64,000 bases of DNA from Moniliella sp. 'wahieum' (lineage: Eukaryota): NCBI GenBank assembly GCA_003971905.1, contig RSEE01000030.1, forward strand, positions 186,001-250,000. Reading direction: 5' to 3'. Positions 1 through 64,000 of the stretch are shown here, piece by piece (within the stretch, counting starts at the first letter, position 1; the number at the start of each line of letters is the position of its first letter). The notes beneath the pieces are model-generated. The model saw only the letters and a list, made by a program, of their open reading frames with translations. It was not told the origin of the DNA and ran no database searches. The translations under genes were made by a program, and so were the position numbers.

Positions 1-614
1 ATTCTCCCCGAAGCCGACCTCGATTTGGCCGTGTACCGGCCTCTTCTGCAGCTATGGCCACCCCTGCTGCCCCCAGCACAAAACCACCCTGCTTTGTGGC
101 CTGACTCGGTGGTGCTCCACTCAGTCTGGTCCGGCTTGGTGAGCGCCTCGCCCATGCCCCTGTATGTTGTGTGATGAGGCGTTGTAATTCGAATCGCTGT
201 TGCGACGAGCCCTGGTTCCGCTCTAGAACAAATAGTCCAGTCCGGATTCGCCTTTAAGCTTGACGAGCAGGCAAGACATATGAGACTGAGCCGACGTACT
301 GAGCGTACTGAGCCTTCTTGCCCTTGTACGCTCTTGGGAAAATGCCCCACTCTCTGGCGCCAAGCAGATGAGGATGAGAGATGGATGAGACAGGTACGCC
401 TATCCGTTTTCCCAAGCAAAGGCACAGTGGCGCGGTCACGTGCGGGGGATGGGCGTGGGGTTAGTGGCGCAGTGCCAGGATGCGCCACCTGCTCGCCCGC
501 GCACGGCCGCCTACTTTTTAAGCCCCTGCTAGCCCCTGCTTTGCCCGGCCGTTTTGCTGGCCCCACACACGCCTTCTCCCCCCCTCTCCCACCCTTCGCT
601 TCCTCCACCACACC

Positions 615-2125
615 ATGGGCCGCGAGATTATTACCTTCAGTGTTGGCCAGGCCGGCACCCAAGTCGGCACTGAATTCTGGCAAACCCTTCTCCGGAGCAC
701 GGACTGGATATTGAGGGCCACTATGTGGGCCACTCGGACCACGAGCTGAGCAAGGTGGGCGTTTTTTTTGAGTCGGCGTCTGACAACAAGTACGTTCCCC
801 GCTCCATCACGGTCGATTTGGAGCCGGGCACAATCGATGTGGTGCGTGCTGGCCGTCTGGGCCATCTGTTCCGCCCCGACTCTTTGCTGTCGGGCAGTTC
901 GGGCGCCGGGAACAGCTTTGCCAAGGGGTATTATACCGAAGGTGCGTTGCTCCCTTTCTTGGGACTATTTCCAAACATACTGACTTCAATTCACCGCAGG
1001 GCCGAACTGATCGATTCCATCATGGATGTTGCCCGTAAGGAGGCTGAGAAGACGGATGTGCTACAAGCTTCCAGCTCCTCCACAGTCTCGGTGGAGGAAC
1101 GGGGTCAGGGTTGGGAACTAACTTACTCACAAAATTACGGGAAGAGTACCCGGATCGCACCCTTTCGTCCTGGTCGGTGCTGCCGAGTCCCAAAGTGAGC
1201 GATGTGGTGGTGGAACCGTACAATGCGACGTTGAGTTTCCATCAACTTGTGGAATGCCGATTTGACGTTCTGTTTGGACAACGAAGCGTTGTTTGACATC
1301 TGCATGAAGACCCTTCGCATCCGCGACCCCACCACCATCGAACTGAACAAGGTGATTGCCAAGGCCATGTCAGGTGTGTCAACAACGCTGCCTTTCCTGG
1401 ACAACTCAACTCGGATCTGCGCAAGCTTGGGGTCACATGGTGCCTTTCCCTCGTCTTCACTTCTTCACCGTTGGCTATGCGCCTCTGGTCTCGATGGGAT
1501 CTAAGGCCTATACCAATCTCAAAGTCGCTGAGCTGGTGCAGCAGGGCCTTGCTCAGGCAACACTATGGCACGGTTGATGCTCGCTGTACGTCCTCTCTCC
1601 CTCCCTCCTTCTTTGTCGTGTTTTGCTCTCCGTGCTCATCACTGACTCCTGTGGTATTTCCTTCCCCATTTCAGTGGGTAAATATCTCACGATTGGAGCC
1701 AACTTCCGTGGCAAGACGATCACGAGCAAAGATGTGGAGGATGAAATGTTCCAAGTCCAGCAAAAGAACGGGGCCGGGTTTGTCGATTGGATCCCTCAAA
1801 ACATTACCTCCTCCCTTTGCGATGTGCCCCCCGTCGATTCCCCGTCAGCGCCACCTTTATCTCCAACACGACGGCAGTACAGGAACTGTTTAAGCGAACC
1901 CAAGTCCAGTTTGCCGCCATGTTCCGTCGTCGAGCCTTCCTTCACTGGTACACGGCCGAGGGCATGGACGAGATGGAGTTCACCGAGGCCGAGTCGAACC
2001 TGATGGACCTGGTCTCAGAGTACCAGCAGTACCAAGAAGCTGGTGTTGACGAGGATGAGGTGTTGGAGGAGGGATACGAGGAGGACTACCCCGACCACGA
2101 TGCTGAGTATGATCATGCAGAGTGA
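615..2125 (+). CDS. Beta-tubulin, divergent (probable second paralog)
   Basis: ATG at 615 gives [22 protein letters not shown]. Later motifs: [76 protein letters not shown] and an acidic tail to TGA at 2125. Introns ~942-999 (GTGCGT..CTGAC..CAG) and ~1586-1674 (GTACGT..CTGAC..CAG). Several frameshifts. Confidence 0.96.
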
Positions 2126-3356
2126 CCAGTGCCAATACCCACCTACGTTTCTTCGCCCGGTGTGCTGCCGCCCCTTGTAACCTGCCTCAACGTTTCATAC
2201 CCTCTTGTCTGCTCTTCCGTCAGCAAGCTTCTGCTTTTCTCTATCCCCCTTTTCTTTCTTTCTTCAACTCGAGCTGGATCGATGTCGTCCAGCGGCTACG
2301 ACAGCTCTCTTGCGACACTGCCTCCCATTTCCTTCCTTCCCCCCTCCCTTTCTCCCTTTGCCATTGATTTTGGGTTCCTGTCTCTCAAGGTGTGTTCCCG
2401 AAGCAAAATGATCCATTCCCTCTACCTCCACATGCCTATCACCCTATTAGCTCGGCTCTTCACCAACTGTAAATTTCCACAGAGCCGCACTTGTTTTTCC
2501 TCCGCCTCGTTCGATGAGGCAAAGAAGCCCAGCTCAGCCACCTTACCAGCATTTCCATCGTGGGACGGGCACAGAAGCACAGCGTAATGGACGCAATGTA
2601 ATTCTGCCCCCACGTGAGGAAGCACCAGCCCGCCCCGAACGATCCGGGACGAAGCTGGGCGTACGAAATGTGCCGACGCCAACAAACAAAACATCCACCA
2701 TTGCCTTGTCTGACAGGCACTGTGCCCACCAGCGCAGCGTGACGCACATTGGCTATCAGCATCAACGGCAAAGGCGACCTAGGCCGATGAGGGACAGGGG
2801 GGATTCGGCCGTTCCCCTCGGCCAAATTGCTTCACGCACGCTCATCCGCATCGGCGTCATTCTTTCAGCAGGGCCGATGGTCACGGCGTAGCTCAATATG
2901 ACCAGCTTTTGTTCCCGGTCTAGGTTAGAGGGAGAAGAACTGGCGAGCCGAGGCCATCGTATGCTTATCCAGCCCTGTTATCTGAGCCTGAATATGCTGG
3001 GCCATGATGTCAATGGCCCGGGACCCTTTTGGTAGCGGAACTACCAACAAGCAATTTTGTGACAGGCTCCCTTTCCCTCAGACTGAGGTTCCAGCATTCC
3101 TACCTGCCCACCGCCCGCCCCGCGCTTCTTCTCCCCCTCCATTGTACATATTCTTCAGTGACGATAGAGAGCACCCTCAATCATAGTGGCATAAAGGAGA
3201 CAGTTTATGGAACAGAACATGGAATGTAATAAGGATATTGATAACCCTGGAGAATAGCATGTTTGTGTAGGGCATGGAAGGGGGGAGGGGGAAGGAGGGG
3301 GGCGCAGATAGTTGAGCATTAATGGGACCCCGCTTAGTGAACCCCCTTGACCGGAA

Positions 3357-4150
3357 TCAGTTTGGTGCCGGTGGGTAAGGGCAGCTTGGAGTGGTACGGC
3401 CGCAGGGAATTAAAGTGTTCCCCGAGCCGTACGCAGAGCGGTAGTAGTAAGCCAGATGAGCCGCCGCCTTGGGCGCAAACTCCTCGCCAAATTTGAGAGG
3501 GGAGGTGCCGGCCTGGACAACGACGATGGGAGTGTGGTAGGCGCGGGAGAGAGCCAAGATTTCGGGCTGACCACCCCACACGGACGTTTGTTCCACAGCG
3601 TCACAATACGACAGGAAAAACTGGCTCTGATCGCCCCCGCCGTGGAGCCAGCAAGATGGTTCGTGATGCCTGCCATCTTTTCGTCCGAGTCCGATATAAG
3701 GGCATGTACGTCTCGGGATCGGCACGCATAGTGTCTGCAGCTGCTTTGCGCGTTTCCTTGTACGACAAGCCGCCTTCGGTCCCGCTCGCCATTGGCTGCC
3801 GCGGCAGGACATTGAGCTGGTCGGCCACTGCCGCATAAAGGCAGTGACCGTTGGCACTCATCTCTACCACCTCGAGGCGCAGATCCTTGCACTGGTCAAT
3901 CTCCCGTCGCTCCTGCGCGACCTGTTCGTGGCGCGTCCGCTACTTGGCCGACTGCGGGACCGCGACTTTTCTCCCGAGGGACGGGCCGAGGACGCGCGCG
4001 TGGGGGGCTTGTCATCCCGTCGCTTGGATCGCGACTTGCGCTGTTTCCAATCCGTCGTGCCGTTCGCACGATCTGGGTCGGACGTAGCAGAGGCATCTTG
4101 GTCCTTCTCTGGAATCTTCTCACTGGGTGAAAGGGGGAGGCGCGGCGACT
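3357..4150 (-). CDS. OTU-domain deubiquitinase (Otu2/OTUD6-like); 5' end not resolved
   Basis: Cys box EMSANGHCLYAAVADQL, then YKETRKAAADTMRADPETYMP, YCDAVEQTSVWGGQPEILALSRAY and HLAYY, spread over frameshifted ORFs 3601-3870 and 3357-3857. Confidence 0.85.
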
Positions 4151-5614
4151 AGGAGATAAGGTGTCCAGTGGGGTGGGGAACGCAGCGATAAGCGGCGCAG
4201 AGGAGAACGTGCGTTTCGTCCAATACTGGAAGACACGCTGGGGTCCCAGGATTTGCGGGAACTGGTCCTATCTTGAGGCTTGGCGGTTACTGGAGGAGCA
4301 GCTGGAGGAGCAGCTGGAGGAGCAGCCGCCCTGCCGGCTGGTGCGGTGTCGGCGGATATCCTGGCGTGGCTGAAGCCGGGGTCCAAGGCTCCGAGATGGG
4401 GAGGCCGGAAGAGACGTTGGTGGCCGCAGGGGTGCTTTGCGGGCGGAGTGGGTGGGGGATATGGAGATGGCGGAGAGAGCCAAACAGATGGGAGATGCGG
4501 TGCGGGGCAGCATGACGGGCAGAGCGAGGAGGGGTGTCGATGCGGGTATGGGCTCGGGCTCGGGCTCGGGGATGTGCAGGTGGACGCGGGGGGCGTGGGA
4601 AGGACTCGGGAACTGGAGAAGTAGGGGTCGTCGTCCAGGAGGAAAAAGGGAGAACTGGAGTCCTCGCTGGGTCGGTCGGTGGGGAGGAGACCGAGGCGGC
4701 GGGGCAGTAGCGCCTCTCCTCGGGGCTCAGGAAGGGGTTGGTGTTGGCGGGGACGCGGGGGCGGGGGGCCGCGAGGTTGGGCGTGGTGGAGGCGGGGAGC
4801 ATGCGGGGAGAGGACGCGGGGTGGAGGGACAAAGGAGAGACGAGGGCGGTGCTGGCCCGCGAGGACAGGGGACGGCGGAGATGAGCCGGGGCAACGCAGC
4901 GAGACTGAGTTCAGTCTGGATGCTGATGGGCAAGCAGGGCGGGCCAGCGCAGAAACAGCATCCGATGGCACTCGCCGTGCTCAGCCAGGGCGGTGGTGTG
5001 CGCGCTGGAACGGACTGGACGCCGATGCTCATCGGAGGGGATGTCACATGTGACATGTGATGGCACATGTCGCTCCCATGCCTCTGTCCTCCGCGGAGAC
5101 CACCCAAATGGGCGGACACCCGCGCATCAGCCCGACAGACACACCGGCGCTGGGCCCATTCCGCCGCCTGCGCACCGTGCCTGGGCCCGCCAGCGGCCAG
5201 GCCATCGCGCCACAATCCCTCTGTCCCTTGTCCCCGACAACCCCGGTAAACTCCAGCAAAGCTCCGCGTGCTCTGGGCCACCCAGAACGCGCTGATGCGC
5301 CCTTGTCCAAGTACGTATTGACCAGTGACCAGTGACCGGTGACCGCGCGCCGAAGCCTGCCGAAGCCATGCCTGAGATTGCTTCAATTCAGGCCCCCGCC
5401 TATTCTTCTCTGATGCATGATGCACTGAAGCACTGATGCACTGATGCATGATGCGATCTCTCTGAGCCTGAGCCTCTGAACGGTTCACGTTAATCAATTG
5501 CTGAATTGCCCGAAGTCCCATAGAGCACCAAATCGGACACGAAAGCACTCCATCCTTTCTGCAACGTATTTTATTCCTGGAGGCGACGAACAACGCGATC
5601 GAGACGGATGCAGC

Positions 5615-5619
5615 AAAAA
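5615..5619 (-). terminator. RNA polymerase III oligo-T terminator of tRNA-Trp
   Basis: T5 run on the minus strand, 5 nt after the tRNA 3' end. Confidence 0.7.
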
Positions 5620-5624
5620 GGAAT

Positions 5625-5721
5625 TGACCCCTACCCGATTTGAACGGATGACCTTGAGGATAACCCCGTGGTTGAACACCATTAACTGGAATCTCACGCG
5701 CTACCGCTGCGCCAAGAGGCC
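5625..5721 (-). tRNA. tRNA-Trp (CCA) with a 24-nt intron at ~5662-5685
   Basis: Minus strand reads GGCCTCT TGGCGCAGCGGTAGCGC G TGAGA TT CCA G [intron] ATCCTCA AGGTC ATCCG TTCAAAT CGGGT AGGGGTC A. It has an acceptor stem, D-arm/A-box, T-loop/B-box, an intron one base 3' of the anticodon, and a downstream TTTTT. Confidence 0.93.
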
Positions 5722-6642
5722 ATTGAAGGCTCTGCGGCGTGGTCGCTTTCTGCCTTATCGAGTTGCTTTCATGGTCTTCAGGCAGAGAAGGAGAATCAAG
5801 GCCATCAGAGTCGCTGCTCCCCGCCATGGGAACACGGGGTTTGGTTCCTTCTACGCCAACGTGCCGGAGTACAATTTATACATTAGTGACATGTTCTTGT
5901 GATGTGCTTGGTCTAAAGAGAGACGGTTATTGATTTGGGGCCTCTTGTGGGTTACATACGGCTTACCGCCATTTGCCAACTTCATATCAAACCACCTTCT
6001 CCAGGGGTCTATCAATCAGCGGCGGTTGTTCCTCATTCCCGGCTGTGAGAATGCCAGGCAATCAATGCGCATGAACATTCTATTAGGACCCGCATCTGAA
6101 CGCCGAGAGGAGAGAGCCAACACTCCCTTAAACGCTACACCGTACACCGTAGGGCAAAATAATACGTCCTTGTCCATGCGATGCACGATTCACGAATACA
6201 CACGGACAGAAGGTCAGTATCAGGGATAGCTCTCAGTTCGCGAAATTGGTTAATATCAGGATGAGAAAAGGTCACTGAGTTTGTTCGCCTGTAACGCGAT
6301 GTAACGCGTAACGACCGACCACAGCGCAGTGTGGCCCACTTATTTCATTGCTGACTTCCTCCGCTTCTTTTGGACCTTGTCTCGGTCGCGCTGAAGTTGG
6401 TTGCGGTGCGAGATTCTGCGGGCGTTGCGACCAGGCCGATGATCGATGAGGCTGAGGCAGCAAAGGGGAGGAAACATGCACACACCAATCAACCCGGGCG
6501 GGTGACACTGCGACCTTATCGTTCCGCCCGCGGATTTGTACTGGCAATTAAAACCCACGCCACCACTTACATTCGCCGACAGGTCGCGCACGGGAGGTTG
6601 CTTGCCTCGCCCCCCCCATCTTCTCCACCGCACTCTTCCCAC

Positions 6643-7022
6643 ATGTCCAGTACGTCGTCTCCGTCCTACTTCCCGGGTAGTATACTTACACCTTTTCTGT
6701 GTAGACACAACCGACTTGGTCATGTGCCGCAAGATGCCGGCGTATCAATTGGAGACTGTGCAGAAATGCGATGGCAAATGTCCCGTGTGCGATCGGTCGG
6801 CCCTCGGTTGCCGAGCACGTCTGTGACGAATGCAGTTTTGGCACATACGCCGCAAGTGCCTGATTTGTGGTTCGACGGCCGTGTCCGACGCCTATACTGC
6901 GCCGAATGCGTCCGGCTGGAAAAGGATCGCGATGGTTGTCCCAAAATTGTCAACTTGGGCACCTCCCGCGTTGACCAGTTTACCAACGCAAAGCACAAAA
7001 GACCAGTTTCCATCGTGGGTGA
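6643..7022 (+). CDS. RDS3: Pre-mRNA splicing factor Rds3/PHF5A (SF3b subunit)
   Basis: ATG TCC A, then intron 6650-6704 (GTACGT..TAG). Coding motifs across frames: [55 protein letters not shown]. Confidence 0.93.
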
Positions 7023-7519
7023 CCTCGGTGACCGACCAACTATGGCACTGGTACGTGCTGTCGAATGTTACGACGTTCACTTGTACACCCCCTTCTCGCT
7101 CTCCCAACAACCTGTTCTGTCCTCTACCTTAAATATACCGCGTCGCCTGCATCCGCCTCAGTCTGCTTCCCGGCCCTTTTACCGGCCAATAAGCAGCCCA
7201 TCGTAGATGGCCTGATCAGGCTAGGCTGTTCTGCGGCAGGCGAAAAAGGATCATTCACATGAGCATCCAAGAAGCTCAGTCTCCACACAAGTGGTGGCCG
7301 GTGGACAAAAGGGGGCGAGAAGCAATCATCCGAGACGGTAATTCTTATAGTGAGGCAGAGGAAGCACGGAACAAAGAGTGAAACGCTGAGAATCCCAGAA
7401 GGCGTCGAGACTGAAGAACGCGAATCAAAAGTCACATAAAAGAGACAGAGGGGAGACATGGGGAGGGAGAAAACCCTCTTTCCCCCTTACGGGAGGGGAA
7501 ACTAATTAGTGCCAGGTCC

Positions 7520-9507
7520 GCGACTCCTGCAGTGCCGAACCACTCAGTTGGACCCAGCTCTGGTCCAAGCTCGGGCCCTCAGACCCAGCCGAGGCCGATC
7601 CCCATGCTGCGAAGCAGCCGGGGTCGAGCCTTGGGAGGTGACCTCGTGCTCAGTCGTAGGACCGGCGCTGGAGCTTGCTGCCAGTGAGGACACCAGGGCG
7701 ACTCGCCAGCATGGGGCGCGGCACTACTTCCGAGCCACGGCGAGTTGCCGACATGGTCCTCCTCCTCGTCGAACGCTGAGGAAGGGGCAGAGCGAAGCAC
7801 ATCATCATCGTCTGCACTGCTCCCTGTCTCAAGGGAAGAAGGAACGTCCAGTTCGGCGATTCCAGTGCTCGAATCTCCAGGGGTTGGACGAGGCGTCGAC
7901 CCATGGAGCGTGCGGCCCAGATCGTAGTTCCCACTGCGCTCCGACTGGGGTTCCCGATCCCGCTTGACCACCACAGTGTTGGCCGAACTTCGGCGGCGAG
8001 AGGACACCGACGGGCGATGGATCCCAGTCTTGAGAGTGCGCGAGATACTCGACGCAGTACCATACAATCTCTCGAGCCATTCTTTTGCTGCCGGAGGTAG
8101 AAGGATAAAGAGAGCACGGTGAAGCTGAGCCAAAGCCAGCTGCAAAGGAGCAAAATGAACCCCATCGCTGGACCGGGAAGCGGCACTTGCGTCATGGGTG
8201 GGAGTGGACGGCTAGCGTCGGCGGCCAGAATCAAATCGGCCACAGTGCTTGCAGCGCGGGAAACAGTGGCATCCTTAGTGGCCCACGGTGCCTTGGCAGG
8301 AATGGAGGGGATGGAAATGATGCTAAACTTTAGCGTCCGATTGCCTGCAGCTGCTCCTTGTCCATCGATCGCTGATTTGCACAACGCTGTAGCGGCAGTC
8401 GCAGCACTATCAGTCACCAGCGAAGCCACGGAGCTCGTGTCGACCTTGGCGGAGTCACCGTCAATAAGGGTGAGCACAGTGAGCGGTGCCAGCTGCTCGG
8501 GGTTTTGGCTCGTCAAACGTTGGGGACCGGATCGCACCTCGGGAAGAAGTGTCAAAATGGCCGAGATGGGCGCCGTGACATGAGCGCTAAGCACCCGCTG
8601 GAAATTGGCGCCGACATGAGCCGGGTTGGTATCGGCACCAGGGAAATCCGCCGGGGACACATACGACAAGGCATTGATGATCCCAATTAATGTCGCACCA
8701 TCGCCAGGACGGGCAAAGGGGTCCCCCGTTGCACCCAGGGGAAATCGCAACGACAGGGCTGACTTCACCTGCCCAACAAACTGTCAATCGAGCGGGGGAG
8801 CGAAGAAAGATCAAAGTGCCGCACCGCAACGTACCCGCGGCTGGAGGGCAAGATGTGGGCATCAAACGTCTTGAGACTGGTGCTGGAGCTTACACCAGCA
8901 ATGACGATTAAGCCTTGCGACGTCAGATCGAGCACCAGTGCCCGCCCAGAGGCGTGTCGGCACCCAAAATGACAACCGCCTCCCGACGGATTCCGTTGCG
9001 TACACGGGCAGGACGGCGTAAGGAGCTTTGCTGGCCCGTAGCCTTGGCTACTAACGCCTGAGCTTGGGTGGGATGCATATGCATGTAGGCCAATCCAAGG
9101 CCCACCGAGGCAGCTGAAACGCCAGCTACAAAGGCAATGGGATGGTCTTGGACCCAGCCCATAGTGGAACGAACCACCCCTGACGCCACCTGAGATGAAG
9201 GCGGAGTTGGCGTGGGGATTTGGGGTGGCGGTGAGACGATGAGTTCTTGGATCGGCTCTTGGATCTCGGCGAGGCTAGGGCCCTGCATCTCGGGCGGACC
9301 GTATCGCGCAAGCTCCTGATAAAGGGCAGAGTAGTACTCGTGCAGCTTATCAGTTATCTGCTGCGGCATCTCCCGCTGCGGGCCCGGAAAGGCAGCAGAG
9401 CCAGAGTCAGTGTTCAGAACGAGGGGAGAAGGGCAAGATGGGATACGCACCAAGCCCTGGGGCCACTGGTTCTCGATCCAGTCCTCAACATCGGCCAAGC
9501 TAGGCAT
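7520..9507 (-). CDS. Fungal protein, DUF1776/Ysc83-like (TM anchor followed by an SDR-like Rossmann start)
   Basis: ORF 8923-9507 has a hydrophobic segment followed by RNGIRREAVVILGADTPLG. Coding-like sequence continues in ORFs 7650-8768 and 7579-8145. The family call is from recall only. Confidence 0.5.
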
Positions 9508-10953
9508 AGTGGAGGGGCAGATGTGGGTAGGGGAGCAGGTGAAGGGGGGTGGCGTTAGGTGGATCCGGGAGCGAAGATGCTTTTGACGGTGAGAGGCCTA
9601 GGCTGCCAGGGAGGGGTGGACGGAGCGGAAGCAATGGGCAAGGGCGATGGGCGCACAGATGGAGGCTTCGAGGCGGTGGCCCAGAGGCAGGGGTGGCGGC
9701 AGGGGTGGCGGTGGCGGTGGCGGGAGCACATCATCCATCATCGGCCTGGCGCCCGCACTTATATGGCGGCCCCGACCCGACTGATAGCAGCATGCACATA
9801 CTAATGGCCCTTGCGCAGATAAAGCAGCCGCCGCCATCATTGCAATCTTGCAACATCCTTGCCGCCCGTGGTGGGTGGCTCGGCGCCAGTGTCGGCGAAA
9901 GGCGTGCTTACCCAATGCGCATGTGAATGCCTTTGCGGCGGACGGCTGCCCGCTGGGTTGCCACAAACGGCAGGAAACGCATATAACGCGTAAAAGATGT
10001 GTGTTTAATCACCGTGTTCTGCCGGCCTGGCTCCACCTCCGTATCCCCTCCAAGCTTCACCCTTCGCCTTCAGCGCATCCACCCCCATGTCCCGGCCATC
10101 CTCCGAGCACAGATCTCAGCCCGCCTTATGCTGCCTGATTCAGGTTCTTTCCCCACCACTGTGCGCATGCCATCAAGTGGCGCAGTACAGCTCCTAAGTA
10201 GTTCTGAGACCCACCTTGTCCGCAGAAAACTGCCGCTTTGTTGTGATGAGCATTAAGGAACGAAGACGCCCAGCTCTGTGCTCGATGCAACTGTTCCAAA
10301 AAACCGGGAACCCCGAAATTTGCCACTAACCCAACGTTTGCGGCCAAGCAGGGGGACAAGGAGCGACCTCATGCTGCTGCTGCTGCTTCTGTTCGAGAAA
10401 GTATTGAAGAAGAAACCAAAGAAGGAAGAACAGGCAGCTGCGGCAGCTGCAGCCAAAGTAGCGGGGAAAAGGGTAAGCTGATGTCAAACCCTGGGAACCA
10501 CAGAGCATGGGGCGAACGACGTGCATGCCCTTGGTTGCCCGTCTCCAGTTGACGGAAATTGTGTGTCGCGCTTGCATCATCTGCTGCAGTAGTACCACAT
10601 CTTCAACGCGAATGCGCTTTGTGGTCCAGCAATAAACATAGCCACTTCATCCGCCTCATTGGAGGGCCAATAGAGTGGGCATAGGTGAATGGCCATCTGA
10701 TCTGTTCAGGGCTAGGCGAAGGAACGCCAATCACAAATGGCCGCCCCTCATTCGTAAATCTGAGCGCTACTGGGTTATGCTGAGGGCTGAGGCTCAGCAC
10801 TACCAATAATTTCTTTTCTTTCACTCTCGCATGCACTCACCCTCCGGTTCCTTCGCGTAGACACTGTTCTGTATTCCCTCCCTAGTCAACTACCGCACCA
10901 TTGATATGGTAGTATGCAAGATGTGCCTCAATGTTATGGAAGGCAAATGCAAG

Positions 10954-12731
10954 TTACTCTTCGTCTTCTTCCTCGTCCACCCCTTCGTCAGCAACCTTGA
11001 TAATCTCGCCTTGGGCCCGCCTTGCTCGAGACGTTGACGCTGCTGAGGTGTGAGCACCTTTTGCAGTCGATCGCCAAAGGTCTTGCGCACACCAACGTTG
11101 GAGAGCGCGTCCCAAATCCGCAAGACACCCTTGGACCCGGCACAGGCGATCGTCATGGGGTCATTGGGAGAGAAGGACGCTGAAAAGACGCGACCGGCAT
11201 CCAGATCGCGATTGGTAACGAGGCTGATACTTTGAGGTGTAGCATTGCCGGTACCTACAGCGTCCGACAAGGACCAGATCTTGGTCTGCCGATCAGCACC
11301 TCCCGTCAACAAGCACCCGGCACGAGCGGGTTGATCTGGATCGAAGTGCAGGCCGACTCGTGCGCAGACAACGTCCACAGTGCTTCAGCCCCAGCTCCCG
11401 GTGCAAGTGCTTTGGCCTCAGCGGCCGAGCCGCTGCGGAGCTTGCGCTTGTCAAACGCCTGCACCAAGCCATTCTCCATCGAAGCCAAAAACTGGTTGGA
11501 GTGCCAGGGGTCCCACTGCACGCTTTCCACGTCCGAGGCCACCTTGGCAAACACTCCCGCATCCGGCGAGCGCGTGTCAAACACCCGCAAGGACCCATCA
11601 AATGACCCCGTTAGTAGCGTTGCCGCCGCATCCGCCCCCATGGATCCCACCGAGGAGCCTGAAGTGTCCCAGGCCACGGCCTGGATCTTGTCCGAATGGA
11701 CATTGTCGTATGACCGCAGTGCCGATCCGTGCTTTCCACTTGTAGGCGGTCAGTCCCAAGCTTGACTGTCTTATCCGCACTGACCGAGGCAAGGATCGAC
11801 CTTGCCACCCGGTTCCACGACAGACCTAGCACAGCGTCCACGTGATGGGTTGGGTTGGCGACCCGTTGCGCCTTTTGACGACGCTTTTTCTTCCCTGTAC
11901 CGAGGGGCATGTCCAGGTTTTTGGTCAGGTCCCTCCTTCCCAGAATCGCATCAGGAAGGCAGCCTCAACCACATCCATCGACCAGATCTCAATCTCTGGG
12001 TCCATTGTTCCCACCGCCATGTAGCTACCCCGTGCACCCGGCTGACCATTTGGCAACAGTTGCGGCTGCTCCTCCCATCGTCCGAGAAGATGGCCGGCTT
12101 AAAATCGAGCCACTCAAGACAGAGCGGGAACGACGGAAGCATCAGGTCATGGTGAACATATAGGTTGGCGTCCTCGGGAGCGTAGACATACGCATCCAAC
12201 TGCGGCACCTCATCCTCGGCCTTGGCAACAACAATGAGGTTGTCAGAGGGGTAGATCTCCAATTCCTCTCGTGAGGCTTCTGAGTTAGCATCCTCATCGT
12301 CCTTGAGAGTAACGTAGGGGTCCTCATCATTGTTGCGGTAGAAGGTAAGCCCCTTGATGTTACCCAGTGCACCTAGGGCCCTGGGGCTGCTCGTCGTCGT
12401 ACGTGTCGAGATTGTAGCGTGCCAGGTCATCGGGGTCATCCATCTTAACGTCAGCCCCATCTGATGGCTTAGCTTCTGCCTCGGAAGCCGATTCGTCGTC
12501 ACTCATCGCCCCTCGCCGCTCCCATCGGCATCCTCCCAACCGTCATCGTCTTGGCCCATGCCCTCAGCAGCCTTCTTCATCTGCTCACCTGGGCCTGCGC
12601 GTCTTGGAAGTGCATGCCGGTTAGGGCCGAGATGCGGGCAATCTCATCATCGTCGGTGAGGTTGGTCCGGTGTGGTGCTGCGCCGACTTGCCCTGGGCGA
12701 TCCAGGCGACAGACGAGATGATACTCGTCAT
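10954..12731 (-). CDS. PWP1: Periodic tryptophan protein 1 (WD40, rRNA processing)
   Basis: N-terminus MTSIISSVAWIAQG. Motifs NLYVHHDLMLPSFPLCLEWLDF, HVDAVLGLSWN, LASVSADKTVKL, LWTLSAHESACTS and RDLDAGRVFSASFSP. Acidic C-terminus ends at TAA 10954. Confidence 0.92.
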
Positions 12732-13105
12732 GACGATGTCAAGAGACCAAAGGAACCAACCAGTTCCCTCCAGAACCGTACTCGAGTAAAAAAAAGAGGA
12801 GACAGTACTGACTGAATTGCACCGACGGCCCTTGAAATGTTCGTATTTCCATTTCGCCGTTGTTTTCTCCCTCGTCACGCGTCACGTGTCACGTGTCACT
12901 GTCCCATGTGTGCCAGCGGGGAGGCTTGGGTGGCCGTGATTATATTCGCGAGGCGGATTGAATATTGACATGATATCGATGACAAGCCGTTCTCGCGCCT
13001 GCGCCTTTCCTGAGTTCGCTTGCCCTTTCTACACTCTACGACCACCACTGCTTGCATCTGGGACTCGTTTACATCCGCGCTCGTGATTAGCCGCCTAACG
13101 TGCTC

Positions 13106-14143
13106 CTAAGCAAAAGCGGGACATGCAAATGTGGGCCGTCCCGTCAGATCTGTGACCACGTCACCAGATAAGTTTAAGTCCAAAAGGATCAATCTCCAAT
13201 CTGGGGGCATACTACCTCGAACACCCTTGACCTGACGAGGTCCCAAGCCACAGAAGATCGGGTCGACTGTAATGGCCACCAATATCGACAAAGGGCTTGA
13301 AAACGAGGATGAGGTCGAGGTCAATGTCAGCATAGAGAATACCTTCCTCGACCTGGCCAGAGGCTGGGAAAGCTGGCGGCCGTCAGGCAAAAATCGCTGA
13401 GGAGCCACCACCGGGGCTACTCATCATCGGCCCGCCGTTCGTTTCGTTGGCCTCGATCGCTTTTCGGTGAGAACGGCGTGCTGTGCAAGCACAAAGCAGC
13501 CAGCTTTCGATGGCAAACGTGGCGCCAAGGTTTGGCAGCCTTCCGCCGACAGGAGAACAAGTCTTGACCTGCAGGTCCAGAGTGCGGCGTGACCGAGGGC
13601 CAAGCGGCAAAGTGAATTTGTGGACGCTGGATGGCGACGTGTACTTGAGAAGTGGTTGGATATGCTCCCAGCATGATAAGGCCGAGTACCGTACGCCATC
13701 GACAGCGACCACGTCTGACAAGTCTCGGCCGTGCATCCCCAAATATGGTTCGCTCCATATGAGTGGGTTTAAGTTTACGACGATGAGAAAGGATGGCGCC
13801 GTGTTGCCAATGATTGCCTGGGAATATAGAGTGAGTCGCCAGCCCGTTCAGAGAAGCCCAGTCCAACGACGCATGTTGAACTCGACAGCAGCAGCGCAGA
13901 TCGTGCGCATTTCGGGAGAGTCAACCTGAGAGAACTGTTGAGGTACTTGATGGTCAAACGGGATCAATGCACCGGGTCCAGACCCACAACGGTAGCCCGG
14001 GATCCACACTTCGGGAAAGGCAATAACATGAGCTCCATTCTCGGCTGCCTCTTTCATCAAGGAGATGTCTTTGCAACACAACCTTGGAGGTCAAACCAGA
14101 CTGGCTCTTGCTGGGTGCATGCGACGCGAAGAGAGGTGGTCAT
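13106..14143 (-). CDS. Nitrilase (branch-1 carbon-nitrogen hydrolase); 3' end approximate
   Basis: Start [19 protein letters not shown]. Catalytic triad motifs [11 protein letters not shown] (E), [17 protein letters not shown] (K) and [13 protein letters not shown] (C). C-terminal [11 protein letters not shown]. Confidence 0.93.
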
Positions 14144-15505
14144 GGCGGGAAAGAGACGAATACACGAGTTGATGGGGCGGATGCGACTTCCGATCCAGCA
14201 TGCGCATCTGCTTCTCATGGCAGCAGCAGCTATTTATGAGAACCAAAGGAGCATGTTTCTCTGGCAACAGTGTGACTTAATATGTGGCTGTCTGTGGACG
14301 AAGAGAAGACAATGAGACTCTGGCGCGAGGCATGGTCTATGATCGATGAGCGATATGGATGTTCGCAGAGATAACGCGATTGACGAGATCGATGAAATGA
14401 ACACATGGAATCTGAGAACGAATGGACAGTACTCCCGGTCACCAAGGGGGGAGGAGGTCGCAGTATAAACCTACTTACGATATACTATCGATGCTCGATA
14501 AGCTCATTAGATTTTGGTTGTTCCGTTGCTTTTTCAGATGTCTCGGGCCCCATCGAGCTTCTCTCGTATCCCCCTGCCACTTTTGGCGATGACCCAGGCC
14601 GTCCACCAACATCGGCGCCTATGAAGTATAGCAAAATCGTTCATGGGGAAGAAGCAGAGGACATGGTGCGAAGCGGAAGAACAGGGAAGGAGCGAGACGC
14701 TCGGGACAAAGAAATTGGAAATGGGAGCGAGATGCGCGATCAGCAGCGCTCAGCCTAACTAAGTATTATACACCGAAGAACGTAAGAAAAAAAGAGAAAG
14801 TCTGCAGAAGGACTCACTGACTCGGCTCCGCCAAAGGCTAGTACAGCCTGCTCTCCGCCACATGGGCCTCATAGCCAGTCTCAATCAAATGATTGCCCAC
14901 CAAGTCTTCGTTGGTGTCACAAGCATAGCCCCCCAGGATCAGACGCAAGGTTACGCAGTCCTGCGTGGAAGATATGTTGGTCCCGAGTGTTTTCTGTCGG
15001 TCGGGACTCTGTAGTACTACTACATCAATGCAAGGAAATGGAGGCAAACAACTGTAGATACTAATAATCGTCACAAGATGATGTTGTTGCGTCGTGAATC
15101 GCACCTGAAAACTGAAAATGCAATGCAGCAACGACTAATAGAACTGTGAGGGACCGCGCACAGTACGACAGAGGGCAAATGTAACTCAAGGTTCTGAACG
15201 ATTCAGAGCCAATGCTATAGGTGAGAAATAGGTGGTCGGAGATGATCGATCGAACTTAAAAACTTTATGCACAGAGAGAACAGAGCGTTGTGCCCACTTA
15301 CTGGAAACAACAAGCCGCTCAGCGCCTAGAAGCATATCGATAACACCTTATTTTGATGGGAGAGACCATGGCAATATTGAGTTGTACAAGAGGGTAGTAG
15401 GATACTGTTGGTATATACCAACACAACGTGTGATACATGCATGATGGCACCGGGCGCACCCACAGAGAGAGGGAGTGGAGAAAACAGATGAAAATCCATC
15501 GCATC

Positions 15506-18500
15506 TTAGAGGAAGTGACGGCATCCTTCAGAGCCACAAAGACAAGGGATCGCATCTTCATCATTGGCATTGGCAGCCAACTTGTAGTCGTACGTGATCT
15601 CATCTCCTGGCTCGATCCAGTCTTTGGCAAACAGAACAATCCGCTTGTCCCCATTGACAGTCAAGATTTTGGCGTTGCAGTTGGGTGTGCAGCAGTGGTT
15701 CACCAGGCGAGCAATGTTACCCTTGCGCGTCGCATCGACGACCAGGTCATTGTCGACGCGAAAGAGGTAGGTCGAGAACTGACCGGACCGTTCATATGCC
15801 TTCTCACGCTCATCGGCCACTTGGTGGCGCACTAGCTCACCCACATACTCGATCACCATGTCCCCCGGACAGATCGACTCCAGCGCATACAGCCCCCAGT
15901 CGTGGATGCGAGACCTGGCGAACCGCAGCGCTTTCTTGCGCGTGCGAAGTTGGTTGATCGATAAGAGTTCCGAGTCAATGGTCGAGTCCCGCTTCTGAAG
16001 CTCAAAGTTGGCCACCAACCGGCGGCCGTCCGCACGGGCCTCACGTGCGCTTGCCAAGACGCCAGCGGCAGTCTTGCCCCCTACAAGAGATCTTCTTGAA
16101 GGTCAGGCACGTGGAGCGACTTGTGTCGTGGGTGCACGCGGAACATGCCTTCGGACCTGATCGAGCCCGATGCCAGACAGGGCAAGACACCCTCCTCCTC
16201 CTCCTCCGTCTCCTTGACACCCCCCTCTCGTCCATAGGTTCAGCACTGCCCCATGAGGTCCCTGGGCCAACCGCTCTGAGCTGCTCTAAGGCCCGCCTGG
16301 CATAATACAGGTCCTCCTCGTCCTCGACGATGCCAATGGCGTGCAGATCGGCCGCTGTATCCTCCGTTCGCGGCACGGTCTGCCGTGCTGCCTTCTTGAC
16401 AGGCCGCGGTGCAAGCGTAGGAGTGAGAGCATCATCCAACGTCGGTTCGGGTGACTGCTCGTGGTTGGAAGCATAGGACTCGCCATTCGGTGGATCTGTC
16501 GAAACGGATGCGGTCTCCTTTTCTTTTTAGAAGCGCGCGCCTTCTTACTGGTAGAAGCCACCGCACCGGACTTTGAAGGGCCCTGGGCGTTCTCCATCTT
16601 ACCAAGATCTGGTGCTGGTACCTTCGTCTCCTCCATGGTCACATCCTCAGCTGTATTTCCTTTGGCCTCAGCAGCATCCGGTTCAGCCAACAACATATCC
16701 AGCGCAGCGTCCACGGGATCTTCGGCGGCAAAAAGACGCTGAAGCAGCGCCTCATCTGCCACGCTGGTTCTGGATGTTTTTGCGATACATCCTGGGCTTT
16801 GCTCTTAGGCTCCCGGGACTCGGTCTCGGAGTCTGTAAAGTCGGGCAAGGTCCGACGAGAGTGTGACCTTGGGGGAGAAGAGGATACAGACTGATTCGCT
16901 GTCAATTTCCTCTCACGTTCGAGCTTGGGGTCGGACTCAGTAGAATCGGGCAGGTGGCGACGAAGAGGTTTAGGAACCAAGTTCTTGATGCGCTTCTCGT
17001 TGAAACGAGATGCACCCTTGTCGCCATCGTCCACGTCCCCTTTGGAATGAAGGGGGACATCAGCCTTTGCCTTAGAAGGACGCGCTCTCTTCCCCGGATG
17101 GGAGGTGGAGAGGGGAATGGTTTCTGTCCTGTGGGAGGTCCTGGAAGGCGGCCTTTTACGAAACACAGGCATCTCCTCGTCCTCGTCCTCGTCCTCTCCT
17201 TTCTCTTCGGGGACGGCATGCGGCTTTGTTGGGGCGTGCAACGGCTCAGTTTCCGTGCTCTTGATACTTGGCCCGCTCGATTTAGCATTCCCACCAGTAA
17301 TCTCGTTGTCGTGACTGGGGACGACCGCCTCACCCTGCTGGATTGGCAGACGATTCCGTGTATCACCGCGCTCGGCGATTGCGCCTGGAGCTGAGGCCTG
17401 GAGGACCTTGGGCACCCTCGGGATCGAGGGCAACTTGCGGCCAAAGGATGGTAAGCCCCCCTTGGATGTTCTAGGGGGCAGAGTGACTGGGAGGAGGGGT
17501 GGGCCTTCAGCTTCAGGGGCATGGGCAGGATCAGATTTCTCCCCATCTCCGAGGGCAGGCATGGTCGGTGTCAAGGAGGCAGTGGGTGGCGAAGTGCCGG
17601 CGGTGGAAATTGTTTCCCCTGCCGGAGAAGGCGCAGTGGGCGAGACCGAAGCAACCCCCGACACAAATGGATGAAGTGCCGAATCTCGCCTGGCTTTCAA
17701 TGCCAAAGCCAGCTCAGGTCGACAGAATCGTACACCCACGTCGGCAAAGAAGCGTTGCTTCAGTTCGGATACCAAGCGTGTAGAAGCCTCGTTGACTAAA
17801 TCTGAACGGCTCCAGCTCGTGCTTTTTGGATAGAGCGCAGCACTAGGAGAGGCAGCGAAAGGGGGATGTGGATGATACGAAAAGCGTGACCCATGTGGCG
17901 AGTGCTGTTCGAAACTCGTGATGTTAGAATGACACGTAGGAAGAGCCCAAAGGGAGCTACTCACCAGGGAGGGTTTGGGGTCATTGACATTGATCGCGGA
18001 AGGCATGTCGACACGATCGGTGTAAACGGTCCCGGTAGTTTCCACTGAAGATATTTCTCGAGCCCGAACTGAAGGAGGAGCAGCCCAGGCTGATGAAGCA
18101 GGAATGGATACGGCAGAGGGGGACCCCTCTGCACGAGAGGAAGGCTGTTCAGCGTTCCCATTCAAATAGGTACGGCGCGATGCATCGTCTTGGGCATACT
18201 GATTGGGTCCGACCACGTCATCAGCGACGCGGGGTCGAGCGTGAGGCGGAGCACCAGTAGGATCATCGTCAGGAGCAGGCCGCTTGAGCGAGGCAACTTC
18301 TTCTTTTTCCAATTGCGTCCCCACTTCCGACGAATCGGGCCCGTTCTTAAGATGGGACAAACGCCGGTCCCAGTCCGGACCGCGATCCCAACCCCGCAAT
18401 CCCTTGTCTCTGTCCCTTTCCCTGTATCTTTCTCCACTCCCCTGGTAGTGAAGAACTGTATCGGGAGTGTCGGGGGAGAGTGGCTTGCTCAAGCTTACAC

Positions 18501-19182
18501 CAGATCGCCGATATTGGTGCTCCCTTTCCCGCGTCCTTGCATCACGCCCAAATTCGTCGAGGGAGCTGCTACTCTCCTTGCGTTCGCGCCTCTCATCTCT
18601 GTGGTGACGGGAGGGAGATACATCGCGGTCCCAGCGCTGTGACCTGCGATACGGGGAACGCGATCGAGAACGAGAGCGAGAGCGAGAGTATCGGTCCCGA
18701 TCGGGGTGATGTCGGTGCTCTCTGGAATCTGTCCGAGCCGAATGCGGGCTTGTGGCCAGCTTCTGTCGAGGAGGCGGTTGGTCAAACCGGGACCGGTACG
18801 TAGAAGTATGCCGCGTGGGGGGCTGGGGGGGCGGTGGTCTGGAATGGCCGCGGCTTTGGTCGTCACGTTTGTCATCCCGCGAAAAGCTCGGTCGCGCTTC
18901 GTGAAGGGAGGGGGCAGGTGGTCTGCTGTGGCTGCTACGCTCTAGCCTACTGCCGAGTTCAAAGCGTGGAGGGGCACGGGGAAAGGGCTGCTGCTCGCGC
19001 TCGGCGCTCTTGACAGCGGGGCAGGCATCGCGTGAACTGGATGCGCTGGCTCCTGCATGCGCAGAGCTTGGTCGGGAGGACTCGCGTGGAGGGGGCGGAG
19101 AGTCCAGGGACGCGTCCAAAAAGGCAGAGCTGATGCGAGGGGCTCTGGCCTTGACTTTGGCCTTGATCCGCACGGTGGACAT
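15506..19182 (-). CDS. SET1: Histone H3K4 methyltransferase Set1 (COMPASS)
   Basis: C-terminal NQLRTRKKALRFARSRIHDWGLYA, IEYVGELVR, STYLFRVD, DATRKGNIARLVNHCCTPNC, EITYDYK and post-SET CLCGSEGCRHFL. Long low-complexity N-terminal ORF 16639-19182. Confidence 0.93.
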
Positions 19183-21071
19183 GGAGATGGAGGATGGGGC
19201 CGGATGGGGGGGCGCAGAAGCGCGGTGGGCGCAGGGGCAAGGCAGATGAGGGGGTGGTGGGGGGCCGATGCGGTGGGCAGCCCAGTGGCGAGCGACTCAA
19301 ACCAACAATTTGGATTGGACGCAACTGGTGATTTGTCTGAAGCCTGAAGCTTAAAGCTTCGTTCTCCGCCGCACGCCACGCCGACTAGAAGTTGAAAGAT
19401 TTCGACATGGCCGTCACCCGCCTGTCTCCTCTCCACGTTCCACCCACGCCGCCCCGTGCCCCGCGCCTGAGAGCCTGCTCCTCGCCCCTTCCTCTCTCGC
19501 CCACACCGCCCTGGGACCCTCCACGCCAGCAGTCTGTCAATCGGCAGCATCCTTCGCGACATCCTCCCTCTTCCCCGGCGATGGAGGCCGAGACGGCCGA
19601 GATGTCGACGTAGGTTTTGTTTGTTTTACCTGGTCCCGCTCAAGCGCCCTCCCCCCGTCCCCGTCCCGTGCACCTGCTGCCCGAGCATCTGGCCCGGCAT
19701 CTACACCCCTCATCCGTTCTGCCATTTGATATGCGTCCGAGCGGCGCCTCTCCGCTCCTGCATCGGTCCACGCTGTGTCTGGCGCAAGCAGGGGGAGGAG
19801 CACTTTTGAATGACTGTGGCTCTGCTAGTTCTCCATTCACCTTTAGTAACCCCTCTTAGCGTCTCCACAGGCTGGCATGAGCCTTTTGAGAACGATCACG
19901 ATCGGCCTGGTTTGAAAATGGAGATGTATACGGCCTTGGCGGCCGTCTTGACTTGGGATGCAGTACCTTTTCTCCATTGGGGTTCGCTCGTTCCTAGCGA
20001 CCTGACCCATACGCCTCTGCCTGCCAGTAGCCTGCTCGTCCACTGGGATCAACATCTGGGAGTCCTCCCTCCGCCATTGAGTACGGAGTCGCAGCCCTCA
20101 AGACCTGAACAGCCAGCATCTGGGCCGCGCGAGGCACAGTAAAGCAGTGGCGTTTCAGGCTTGCAGGGCATGGAAGGGTGCGGATCGAGGATCTTGTGTT
20201 GGGACCTGCGGTCCCGTACATGGGTCAAGGCGCCTTGTCAGACTTTGGGGCTTATTTGACCGGTTTGACCTCCGAAGCCTCCACGTGTATACTAAGGCTT
20301 GTTTGAACCCCTGTCTCCTTGAAGGCGTGGCATGTGGCATAAGGCTTAGAGCTTAGAGCTTAGACCTTAACCACCACTATCGCGATTGCTTTGCTCTTGA
20401 TCACCAGAGGTTCATCGCCCAACTCCTTGAGTTCCACCGGTCTTACATCTTGGATTAGGCCGATTTGATCCCTTGGTTGTGTTACCGGGAGCACTGGGGG
20501 TTGGAGAGTAGCAGGTTGCGTTCGGGCGGCCGATTCCCGCGGTAGGCAGATTAGGGGGGTTTGAAGCTTGGGGTTGACGGGATTTGACGAGCTCAACGGC
20601 ATCCCTTGCTTGTCTCCTTTCCACCACCTTTTGGCTTCAATTGCCCCCTGACTCCTATCCAGCTTCGTATGCCCTCTCGACTCCCCCAACTAACTCGTGC
20701 TTTCATCTCTGCCCCTCGCCTTGTTGATTCCCGGTGCTTCTCTCTACCATTTGTGAGTACCGACGAACCTTTCCCATGCACCCTGACTCCTACTCGGATT
20801 CGTGCCATCTCAACTGCTCGCTCCCGCTGCTTCCCTCTCCATCCCTTTTCGTGCATGTTTCCCGGTGCTTCTCTCGGTCACAGACCGTCGTTTGTCGCCT
20901 GTCCGACTGTCTCGGTTATCGCAACAGTTGTTAGTGCTGAAATTGGCGGCTGAAAAAATCTGCCGCCATGACACTCCACATGGAAACAAGAAAGCATATA
21001 TACCTCCCTGTATGCCACTTCTCCCCCAACCACCCCATCCCCCCTCCACGCCGCGGCATTCCCCAAAAAGA

Positions 21072-22792
21072 ATGGTCGCTTCGGCTCCCTCAGGAAAGGA
21101 GAAGATTGACGTTGACGGTGCAGCCGCTGGGGGGCCAGAATCGCTGCCCAGCTCGGTTGCCAACCCCGGCGAAGAAGTTAAAGACTTGAAAAGCGACGCC
21201 GGCGTGCCTGCCACGACTGAATCGGAACTGTCTATCAACTCTCATGCAGATGACGCCCTCCAAGTCCTCGCCCGCTTCGGTATGGTGGGGGTGACGGGCG
21301 AAGAAAAGCGCCGGCTTGTGCGCAAGGTGGATTTACACGTGCTTCCCATGTTGTTGGTCATCTCCTTGACCCAGTACTTGGATAAGAGCTCCATCTCGTA
21401 CGCCGCTGCGCTGGGGATCAAAAAGTCCATTCCCAGTTTGGCAGTGGGAGACCATTTTAATGTGGTGGCCACACTCTTGTTTGTTGGTCAAGCTGTCGGT
21501 GAGGTCCCCACCATCCGTCTGTTGCAGTACTTTCCGCTTCGGCCGTACGTCTCCATCAATGTGATCCTTTGGGGCGTGATTGTGGCGGCGCAAGCGGGAG
21601 TCAAGTCCTATGGTGGCTTACTTGCAACACGTTTCTGCCTTGGCCTCACGGAAGCTACGGTGACGCCTGCATGGGTGGTGTATACCAGCCAATGGTACAC
21701 TCACCGTGAACAAGCTTTCCGTGTTGGCCTTTGGGCCACTAGCGGTGGTCTATCCCAGATCTTGGGGGGTGCGATTGCGTATGGGATTGCGACGCATGTG
21801 GGATCGGACCCGCACGCAACCCTGCGCGGTTGGCAGATTCGCTTTATCGTGTTTGGCATAATGGCAGTCTTGTTTGGGGCTATGTTTTACATGCTGCTGC
21901 CCAACTCGCCCGCCGATGCGTGGTTCCTCACCGACCGGGAGAAGGCGATTCACATTGAGCGCCTGCGCGGCAACGAACAAGGAATTGGATCCCGGCACTT
22001 TGACTGGGCTCAGTGCCGGGAAGCGTTTCGGGATCCGTTCACGTGGACCTGCTGTTTTTGGCTGATTGCCGTCAGTATTCCCAGCGCTTTTGCTACCTCG
22101 TTTAGCACCACAGTTGTCATGGGCCTCGGATATACGGCGAACCAGTCGTTGATTCTGGTGACACCGCAGGGCGCGGTACAAGTGGTGCTGATGCTTGTGC
22201 TCACCTGGCTCGCATCAAGGACAAACAAGCGGATTTTCTGGGGCATTGGGTCACATTCCTGGCTTTGCGGGGGCGGTCTTGATGGCCACGACGGACAAGG
22301 TGCCGGCACTGATTGGATATTTCCTAACGGGTGGAACACTTGTGGGAGGGGTCATCCTCTTGGCACTTACTTCTTCCAACGTTGGAGGGGCGAGTAAGAA
22401 AACGGTTTGTGCCCTCCAGACTGTGGCCTCTACCATCGGCGTACGTGTCGGCTTTTTTGTTCTTTGTCTGCGGACCCATCGACTAACTTTTCATCTCCCA
22501 TCTTAATTTGTATCTCTGCACATCTATCTTCCAGAACATCGTCTCGCCTCAGATCTTGACACACAACACGGCTCCCCGTTACCTGCCTGCCAAGATCGCC
22601 ACGGCCATCATCTATTTTATCTGTGCTCTGGACTTTGCTCTGATCTGGTACCTTTTTGCCCGGGAGAACCGCAAACGCGATCGGGCCAAGGAGGAAGCGA
22701 TTGCCAACGGCACATACAAGCCACCAACTAAGAACCACGAGTTCCTCAACTTGACCGACCGGTCCAACCCTGAGTTCCGGTACAGTGTTTAG
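21072..22792 (+). CDS. MFS anion:cation symporter, Dal5/allantoate permease family
   Basis: RLVRKVDLHVLP, QYLDKSSISYAA, RFCLGLTEA, SQWYTHREQAFR, LPNSPADAWFLT, APRY, RENRKRD and FLNLTDRSNPEFRYSV. Probable intron from 22441 (GTACGT..CTAAC). Confidence 0.92.
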
Positions 22793-24084
22793 CGTTATAT
22801 TACCACTAGAGGACCACCCGGGCCTATACGGCCCGGTATACGTACTCCTAATGCTTTCACCGTGCGTCTGTACTGAAGGGCTTCGCCCCAGCCTTCCTCC
22901 GTGTTGGTTGCAAACACCAACGGCCACCTTTCTCCCCTAGTCCACCGTTCCATATATGCCCCTTACCACCCTGGTTCACCGTTCCTCTTTCCCCACCCAT
23001 CCCCCTGTCCACCGTTTCGTCATCAACAGAGACTCCAATATACGACATACTACTAGGTTAAATTCCATCATATATTCAGGTTCAGGATGGCGTAGCATGC
23101 AGTTCGTTTGTACAGTAGCAGTCCCATTGTGCATTTTTGCCACCTTATTCGTTGTGCGAGTGTCTCGCTTGTTGCCTGTTGTGCTGTGCTTCGATCTTGT
23201 TTTGCTCTTGCGCACGCGTCACGGTCAAGCTTCAATATCCTTTCAATTTGTATATCCGTACGCGTTACATGTGCTGAGCGAAGATCGCAGAAAAAAGGGA
23301 GGCGGTGCCGTTCTTCCTCAAGCTGCTCATCAAGGCCTGCGCAAACGTCGAGTTTGGCTGTGCTAGCCATCAACGGCAGAATCGTCCTTTCCTATTTTGT
23401 AACTCCTTCTTATAGTAGCGTCTCGGACGTGATGCCTGGCGCCTTCTTTCGGTTTACATCCCGCCATGCAAGGACGGGCCCCTACCGCTCTGTGGGTATC
23501 CTGACTAGTGGCTGTGGAGAGCCTACAAGCGTGTGGAGCGGCGCTTAATAGCCCTGAATGATGGAGCGTTTATATGCAACTACTCTCCGCGGGTTGCCCA
23601 TTGAACGCGGCAGGATCAACCAAAAGCTAGTATACTGCAAGCACAATTCTTTTAAAAGTGCCCCACGTGTGGTCCTTGAGCGAGTGCTTGTGCTTGTGCT
23701 TGTGGATACTATTCATCCGGCCAAGGGGGTTATTGCAGCGTACAGAGTACAAGAAAACGGAAGCCGGGTGGCACACGCGTGCGCCGTGCGGGGGGGGGGG
23801 AGGGAGTGGGAGGATGGAGAAGAACATGCGAATAAGGAATAGGTGGGGGGGAGGGGGGGGAGCAGCCAACTGTCCCGTCGAGGGAATAGAGAGTAGCGAA
23901 TGGCACATGTACACCATCAGTTCCCCTCTCTAACCCGTCCATTGTATGGGTGGGCGGGAAAAGAGGGGCAGAGGGAGGAGAGAGGGAGGGCGAGGGGAGG
24001 TCTCGTTCCAGACGAGCCAGGGCCTCGGACATCAACACCAGAATGCCAATGGGGGAGCAGAGGGAGGTGAACGTTGAACAGGAA

Positions 24085-24119
<35 letters not shown>

Positions 24120-24129
24120 GAGAGAGAGA
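24085..24129. repeat. (GA)n/(TC)n microsatellite in the 3' region of the Bem1-like gene
   Basis: About 22 GA units with one interruption. Confidence 0.95.
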
Positions 24130-24170
24130 AGGGATGGATGGATGCAGGGCCGGTTCTCCACAGCAGCGTT

Positions 24171-26752
24171 TTACTGCCGCGGCAAACAACATTGGTTTGC
24201 CTCCTCCGTGCTCGAGCCAGTCGCGCAAATCTTCGTCGTCCAGTAAGGACCATGACCATGCGTCCACGGGGGGAGTAGGATCCTGCACCACACCAGCCTC
24301 CGCTGCTGCTGCTGCTGCCGCTGCCGTATCGCCAGCCCCAAGCGACTCGGGGTAGCGCAGCACGCCAATCTGGCTGCCGAGACGTTCGCGCGCCTTGGTC
24401 AGCAGCTCGGCGTACGTGATGCTCGCCGGATCCACCCGCACCGCGACCAACTCGTCGGTGGCTGAATGGAAGATCTTGATCTTGGTCCAGCCGGGTTTGC
24501 GCGACGCAGAAGACGACGGTGGGGTAGGCGTGGGAGTGGCAGGGGTAGGCGTGGCAGAGGGAGCCGTGGCAGACACGGCGGCAACCGAGGTCCGAGGCGG
24601 GCCCGTCTCGGTCGTGCCAGCTGCGCTGTTGCCGCTGGCGGTAGGATGACGGTCGGGGTGGGACTGGCTGGTGCCTGAGTCGGTGCGAGCCACAGCGAAG
24701 GTGGGTACAGCCGTGTGGGAAGCGAGGTGGACGCGATCCAGGCCATGGACCAGCTCGGCTGGGTCGGAAGACGAGGGCGGAAGCGGCAGGGCGCCGTCGT
24801 CGCCCGGCCAAGGCATGGGGAAGGTTGGGGTGGGCGAGGATGGTATGCGACGACACGGTCGCCAGGCCGCGGGTCGAAAAACATCTGCACAACATCGGAG
24901 CGGGTGAGGCGAGGAGGCAAAGCGACCAGCTGGCGGGTGTACTGGTCGAGCGCGATCCGGTACTGCTCCGCCATGGCATCCGTGAAGTTCTCCCCCGTCG
25001 ACAGGGCACGCGGAAGCGAAGGAATGATGGCCATCTGGGATCCGGGCGGGCCATGACCAGCCTCGAGAGGGAAGCGCGTCTGGAAGCTTAGGTGGAAATC
25101 GTAAAAATCTTCGTATAGACGATACAGCTCCAACTCCAACGGCGGTCGCACTCGTTCGTCCGACACACCAGAGCCCCCCGTCGGGGACCGCCGACTTCCC
25201 TTGGGCTGCGGAAAAGAGAAAACGGAACAAACTCTACTGGTACCAGTAGTCACCTTGCTCTTTGTGCACGCATCCACCTGAGCTCGATTAGGAAACCAGG
25301 TGGGAGCGGGTGGCACTCAGCTCCCGAACCCATCGCGTCGACATCACCCAGTGGGAAGCCAACGTAAATCCTGACACAGCCTGCGTACCCGGTGTACTGT
25401 CCGATGGAACCTGCATCGTTTCCATCAGCTCATTCCCAGGACTCACACCCAGCAATGTCTGGCAGTGGATTGGACGGAACCGGGGAAAGTGCCGTGAGGG
25501 GTGGCTGGGTATGAGCTTGTGTACCGGCTCCAGGTAATGGAGGGTTCGATAATGCCTGAGGCTTCCTGTGGCGGCGAAGACATCACCATCCGCCAGGGAC
25601 CAGGGCCATCACGAAGAGATTTTGGGTTGGACATAGGGGAGGAGATGGAGGTGACAGCAGCTCCATTTCGGGTCGTCGTTGCTGGTTTGGGTCGATGGCC
25701 ATAACCCAAAGAGAGGGAAATCGCCTTGCCGTGCGACAAAACTCCCGCCTTTTCACCATTCGTCCCGATTCCTGCCTTGGGGTTGCTTCCCGCTCCCGTT
25801 GTGAAGGTGGCAGCTTTAGGATCGGTCCCCGAAGTAGGCCATCGCCAAGGACTGGCTCCAAAGGGCGTAGGAGAGGGCGATGGCCTGGCGTGGTTGGATG
25901 GCTGTTCGTGGGCCTTGGCGATGGGCAGTGGACCGATCGTGGCCTGTCGCTTTTTCCACGTGGCCACCGACGGGATGGCGCCAAGGGCAATCAGGTCGGC
26001 GGCTTGTGGGGCAGCTGCTTTCCCGTTCGCAAATCCAGCAGCGCAACATACGCCACTGGTACCAACCCAGGTGGGGTCTCGGCATTGTTGGCATCCAGAC
26101 GTGCGGCGACAAGCCACTCAGGAGTGGAATGCGCATATATTCGGATCCGCGTCCCCGTCTTGACGCCCAACTCGTCCGGCCGCTCCGCAACAAAGTCGTA
26201 CAGGGCCACCGCCAAAAACGTGTCAGGTACCGCTGGCGCCGTTTGCGTCGCTGGTGCAGAGACGGGTTTCGAAGGTGAGGGGTGTGTTGCCCAAGGGTCA
26301 ACTGGTGCGTCCAGCTCAGCACCGACCGCATGGCGAGGGAGCGGCGGTACGGTCTGGCCGTGGGAGGGGGAGGGAACTGGGTAAGCTTGGCGGACCCAGT
26401 GTGGTGATGGAGAGGGGGCTGGTTGGGAGGCGAGGAAATGGGGGCGGGGACTAGTGAGGGCGAGAGCGCAGCAGCAGCAGAGGTGCGCGGTGCGGGGAGA
26501 AGGCAGCACTGCGGGTAAGAATGTCGAAGATATGGGTGGGGGCGAGCCCTTGGGCATCCGTGAGGGGGTTGGAGACGGTGTACCAGTCGGGGTGGGTTGG
26601 GGGGATGAGGACGTGGAAAAAGTCGCCGGCATGGACGGTTTGTTGCTGGGGGAGCGGGCGAGATAGGAGGAGTGTGCGCGGAGGACGAGAAGAGGAGGCT
26701 CCTTGGCGGTGCGGGGCGCAGCGCCCGACACAGGCGCCCGCCTGGGGGGCAT
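24171..26752 (-). CDS. Bem1/Scd2-like polarity scaffold (SH3-PX-PB1)
   Basis: SH3: AVALYDFVAERPDEL...PEWLVA...PGLVPVAYV, followed by IPSVATWKK. PX: LYRLYEDFYDFHLSFQTRFPLEAG...IIPSLP...VVQMFF. PB1: KIKIFHSATDELVAVRV...YAELLTKARERLG...DDEDL. Confidence 0.85.
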
Positions 26753-28184
26753 GCTGGGGTGCGGGTGGGGAAGGATGGCGGAAAGGAAAACGGAAGCAAG
26801 TGGTGGTGGGGGAGCAGGTGCTGGAGGAAACGCTGGGCGTTGCTGCTCCCTACTCGTACTGGGGCTGGGTCACGGCGCCTAGGGAGCAGCAGAGCAGCAC
26901 CATGGGCAACTGATTGGCTGACTAGGCGGGTGTCTGGATGAGTGCGACGCGTGACGATGCGCTGGCCTGCGTTGACGTGTGGCTGGCTGACTACGGCGGG
27001 TCGTCTCCGCTGCCAGTCAAGTCACGGCAGTCACCGTCCCTGTCGCCTGGTCACTCGCCCGCGCCCGCAGTCGGCCTCTGTCGTCGTCTCTGGTCGCCTG
27101 CCTCGTCGGGCAAGCCTTGCCAGTGCCTCCCCAGGCCCCAGGCCTCACGCGTCACGCCCTCCTTACCAGCCTTCTGCCCCTCAGGCCCTCACCGTCACGG
27201 CCCCGGGCCAACCAGCACCCAGCAACCACAGTCCCCGGCAGACCAAAACATATAGATACCCTTGATCGTAGATACACGATGCCTTTCGTCTCTGCCCGCC
27301 GCACAATTCGGCGCACCCTACGCCACATGGGCCGGCCGGAGCGCCAGCCCAACACTCGAGCCGTGCCGCGCCAGGCCACGCCAGGCCACGTCCTGCCCCG
27401 CCACGTGAACCATCTTCTCCGACATGGCATGTCGGCCCACTGGGACACACAAGCGCCTGGCCAGCTGCCTGCCGGCTGGGTATATATTGGTCTGGGGGCT
27501 GCGTGCCCAGCACCATTTCCCGCTTGGCGGCGATCCAAAGCCATGCAAAGTGCTCACTGTTGCTCAGCACTCGAGGACTCAGCCTCAGCACTCGACCAGC
27601 CGAGGCGGTGGGACGCAGGCGACCAGCCAGCGTCCCCCCCGACCTCCCCCCGCTACACCGCTGTGGCGCCAGCGCCACGTCATCGCCTGCCTCAGGCGTC
27701 GTGCCTCCCAGCATCACATCACCCTGCCATGTGATTGCTGATCCCTGTGACCCGCATTGACATCACCCATCCCATTGGAAATTGCCCGGCGCATCGGCAT
27801 CGCAACCGGTAACCCGCGGTCACCTGACCCCCCAGCACTCCATATCGCCACGAGGGTCATTCGCACCTCTGCTATAAGCGCCGTTATGCGAGTTGCTCCG
27901 ACACTACGCACTTGCTCCGCCACACTGCGTTGGCCCATCCCAAATCCTTTCCCCCGTTTACACCTCCACCCGGGCCCGTCAAGACCGTCCGCACTCTCCG
28001 CACCTTTCTTTCGTGTGTTCTGTATATACGCCGGCGGGGCCCCGCTGCCGGTGGGACAGGTGTCAAGACGGGGGGATACCACGGATGGGTTTTGACCAAC
28101 CACGATCGGACTTGTTTTTGTTAGGCGTTGGTCCTTGGTCCAACCTGGAACCGGGGTGTCGTGGGCGGGCCCCGAACTGTGAAG

Positions 28185-28395
28185 TGTCAGGAGACGGGAG
28201 ATGGAGGAAAGGGGAGCAGATGGATTGTGGATACATCTATGGACGGACGACTGTGGAGGTATATGTACCTCCTAAGAAAGGGGGGCACAGTCGAGAGTTG
28301 GATACAGGATCACCCAACTGATAAGAATCCCGCCTCCATAGTGCTCATACGGGCCTAGTGGACCAAGCCCCCCCTAGTACCGTGCGAGTCTGTCA
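28185..28395. mobile_element. LTR-like repeat copy A (probable solo LTR, inverted relative to copy B)
   Basis: Starts TGTCAG and ends CTGTCA. Aligns by eye over its full length to the reverse complement of 29565-29766, sharing TGTCAGGAGACG, GCAGATGGATTG, GGATACATCTATGGACGGAC, CAGTCGAGAG and GCCTAGTG. Confidence 0.75.
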
Positions 28396-28399
28396 CGGA

Positions 28400-29564
28400 G
28401 CCCAACCCACAATTCAACGCTGCTGATGCACTGGTGCAAGGCCACATTGAGTCTCTCAAGCAGAGACTCTCTCATCGCCGCCACAAAGTGGCCTTTGTGT
28501 GGACTACGAGCAGTATCGAGTTTAATCCCATCTCCCCATGGCTCCGCTCCCTGGGCATTCGGCGCCTTCGCACAACCGACGATGACCCTGCCGGCGTACT
28601 CAACCGCGTGCACCCATTGCTGAAAACCGTTGTTCAAGCTGCATTTTGCATTCCCTCTCCGCTAGATCAACCTGCTGGTCTGCAGCCCTCGTTCAGGCGG
28701 CCACGGTCATCAACGCCTTGCCGCACCCGTCCTGCTTCAATGCCACCCCGCATCAGCGCATGTATAGCTGCTCTTTCGACGTTCCAGCCTTGCATCCCTG
28801 CGGCTGCCGGACTCATGATGGAGGACATGAGACCAGCTACTACGTCATTTCATCTTGACTCCAATTCGACGATGAATCGCTGGCACCTCCGCGTCTGCCG
28901 CAACGGTAAATGGACAACTCTCGAATCAAATAATGTCCGTCTCCAGGAAAATGGCTAGAGCCACGTCCCTTCTACTGTGGTCGCTTCCTCTCCCGCGCCT
29001 CCTCTCGCCCCATCCATCGTAGATGAGGACTTCTTATTGTGAGAACCTCGGAGCCTATGGCCCGTCGCCTCCCTCAGCGGTGCTACGTCCTCATCCACCA
29101 TCGAAGCCGACATGAACCTTCCTCTTGCCCCCCTGAGGGACGCCGCTGTCTCTTGAGCAAAACGAGAGGACCGCACCTTGATACGCCTCCAGCGTTACCA
29201 AGAACTCCAAGTATGCGAGCGAAGACACACTCTTCCCCGTCGCCTCGCAGGCTCTCTTTGTCTTCTTACTTGGCTGTGTCGCATCATTGGTGCCAAGTCG
29301 TCCGCATTGCCCTCGTTTACGACGACGTCTGCGCCTTCATCGTACCCACGTCCGGTACAAGAGAACGCCGCGTATGCGTCCTCCCAAGTCCAGCTCTTCA
29401 CCGACCTGACCTGCGCATTGTTCTTTCCCTTTTCTCACCCTGATCTATATTCCTTTGGATCGGTTGCAGGTGGCTTGTCCACTTCCTTGCCATCGACTCG
29501 ATCTCTGTCTACGACTTGGCCATTGTTGAAGGAGACCCAAAGGTTGGCACAGGATCGGTGGGAA
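28400..29564 (+). mobile_element. Degenerate Ty1/copia pol fragment (integrase core, possible downstream pol remnants)
   Basis: EFNPISPWLRSLGIRRLRTT..P.GVLNRVHPLL, then WSAALVQAATVINALPHPSCFNATPHQRMYSCSFDVPALHPCGC. This resembles the copia integrase pattern W..A...A....N..P......TP.......PD...L..FGC. The catalytic acidic residues are not intact. Confidence 0.7.
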
Positions 29565-29766
29565 TGTCAGAACCACTCCCTGCTAGGTGGTCCTTAGCTC
29601 ACTAGGCTGCTATGGGCACACCTTGGCGTGATTTCTGTCCGTTGGGAGATCCCCTTTCCACCTCTCGACTGCCCCCCTGTGCTTCTGAAGTGCATATATC
29701 TCCAGTCCGTCCATAGATGTATCCAATCCATCTGCACCCCTTTCCCTCATATCGCGTCTCCTGACA
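29565..29766. mobile_element. LTR-like repeat copy B (probable 3' LTR of the copia remnant)
   Basis: Perfect 6-bp inverted termini TGTCAG...CTGACA. Preceded by purine-rich GGTGGGAA, a possible polypurine tract. Confidence 0.75.
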
Positions 29767-31317
29767 AGGGCCCACTCCCCGTTTATCGAGCTTGAACGCT
29801 ATTAGCCGATGATCCGAACGGAGTTAGAGACGAATGACAGGGTCGGATAGGTCCTGGCACAGAACAAGTCAACTCTTATAGGATCGCAGCGGCATCCGTA
29901 CAGAGGAGACTGAAAGCTGGAGGAAGATCCAATACGGAAAAGGATACCTGGGCGACAAAGGATCCGAGAAGACTAATAAGAGCTGGCCGCTGTAGCAGAT
30001 CAGTGGAATAGTTGCAGGTGAACTACTATGGAGTAACGCGGGTGTTGTCTGGTCGGTCAAGGATGGATTCGGAAGGAGACATATGGTTTCTTTTTACAAA
30101 ATGACCGGCTACGGGAAGAACAGGAACAAAGGCTCTACTACAGACGGAACAAATTTAAAGAAGAACATATATTCAACGCCGTCTCGAAAGACGGAGGAAT
30201 AAAGGTGAATGGCCTTCAATTGAACCAAGGAATACAGATCAAGTAGGGAAAGCTTCCCTCCCGACAAGAATACAGTCAACCACGAAACAGGCCCTAAGTA
30301 ATAGGCAGGTTGTCCGCCCTCGCAGCAAGACCGTAAACGGATTGACGAGGCCTGAGGGGAGAATATCCCAACGAGAGAAAACGAGACGGCCTGATGAGGA
30401 AACGGACGTCAATATCCGGCAGTCCCACTTGCGCTCAAGACCGAAGACCAAGAAATACTTGAGTTAGTTGGAATAATATATCAGGAGGGACTCAAAGCTC
30501 ACGCACAGATTTCCTCGGCCGTACGGAAAGGAATCGATCTTGGTCGCGTAGATCGCAGGAAGCATGACCTGTCTAGGCCCAAGGGAGTAGATGGATTGTT
30601 TAAGCGAACCAGACCACAGTGGCCCGTATTAACACTGATGATCTGTGGCTAGTCACGATTGGATGTGGGTTATAGATTTCGGAAAGAACTCTGGGATCGG
30701 GGTTAGGGAGGCGAAAAGGGAGCGCGTAGGCTTCCCCTCCCCCTTCTCCCGGCAGCCCATCTTCCCCCCCGATAGATAAAAAGAGGAAAATGTGGGCCTA
30801 GGGAGCCGGAGGAGCAGAAGGACGAGAAGAAGGGGATGGCTTGAGTGGCAGCCGGGACGAATGACCTGGATTTGTGCATGGCCACACTATTGGCCTACAG
30901 GAAAGGCATACAAGCCCTGTCCTCACACAGCTCATCGAGTGTTGGCAGAACGTTGTCTTCTCTCTGGCCCTGTGGATTCGATACAGGTGATGAGAGGACC
31001 GCTTGACAGTTGGATGATGCGGAACGAATGTTGAACCTCACTGAATACTGAACACTGTAGAAGATTATAGAGACCTGGCAGTTGACAGTGTATTGCATGG
31101 CACACATGAACTAAAGAAGAGGCTATAGTATACTAGTCGCAGGTATTTACGCCTGCTGTGGAACTCGATTTACTATAGCCCACAACGCGATGAGCATGCC
31201 TTCGCCCGACCGTATGGGGCGCCTAAGTTTACATGCGCCCACGGATGATATAGGCACAAGAAACTTGAGAATTGGGGGGGGGGGAAGAGGAGAGAGGGTC
31301 TCATATTTTGTCGTCGG

Positions 31318-34222
31318 CAGTTACCGGTTACCACTGCAGTCACCTGGTTGGTTACCGGAGGGGGTTCCAAAACTGACCATCAACTGAAGACTGAAGACGT
31401 ACTACTTTTGTTGTAAGCGCAAGATCCATTATTGGAGTCACTGAGCACTGCATTTTTGAGACGTTGGGACTATGAGGCGCTGAGAGGTTTTTGGAGGGCT
31501 CAGCGTGTTCAGCTCGGCAGACTCAGCCGTGAATAATGGCGCGGCCGAGCGCGCTGAGCGCTGAGTTGAGCGAGGCCGACCCACACATCCCGGGCCTTCT
31601 TTAGTGTCAAATTGCACAACATGCATGTGGTCCATAGTTTGTCAATCGCATTATGCATCATGTGATGCCACCGACAATCGGTCGGAGGAGACTGGGGAGG
31701 TATGTGGTGGGATTGGCGGGTTATAATACGGGTTTTATACCGGTTTATATTAAGCGACGGCACCAAGGAAAAAGGGATCGCTTTCCGACATGTCAACAAG
31801 AGTGATTTAGAGGCAGGTTACATGTGGGTCCCTACGCGGACACAGCTGTTTAAGCCATCAACGCCAACAACGTTGAACGTTGACAGGTGGAGGTCCGAGG
31901 GCTGTATAGGACCGTGACACAGTGCACATGGTAGGAAAGCCCTGTGGATGTTGGAAATGGTCATGTTGACATAATGACACTGGGATTTCCTCAGCTTTTG
32001 CCAAGTCGCGTACCATATATTTGCACAACAGTTGTTCATGCCCCTGATTGTTGTCTGCGGGTTTGCACCGCGCTCTCCCCTCGCATTGGGGCCCCATCGG
32101 CCCTATATCTCCGCTGTTGTCTATATGATGGTCGCATGGAATGGCGAGGAATGCGAATGGCCGAAAATTCAACGCACTTGCGGGGATTAGATCGATTATC
32201 GATTATTGCTCCACGCATTCTGCGGGCCGCATGGAGGAGGACGGAAGAGAACGTGGTTGCTGGCTGGCGAGGACGGAATGATTGTAGGACAGGCTATGGT
32301 GCTGGGGCGTGTGCTGAGGCCTGAGGCCTCAGGCCTGAGGGGGGGTATCTTGAACGTTCAAGTTGAGCCTGCTGTTAGAAACGTGAAACCCGAGGCTCAG
32401 CCCAAGCGCCCAGGCAGGTGTTGAGCCCGAGGAGATCCCAGAGAGCTCTCGGATGTTGAGACGCTCAGGCACACATCCAGCCCTCCTTGAAGCAACTGAG
32501 CTTTGCAATTTGAAACCTGCCCTTTGACTCGGCTCGCATCCATATCAGCCCACCCATTCCGATGCGGGGTATCACACTTGACGCGCTGTCCTTGAACGTG
32601 AAACGCCTTCTGGCAATACCAACGCGTCATGCGACTGGCAACAGATGTGCATGCAACCCAGCAGCGCCAAGTGCTCGGCAGTTCTTCCGGTGGGGGCGGT
32701 GGGTGGGGTGGAGTGGGGTGGGGTGGCCGGTGGGGTGGCCGTCGGTCGACGTTAGATCTTAGGTCTTCCAGCGACCGACCAGCGTGGCCATAAATGGGGC
32801 GACATGTGACATGGTGTAACCGAGGGGGGACGTTGGACTGCTGAAACAGGTGTGAGGTATTCGTTTCTCATATTCCTGTCGCTGCACCGTCCGCGTCTGG
32901 AGGGAGTTAGCGTTTATTTAAGTTAAACGTTAAACGTTAAAACGTCAAGCGCTAAGCTTAAATAACGTTACACGTTAAAACGTTAATTCCTGCCGCCTAA
33001 GGCCTAAGGCCCAAGGCGCGAGAGCCTGTAACATGTGAGACCGCCTCGGAGATGGAAGTGCACACGACAGACTATTACTGTGGTTACAGGTACCGGTTAC
33101 CGGTTACCGGTTACCGCGCATCGAAGGGGGCAGAAGAGAATGCTGCTGCTCCCTCAGCCTGAGCTCAGCTTAGCGCTGAGGCTCCGTACACTCAACTCAG
33201 CGTCCCAACCAACACTCAACGTGCTCAGGACTCGCAAGTCCGTTTGGAGGGTTGTTGATACACGTTGTGACGTACACGGTGGCAGTTAGTATATTAGTGC
33301 GGGTGCCAAGGCAGGCGCGACGTGCTATGCACTATGGGCCATGCGCAGCACAGCAACGTGGAAGCGTGCGCGCTGTCGTCCCAACCCTACCCGCACAGCA
33401 GCAGTGTGTTACGATGCGCCCGCTGCGGCGATGCAGCTACGGAGCTTGACTAACATGCATCATGCGCCGCTCGTCACGCGTCACTCCCAAGCATCATGCA
33501 TCCTGTCACGTCATGCGCATGTCTTCTTCCCACGCAAGAATGTCGTCGCTGAGAAGTTCCACTCGAGCCCAGAAAAAAAAATGGCCCTAGGATTGGGATG
33601 GGATGGTGCTGAGCCTGAGCCTTCTTCCATTCCCTCGCTCCCCCGCCTTCCCCCGCCTTCCCCAGCCCGAAGGGCTCACGTAGGGTCGGACTTGGCCAGC
33701 GAGTTGACCAACAGGCTGAAACGGCGAATATCGACTATCGACTATCGACGATCGATGATGGATGAATCGGGATCATCGATCATCGATCATCGATCATCGA
33801 CATCCGATTGGCTGGGGTTGGCTCTGACATGGTGCACCGCAAGGCATCCAGATGGAATGGCCCAATGGATAAACACACGTTGGGGCCAAGCTCCAAGACA
33901 GACCAAGACTACTTGACATCTCCGGCAATCGATATCATCGACCGATCCTCAGAGCACCGGGCACGAGCACTGGCGTGAGCCAGTGACTAGTGACTTCATC
34001 GGGCAGCGTGCTGGGTGGCAATGTCTGCTCGCGAAACGGCGACGGGCGCTGGCCATCCGATCCAGCGTCTCAGCCTCAGCGTCTCTGCCCCGCCATGCTG
34101 GCTCAGCGTCAGCGCGCAGCCGCGCAGCTGCGCAGGCGCAGTGCCAGGCACGCGTGACATCAGATGCCGATGTGCATGTGACGCGTGACGCCCAAGCCGT
34201 GTGCTGACGCGTGACGCGTACC
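31318..34222. repeat. Mosaic of short palindromic-word arrays (GGTTACC, CTNAG, AACGTT, ATGCAT, ATCGAT, GTNAC)
   Basis: Examples: 32922-32987 (TTAAACG)n; 33082-33115 (GGTTACC)n; 33151-33183 CCTCAGCCTGAGCTCAGCTTAGCGCTGAGG; 33729-33808 (ATCGATC)n; 34150-34222 repeated CGTGACG. Confidence 0.85.
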
Positions 34223-34437
34223 GTCGATGCGGCCGGGGCCCAGGGGTCGCGGCGATCACACGTCCATCAGATCAGCCGTCGCCCCACCACGCCTTCTGAT
34301 TTTTCCAGATTGCAATTTTTTTTTCCCGCCCCACCCCCCAACACTCCACCACCCGCCCCACCCGATCTACCCCTTTCGCACCCCCGGCGCCCATGGCTGT
34401 CGGTGCCCCCCTCAGCCCTGCGTTTCCTGCCCGCCCC

Positions 34438-36000
34438 ATGTCCTACGCGCCAGCAAGCAGGAGGCGCTCCAGCGCCAAGCCGCCCCCCGACTGCGATGCG
34501 GACACTGCTGGGCTGTGGATGTCCGACGAGCTCTGCACCGTTTGTGCCGAGCCCGTCGTGGCCGGCAGCCTTTTCTGCAGCGCAAAGTGCCGCCGCCGCG
34601 ACCTGGAGCCGCAGACTGCCCCCCTACCTCCATCCGCCGAGCTCACCCAGGCCCACGAATCTGCCGGTGCCGCCGGCGCTACCTTCAATGCTCTTCCTTC
34701 ACCCTCACTTGCAGCAACAGCCTTCCGCCGAGGACATTTCGCTCCGCATGCATACCCGCGCACGCCCCAGCAACCCCCCGCTCCCCGCCCCTCGGCTGCA
34801 CGCTCCCCCAAACGCCTCAGCATGGCCAGCATCAGCCCCAGTGTCAGCGAGGGCGAATCCGAGCCGCCTCCTTCCACTCCTTCGCCCCAGATTTCTGCCC
34901 CGAACGGCCAAGGCTCCGACCTGCATCCGCTGATCAAGTCCCCTGCCATGCGCTTTGTACGCAAGCCCAACGCGACCAACATGCCTGCTCCGGTTCTGCT
35001 TGCCAGCCCCGCCTTGGGCGCTTCCACCCGTCGGCCACCCAGTTCGGCCAGTTCGACGCCCGCATCCCCATGGATGACAATGGACCACCCACCGCGTCCT
35101 TCTTCTCGCCCGCCTTCGCGCACGTACCAGCCCCACCCTTCTGCCTATCCTCAAGCGATTCTGGAGGACGATGCGGACTCGGATGCGGCCTCGTGCATCT
35201 CGGGCTTTGACTTGGGCCCCGCCGCTCGGGACCATGCGCTTCCGGGCCACGTGCAACTGTCGGCCGCTCCGGCCACCTCAACTCATGCGCGGCCAGGATC
35301 GCCAGTGGTTCATCGACGTTTGCCCAGCGACTCGATCGTGGCGCTGCGCAACGCATTAAATATGGCGACGATCGAGCGGCCTCGTGCGGCACATGCGACC
35401 ACCGACTCGGCCGTGAGCGAACTACGGGGACGACCGACGTCCGCGCGCGCTCGGTCCTTCTGTCAGTCCCACCCACTGGGAGACGGAAGAACGGGGCCGG
35501 TCACGCACCACGGACGCACTGCGCGACCGTGCACAAGCTCGCCGCGCCACCTCGTCCCACGATGTCGAGTTGCACGGCCGCCTGGCCTCTCGCTCCCGCT
35601 CCTCCCTCGCCCGCGCGGCAGAGGAGCTGGATTCTCGCCGTGGCCGCTCGTCCACACGAGCACCGCGGTCCATTTCCCGCCGTCGCAGTCCGTCGCCCCC
35701 GCGACGCGGCGACCGGCGCTTAGCTTCCCGCGTTCGTGAACGCCTGCAGCTGGACCCGGCGGTGGACTTGGGCGCGTACGCGGTGCCAGCGGTACGCTCG
35801 ACGTCCAGTGGAGACGGGCGGATGGCGTGCCGGCGAGCGCGTTGGCCTTGGCCATGCGCAGTGCCGCGCCACAGGAACCTACGCTGCCGCAACCGCGCGC
35901 GCAGGTGGACTCACCCTGCTCCCCGCGCGAGCGTGCATGCAGTTTGACTGGTGCCACGTCCCCGCTCACTTCGCTCTCCCGCTCTCGGCCTTCCAGCCGG
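34438..36000 (+). CDS. Ecl1-family-like protein (N-terminal C4 zinc finger plus Ser/Pro/Arg-rich tail); 3' end uncertain
   Basis: CTVCAEPVVAGSLFCSAKCRRRD matches the CxxC-x~9-[YF]CSxxCRxxD pattern of fungal Ecl1 proteins. The rest is low complexity. Confidence 0.65.
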
Positions 36001-36124
36001 TCCTCCTGTTCCCCTTCGTCTTCGCTCCTCACCCGCGGGCGGGCACTGACAATGCAGCTGGGCAGGGCAGAGGCGGCTCCCGTGTGCCCGTCAGTGTTCA
36101 ACCTCGTGGCCTCTAGTTGCAATC

Positions 36125-36245
36125 TTTGTTCCTTCTCTCCTCTTTCTTCCTTTCCTCTTTTCCTCCTCTTTTCCTCCTCTCTCCTCTCTTCCTTCTTCCT
36201 CTCCTCTTCTCTCTCGTCTCCTCTCTCTGTTCCCCCTCTGCATTC
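36125..36245 (+). repeat. Polypyrimidine (CT-rich) tract
   Basis: About 120 nt almost exclusively C/T. Confidence 0.9.
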
Positions 36246-37697
36246 TTCCCAAAAGCATCTTCCCAGCAAGCACAGTATGACCTCGCATATCGATCTCTCC
36301 TCTTTCCTCTCCCCTACGCTACCCTCACCACTTTTTCATTCCATTCTTTTCTTGTGCGGTCGGAACGCGGTCGCCCTTGCAAAGTCCCTTTCCAAACACC
36401 CACCACTTGTCTCCGTCTCGACGCGTGCATGCCCTACCAGCACGCACGCATACCACTCGCCTTTGATCCAACGATCTGGACGCTTCTTCGTCTCTCTTCT
36501 TCCCCTTGGCCATGGTCCTTCCCTCTACCCCGCCTCGCGGCGGGAACGAGAAGGCCCATATCCTCTTTAACCCCCCCCGCCCTTTCCTCTCTTCCCTCCC
36601 CACCCCTCGCCCTTTCCCTCCTTCCGGTTTATCATTGGTGCCTCCCACGGTCCTACTGGCACCGCCCAGCCAGGCTCGCAAAGGTACGACTACGAGGCCT
36701 TCACCCCTCTCCTACTCTCCTGCCTTTGATCTTCTTTCCGCGACCTGTCGTGCCCGGATGCTACCTCCCCCCCCCCCCTCAAACGCCCTGCTCACCCCCC
36801 CCATCCCAACCCAACCCAAAAGCATATTACAAACATATATTATTTCCACCATCGCTGCCTTGCTTCTCATCGACGTTAGATCTCCCACCATGTCGTTCCC
36901 CTTGAGCACCCGGGGCAGGGGAGGGTCAATGTTTTCTGAATGTCTCTCCCCTCAGTGATGAGGCTCGTCAGGCAAGGCCCAGGGTCCAACGAGACCATTC
37001 GGGTGGGCGGGGGTGGACCGGGGTGGGCAACGCTGTGGGGAACCGTGGGGCGCCCCATTTCACCCTCAACTACCTCAAACCACCAGCTGCGTAGTTCTTG
37101 CTATTCGTACGAGGCCCAATTGGATCCGCCCGGTCAGTCCGTGACCAACAATCGACATAACCAATCGTGGTCGGGCAGGCCGGTCGGGCGGTCGGTCAAA
37201 AGCCCCTCATGCCGTGAACGCGTGAGCTCTCAGGGTTACCTCCTTTCTCCTCCACCAGAGCGATTGGGATCGATGGAGAGGGAGATGGGGCGGAAGAGAG
37301 AATGCGGGCCATGCAAATAAGGCCTACGGTCGACTAGCTTGCTAGTGACTCTACTAGTAGTGACTACACAGGGTGAAACGCGCGGGGTTGGATCGTTGGA
37401 CTTGAATGCCATTGGTGCCTGATGCGCTCTCGCTGCCCGTTCACATTTCTAACCACACAGGCGTTCTACAGCCCACGCGCGTCCAACCACGAGAGAGCAA
37501 ACGGTTCTTCGGAACGTGAACGTATACAAGCCTAGGGAATCTAGAGAGAGAAGGGGTGGAGCCTGGGGGGGGAGCCTGGGGGGGTAATGTGGAGGTGACC
37601 GGGACCCGGTAGCGATACAGGAACCCTTGCGACACAGGCATAGTAATAGGAATGAAATGGTCGACCAAAGGAAAAAAAGGGGGGGGGAAACAGGGTC

Positions 37698-39154
37698 TTA
37701 ATCAAAGTGCATCTCACCACGGTACATGAAATGCCACCACTGCCGTTCCCACTGGAACGAGGCACGGACGTACCCGTACGCCCACCCCGTCTGGGCGAGA
37801 AGGACGAGGAAGATCAGCCCCCAAACCGGGCCCCAGGTGTACTGTGCCTTGTCGACAAAACTCCACTTGGGCTGGTTTTGAATGGCCAAGACGAGCGCCA
37901 AGCTCAGTGGGAACAAGAGCAGGAGAGGGAACGCGAGCACCCAGGAGATGGTGGTCACCATGTGGCGGAACGGGGGACTGGCGTGCCAGCGCTGGTCGAA
38001 CCGATCGCGAAAGGCTTGGCGCCCCCGCCATCGACGGCGGTCAGGTCAGGCCAGAGGTAGGCGACAGCAGGAAGAAACGGAGTGGAAGCCGCATGGCCGG
38101 ATAAGGTAACGGGGCTACGAACGTTGCAGTGAGCCAGCATGGTGGGCACCAGCATCGCTGCGCCAATCAAAGCAAAAATGGCGGGAGGGCTAAGCGCCAT
38201 CAAAGGCCAATTGCCATAGTTGCCATTGAGACAGGTGCCAAGGACGAGAGTGATGGAGCCAAGGATGATGCCGCCCAGAAAGGACCATTGGAACACGTCC
38301 CAGCACTGAATCGACCGCTTGCTTTGACACAGCACTGCAGCCCATCGAGTTTCGTTGGTGTGGTGCACAGCAGTGACAAACGCGCCATTTTTCTTGTAAC
38401 AATCCCACCAACGCCAGAACCATTGAGGAATTCTAGCCCCAACAGAGGCCAAAATGCAAATGGACTCAGGTTAGTACGACAAGACTCACGACCTCTTGGA
38501 GAGAGAGAGAGAGGAGGGAGGGTAAGGCTGCGTACTGAAGCGTCCCCAAAGTAGCCATCGTGGCCCCATAGAGCACTATACCCTCGTTCACAGAAACACC
38601 CAAAAATAGGATCAGACAACAGTAGACCTCTTTTGCTCGTCCCTGGCACAGTGCCAACCCGACGTACCGCTATGATCCCCGTCTCGGATCCTCTTCGTGT
38701 CGCTGTAGTGCAAAAGAACGTAAAGACCACAATCGGAACCACAGCATTGAACGTGACCAGTGCGACCACTTGTGGTATATTTTCAGATACATATATGGAG
38801 CGCAGAGAAGAGATGAGAGAAAAAGTGGGCGAACATGCACGCACACATGCCGCTCTTTGTGTCAGTATACCCTGAGCGGTAGCCCTTCTTTGGGCAGGAA
38901 GAGGACGAACTGTTTAATGTAAACGAAACGCGCCGTGCGCCCCAATCGTACTCGAGGCTAGGAGGACAGGGAGCATTCAGGCTGGCCTCCTCGTCCTGGC
39001 TGGCCTCAGGCTTCAACCCACGCCCGGCGAGCCGAACGGAGGAGGTCTGCTTCCATCCCCCGCTGTCCCAACTGAGAGGTGGTTGGTCACGGGGGGTTGA
39101 GCTGGCGCAGTCGTGCGCCGAGTGCGTCTCGCCAGGGAGGGAGAGGAGGGACAT
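37698..39154 (-). CDS. Uncharacterised multi-pass membrane protein
   Basis: Successive frameshifted ORFs carry hydrophobic helices: VVALVTFNAVVPIVVFTFF, FLGGIILGSITLVLG, AIFALIGAAMLV, WVLAFPLLLLFPLSLALVLAI, VWGLIFLVLLA. No family recognised. Confidence 0.6.
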
Positions 39155-39974
39155 GATGGCGTCTATGCTTACAGTGCAGTGGGGTGGTGGTGGAGGGGCG
39201 GGAATGGGAACAGAGGCGCGTGCTAAGGAGAGGGCGATGTGGCTCGTGCTTTGTGCACACGAGAGAAGGCGACCAGAGGCGGAAGGGAGCAATGGTCCCC
39301 AAGCCGAAGACAGGAAGGGCCGCGCGGGGAAGAGTAGAAACTGGCCAAAAGGATGGTGGCGGGCGTGAGGAAAGGAGAAGAAGGTAGAATGCTGGGTGGG
39401 GACGGGCAGTATGCTTCCCTGCCTGGCCTGGGGGCTGTGCATGGCATGCTGGATGCTCTGCGACACAAGACGCAGTGGAGGCCGTGTGTGTTGCCCCCGT
39501 TCCCAGCGTAGAAGAGTACTGATGCTTGCTTCGGCAATCTGAGCCGCGAGCCCAAAGTGAAACCAGCGCACAAACAACAAGCGTGCCTGCTGTGCTGTAG
39601 AGCGCACAAGGGCAGAGAACACTGGCCCTACAGCACTCCCTTGCGCTTGTTTGCCCCAGCCTAATCCGCAGAGGACTAGCAGAGCCAGATCATCGATCGG
39701 GATCGACCTACTCCCTATCGTCGTTGCTCCTGGTTGTGACCCGTGGCGAGCGGCTGGTACCCCCGGCTGCTATTATAGAGAGCATCGGCGTCAAAAGCAG
39801 ATCGGCTGGTAACACAACAGTAATGAAGATCATGGCATTCCAGGTGGCCCTTTGGTGTTTTCCGCAGCGCGCAAGGAGAGCATCATCATCCGAGAGACAT
39901 AGCAACCATTGCCCGTCGCTGGGTACAACAACAGCAGCACACGGGGAGGGCGGTAAGAAGGAGAGCGGGCATGG

Positions 39975-42786
39975 TTAGGACCAAGACGCATCGCCACGGG
40001 CAATGTTGTCCAGAAAGAGGTCCATCCGGGCCAGCTTGGTAAAGGCGGCGGGGCCACCCAAGCGCATAAACTCAGCGGGCATGTGGACCGAGAAGTGGAG
40101 CTGGCTCTCACCAGGCTCCTCGTCCCTGCGCCATCGCCCCCTTGACTCTGGGGCCGAACCAAGCGGAGCGGTCGCAAGGGAACGCTGAGGCCTCCCTCCC
40201 TCTTCCTCGCCCCCCTGCAGTCCAAGCGACGCACACACCGCTTCGAGCAGCACGCGCCACTTGATGGCTCGCCCCCCTCAGTTCCCCCATGCGCGCTTCG
40301 AGATCGGTCCGAACCGCCCGCGAGGGCGGATCCAACAGATCGCCGCGCCGAAGGCGTTGCATAAACGACGACTCCATGTCCCACGGAGGCGCACGGTCCC
40401 ATCCAAAGTTTTGTCGGATGCCCTCAATGAGTTCGCCACCAAAGGCACCCATCCTGGTCGCATTCAAGCGCTCGGCGCCGCCCCCATTCCCGAATCCGTC
40501 GGACCAGGAACCAGGAGAGGCAGCAATTGGGAACGGCGCCCCCCCACCCAAATGTTCACTGGACAGGTCCAATGTCTCGTCCGTCCAGACATCTTTGTGC
40601 TCAATGGGCCAGCCGCCATTGGCATCTTCCCGACTTGTACTGGGTACGGGTCTACCCTGCTTGAAGGAACGGGGCGAGCGTGGTGACCGGACCACGCCTG
40701 CCATGGCGCGGCGGCGTTGAGCTTCGGTCATACGGACTCCTTTAGGGACGGGCCCCACTACTTTCGCTGTTGCCCAGGGGGAGGAAAGCGAGGGAGGGGA
40801 GGAAGGGGAGCCCAGAGTGTCCCGGGCAGAGGCCGACCGGTGTGGGCGAGGCGGAGTAGGGCGTTGGCGATCCCGACCCGCTCTTGGCCGTTTCGGGTGG
40901 GGGGCTTCCGGCGTAATACCGCTTTTGGAGCAAAGCACGCGCTTGCGCCTCGCGGTTCCATTCTTCTTTAGTAGCCCAGGAAATGTGGAGACGGGCAAAT
41001 TCGCCTACCCCCCATTCTGCCAGCAAAGCCTCGGCCAAAGCATCTCGTTTCTCCAGGGGTTCATGCGGGGTCTGGGAGAAGATTCGGTCCGCGGCTAGTT
41101 CTTGGACAAAGACCCGGAGCTGCGATGCCGTCGTCTCCACTGGCCTGAGAGCGAAGCGTCGGGTAGAGTACCGAATGTGCGTTGCTCCTCTGCTCACCTC
41201 TCGCTGGGACACAAGCGGTGCCGCTCGGCCGACTCGGCACCTTGCTCTTGGCTTCGTAAGGCAGAGAGAACATGCCAAGTAACTGTGCGGCGAGACCGAC
41301 CCAGCTCGTAGTGCGTCCAGTCTTGCGATCGGGATGGACATACCAGACATGGGACTGTGTGGGTCAAGCCCAATAAGATGGACCTTGGTAAGCCGCTGGC
41401 GGATGCCGGTCAGCTGGAACTGCGGCCACACCTCCAACGCCGCTTCGGCAGGATCCAGTGTACGAGCTCGGACCGGCCAGAGCCCCGCAGATGAGGCGGG
41501 AGGCAATTCGGACCTGGCCTCGGCCTCGGTCTCAAGTACTGCCTCCATCTTGGCACGCGCCGCCTCCCTGGGCTTCAACCGAACTGGACGTGCTCCACAA
41601 TGGCTGTGGATCAAATCGTACAAGGGTTCTTCCGTTCCATCGTACACTGCCGTCAACTCTGAAGGAGTCAAGGTCGGGTGGGAAAACGTTGGGGAGAAAA
41701 GTTGCAACTCGGCCGCACCGAGAGAGAGCGCTCGAGGAGGGGAGGTGCTCCAAGAGATGTGCGAGCGAGCGACCATGCCGCGCGGGCAGCTGGTGCATTT
41801 TTTGGATCAGATGCCAAGGTGCCCCATGCTCTTCGAGAATACTGCTCAAGATGGCGGCAATCCGTTGTCGTCGCTCATCCAGCTGATCCACGAGTTGAAA
41901 CAGGTCTGGCCCACCATCGAGCGCGGGCTCAAAGGCACCTTCCTCGGCGTCATCGGCGTCGTATCCGCGAGCAAGCATGCGGCTGGGAGGGGGGGAGAAG
42001 GATGGCGAGGGCGAGAAAGACGGCGGGTCGCTGATGGACTCCCGGGCAATATCGATGAACAAATTCTCAACGACAGGGCCCAACGGTTTGTGGTCCCCCT
42101 TCCAACTGTCCTCCTGACGCTCGGTATCATGAGTCGGGGAGGGGTGGGTGGAGGCAGTGGATAATGGGAGTCACAGTAAGCTAGATGACTGTGGTTCGGG
42201 GTTCGCGAGTGTCGGACTGGCCCACTGGTTTGAGGTGGGGTGCACCCAAACCGGGTCTCTAGTAGTCGTTTGGCCTCAGCGGAACGGCATGGCGGCCGGC
42301 AGAACAGGGTGGGGCGTGGCGTGGGTGGACGAAATGGGTGCACCAACGTCTTCGAGAGCAGAAGTGACCTCGTCAATGCATGTGGTGAGCACGTCGGCGA
42401 ATGTGGGAGGCAAATGCCAGTCAGCCAAGATGGGGACGAGCTGCTCATGCTCGATGCGGGCCCAAAAGGACTGGAGGGCGAGGGGGGTGGTGAGGATGTG
42501 GGTCTTGCGACGTTCGGTGGCGAGAAGGTTGTACACGCCCCGTGACACGCATGACAGTACGCACCCGGTCCGCGCATCGATCCGGGCGGCGCAGAGAAAT
42601 ATGTCGCACACCACGTCGGCTGATAGCCTGAGCGGGCGCAGCGGGGGATGGATGTCGGGGGCGTCGAGCGCAATGCGCGATGGGCGCAGCGGGTGGCTCG
42701 GGCGCCATCAACCCGTCGTCGGCGGTGCCGGGATGGCATGGGCACAGATATGGGCGCGTGTATGGGGTCGACGTGGAGGGGGACAT
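39975..42786 (-). CDS. Uncharacterised protein, possible N-terminal F-box-like motif
   Basis: Chain of overlapping minus-strand ORFs with protein-like composition (42276-42614, 41532-42083, 40742-41776, 40108-40998, 39975-40253). PDVVCDIFLCAA...LSCVSRGVYNL loosely resembles an F-box. Confidence 0.45.
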
Positions 42787-43314
42787 GGGCTTCAATGGAG
42801 CCGGGGTGGGTGGACGGGTGGGAGCAGGGGAGGCCTGAATCAGGGGCTCAAGCGAGCCAGCACTGGCACAAAAAAATCTCCAAATCGATCGTGGCGCGCT
42901 GCTCTAATCAAATTGATCAGGCGTGCTATCTCTCTCATTGGCCTGCCTGATGGAATGGCGCACAACGCCGGCGTCATGTGATGTGGGTGACGTCACTCGT
43001 CACGTGCTACCCAGCGGATACCCGATTCCCAGCTCGCATTCTGTCTCCCTGTCCTACTCGCCTCGAATGATCTCCAACGAAGCGGCAGACCCACTCAACA
43101 CGCCGCTACGCAAATTTCGCTCTCTGCCATGGGCACGGGCAAAGAAGACACTAAGGAACGGAACACACTCAACTCTGGAACGAGACCACAACTATAGTCC
43201 ATGCAGCACTGTACGGATAGAGCCAACGGGACCGCCATTGTTTTCGATTTATCACACCGTCACAGAGACATGCACGAGGAAAGATACGGACGAACACGGC
43301 CAAGGAGACGTGGT

Positions 43315-46300
43315 TACTATGCAATGTGCCAGGAATGACCTTGGGCGGGGGCACAGGCGAGTAGCCTTCCGTGTTGACATTGTCGTAGAACTCGGCGCCC
43401 GACGTGGTGGGTGCAATGACGCCCGAGCGGATGACCCAGTCGCCAAACGGCTCTCCCTCGAGGCGCTCAGCAGCATACCGCTTCACCAACGGCTCGAGCT
43501 CCTTGAGGATCTGCTCCTCGCCCACGCCATCGCGGAAGATCTTGGACAGACGTTGGCCTGCATGCCCTCCTCCCAGAAGCATCAGGTACGATCCCGGTGC
43601 CTTGCCCACAAACCCAATTTCCGCCAGCCAAGGACGAGAGCAACCGTTAGCGCATCCACTCATTCGCATCACCACCTCGTCGTCCCGCAGCCCAGCCGCA
43701 ACAAACAGCCGCTCCACCTTCTCAACAAGGATGGGCAGGTACCGTTCTGACTCGGCCATGGCCAGGCCGCACGTGGGGAAGGCGACGCAGGCCGAGGCGC
43801 TGCGCTGGATGCCCGACAAGTTCCAATTGTCCATCTTGTACTTGCGCAGGTGCTCCTCCACCTTGGGCTTATCCTCCTCAGCCACGTCCGAGACAATGAT
43901 GTGCTGGTTGGGGGTCATGCGGAAGGTACCCTTGTGCCACTTGGCCAGCTCGCGCAGCCCTGTGCGGAAGGGCGACTCGGGCGTATCCTTCACCCGCCCA
44001 TTCTCGAGCCACAGACCACAGTGCCATTGACCACGATGGTCCTTAATCCACCCGTACTGGTCCGTGTTGCACTCAAACTTGTACGGGCGCGCAGGCGCCA
44101 GCTTCCATCCCAACCGCTTCTCAATCTCGTCCCGGAACTTATCCGCTCCACCAAAGTGCTTGTCAATCGTGTACTTGAGCCGCGCTTGCTTCCGGTTGGC
44201 ACGGTTGCCCGTGTCCCGCTGGGTAAGCATCACGGTACGCACCGCGTCGAGAGTTTGCTCGGGCGTGACAAAGCCAATCACCGTTCCCGTCCGAGGGTAG
44301 GTGGCCTTCATCGAGTGGGTTACCCCCATCCCACCTCCAACAGACAGGTTAAACCCAAGTAGACGCTTTGTCGCCGGGTCAGCAATTGCAATCAGCCCCA
44401 CGTCGTGCGCAAAGCATCGACATCGTTGCGCGGCGGCACGGCAATGGCAATCTTGAACTTGCGCGGCAAATAGTACGGCCCATAGAGCGGCTCATAGTCC
44501 TGCAACGCCCCACCAACCAAGAGTTGGTTCTTGCTGTCGGTACCCTTGTCAAGCCAAATTTCGTGGTAGGCGTTCAGCCGGGGCAACAGATGGTCCGACA
44601 GGCGCTTGCTAAAGTCAAACACATCCTCATGCAACTCCGAAAGCTGGGGCAGAGGCGAGGCCATCACGTTGCGGTTCACATCCCCACAGGCGGCAATGGT
44701 GTCGAGCAAGGTCTTGTTGATGGCTTGCATAGCGCTCTTGAGATTGCTCTTGACCACATAGTGGTACTGGATCGTTTGCCGCGTCGTGATCTTGAGAGTG
44801 CGGTTGCCATAATCGTCCGCGATCTGATCCAAGGCCAGCCACTGGGCCGGTGTGGCAACCCCGCCCGGGATGCGGCAACGGATCATAAAACTGTACGCAG
44901 GCTCGAGCCCAGCAGCTTTGCGGTCCTCAGCGTGTCTCGGTCGTACTGCATGTACGTGCCATGGAACTTGGTCAGTTGCGTGTCGCTCTCGGCAATCGCC
45001 CCCGTCGACTTGTCGGCCAGACCCTCGACAATCGTCCCACGGAGGTAGTTGGAGGCAATTTTGATGTTCTCGTTGGTAATCGGCTCAGGTTCCGGCTCGG
45101 TAACCTGGATGTGGTCCACACCGAGAGCCTTCCACACGAGCGGCTCCCAGGCCTTGTACCCCGTCTGCCAACCGTCAGCATCTTGGTCGTCACCCAGCCC
45201 CAACTCGACCAGGGGCTCGGCTCCCAGGGCGGCCAGACGCGCAGCCAAATCTTTAGAAGGCTTGTTGTAGTAGCCCGCATCTTCCGGCCGTGGCCAGTAG
45301 TGGCTGTCGCCCAAGCCAAACACGCCCACCTTGACGGTGCTAAGTGCCCGGAGCGAGCTTGGCCAGCGTCTTCCAGTGTCCCTTCCGTTCTGGGGGAACT
45401 CGCCCTGGCCAGCTGTGGAGGTCACAAAGAGCACGTTCTCCTCTTGCGCCAGTTCGTCCGAAATGGGGAAATCGTCCATCGCCAACACACGTGTCGCGAC
45501 CCCCGAGCTTGGGCGCGCTGGCCCAGTTTCTTCGCCACCTTCTCAGCCGTGCCAGAATCGGAAGCAAAGAGGATGAGAAGCGGAGGCCCGTCGAGGGACG
45601 ACAGCAGGTCCGCATACGCCTGCTTGGCCTTGCGCTTTTGGGCGGCTCGCAACCCGGCACCTTGGGAGGCGACCAGGTCGTAGGCCAGGGCCGGCTGCGC
45701 GTTCGCAAGGTAAGACAACTGGTTGTTGCGGTCGAGAAACTGCTTAAGCTGTTCGCGCAAACGTGCACTGTCGAGGTGGAACACCTCACGGTTTTGGGCC
45801 TCGGCGCTAGGGTCCCAACGGAACAACGGCCAATAGCCGCTGTCTACGGCCAGCTTGGTTTCCTTGAGCACCTCGAGCGCTGCTGCCTCCTGGGTGCGGA
45901 AGGGAACGTAGGCCAAAACGATGGAAGGGCCATCGAACGCATCCGCCCCGGATCGCGTGAAGGACTTGGGTGTAGTCTGAGTAGACCGCCGTGGAGGCGA
46001 CATACACCCCACCGTAATTCATGGCGTAAAGGCCGATGTCCTTTTTCCGTTTCTCGGGTACGACCGCGTCACGCTCGGTGTAAGGAAGCGTGTCAAAGAG
46101 CATGTTGACCTTCTTCCGGACGAGATGACGCTGTGCACGCCCCCCATGCCGGCATCGTACGCCCACGCATCGCTTCCTACGATCCAACGCGACTTGTCCT
46201 CCACACTGGGCAACGTAGCTAGCAGCGCACTGAGTTCGGGAGACAAGGTGGACTCTTGCGCCAAAGAGGAGGCCAGTTCCTGGGCTGCTGCCGCCGATGT

Positions 46301-47606
46301 AGCCGAGTCTCCTTGCACCAACTGGGTGGCCAGCTCTTGCACCTTGGCGGGGAGCGATTGGGACCGAAGCACGGCCTGAGCAGCTGTAATGGCCGCGTCA
46401 CGCTTCTCTAGCTGGGCCAGAACTTGCCCAAAGGCATATTCGGGCGACCGAGCTGCAGGGTGGGGGTCAGACTCGTTCGCAGGTGAGTTGATGACGCTGA
46501 GGCGAGAGCCAAAGATTTGTTCGAGGATGAGCTGATACGCTTGCTCGTGTTTCGTGGGTGTGACCAAGGAAGAAACGGGCTTGGTACTGGCAGCCAAAGT
46601 GCCAAGAGAGAACGTTTTGGACCGGTTATTCAGCGGAGGCCAAGTCGGCAGCTGACGTCGTATCGAGTTCCTTCACAGTGCCAGCTAGCACAGGGGGGGT
46701 TGGCCTTGGTGCCGTGCACCGTGTGCAGAGCGGCCACTACGTCGGTAAAGACAGGACCAACCCGGTCGTGCGCCCAGCCGTTTTCTCCAATACTGCAACC
46801 AAACTCGCCTTTTGTAGCGCCTCCTCCACTTCCGACGCAAGAAGGTTCGGGCGGACGAGGTGAAGTTCAAGCGTGCTGGCGTCACCAGCAATCGAGGCCA
46901 CACTCGGACCAAGTGAAACGACCAAACGATCGTTGCCAGACTTGTAAGTGTATGGCTCGACCGAGTGGCCGACCAGGTCGGAAACATGAGCAAAGGCAGA
47001 CTGGAAGGCCGAGGTAACATCAACAGTCTTCACAGGCGCAGAGGTTGCAGCGACACCATTTCCATTAGCGCTTCCGTTGGCATGCCCATTGGCTTTCGGC
47101 AAGGTGGCCGGAAGAGCAAAGACAGAGGGCAAGTCTTGAGCTGTGACGGTTTCCAACTTGGCTTCGGTCACCACAGTCTCGTAGAAGTGGATGACGGACG
47201 TCTGGGAAGCAGCAGCAGCAGCGGAAGCAACGAGGGTGTGATCATACGCCTGCTGTGCCGTTGAGGAGTAGAGAAGGGCCAAGCCGGAGGAGCGGAGGGC
47301 CAGCACGTCGGCGTGCCCAGCGCCAGCGGGGAGACCGATGTGAAAGACGACAGGCACAGAAGCGAGCTGAGGGAGGTAAGGGAGAAGACGGAGCAGAGCG
47401 ACACGGTCGGCAGGCGCAACAACCGAGACTTTGCTTGCGCCAGGCGGGTGGGACTTGGTAGCCGTCAAGGCAGCGGCGCCAAGCTCAGCATGCAACGGCA
47501 GAGTTTCGACGGGTGCATTGGAGAATTGCGTGGCATCGACGACCGTTCCAGCGACGAGCACGGCCGAAGAAAGTACGTTGGCCAACTGGACAACAGGCGA
47601 GGACAT
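43315..47606 (-). CDS. MET5: Sulfite reductase (NADPH) beta/hemoprotein subunit; 3' end approximate
   Basis: PFOR-like region [13 protein letters not shown] and [18 protein letters not shown]. Flavodoxin [35 protein letters not shown]. SiR core [41 protein letters not shown]. Siroheme/4Fe-4S ligands [10 protein letters not shown] and [11 protein letters not shown]. Confidence 0.96.
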
Positions 47607-47608
47607 GG

Positions 47609-47681
47609 CTAGATCTTTGCAGGCGAAGTGGTAGTCAGCACAGGCAAGTCCATGGGATGTTCGTTGGGTAGAAACACTCAC
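47609..47681 (-). promoter_or_regulatory. Putative 5'-UTR intron of MET5
   Basis: Minus strand GTGAGT donor, GCTGAC branch point, and TAG acceptor ending 2 nt before the ATG. Confidence 0.6.
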
Positions 47682-48746
47682 TAAGCGCGAGAGCAGGGCC
47701 AAGTAAGAAAATGGGGCACGTGGGCTCTGGGGGCACCGAGAGCAGAGCAGAGCAAAGCAGAGCAGGGAAGGCCCCGAAGCGAGAAGGCGGTGGACGTGGG
47801 GGTCCTACTCCGAGCACGAAGGAGGGGGGGAGGGGGCGAGAGATGCGGGAAGTGGGCACACGCAGAGGAAGGGGAGGTGGTGGAAGGGGGCGGAGGAGAA
47901 GCAGGACTCCCGCCAAAGCAAAAAGATCCGCGGTGGTCAGATCCCGGCCAGATCTCAGACAGAAAGCACACAATTTCTGTCTGAGTTCTAACTGAGGATT
48001 GGTAATTGATTTATTCCGCCGCCGCACTATCGGACTAAAGCTACGAGAGGTCTGACAGATTAAAGTAGCGCGGAGAAGTGACCCGTGTCTGCCTAGCAGC
48101 CCCGCCCGGGATCCCGCATCCGTTCGCTAGGGGAGTCCGAGGCATGCGCTGCCGACCGCTCCACCACAGACAGGCGTGTCCACCGTCATGATACCAGCCA
48201 TCCAGGCGCATCCTCTTCATTCGTCCCATTGCGCCCTGACCTCGCCCGAGCAGTCCCGGCGGCCGCCGCCGAGTGGGCAATTAAAGAAACAGCACGGCGA
48301 AGTTGAGCCAAAAAAAAGTCGGTGGCCCGCGCTTGTGCGCCAGAGAAAGATGAAATTGCTGCCGCCGGACGCACGGCGAAAACCACACTAGCGCCGTGCC
48401 GGCGAGAGGGTGGTCACGCCATCGAGCAGCCCCATACGCCGGTTTATAGAAACCGAGCAATCTAGCCAAAGCCAGGCACCAAGCCGATGCCCCATCTCTC
48501 TGCATTGCCCGCGGTTCGGTGCTAGGTGGCCGGTGGTGCTTCCGGATTCTCTCTTCTGTCCCATCTGCCATGGGGCCTATCGGGGCGGGCGGGCCACCTG
48601 CGTATGCACAACGCCAAGTTTCCAGCGTTTCTGGTAACCGGTACCGGTAACCGCGGTAACCCCGCTATAACCCCGTTATAGTAGCCTTGTTCGGTGCACC
48701 TGTGTACACTGGCAAGCACTACGGAAAAGCAAGCGGGGTTCAACGT

Positions 48747-51700
48747 TCAACGTCCATTAATCATTGGCCCCCATCTGCGAATCGACATTTGGGGGAAAAG
48801 AAGATCATCATCAGTGCATCGGCCAACTTGAACAGCTCCCTTCAATTCGCCCACCGGTCCACCGTTGACGAGCGTGGGCTGCCCACAACACATCATCCCT
48901 TGACGGTGCCCCTTCGGCGGGGGAGCAAGCGACAGCCGCTCGAGCTGGTCCAACACCGACTGGGCATCCACAGTATCTCTCCGAGCTCGGGCACGGACAA
49001 ACACCAAAGGACAGACGAACGAGGCACAAGGTACGCCTTGGACGACGACGCTGGGGGTGCCTCTCCGGCCGCCTCGGGGGCTGGGGGCAAGGTGCTTGAT
49101 ACCCCATGCGGCCGAGGGAGGCAGCTTGGCACAGGAGGTGCACAGCTGGTCCAGCCCCGCGAGGCGACGGTGAAGGTCATGCACCCTCGCCGAAGCCGTG
49201 AGCAGGGTAGCTTGTGGATCCAGCAGACAATCGAGGCAAATGTCTTCTGTCCAAATGAGATTAGTTAGTGGATGGCCCAGCAGCTGGCTCCAAGGCACGC
49301 AGCAGAGGGCATGGGACGTACCTTTGTTGGACGGCAAACCACACACGGAGCAAACCCGAGCACGGTAGTGGCCTTCCAGGGTCAGTTTTTTCGTCCCATG
49401 CGAGGCGAGGCGGCGCGGCTTGGGACGGGGCATGGTTGCGAACCACTGGTGCACATCCACGCCAAGAAGGTTGAAGATCCTGGCTAGGGGAGGGAGGAGC
49501 GTACGCTCAATGTTACAGTGCATTCACTTGCACCTCGTCAGGCTGAACAAATGCTTCGGGGGGCAGCGCCAAGTCGACCAGCTTGGCTTTGGGTTCCCCT
49601 TGGGAGATGATGTAGGGTACTCGCTCTGCATAGAGCGCTTCCCGGCGTGGGTCAATCGCAGCCAACCGGGCTGCCACCGCCGCGCCGGGCGGGGGAGGCG
49701 CGCGAGTCGAATAACTGCCCATCCTCACTTCCTTGGCAAAGATCAGCTCCACGGATTCGTCTCTCCCACCATGAGTGACGTGAACTGTTGGAGAAGAAAA
49801 GACTTGACCTGGCTCAGGTCGCGCGTGGAGAACAAGAGTTCAAGACAGGTGCGTTGAATTCGCTGAAGAAGTGGGTGCCCATCTCTTCGAATCGTTTCCA
49901 GTCCCTTGACCTCCAACGCCCCTGGGGAGGACGGGAACTCAAACTTGCGCCCAGCGTATCTTTTCTTCGCCACCAGCACGCTCGGGTCATACACCTTTTC
50001 AAACTTGAGCGTAACTGGCGCTGGGTTGTCGGCCGTGACAGCAGCAGCCATTTCGTGGCCAAGGCGAAACGCGTCTTGCCGCGTTCGTCCAGGGAGATAA
50101 ACAAAGATCGAATCCGTATCGCCATATACCACCTGTGCTGCCCACTCGGGACGGGAAGTGATCATCCGGATGGCCCGCTCCAACGTCTCCCGCCCATACT
50201 GGACAATGGCGTCGGCGATTTCGACGCAGGGCATGCGTCCACTGAATGTGGCGCTCGTGTACCCGTACGTCACGTTGGCCAAAAGTTTGAGCGAAAGTTG
50301 ACGTGCGTTTTGTTTGCGTTTGAACGCATCGGTTCCGCTGGCCGCTGAGCTCGAACCATGATTCGGGTAGCCAACAACTCAGCAAGCATGCGACCCAGTA
50401 CGCCTTGCCGGACGGAGGCTTTGACAAACACAAGGCCGTTGGGTGAAACCGACAATTGATCAGGCCCGAGCTCACTTAGCAAGCCGAGAGGGAGCGGCAG
50501 CTGGGTAAAGCCAAGCTTAGGTGTGCCCTTAAAGTTCTCCACGACCAAGGCACGTAGAGTAGCAGAGATTGTAGGCAATCATCATGCTCGGATAAAGCGA
50601 CTGAAAGTCCAGCACCACCAGTGGCGCCGGGAAGAATGCACTAAGCGGCTCAAGGATCAAAGGGATGCACTCGGCTGCGTTTTGCGAAGCCACCTGTTCC
50701 ACTGATGGCGAGGGCATCATGTAATTCTCCATCTTGGCAATCCGCCCCATCACCGACTCGACCTTGAACTGCGATCCACGGCTCAGGACAGAGAAGAATT
50801 CAATCCCGTACACACGAGCAAACTCGCTGGTGCGCGATACCAGCTCCGACCGCTCGATCAACTCCAGCACCGTCTCGCCCGGCCCAATGTATAGCGCACC
50901 ACACGTTCCACCCATTCCATCCGTGGCCCTTCCCACCAACCCTGGAGTGTAAAGGGACCGAACTTGGGCACACGGTAGTGCAGCACATGATACACGATGC
51001 TTTCGTATGTGTATGAAGTCAGAGCCGCCTCGCTACGCATCAGGCGCCACAGATTAAGCACGTGTCGCCCTGACACCCGCAGCACTTCACCCACAGGCCC
51101 AACTGCGGGCGCAGCAGGGCCACGGCGAGCCGTTGGGCGAAGCCGGCCCAAGTCGGGCACTAGGTCCCATGCGTAGGCCTCCCGTGCTCGATCCACCAGA
51201 TAAGACCAAGATTGGTGGATGTTGTACCCGACCAAAATATCGGGATCCAGAGTTCGGACGAGCGAGACAAGGGCGGCCAACAAGGGTGCCTCTCCCGATA
51301 CTTCAAGGATCTGTGCCTTACTTCCCATCCGTCCCGTCAACGCAACCCCGTCCCGCTCAACGGCCAGTACACCCGTCGCACGATGGGACCCGACAAACGC
51401 ATATGCCACCATCTGGACCTCGTCCTGCGCCGGATCGGGCAGGCCGCCACGGGAACGCGCAAATACCTCAATGGCCAACTGCGACATGTCGGTAGTGCCT
51501 TCGGAAGAAGACAGCTCCTCAAGCCGGGCGCACGAAAGGAGAACTGGACCGAGGCATCGCCCGAGGCGGGCAGGTGTTCAAGAAGCGCTTGGTGCCGAGC
51601 TGTACGCTCTGCCTGCTCCCGACGCTCAACCCAGGCTCGCACTTGCGACGGACGCGGTGGATCCAAGGACCAAGTCCAGGCGTCGACGTGGTCTGTACCC

Positions 51701-53643
51701 ATAGGCTGGTCAAGGAGGATGCTCGCATCGGGGTCATTGTCCGTGTTGCGCACTGTGTGAACAAAATCAGGCAAAAAGGGGAGCGTAGGGGCTTGGAAAG
51801 TGAACTTGCGCCCGGCATACTCGCGGGGGCGAGGAGGCAAGTCAGCAGGATCGCTATAAAAAGCAGGTTGGTCCACTTGCCTGGTTAGGCCAAACTCGTT
51901 CAAGCTGTCCATCACCATCAGGCCGTTGGGGCCGGAAGAGAGAACTGCCAGGTAACCGGTTGTGATCGGCCAGCAGCCCGTGAGGGGCCGGGCGAGAGGC
52001 AAATGAAAATGAAAGACTTGCACCAGTATCGTGCCCATCTAGCCTGGACCGCTTAAACGGGGGTGAGGCTGGAGGTGAGTCATCCTCTCCTTCCAGTTCG
52101 CTTTGGCGTAGAGGGGAGGAACGATTAGGAGTAAATAGGCATCAAAAGCTCGCTTGTGAGGGGTAACACTTCCGGATGATGAAGCCCCAGAACGGCGAGA
52201 AGAAGGGTTAGCATCTGAATAACCATCTCCTTCACCCAACCATTCTTCCCCTTCCACGTCCTCTTCTCCTTCTTTCCCTTCTTCCGCATCATCATCTTCC
52301 TCCTCATTCACGTTCTGTAATTCCAAGGGAGGCAGGTCGGAATTGCGCGCCTCCATAGCCTGAAGCGTTTGGGCAAAGTGCTGCGTTCGAAAAAAGTCAA
52401 GATCTTGCTGGGTTTGAGGAGGAGGTAATTCGTCCTGATCTTGCAGCTTCTCTTCTTCCACTTGCTCCACATCTGGTTCGGGGCAGGGGGAGGCACAGTC
52501 ATGGGAGACGATGACGGCATCGCGCCTAACGGAGACGAGGGCAGCTGCCTCGATTTCCGTATGCGGGGAAGTGGGGAAGCGGAAGATTGAGACGATAAGA
52601 ACCTAGCCTCGTTCTGAGCTCGAGCAGCTGGAGAGAAGGGTTGGACCTGGATGTATAGGTGGCAGTGGGGCAGACAGACTCAAAAGCGGTAGGGATGGCA
52701 TGGGAAGCTTCAGGAGGAGGGCGAGCGAAACCAGGAACCGATCGATGCGTGTATGAAGCAGGTGTCTGTCTGCCTCAATACGGTTATACAGCGAACGCCA
52801 GAGTCGTTCGCTTGCCTGCCATTCAGGGCATTCTCCCGGCCCATAACGTCGGTGTTCACCGGTCGCTGCGGGAGGGGGGATAGTGGGCGGAAGGCCTGCT
52901 GCGACGCGGCGCGCCGATTCTTGCCGCCACAGAGCAGTGAGGGACGGGACCAGCCTCTGATCGGATGCAAGTGGGGGTTCGTTCAACTTGAGATGTACGT
53001 TTCGCTGGGTCAAATCGTGACGATTGAGAATATCAGTAACATGAGCATCAACCTCGATAGGACAGTAGGACTGCTTGGCTTGGTAGGCGTGCAGCTGGCA
53101 AGCCGAAGCAGATCGCACCCATACACATTAAAGTCGAGCAGCCACTGCAGCTGGAAGCGAATGTGAATCTCGTAAGGCTGGAAACGCGTGTTCATTACAC
53201 GACCGGAGAGAAGGATGGTGTGGATGCGCGAGTGCAGCGAAGGATCGTAGAAGGAGATCTTGAGGAAATACGACCAGCCACGTGATACCCATAGAAAGGT
53301 ACGGCCTTTACAAGCGTGATGGAGTGGAGGTAGCCATCGGAATCGGATGGGGGCGACGGAAGGAGGAGGCGAGGGCCGCATTGAGCTGGCGGTCGAGCTG
53401 GGCAATATAGGCGGCGGCAAACTCGGGCTCGAGGCGGTGAGGGTAGGGGATGTAGCAGTAGGGATACGCGCCGTGCAGATGCACGCACACCGTCTGGCAG
53501 TCGTCCGTTGTCCCGTACGCTCGCAGGATGGGCACGCGGCGTGCCCTGATACCCGGGTCGTCATGCAGCCCGGCGAGAGGGCATGTTCGAGATGGGTTAG
53601 CCGCAGCACAGGGCAGGCGGGTCGACGCGCACGCCAGACGCAT
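48747..53643 (-). CDS. REV3: DNA polymerase zeta catalytic subunit
   Basis: N-terminal VPILRAYGTT...VHLHGAYPYCYIPY and FQPYEIHIRFQLQWLLDFNVYG. Core motifs DPDILVGYNI, SRGSQFKVES, VLDFQSLYPSMMIAYNLCYST, ANVTYGYTSATFSGRMPC, YGDTDS, KKRYAG, AERVPY. C-terminal CysA/CysB (CSVC..CLDC; CTSC..CASFVC). Intron near 49245-49321. Confidence 0.96.
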
Positions 53644-53966
53644 CGGATGCAGATGGGGGTGGTGCTGGGGGGAGCGAGGATGCGGTGTGCCGGCAGCCAT
53701 GCCGTGGCCGCGGGCGGAGGCGGGGCGGTGGTGAGACGGCGGGACAGACGAGGAATGGGCGGGTGGTGGCGAGAGGCGATTTAAATGGGCGCGGCCTAGG
53801 CTGGGTGGATCACCGTCTATAAAATGCGGCCGTCCGACCGACAATTTCATTTGCCCCGCCAGCGCGTCTTCGTTCGGACGATTCCGCTCGTGGGGCAGCA
53901 AGTGTCCAGCATAACCTTCTTGCCGAACGCCTGCCGCCCCTTCGCCCCGCCCCACATCCCCAGCTG

Positions 53967-56900
53967 ATGCGAATCCTTGCCGCTCCCTGCTTGGGCGTGC
54001 TGCCGCCGCCTCCTCCGCCTGCCGCGCCTCCCTCGCCCGCGCCTCCCTTGCCCGCCCCGCCGTGGCCGCAGCAGCCCTTTCCCCGCGGCCGCCGCACCGC
54101 CCACTCAGCTCCTCCGCCGCCCTCGCCACCACCCACCACCACCACCTGGCTGTGTTCTCTCCGCACCCGCGCCCTAGCCCAAGCCCAGGCACAGACACAG
54201 TCCCAGTCCCGCACCCTGGTGCCAGCCCTTCGCTCCGCTCGGCCCGCCAGCGCCGCCCGTCTCGCCACGTCGGCCGTGGCACAAGCCACACCGGTGGCCG
54301 ACGCGGAGCAAGAAAGCGAGTGGCTCCGCCTGCCCCGTCACATTCGCCCTGCCCACTACGACTTGATCGTCAAGTCCGATCTCGAGGCGCTTACCTTCCA
54401 TGGTTTCACCATTACCGTCGACGTAGTCGAGGCCACCGACCGCGTGACGCTCAACGTGGGTCCCAAACTCAAAGTGAGCAAGGCCCATGTGCGGACCGCC
54501 GATGGCCACTCGATGCCGTCCTGCCTCTCTCCCTCGACCAGCAACATGAACGGGCAACGATTGTGCTCCCTGAGAAACTTGCAGTTGGCACCAAGCTACA
54601 GTGAGCATCGCCTTTGGCTCCGACCTGGACAACTCAATGGCCGGCATGTACCGCTCCACTTGGGCCCACGAGGGCAAGAGGGTTTCTATGCCCTGACGCA
54701 ATTTGAACCCACTGCGGCTCGACGTGCGTTCCCCTCGTTTGACGAGCCAGCACTAAAGGCGACAGTGAGCTTCCGCATGGTGCACCGTACCCCTACTGTT
54801 GCGGTGGCCAACATGCCTATCAGCCAACCGGCTCGCCCCATCTCGCTGGCGGAGCAAGACGAGTTGCTGCGGTTATCGGAACTGGGCTTGGATACCACTT
54901 CCATCGTGTCACCGTTGCGCAAGGACCAGCCTCCATCGGAAACCGAGTTGAAGCAAGACGAGTGGTCGCTTACCTCTTTTGATCAGGTGCCCAAATTATC
55001 CACCTACTTGATTGCGTATGGCAACGGCCCTTTGTTCACCTCACTTCCTCTTACACATCGCCTCTGTCTGGCGAAAAAATTGACCTCAAGATTTACACTA
55101 CCCGGAATACATTCATCAGGCCCAATTTGCCCTCGATTGCAAAGCGCGCGTGATGCCCGAGTACGAGAAGGTGTTTGGGATCGCCTATCCTCTCCCAAGC
55201 TCGACACACTTGTTGCGACCGACTTTGATGCCGGCGCAATGGAAAACTTTGGGCTGATCACAGGTGCGCATCCCATCCGCTATGTGCCTGTAAATGGAAT
55301 ACTGATCTCCTTGCCAGGCCGTACTTCCATTTACCTTGTCGACGAGAAGAAAGGCGGATTGAACTCAAAGAAGTTGTGTGCCAGTGTGCAGAGCCATGAG
55401 TGCTCCCACCAGTGGTTTGGTAACATCACCACCATGGAGTCTTTCCAAAGGTACGTTCTGTCATCCTGTAGGTAACCTCGTCCCGATCTAACGGTCTCCA
55501 TCGATCAGTTTGTGGTGCAAGAAGGCTATGCACGCTGGTAGGCGAGGTGATTATTTTGGACCGGTGTTGGCCAGAGTGGCACTCGGACCGCGAGTTTATT
55601 GTTTCCCACTTGGCACGTGCCTTGGAACTTGATGCCAAGCGGTCCTCTCATCCGATCCAAGTCCCTCTTCGAGGAGAAAATGTCGAGGCGGCAATCAACG
55701 AAATCTTTGATGCGATTTCCTACTCCAAGGGGCGTCGGTGCTACGCATGCTGAGCAAGATGGTGGGTGAGGATGTGTTCCTCAAGGGAACTTCCATCTAT
55801 CTCAATAACCACTTGTTCGCCAATGCTACCACGGACGACCTCTGGAAGGGCATCTCGGAGGCTTCCGGTCTGGATGTCTCAGCTATTATGAACAACTGGG
55901 TTCTCAAGCAGGGTTCCCCGTCTTGACTGTGACCGAGTCGGATGACAGCATTACCGTGCGGCAAAACCGCTTTTTGGCCACAGGTGATACCAAGCCCGAG
56001 GAGGACGAAACCTTGTGGTATGTGCCATTGGGACTCAAGACCATTTCGGCCACGGGGAACCGCAGGTGAACCATGAGCTGGTGCTCAACCAGGAGCGAGA
56101 GGTTACCATTCCTTTACCGCAGGCCCAAACAGCTGCATGGAAGCTCAACGCCGACACTGTTGGTGTGTACCGCGTAGCCTATTCCCCGCGCGCCTTGCGC
56201 TGCTGGGTCAGGAGGCAGCCAAGCCCAACTCTCTTCTCCCTCGAGGACCGGGTGGACTGGTAAACGACGCGCACACCTCGCCAAGGCCGGGTACGGGGAG
56301 ACGTCGGGCACGCTCAATCTGCTCCAAACGCTCTTGGGAGAAGCTTCCTTCTTGGTCAACTCGCGGCCCAGGTGGCCTTTAGCGAACTCAACTCGGTTTG
56401 GTACCAAGAACCCGCCAACGTCCAAGCTGCGCTGCGCAAGTTCCAGCGTGCGTTTTGGGCGCCGAAAGCCCAAGCTCTGGGCTTTGTGGGCAAGCCCGAC
56501 GACTCGGTTGAAGTGCAGCAGCTGCGTTCCTTGGTGCGCCCCCTTTCCCCTAGACCTCGCATGTGGCATCTATTCTGACTTTTTTTCAGGCCATTGGCGG
56601 CGCCGCCACTGCGGAAGACGAGTGGACGCTGAACGAGATTCAGCAACGCTATGCGGCGAGCATGGCTGGTGACGATCACAAGTCCCGCCCGACCTCTTGG
56701 TGCCTATCTACATGAATGCTGTCAAGAAGGGAGGCGAGAAGGAGTACGCATACCTCTACCAGGTGTATGGCAACCCACCGACGCCTGCCCACAAGGTAGC
56801 GAGCATGTATGGTCTGTGTGCGACCGAGGATCCAGCGCTGCTTGCGCGCACGATTGATTTCCTCTACTCGGGTCAAGTGAAGGAACAAGATTTCCTCCAC

Positions 56901-57213
56901 TTTTTCCGCGCGCTCTCCTCGCGCCCCGGGGCGGAAGGTGCTGTGGGAAGCGACGCAGGCCCTGGGGCGAGTTGACCACCAAGTTTGCTGGCAACTTTGG
57001 TATTAGCCGTCTGGTTGAATCCTCGTTTGATACACTTACTACCGAGGAAGAGGCCACCAGGTCACAGCCTTCTTTGCCAACAAGGACTGCACTCGCTTCA
57101 CCATGGCCCTGGGCCAAGGCCTCGAGTCGGTTCGCACGCGCGCTGCTTGGCTCACCCGCTCGCGGGATAATGTCAAGGTTTGGCTGGAGCAGAACGGATA
57201 CCTGTCTAGCTGA
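53967..57213 (+). CDS. M1-family zinc aminopeptidase (Ape2/Aap1, puromycin-sensitive type); start uncertain
   Basis: RLPRHIRPAHYDL, TQFEPTAARRAFPSFDEPALKA, GAMEN, HECSHQWFGN (HEXXH), SSHPIQV, IFDAISYSKG, KLNADTVGVYRV. Introns ~55264-55317, 55451-55508 and 56534-56589. The Arg/Ala/Ser-rich N-terminus suggests a mitochondrial presequence. Confidence 0.94.
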
Positions 57214-57445
57214 TCCATTCCCAGCATCTACACAACTGCCCCTCTCCAATGCATGGCGTGCGGGAAGAAAACGTCATTTGATGTAGTCGCTCCAGCTAAG
57301 GGCGAGAGGGGAGAACCGAAACACAGGGTGCGTGCGTGAGAGGAGGTAGGCGCCTACGAAAGGGAAACCGGATTGCTTGCCAGAGAAGATAGAGGAACAT
57401 GACTACGAAAACTGGTAACATGACCAGGGTAAACGTCGTCCCTCT

Positions 57446-58141
57446 CTAGCGGTCCTCAGCCCACTCGTTTTCTTTGCGCACCTGCGCCTCTTCCTCTGGC
57501 GTAAAGTCATTCTGAATGTTGAACACCTTGCGAATCTCCTCCACGCTCTTTCCTTTGATCATAAGAGCGACCGTGATGCAGCCCGCATCAAGGAGGGCGC
57601 GAATGTCGAGATAGTTGGCTGCCATAATGATCTCACACAGCATCTCCTGGTCCACGTTGAGGAACTTCTTGTCCCACTCGTTCACCTCGGGTGCCGCCTT
57701 GCGCGCCTCATCAGTCTCGTCCGACGAGGGGAGTGGGTCCTTGCGGTGGTGCTCACAGTACTCTAGCACCTAGTCACAGAAAGCACAGCATCAACACCTA
57801 CACATATCGCGGCCAAGTAGCCAGAGAGTGCGTACCTTTTCAGTACAGGGGCTGTGACATTCGGCAACGGGATAGGGAGGTCCGTCTCGCCAAGGTCTGA
57901 TCAAGCCAAGGGCAAAGAGGTCAGCAATTGAGGTTTAATTGGGGCTTAAGTTTGATATTGAAGTCCAGCGGTCAATGACCAGGGAACTCAGGGGCCGGGA
58001 TGGGGAGGGTGAGGGAGCACCAGGACTGAGAGTGATCGATGAACAGACATACCCTCAGCATCTGCTTGATGAGCCCAGACCGCTCGCCACGTCGCGGGCG
58101 ACGTCGAACGTCTCGTTGTCGGCAGTGGTGAGTTTGACCAT
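57446..58141 (-). CDS. SKP1: Skp1 (SCF ubiquitin ligase adaptor)
   Basis: Exon 1 [14 protein letters not shown]...SGLIKQML; exon 2 [15 protein letters not shown]; exon 3 VLEYCEHH...AANYLDI...[38 protein letters not shown]. Two introns at ~57898-58051 and ~57770-57835. Confidence 0.96.
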
Positions 58142-59293
58142 GGTGGCTGGAAGGGCAGGGAAAGGGGTGGTGGGAGGGGGAGGGCAAGGCATTCACGCGG
58201 CGCGGGTGGGGTAACGCCTTATTCCGCCGACGGGCGGAAGAGGAGGCCATGCCGAAGCGTAACCCTAGTGTCGAGTGAGCAGAGGGTGTGATCGATGACA
58301 GGAGCCGGCCACGCAGCCACAGCAGCGGGGGCTGCCCGGCCTGCGCGTATAGTTGGCAGGGGCGGGGCTTGGGGGCAGTATGCCCAGTAGGAGAGACGGT
58401 GGCGCAGGCTGCTGTTGTCGATTGGCCAACTGAGGAGGACACCGAGCAATGCCGTGGGTACACAGAGCTCATTTGGACTGTGGGCGGGCCAACGCCACTG
58501 CTACACAGCTTAGACCTCGCTTACGCCTCGCTACCGCGGGGTGAACGCATCCGTCGAGCTGTGTGCCCCTGTGCAGAGCGCACGCAAGACGGTCGAATTA
58601 ATGATCGACGCTGAGCGCAACGTAGAGCCTCAGGCTGGCGGAGTGCTGGGCCTCAGCGCCTCAGCGCTGAGCGAATGTACGTTGGACTTGCAGCAGCAGG
58701 GTAGCCGGTAGCCGGTATAGCGCAGGTACTCTCGCGCGCAAATGAGGTTATCGATATCTCGATTGCCGATTAATGACAGCTGTGGCGAAGGCCTCTGTTG
58801 CCCGCGCACGCCCACCTTGTAAGCGTCTCGCATCTTTTGAACTCAGCCGCATGGGCCTCCGTGCGACTGCTAGCAGCTTCGTCAGTCCGGGGGCGCCGGG
58901 TACCCAAGCATGAGCAGCTGCATCGAAAGAGCTGCAGTCGACTAGGAGAACTGCTATAGTACAGCCCGGCAAAATCCAGTCAGCCTCGGCAAGCCCTGTC
59001 CCCCCTTATTGTTCCGCCATCATCGTACCTCGCATCCTCCCCGCTCTCAGACAATAGCCAAGCCATCTTCTTTCCGGCCTTCTCTTCACGCGGCCCAGCT
59101 CCGCAAGGCCTCGGGGCAGTGCGAATGCGCAGCCCTCGCGTCGAGCCGGACGCGCGCAGCCAGCCACTAGTCACTGTCTCGCTGCTGGGCCACAAGGTGA
59201 CATATATGTCCGACGCGTCGGATCACCCCACCAACCAACCAGCCAACCCACTTCTCTCGCCACCACCGCCAAACAGCCGTAACCTACTACACT

Positions 59294-62200
59294 ATGACGT
59301 TTACACCATTCAACCCCCGCGGCGCCCATCAGCACCAACACCCTCGGCTCAGACGGCCCCCTCAACCGTCTCGAATGCCCGCCGCACCTCCCTGCTCATC
59401 CTCGGTCGTCGTCCAAGTTTAACGCCCAAGCAGCAACCATCTGCCACTGCACCCGCGTCGACGCGGACACTGCCTACCGCATCTGCGTCTCCATCCGCAT
59501 CCCCATCCGCATGCTCCCACCCCCCATTGGTATCCCATACATCCCTCTACCTCCCCCTCCTCTCCGCCCGAACTATCATCAATAGCGCCCTCCGTGCCCA
59601 TGTCCGGCGCGTCTGCCGGGCCTCTGATCCGTCCCGTCCTACCTCAAGTCCAGGCCAGTCGCCGCCCGCCCCACCACCAACGGTTTGCCCAACACGCCCG
59701 CTAACCACGGCCGCATATCGGCTTCTCCTGCTGGTTGCGACCACCTCATCCATCGCCACCAAGCCAGAACCTACCAATGCGCATCCTACCTCACATTCCC
59801 ATTCTGCTTCTTCCCGGGCCGACCAAACTGCTACTTGGTCGACAACCAGCTCGGCGACCGCGCGTTCCAAGCCGACTACCGGTCCAGCGAAAAGAAACGC
59901 GAGTTCAATGACCCCCGCTGGTAGGGCCGTGGAAGATTGGCGCGCTAATCGGGACTGGTGCGAGTGGTACGTGGTAGCAGGTGTACAGTGAGGATGCTCC
60001 CCAGTGACACACAACTGACCTGCCTCTCTTGCTCTCTTATCAGGTCATGTTCGCTTGGTCCACCATGTCAAGACGGGAGTCAAGGCTGCTGTCAAGGTCA
60101 TCCCACGGCACCAGTTGGCCACCAAGCTGGCCGCCAGCGGGTCCGGGCCTGAGGTTCAGAAGCGCCTTCAGAAGATGGAAATTGGCATTGAGCGAGAGAT
60201 TATCGTAATGCGTCTGATCAAGCACGATAATCGCTGTCTTTGATTGATGTGTATGAGAACGAGAAGGTACTGTACCTCATTATGGAGTACGTCGAGGGGG
60301 GTGAGTTGTTTGACCACCTTGTTGCCTCTGGCCGCCTTCACGTCGACACAGCTCGAGACTACTTTCGCCAGATTATGTTTGGTGTCGACCATTGCCATTC
60401 GTTCAACATCTGTCATCGAGATCTGAAGCCTGAAAACCTGTTGCTCTCAAAGGATAAGTGTCAAGTCAAAATCGCCGATTTTGGCATGGCAGCTCTGCAG
60501 CATTCAGGACGCATGCTGGAAACGTCATGTGGCAGTCCCCACTATGCCTCGCCGGAAATTGTGAGCGGCAAGCGCTACGTGGGTACAGCTACCGACATTG
60601 GTCCTGTGGGATCATCCTCTTCGCCCTCCTCTATGGCCGATTGCCGTTTGATGACCCCAACACAAGTTCTCTCCTTCGAAAGGTCAATCCGGTACTTCGA
60701 ATTCCCCCCTTATCCCCTGACGAAGCTGGGAAGGACCTAATCCGTCGTATGCTCGTGGTTGACCCGCGGAAGCGGTATACGATGGCGGAGATCTTTCATC
60801 ATCCATGGTTTACCAACTATGGACGTTTATCGTCTACCAACCCAGTGTCTGTTGTAACAGACCAAAGTCCAATTGAATGTCCCTTGCTTTGGGAGGAGGA
60901 TGACATCTTTCGTGGCCTCACCTACCTCTTCCAAGGGTACAGTGAGAGAAACTCCAAGCCGAGTTGTTCGCCCGATGACACACAGCCGAAGCGCCTCTAC
61001 CGTCTTTTACTCAAAGATCAGCTTGCGGCCGAAGAGGAGGAAGATGAGGACGAAGGAGAAGACACTGTCACTACATTCTCCAATGGATCAACGGACGTTC
61101 CAGCAGCTGGTCTGTCTCCATCAAGTGACTCGACCCGCACATCCAAAGCTCTTAGCTCTCCTTTGACTTCCTATACACTGATCCATCACCTGGCGCCAGC
61201 CCCCTACCCCTACCCACGACCTAAAGACCAATAAGCTGGCCGATTCCACCGCCAGTGGCAAGGGGATACCACTGCCACGTACGGGCCTTCTCAAGGAGCT
61301 GATGTACTAGGGGCGGAAGCTTTAGCATCGCTGCAGACCTACACCATGCGCCAAACCCACGGACGTACGCATTCCTTTGCTACCTCACCCCCCGTTTCCC
61401 CTTCGGCTGCATTGGCTCTAGAACAAACGGGCTACGCCCATCACCGTCCCGCTTTCCCCCAAGTCCACCTGCCCATCCATCTCCTCTGGTTCTGTTCCAG
61501 TTCGATTATGGAACGTCCTCCTTTCCTTAGCCGTCCGCCCATCCCGCCTACTTTCATGCGAGAAAGAGGCGCAGTCCTCGCTCCCAGTTCCGCAAAGACC
61601 GCTAACGCGATCCCCGCTCAATATACCGTCCCTCAAGTAGGGGACAGCGCGGCGGCGCAGCTTTTCTTCAAGGAAGTAGCAGCGGAGCTCGCCCTGATCC
61701 GTGCCGAGGGTGGCAACTCCAAATGTGCCAATGGTCTTCCATCTGGCGTTGAGAAGACACAAAGCGTGGGTTCCTGTTCCACATTGGGTCGAACCCGCCA
61801 ATCTTCGCACCCCGGTACCCCCTTGGCGCAGACGTCTGCCCCACCGCAAGCGGCTGCCCCCCCGACTGTTGCGCCATCCAGTCTAATGGCCAAACCCTCA
61901 CTTTCGGCCCCATTGATTCTACCTTATCGGCTCCTTCCACTCCAGCAAAGGGCGCGTTGCGCTTACCTAGCTCTAGTCGGCGGGCCTCCCTGAGCAGCAC
62001 AACTAACTGGGTTCGGTCCGGTGCCATCACGCCTCGAAGTGACCAATTCCAAGATGCGGACGAGGACGAGCCGGAGGCAGAAAATCAGGATGGGTTGGCC
62101 GAGACCGGATCCTTGGCCCCCTCGGTTCCCTCGGCCTTTCCTCCTACCCCCAGATCGGTCACCCCCGTATCCCATGGTAGGACCAGTGCCCTGGCCGCGT

Positions 62201-63516
62201 TGAAACCCAGCCACTTGCCCCTCCACTCCCCGTCTCCTCCCACTGCCCAGAGCATCGGAGCGCTACCAACAGTTCTGGCGCTCTGCCCCCCGCTGGCTTG
62301 GTTCCTTGGCCCCTTGGATCGACGCCCAGCCCTGGAGTGGATGGCAAGCCCAGCGGAGGCGGGGTGCGAGACACCATGTTGCCTTTTGCCAAGCCTCCCA
62401 TCCGCCACATCTCTGCTCCTTTGCGCAAGGCCTCCGCACCCGAGCTGCCCCTGAGCCAGCGCCCTGGCTTGCCATCTGCCCCTCCACCCATCGCGCGGAT
62501 TTTCTTCCCGCGCCTGACGGGGCGGTTCAGTACGTTGGCAGCTGGCCCTTCTATTGGCAGTCCTACCCTCATCAGCCCCACACCCGACCTGTCCACCCGC
62601 ACAGGCTCTGGAACGACGGTTCCTACCCCCACTTTCCAGGGGGGCTCATTGGGTCGTGCCACGGGCATGAGCGCATTGGCCAACGCCTTGGGTTTGGATC
62701 GACCGGCTGGCCAACCAACTCCACTGCTTGTGCAGCCGCCGTGCCGGAAAAACCGACCTACCCTTTCGCCGGTCCAGCCCTGTCCGGCCCCGGCGACCGA
62801 CGTGGTCCCCATGCCCGCAGCGAGGGGCAAGACGGGCGAGTGCGAGTGCAGCTTCAGAGCCCAAAAAGGAGCAGGGGACAAAACCTATGTCCCAACCTAG
62901 TCCTCCCGGCTGCACGACCGCAGCCCCCGTGCCACCCGGGCCGTCGCGCACAGCTGGGTTGGCCTTGCGCGTCGCTGGCACAAAAATAAGGACGCCGATC
63001 AAGCCCAGGACCGGGAGGGTCCGATTCCTCTGTTGCGCTGGGGACCAACGCGTCGCTTGACACCGAGGGGGTGAACGCGGCGATCCCACCTCCCCGCCGG
63101 GCCTCCTGGTTTGGCACCATCTTTAATTCGAAACCGTCCGTCTACACCCTATACTCGTCTGCTGCCTTGCTGCCAACCCAACAAACGTTGGTGACGCTCG
63201 TTTCCCAGCTGGCACGGACGCTCACAGGCCCGAAAATGCGAGTGCGGCAGGTACCCGGTGGTACGGCTGAAGGGCACGGCGACCCAAGCGCGCAAGTCGT
63301 CCGCTTCCGTGTGGAACTGGCCGAGTTGAGTCAAAGGGGGGAAACAGTTTCGTCAGCGAAAGAGGTGGGAGCCAGGCACCCTCTGGCGCGCTGGTACGGA
63401 TCCGACTGCTGCACGAACGTGGGTCACATGCTACGCTCAAATCGGTTCATGGAGCGTTGAAGGAACGGTGGACGCTATTGCGCCCCGGCGATCTCGCACC
63501 TTCTCAGCTCGGATGA
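59294..63516 (+). CDS. Nim1/Gin4/Hsl1-like CAMKL Ser/Thr kinase; start uncertain
   Basis: [15 protein letters not shown], intron 59967-60043, then [60 protein letters not shown] and [11 protein letters not shown]. Long Ser/Pro-rich region. C-terminal SWFGTIF...VRFRVE resembles a KA1-like domain. Confidence 0.9.
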
Positions 63517-64000
63517 AGCTTGAGAAGAGCGGATTGAGCGTGTTGGATATGTACCGTTTTTTGATGTGTTTGCTTTGTGTTCTCTTATTCCCGTTTCGGC
63601 TTGCCATCCCTCCCTTCAGTGAATATGCATCCGAGACCAGTTGGGGGAGGAGGGTCGCGGTTTTTGTTTGTTTGTTTTTGTTCTTTTGGTGTTACAGTAC
63701 TGTTGTGTTATGAATATGGACTTGTGTAAATTTTCACCGTAGGACCATCTTCATCTTGGAGGGATATGCTCAGTTTAACCCAGACTCGGTTCACGCCCCT
63801 CGTTCAAATCCCATCTTAGGGTATGATGAGGTGCGTTTTTCGGCTTCGACGACGAACCTAGTAGAACCCCGCGGGTATTAGTAAGAAAAGGACGCTGTGG
63901 GTGCTGAAGTGCCGACCGGTGGCATGATGGTCAGGTATGTTGGCCGTATATATACAACAAAAGGGGCGCCACGAGTCCCATGACGTATTCACCGACGACC

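Follow-up and report, generated by a model that had tools for sequence, protein, structure and literature searches.

The array stretch and its genomic setting

The window analyzed here is a 64-kb stretch of DNA (contig C30, positions 186001–250000) from a 69.5-Mb assembly of 223 contigs, and the nearest named proteins to a sulfite reductase segment come from the Ustilaginomycotina (Tilletiaria anomala, 81%). A second, colinear copy of the window is present on contig C13, with long blocks that are mostly 88–96% identical, and from this resemblance we read it as the other haplotype. In window positions, which are used below unless a contig is named, a 2.9-kb stretch of short palindromic repeats (31318–34222) lies within the 8.6-kb interval that separates a minus-strand SH3 gene from a plus-strand ORF (34393–35739). 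The earlier note labeled this ORF Ecl1-like; an ORF with a Cys motif is present, but its identity as Ecl1 is a lead only, with atlas scores of 0.80–0.81 and no Ecl1 Pfam match at E ≤ 0.1. A 2-base haplotype indel lies just 5' of the Cys motif (34514–34517), and the start of the ORF is uncertain.

Several other sequences lie in or near this interval. A 1.58-kb element at 28185–29766 ends in inverted repeats of ~200 bases (TGT..ACA), has a 2-base duplication (AG), and resembles PlavakaA as portrayed in PMC12730594. Positions 29900–30740 belong to a dispersed repeat with ~40 matches across the assembly at 66–79% identity. The segment 29928–32011, and with it 31318–32011 of the array stretch, has no partner in C13, which carries sequence there that looks copia-like by eye. 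Opposite 32490–33060, C13 (205297–211158) contains insertions of 5 kb and 233 bases; each has TG..CA ends and a 5-base duplication, as might be expected of a spacer in which insertions accumulate. At 53000–60999, the haplotypes differ by 0–1.8% substitutions yet by 8–27 indels per kb, suggesting that long-read errors remain uncorrected.

One rule underlies the arrays

All ten word blocks that had been described in the stretch were found in place, and the palindromic mini-repeats are confirmed as real. First, in comparison with 20 dinucleotide shuffles, 5-mers matched 112 times at a lag of 7 bases (3.0 expected) and 48 times at a lag of 14 (2.8 expected), with at most 26 matches at each of the other lags from 2 to 30. 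Second, 7-mer palindromes centered on TNA numbered 43 versus 9.2 in shuffled sequence, whereas other symmetric cores in the stretch were at chance (observed/shuffled: ANT, 10/9.3; CNG, 12/14.7; GNC, 17/14.6). Third, the stretch contained 24 exact 12-base scar matches, counting both strands, versus a mean of 0.025 and a maximum of 1 in 200 shuffles, although these exact scars cover just 196 of its 2905 bases. A single rule is common to the blocks: T-N-A recurs every 7 bases with any 4-base palindrome between, so that the words read XY-TNA-Y'X'.

This rule replaces the separate single-word codes that had been proposed. The spacing, which had been called irregular, is 7 bases (11 of 22 tandem-repeat rows have period 7 and three more have period 14), and the apparent flips of orientation are mostly changes in the central base of a self-complementary word. 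Two-unit scars occur at 31319–31332 (TTA core, spacer CCGG, no C13 counterpart), 31553–31566 (TGA, GCGC), 31649–31662 (TTA and TCA cores that differ in N, spacer TGCA), 31872–31885 (TGA, ACGT), 32194–32207 (TTA, TCGA; shorter in C13), and 33982–33995 (TGA, CTAG). Another two-unit scar at 32996–33009 (TAA, GGCC) is followed by a degenerate third unit that is missing in C13, and the one at 33027–33040 (TAA and TGA cores, spacer CATG) is accompanied in C13 by one more 7-base unit at 33037. A four-unit array at 32313–32340 has spacer GGCC, with the third core in the flipped form TCA; its place in C13 is taken by a single TGA and a 23-base gap. The compound array at 32922–32986, which is matched by a 27-base gap in C13, starts with three TAA units with spacer ACGT (32922–32942) and continues with degenerate units and other spacers. 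Three exact TTA units with spacer CCGG (33095–33115) form the core of a GGTTACC array at 33082–33116, two units (14 bases) of which are missing in C13.

More degenerate arrays follow. CTNAG units at 33151–33183 include one scar (33168–33181, spacer GCGC) and gain an 8-base unit in C13; units with TGCA spacers at 33452–33522 include one scar (33472–33485, spacer CGCG), with an extra 7-base unit in C13 at 33503; and CTCAG units at 34063–34089 keep the 7-base spacing in a tandem-repeat row of period 14. The array at 33725–33804, which differs in C13, has TCGA spacers and four exact TCA units (33771–33798), and two scars with TGA cores and spacer CGCG (34177–34190 and 34203–34216) span 34177–34216, where C13 has one scar and a 26-base gap. 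The GCGCAG block, previously counted as part of the mosaic, is an ordinary period-8 CGCGCAGC repeat outside the rule (34113–34139), as are TCCCCCGCCT and the G-rich GGTGG repeat (32689–32741), which is longer in C13.

A widespread pattern in which only TNA is fixed

Of 11 arbitrary 10-kb stretches taken from other contigs, nine contained tandem pairs of TNA-palindrome 7-mers. Across 374 kb, the spacer was palindromic in 344 of 875 TNA pairs at a spacing of 7, compared to 3–7% in the other 15 frames, and all 16 palindromic spacers were used. The same N was present on both sides in 278 of these 344 pairs, and the pattern ran into one flank in 184, both flanks in 91, and neither in 69. Among 202 reconstructed sites, no target consensus was detected beyond TNA, and N followed the background.

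In 464 kb of one contig, we counted 371 arrays (0.8 per kb), which were clustered (mean 2.3 and variance 12.7 per 2.9-kb tile). The stretch described above, with 16 arrays, is surpassed by two of 159 equal tiles (24 and 19 arrays); it is one dense example of the pattern rather than a separate system. Only two of the 371 arrays fell in the 134 kb called coding by our own rough Markov model, which also supplied gene ends and misses low-complexity genes. By extrapolation, there would be ~55,000 arrays if 0.8 per kb held across the two-haplotype assembly. We found no description of a TNA/7-base scar pattern in the literature, as covered by a search in which subscription journals were thinly represented.

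The unit event is visible between haplotypes

Comparison of C30 with C13 over 348 kb of alignment, in which gains and losses are unpolarized because no outgroup was used, revealed 23 sites with XY-TNA-pq in one haplotype and XY-TNA-pq-q'p'-TNA-pq in the other. N was the same in both units of all 23 pairs, the empty allele held one copy of the site, and this empty site was non-palindromic and outside any array, although ~4 adjoined older units by eye. No filled/empty pairs were found in this alignment for the control cores ANT, CNG, and GNC. Haplotype indels of 5, 6, 7, and 8 bases numbered 91, 79, 110, and 50, respectively, giving a peak at 7. Of 43 seven-base indels with exact flanks, 14 were 5- or 6-base direct repeats around mirrored filler, 17 were plain duplications, and 12 were neither. 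Either side of the TNA could be used, at some sites both sides had been used, each with its own spacer (C30 402995 and 500515), and several arrays of the stretch differed between haplotypes by whole units.

Counts in 574 kb at non-palindromic sites define the unit further; in these counts both strands are included, the classes overlap, and expectations come from other frames. A NN-TNA-NN 7-mer followed by two mirrored bases and the last 5 bases of the 7-mer occurred 321 times (9.9 expected), and the forms that end in 6 bases (56 versus 3.4) or the full 7-mer (39 versus 2.5) were also in excess. By contrast, plain 7-mer duplication without the mirror was not enriched at TNA (86 versus 108 expected in 574 kb), and scars with both ends mirrored (period 11) were absent from the same 574 kb. 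The duplicated unit stops at 7 bases, as 41 TNA cases had length 7 and three had length 8; one case of the 9-base scar was polymorphic between haplotypes. In sum, a symmetric 7-mer is duplicated, and it shows no consensus apart from the TNA at its center.

Births and lengthening appear to differ. Two mirrored bases cannot arise by slippage, and births at non-palindromic sites are therefore not slippage events. Among 71 three-unit arrays, one spacer was repeated in 62; the spacers were mixed in just nine, in three of which both flanks fitted, which suggests that slippage does much of the lengthening.

Arrays as proposed excision footprints

A fixed-length, symmetric duplication combined with a flush mirror is the anatomy of a target-site duplication repaired through flank hairpins after excision: the scars have a direct duplication of fixed length around the joint and P nucleotides that mirror the flank end without a loop. 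We therefore propose, with a probability of roughly 0.7, that a cut-and-paste DNA transposon with a 7-base, TNA-centered target, an agent deduced from its products, left the arrays as stacked excision footprints.

The proposed pathway has five steps. First, an element would insert at NN-TNA-NN and duplicate 7 bases; the unit length and center are observed, and the element is the presumed cause. Second, at excision each flank would be sealed as a flush hairpin, as by RAG or Transib, which would explain the observed zero-loop mirror. Third, a host nuclease would open the hairpins, mostly 2 bases past the tip, leaving 4-base palindromic overhangs and thereby the two mirrored bases that we see. 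Fourth, end joining would place the overhang of one end on the other copy, in most cases at the T of that copy, to give period 7; less often, 1 or 2 more bases would be kept, a probable route to the period-8 and period-9 products observed. If both flanks were opened at +2 and an overhang joined to the recessed end of the other, a period-7 scar with the same N, left- or right-handed, would result, and hairpin openings at +1 or 0 would give periods 8 and 9. Fifth, because a scar would leave two TNA targets and a slippage-prone repeat, further hits and slippage could build arrays of 3–7 units, and signs of both are seen. The arrays would then be mutational debris, left in a long spacer where insertions are tolerated or to which they are drawn, and no function would be needed.

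Microhomology gives modest support to the end-joining route. Terminal pairing was found in 95 of 229 isolated period-7 scars versus 29% expected, and XY equaled pq in 9 of 55 period-9 scars (9 of the 34 that were non-palindromic) versus 8%; the corresponding period-8 test was confounded, as 46 of 87 controls also scored. Two variants of the pathway were rejected. A 3-base duplication plus bases from the element end does not fit, as the spacer followed the local flank in 275 of 344 pairs, and annealing with a mismatch predicts a flipped N in 50% of births, compared to 0 of 23 found.

The search for a resident element

An inverted-repeat scan of 964 kb (~1.4% of the assembly) for elements with 4–11-base duplications gave 70 candidates with duplications of at least 4 bases; among the 58 listed, which include all 18 with at least 5 bases, none had a 7-base duplication centered on TNA. 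At 24 alignment junctions of insertion polymorphisms, none of the duplications was 7 bases and TNA-centered: the elements there had TG..CA ends and 5-base duplications, one had CAC..GTG ends and a 2-base duplication, and the rest were ambiguous. Finding 23 polymorphic scars and no resident 7-base element in the DNA scanned or at these junctions counts against the transposon reading. At C30:622859–631881 lies a 9-kb element whose inverted ends are very long and whose duplication is TTAA.

Profile searches for Harbinger (PF13359), hAT (PF05699), KDZ, and MULE (PF10551) transposases gave no match, a weak negative because indel errors disrupt reading frames and because two controls, including that for hAT, were silent as well. 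Transposase_21 (PF02992) gave three matches in the genome, on contigs C17, C34, and C127, one of them above the cut-off (E 1e-12), which indicates that a transposase of the kind expected for the CMCT clade is present. A 5.1-kb polymorphic element at C13:351656–356773 has CACGGGCG ends and a 2-base duplication, and its left end lies one base after an NN-TNA-NN 7-mer. One of its ORFs has a CACTA-like motif by eye, and its four ORFs matched no Pfam transposase family. With the CACGGGCG-element end as query, 39 matches were found, mostly subterminal, and the terminus was not seen at the other 11 loci. In sampled DNA, CTCACTG followed NN-TNA-NN in 9 of 121 cases, which is near chance, and a genome-wide pattern count for a candidate element end gave 412 versus 238; the first 100 places included no pair consistent with a duplication.

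The scarcity of insertions would be explained if a transposase or domesticated nuclease cut NN-TNA-NN with a 7-base stagger and the hairpins were resolved at once, in a hit-and-run event that involves no resident element. The hit-and-run idea is familiar from work on RAG. The 23 polymorphic scars, set against the lack of any such insertion in the 348-kb alignment or the 964 kb scanned, favor this proposal; the small fraction of the assembly sampled and the possibility that large insertions in compact spacers are purged fast weaken the argument, and we consider hit-and-run cleavage unlikely.

Template switching, regulation, slippage, and artefact

Short-range template switching during replication or gap repair, in which a nascent end copies back at least 2 bases and re-anneals upstream, is a less likely source than hit-and-run cleavage. 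It would yield local inversion plus duplication, as observed, and could account for the central-base G/C flips found in 28 of 371 arrays. It gives no reason for the use of T-N-A only, for a TNA-centered unit that stops at 7, or for a loopless mirror, and CNG and GNC cores, which would pair better, show nothing. To our knowledge, template switch mutations are not tied to a fixed trinucleotide or unit length. The strict T-N-A center, the 7-base limit, and the zero-loop, 2-base mirror are better fitted by footprints of breaking and rejoining. Of the suggestion that the stretch records template switching or micro-inversion, the local duplication plus inversion is borne out by the filled/empty haplotype pairs, and polymerase template switching itself fits worse than break-and-rejoin.

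The alternative suggestion of a cis-regulatory or chromatin code, here a selected arrangement of TNA half-sites at 7-base spacing, does not hold up well, and we regard it as very improbable. The clustering of arrays, the position of 369 of 371 outside coding-state DNA, and the proximity of the richest clusters to what look like missed low-complexity genes speak for it. Against it, a binding code is unlikely if any of the 16 spacers is allowed and no consensus extends beyond TNA. Moreover, the arrays are not conserved between haplotypes: they diverge by 5.2% substitutions, some of which are alignment noise beside indels, and 16% gaps, compared to 4.2% and 3.8% within 100 bases of arrays and 1.6% and 0.6% in coding DNA. 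No constraint above that of neighboring spacer DNA was found in this comparison, in which 127 of 248 arrays were identical between haplotypes. There was also no 5' excess under the rough gene model that misses low-complexity genes, with 181 arrays nearer a 5' end (174 kb) and 169 nearer a 3' end (148 kb). Any effect on expression is directly testable with the filled and empty alleles.

Hairpin-aided microsatellite slippage of chance palindromic 7-mers has slimmer prospects still as an origin. The repetition of one spacer in most three-unit arrays and the plain duplications among 7-base indels agree with it, but plain 7-mer duplications are not in excess at TNA and slippage has no source for the two bases gained in births at non-palindromic sites; these births rule it out as the origin, and it stands only as a lengthening step. 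An assembly or base-calling artefact is extremely unlikely: 3040 one-base indels in 348 kb give the assembly an unpolished look, but the arrays avoid coding DNA and occur in both haplotypes, which were assembled separately and show substitutions and unit numbers of their own.

Comparison with known systems

Microsatellites that arise by slippage are born by plain duplication of existing bases, which is not what the births here show. Short-range template switch mutations are described as local inverted copies with small duplications (PMC5453318). Ustilago maydis has 10-bp repeats that have been suggested to be transposon footprints (PMC4081816); like the scars, they are small, dispersed in a smut genome, and read as relics of past transposition, but they are 10 bases long and are presented, in the accessible part of that account, without a comparable rule or hairpin anatomy.

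Among cut-and-paste transposons, hAT, MULE, Transib, and RAG all form hairpins on the flanks (PMC5499845, in part). PIF/Harbinger elements duplicate 3 bases, compared to 5–7 here. MULEs have longer duplications and mostly precise excision, which exceeds 90% for Muta1 in the same study (PMC5499845), and precise events would be invisible in scar data. hAT elements duplicate 7 or 8 bases, a length that agrees with the 7 bases seen here, and hAT7 of rust fungi shows that 7-base duplications occur in basidiomycetes (PMC12730594, excerpt). According to PMC5873905, donor sites repaired after Ac/Ds excision carry short palindromic insertions, which are short in Candida; these palindromes have as their center the complement of the base adjoining the element, and the footprints are more varied (28 types in 128 clones). 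On that description, Ac/Ds palindromes have an odd center, whereas the mirror here is flush and even. Odd spacers of 3 and 5 bases were near expectation (193/753, expected 0.255; 39/568, expected 0.065), and of eight odd classes in the scar-length count, two showed a roughly threefold excess (21 versus 8.1 and 15 versus 4.5) and none approached the even classes. On these counts, hAT geometry was rejected.

The closest likeness is to Transib excision and to the coding joints of V(D)J recombination. The main position at which Artemis opens hairpins is +2, 2 bases past the tip (PMC2175297), and a flank hairpin opened in this way would give the two mirrored bases seen here; the scars differ in being fixed across a genome. 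EnSpm/CACTA and Plavaka elements belong to the same clade as Transib and are present in this genome. Elements of this CMCT clade, Transib included, duplicate 2–5 bases as reported in PMC12730594, and fungal EnSpm/CACTA and Plavaka elements are in accord in PMC12810828 (CNEST, 2 bases; CNIRT6, 3 bases). The CAC..GTG element in this genome likewise duplicates 2 bases, unlike the 7-base scars with a T-N-A center, which lie outside the range reported for the clade.

If the excision-footprint reading is true, tandem repeats can be born from transposon traffic with a readable signature, flush-hairpin transposons extend to a 7-base target, beyond the 2–5 bases reported for the CMCT clade, and the scars would chart where insertions were frequent in the past and how hairpins are opened and ends joined in this fungus. 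We hold more tentatively, at somewhat less than even odds, that the agent was an undescribed CMCT (RAG/Transib-like) transposon lineage with a 7-base NN-TNA-NN target that entered and left the genome tens of thousands of times, each time leaving one near-invariant P-nucleotide scar, and that these scars seeded a new class of palindromic microsatellites and rewrote long spacers in front of regulatory genes. Such a lineage would have left, across the whole genome of a basidiomycete, a natural record of the way hairpins are opened and ends are joined.
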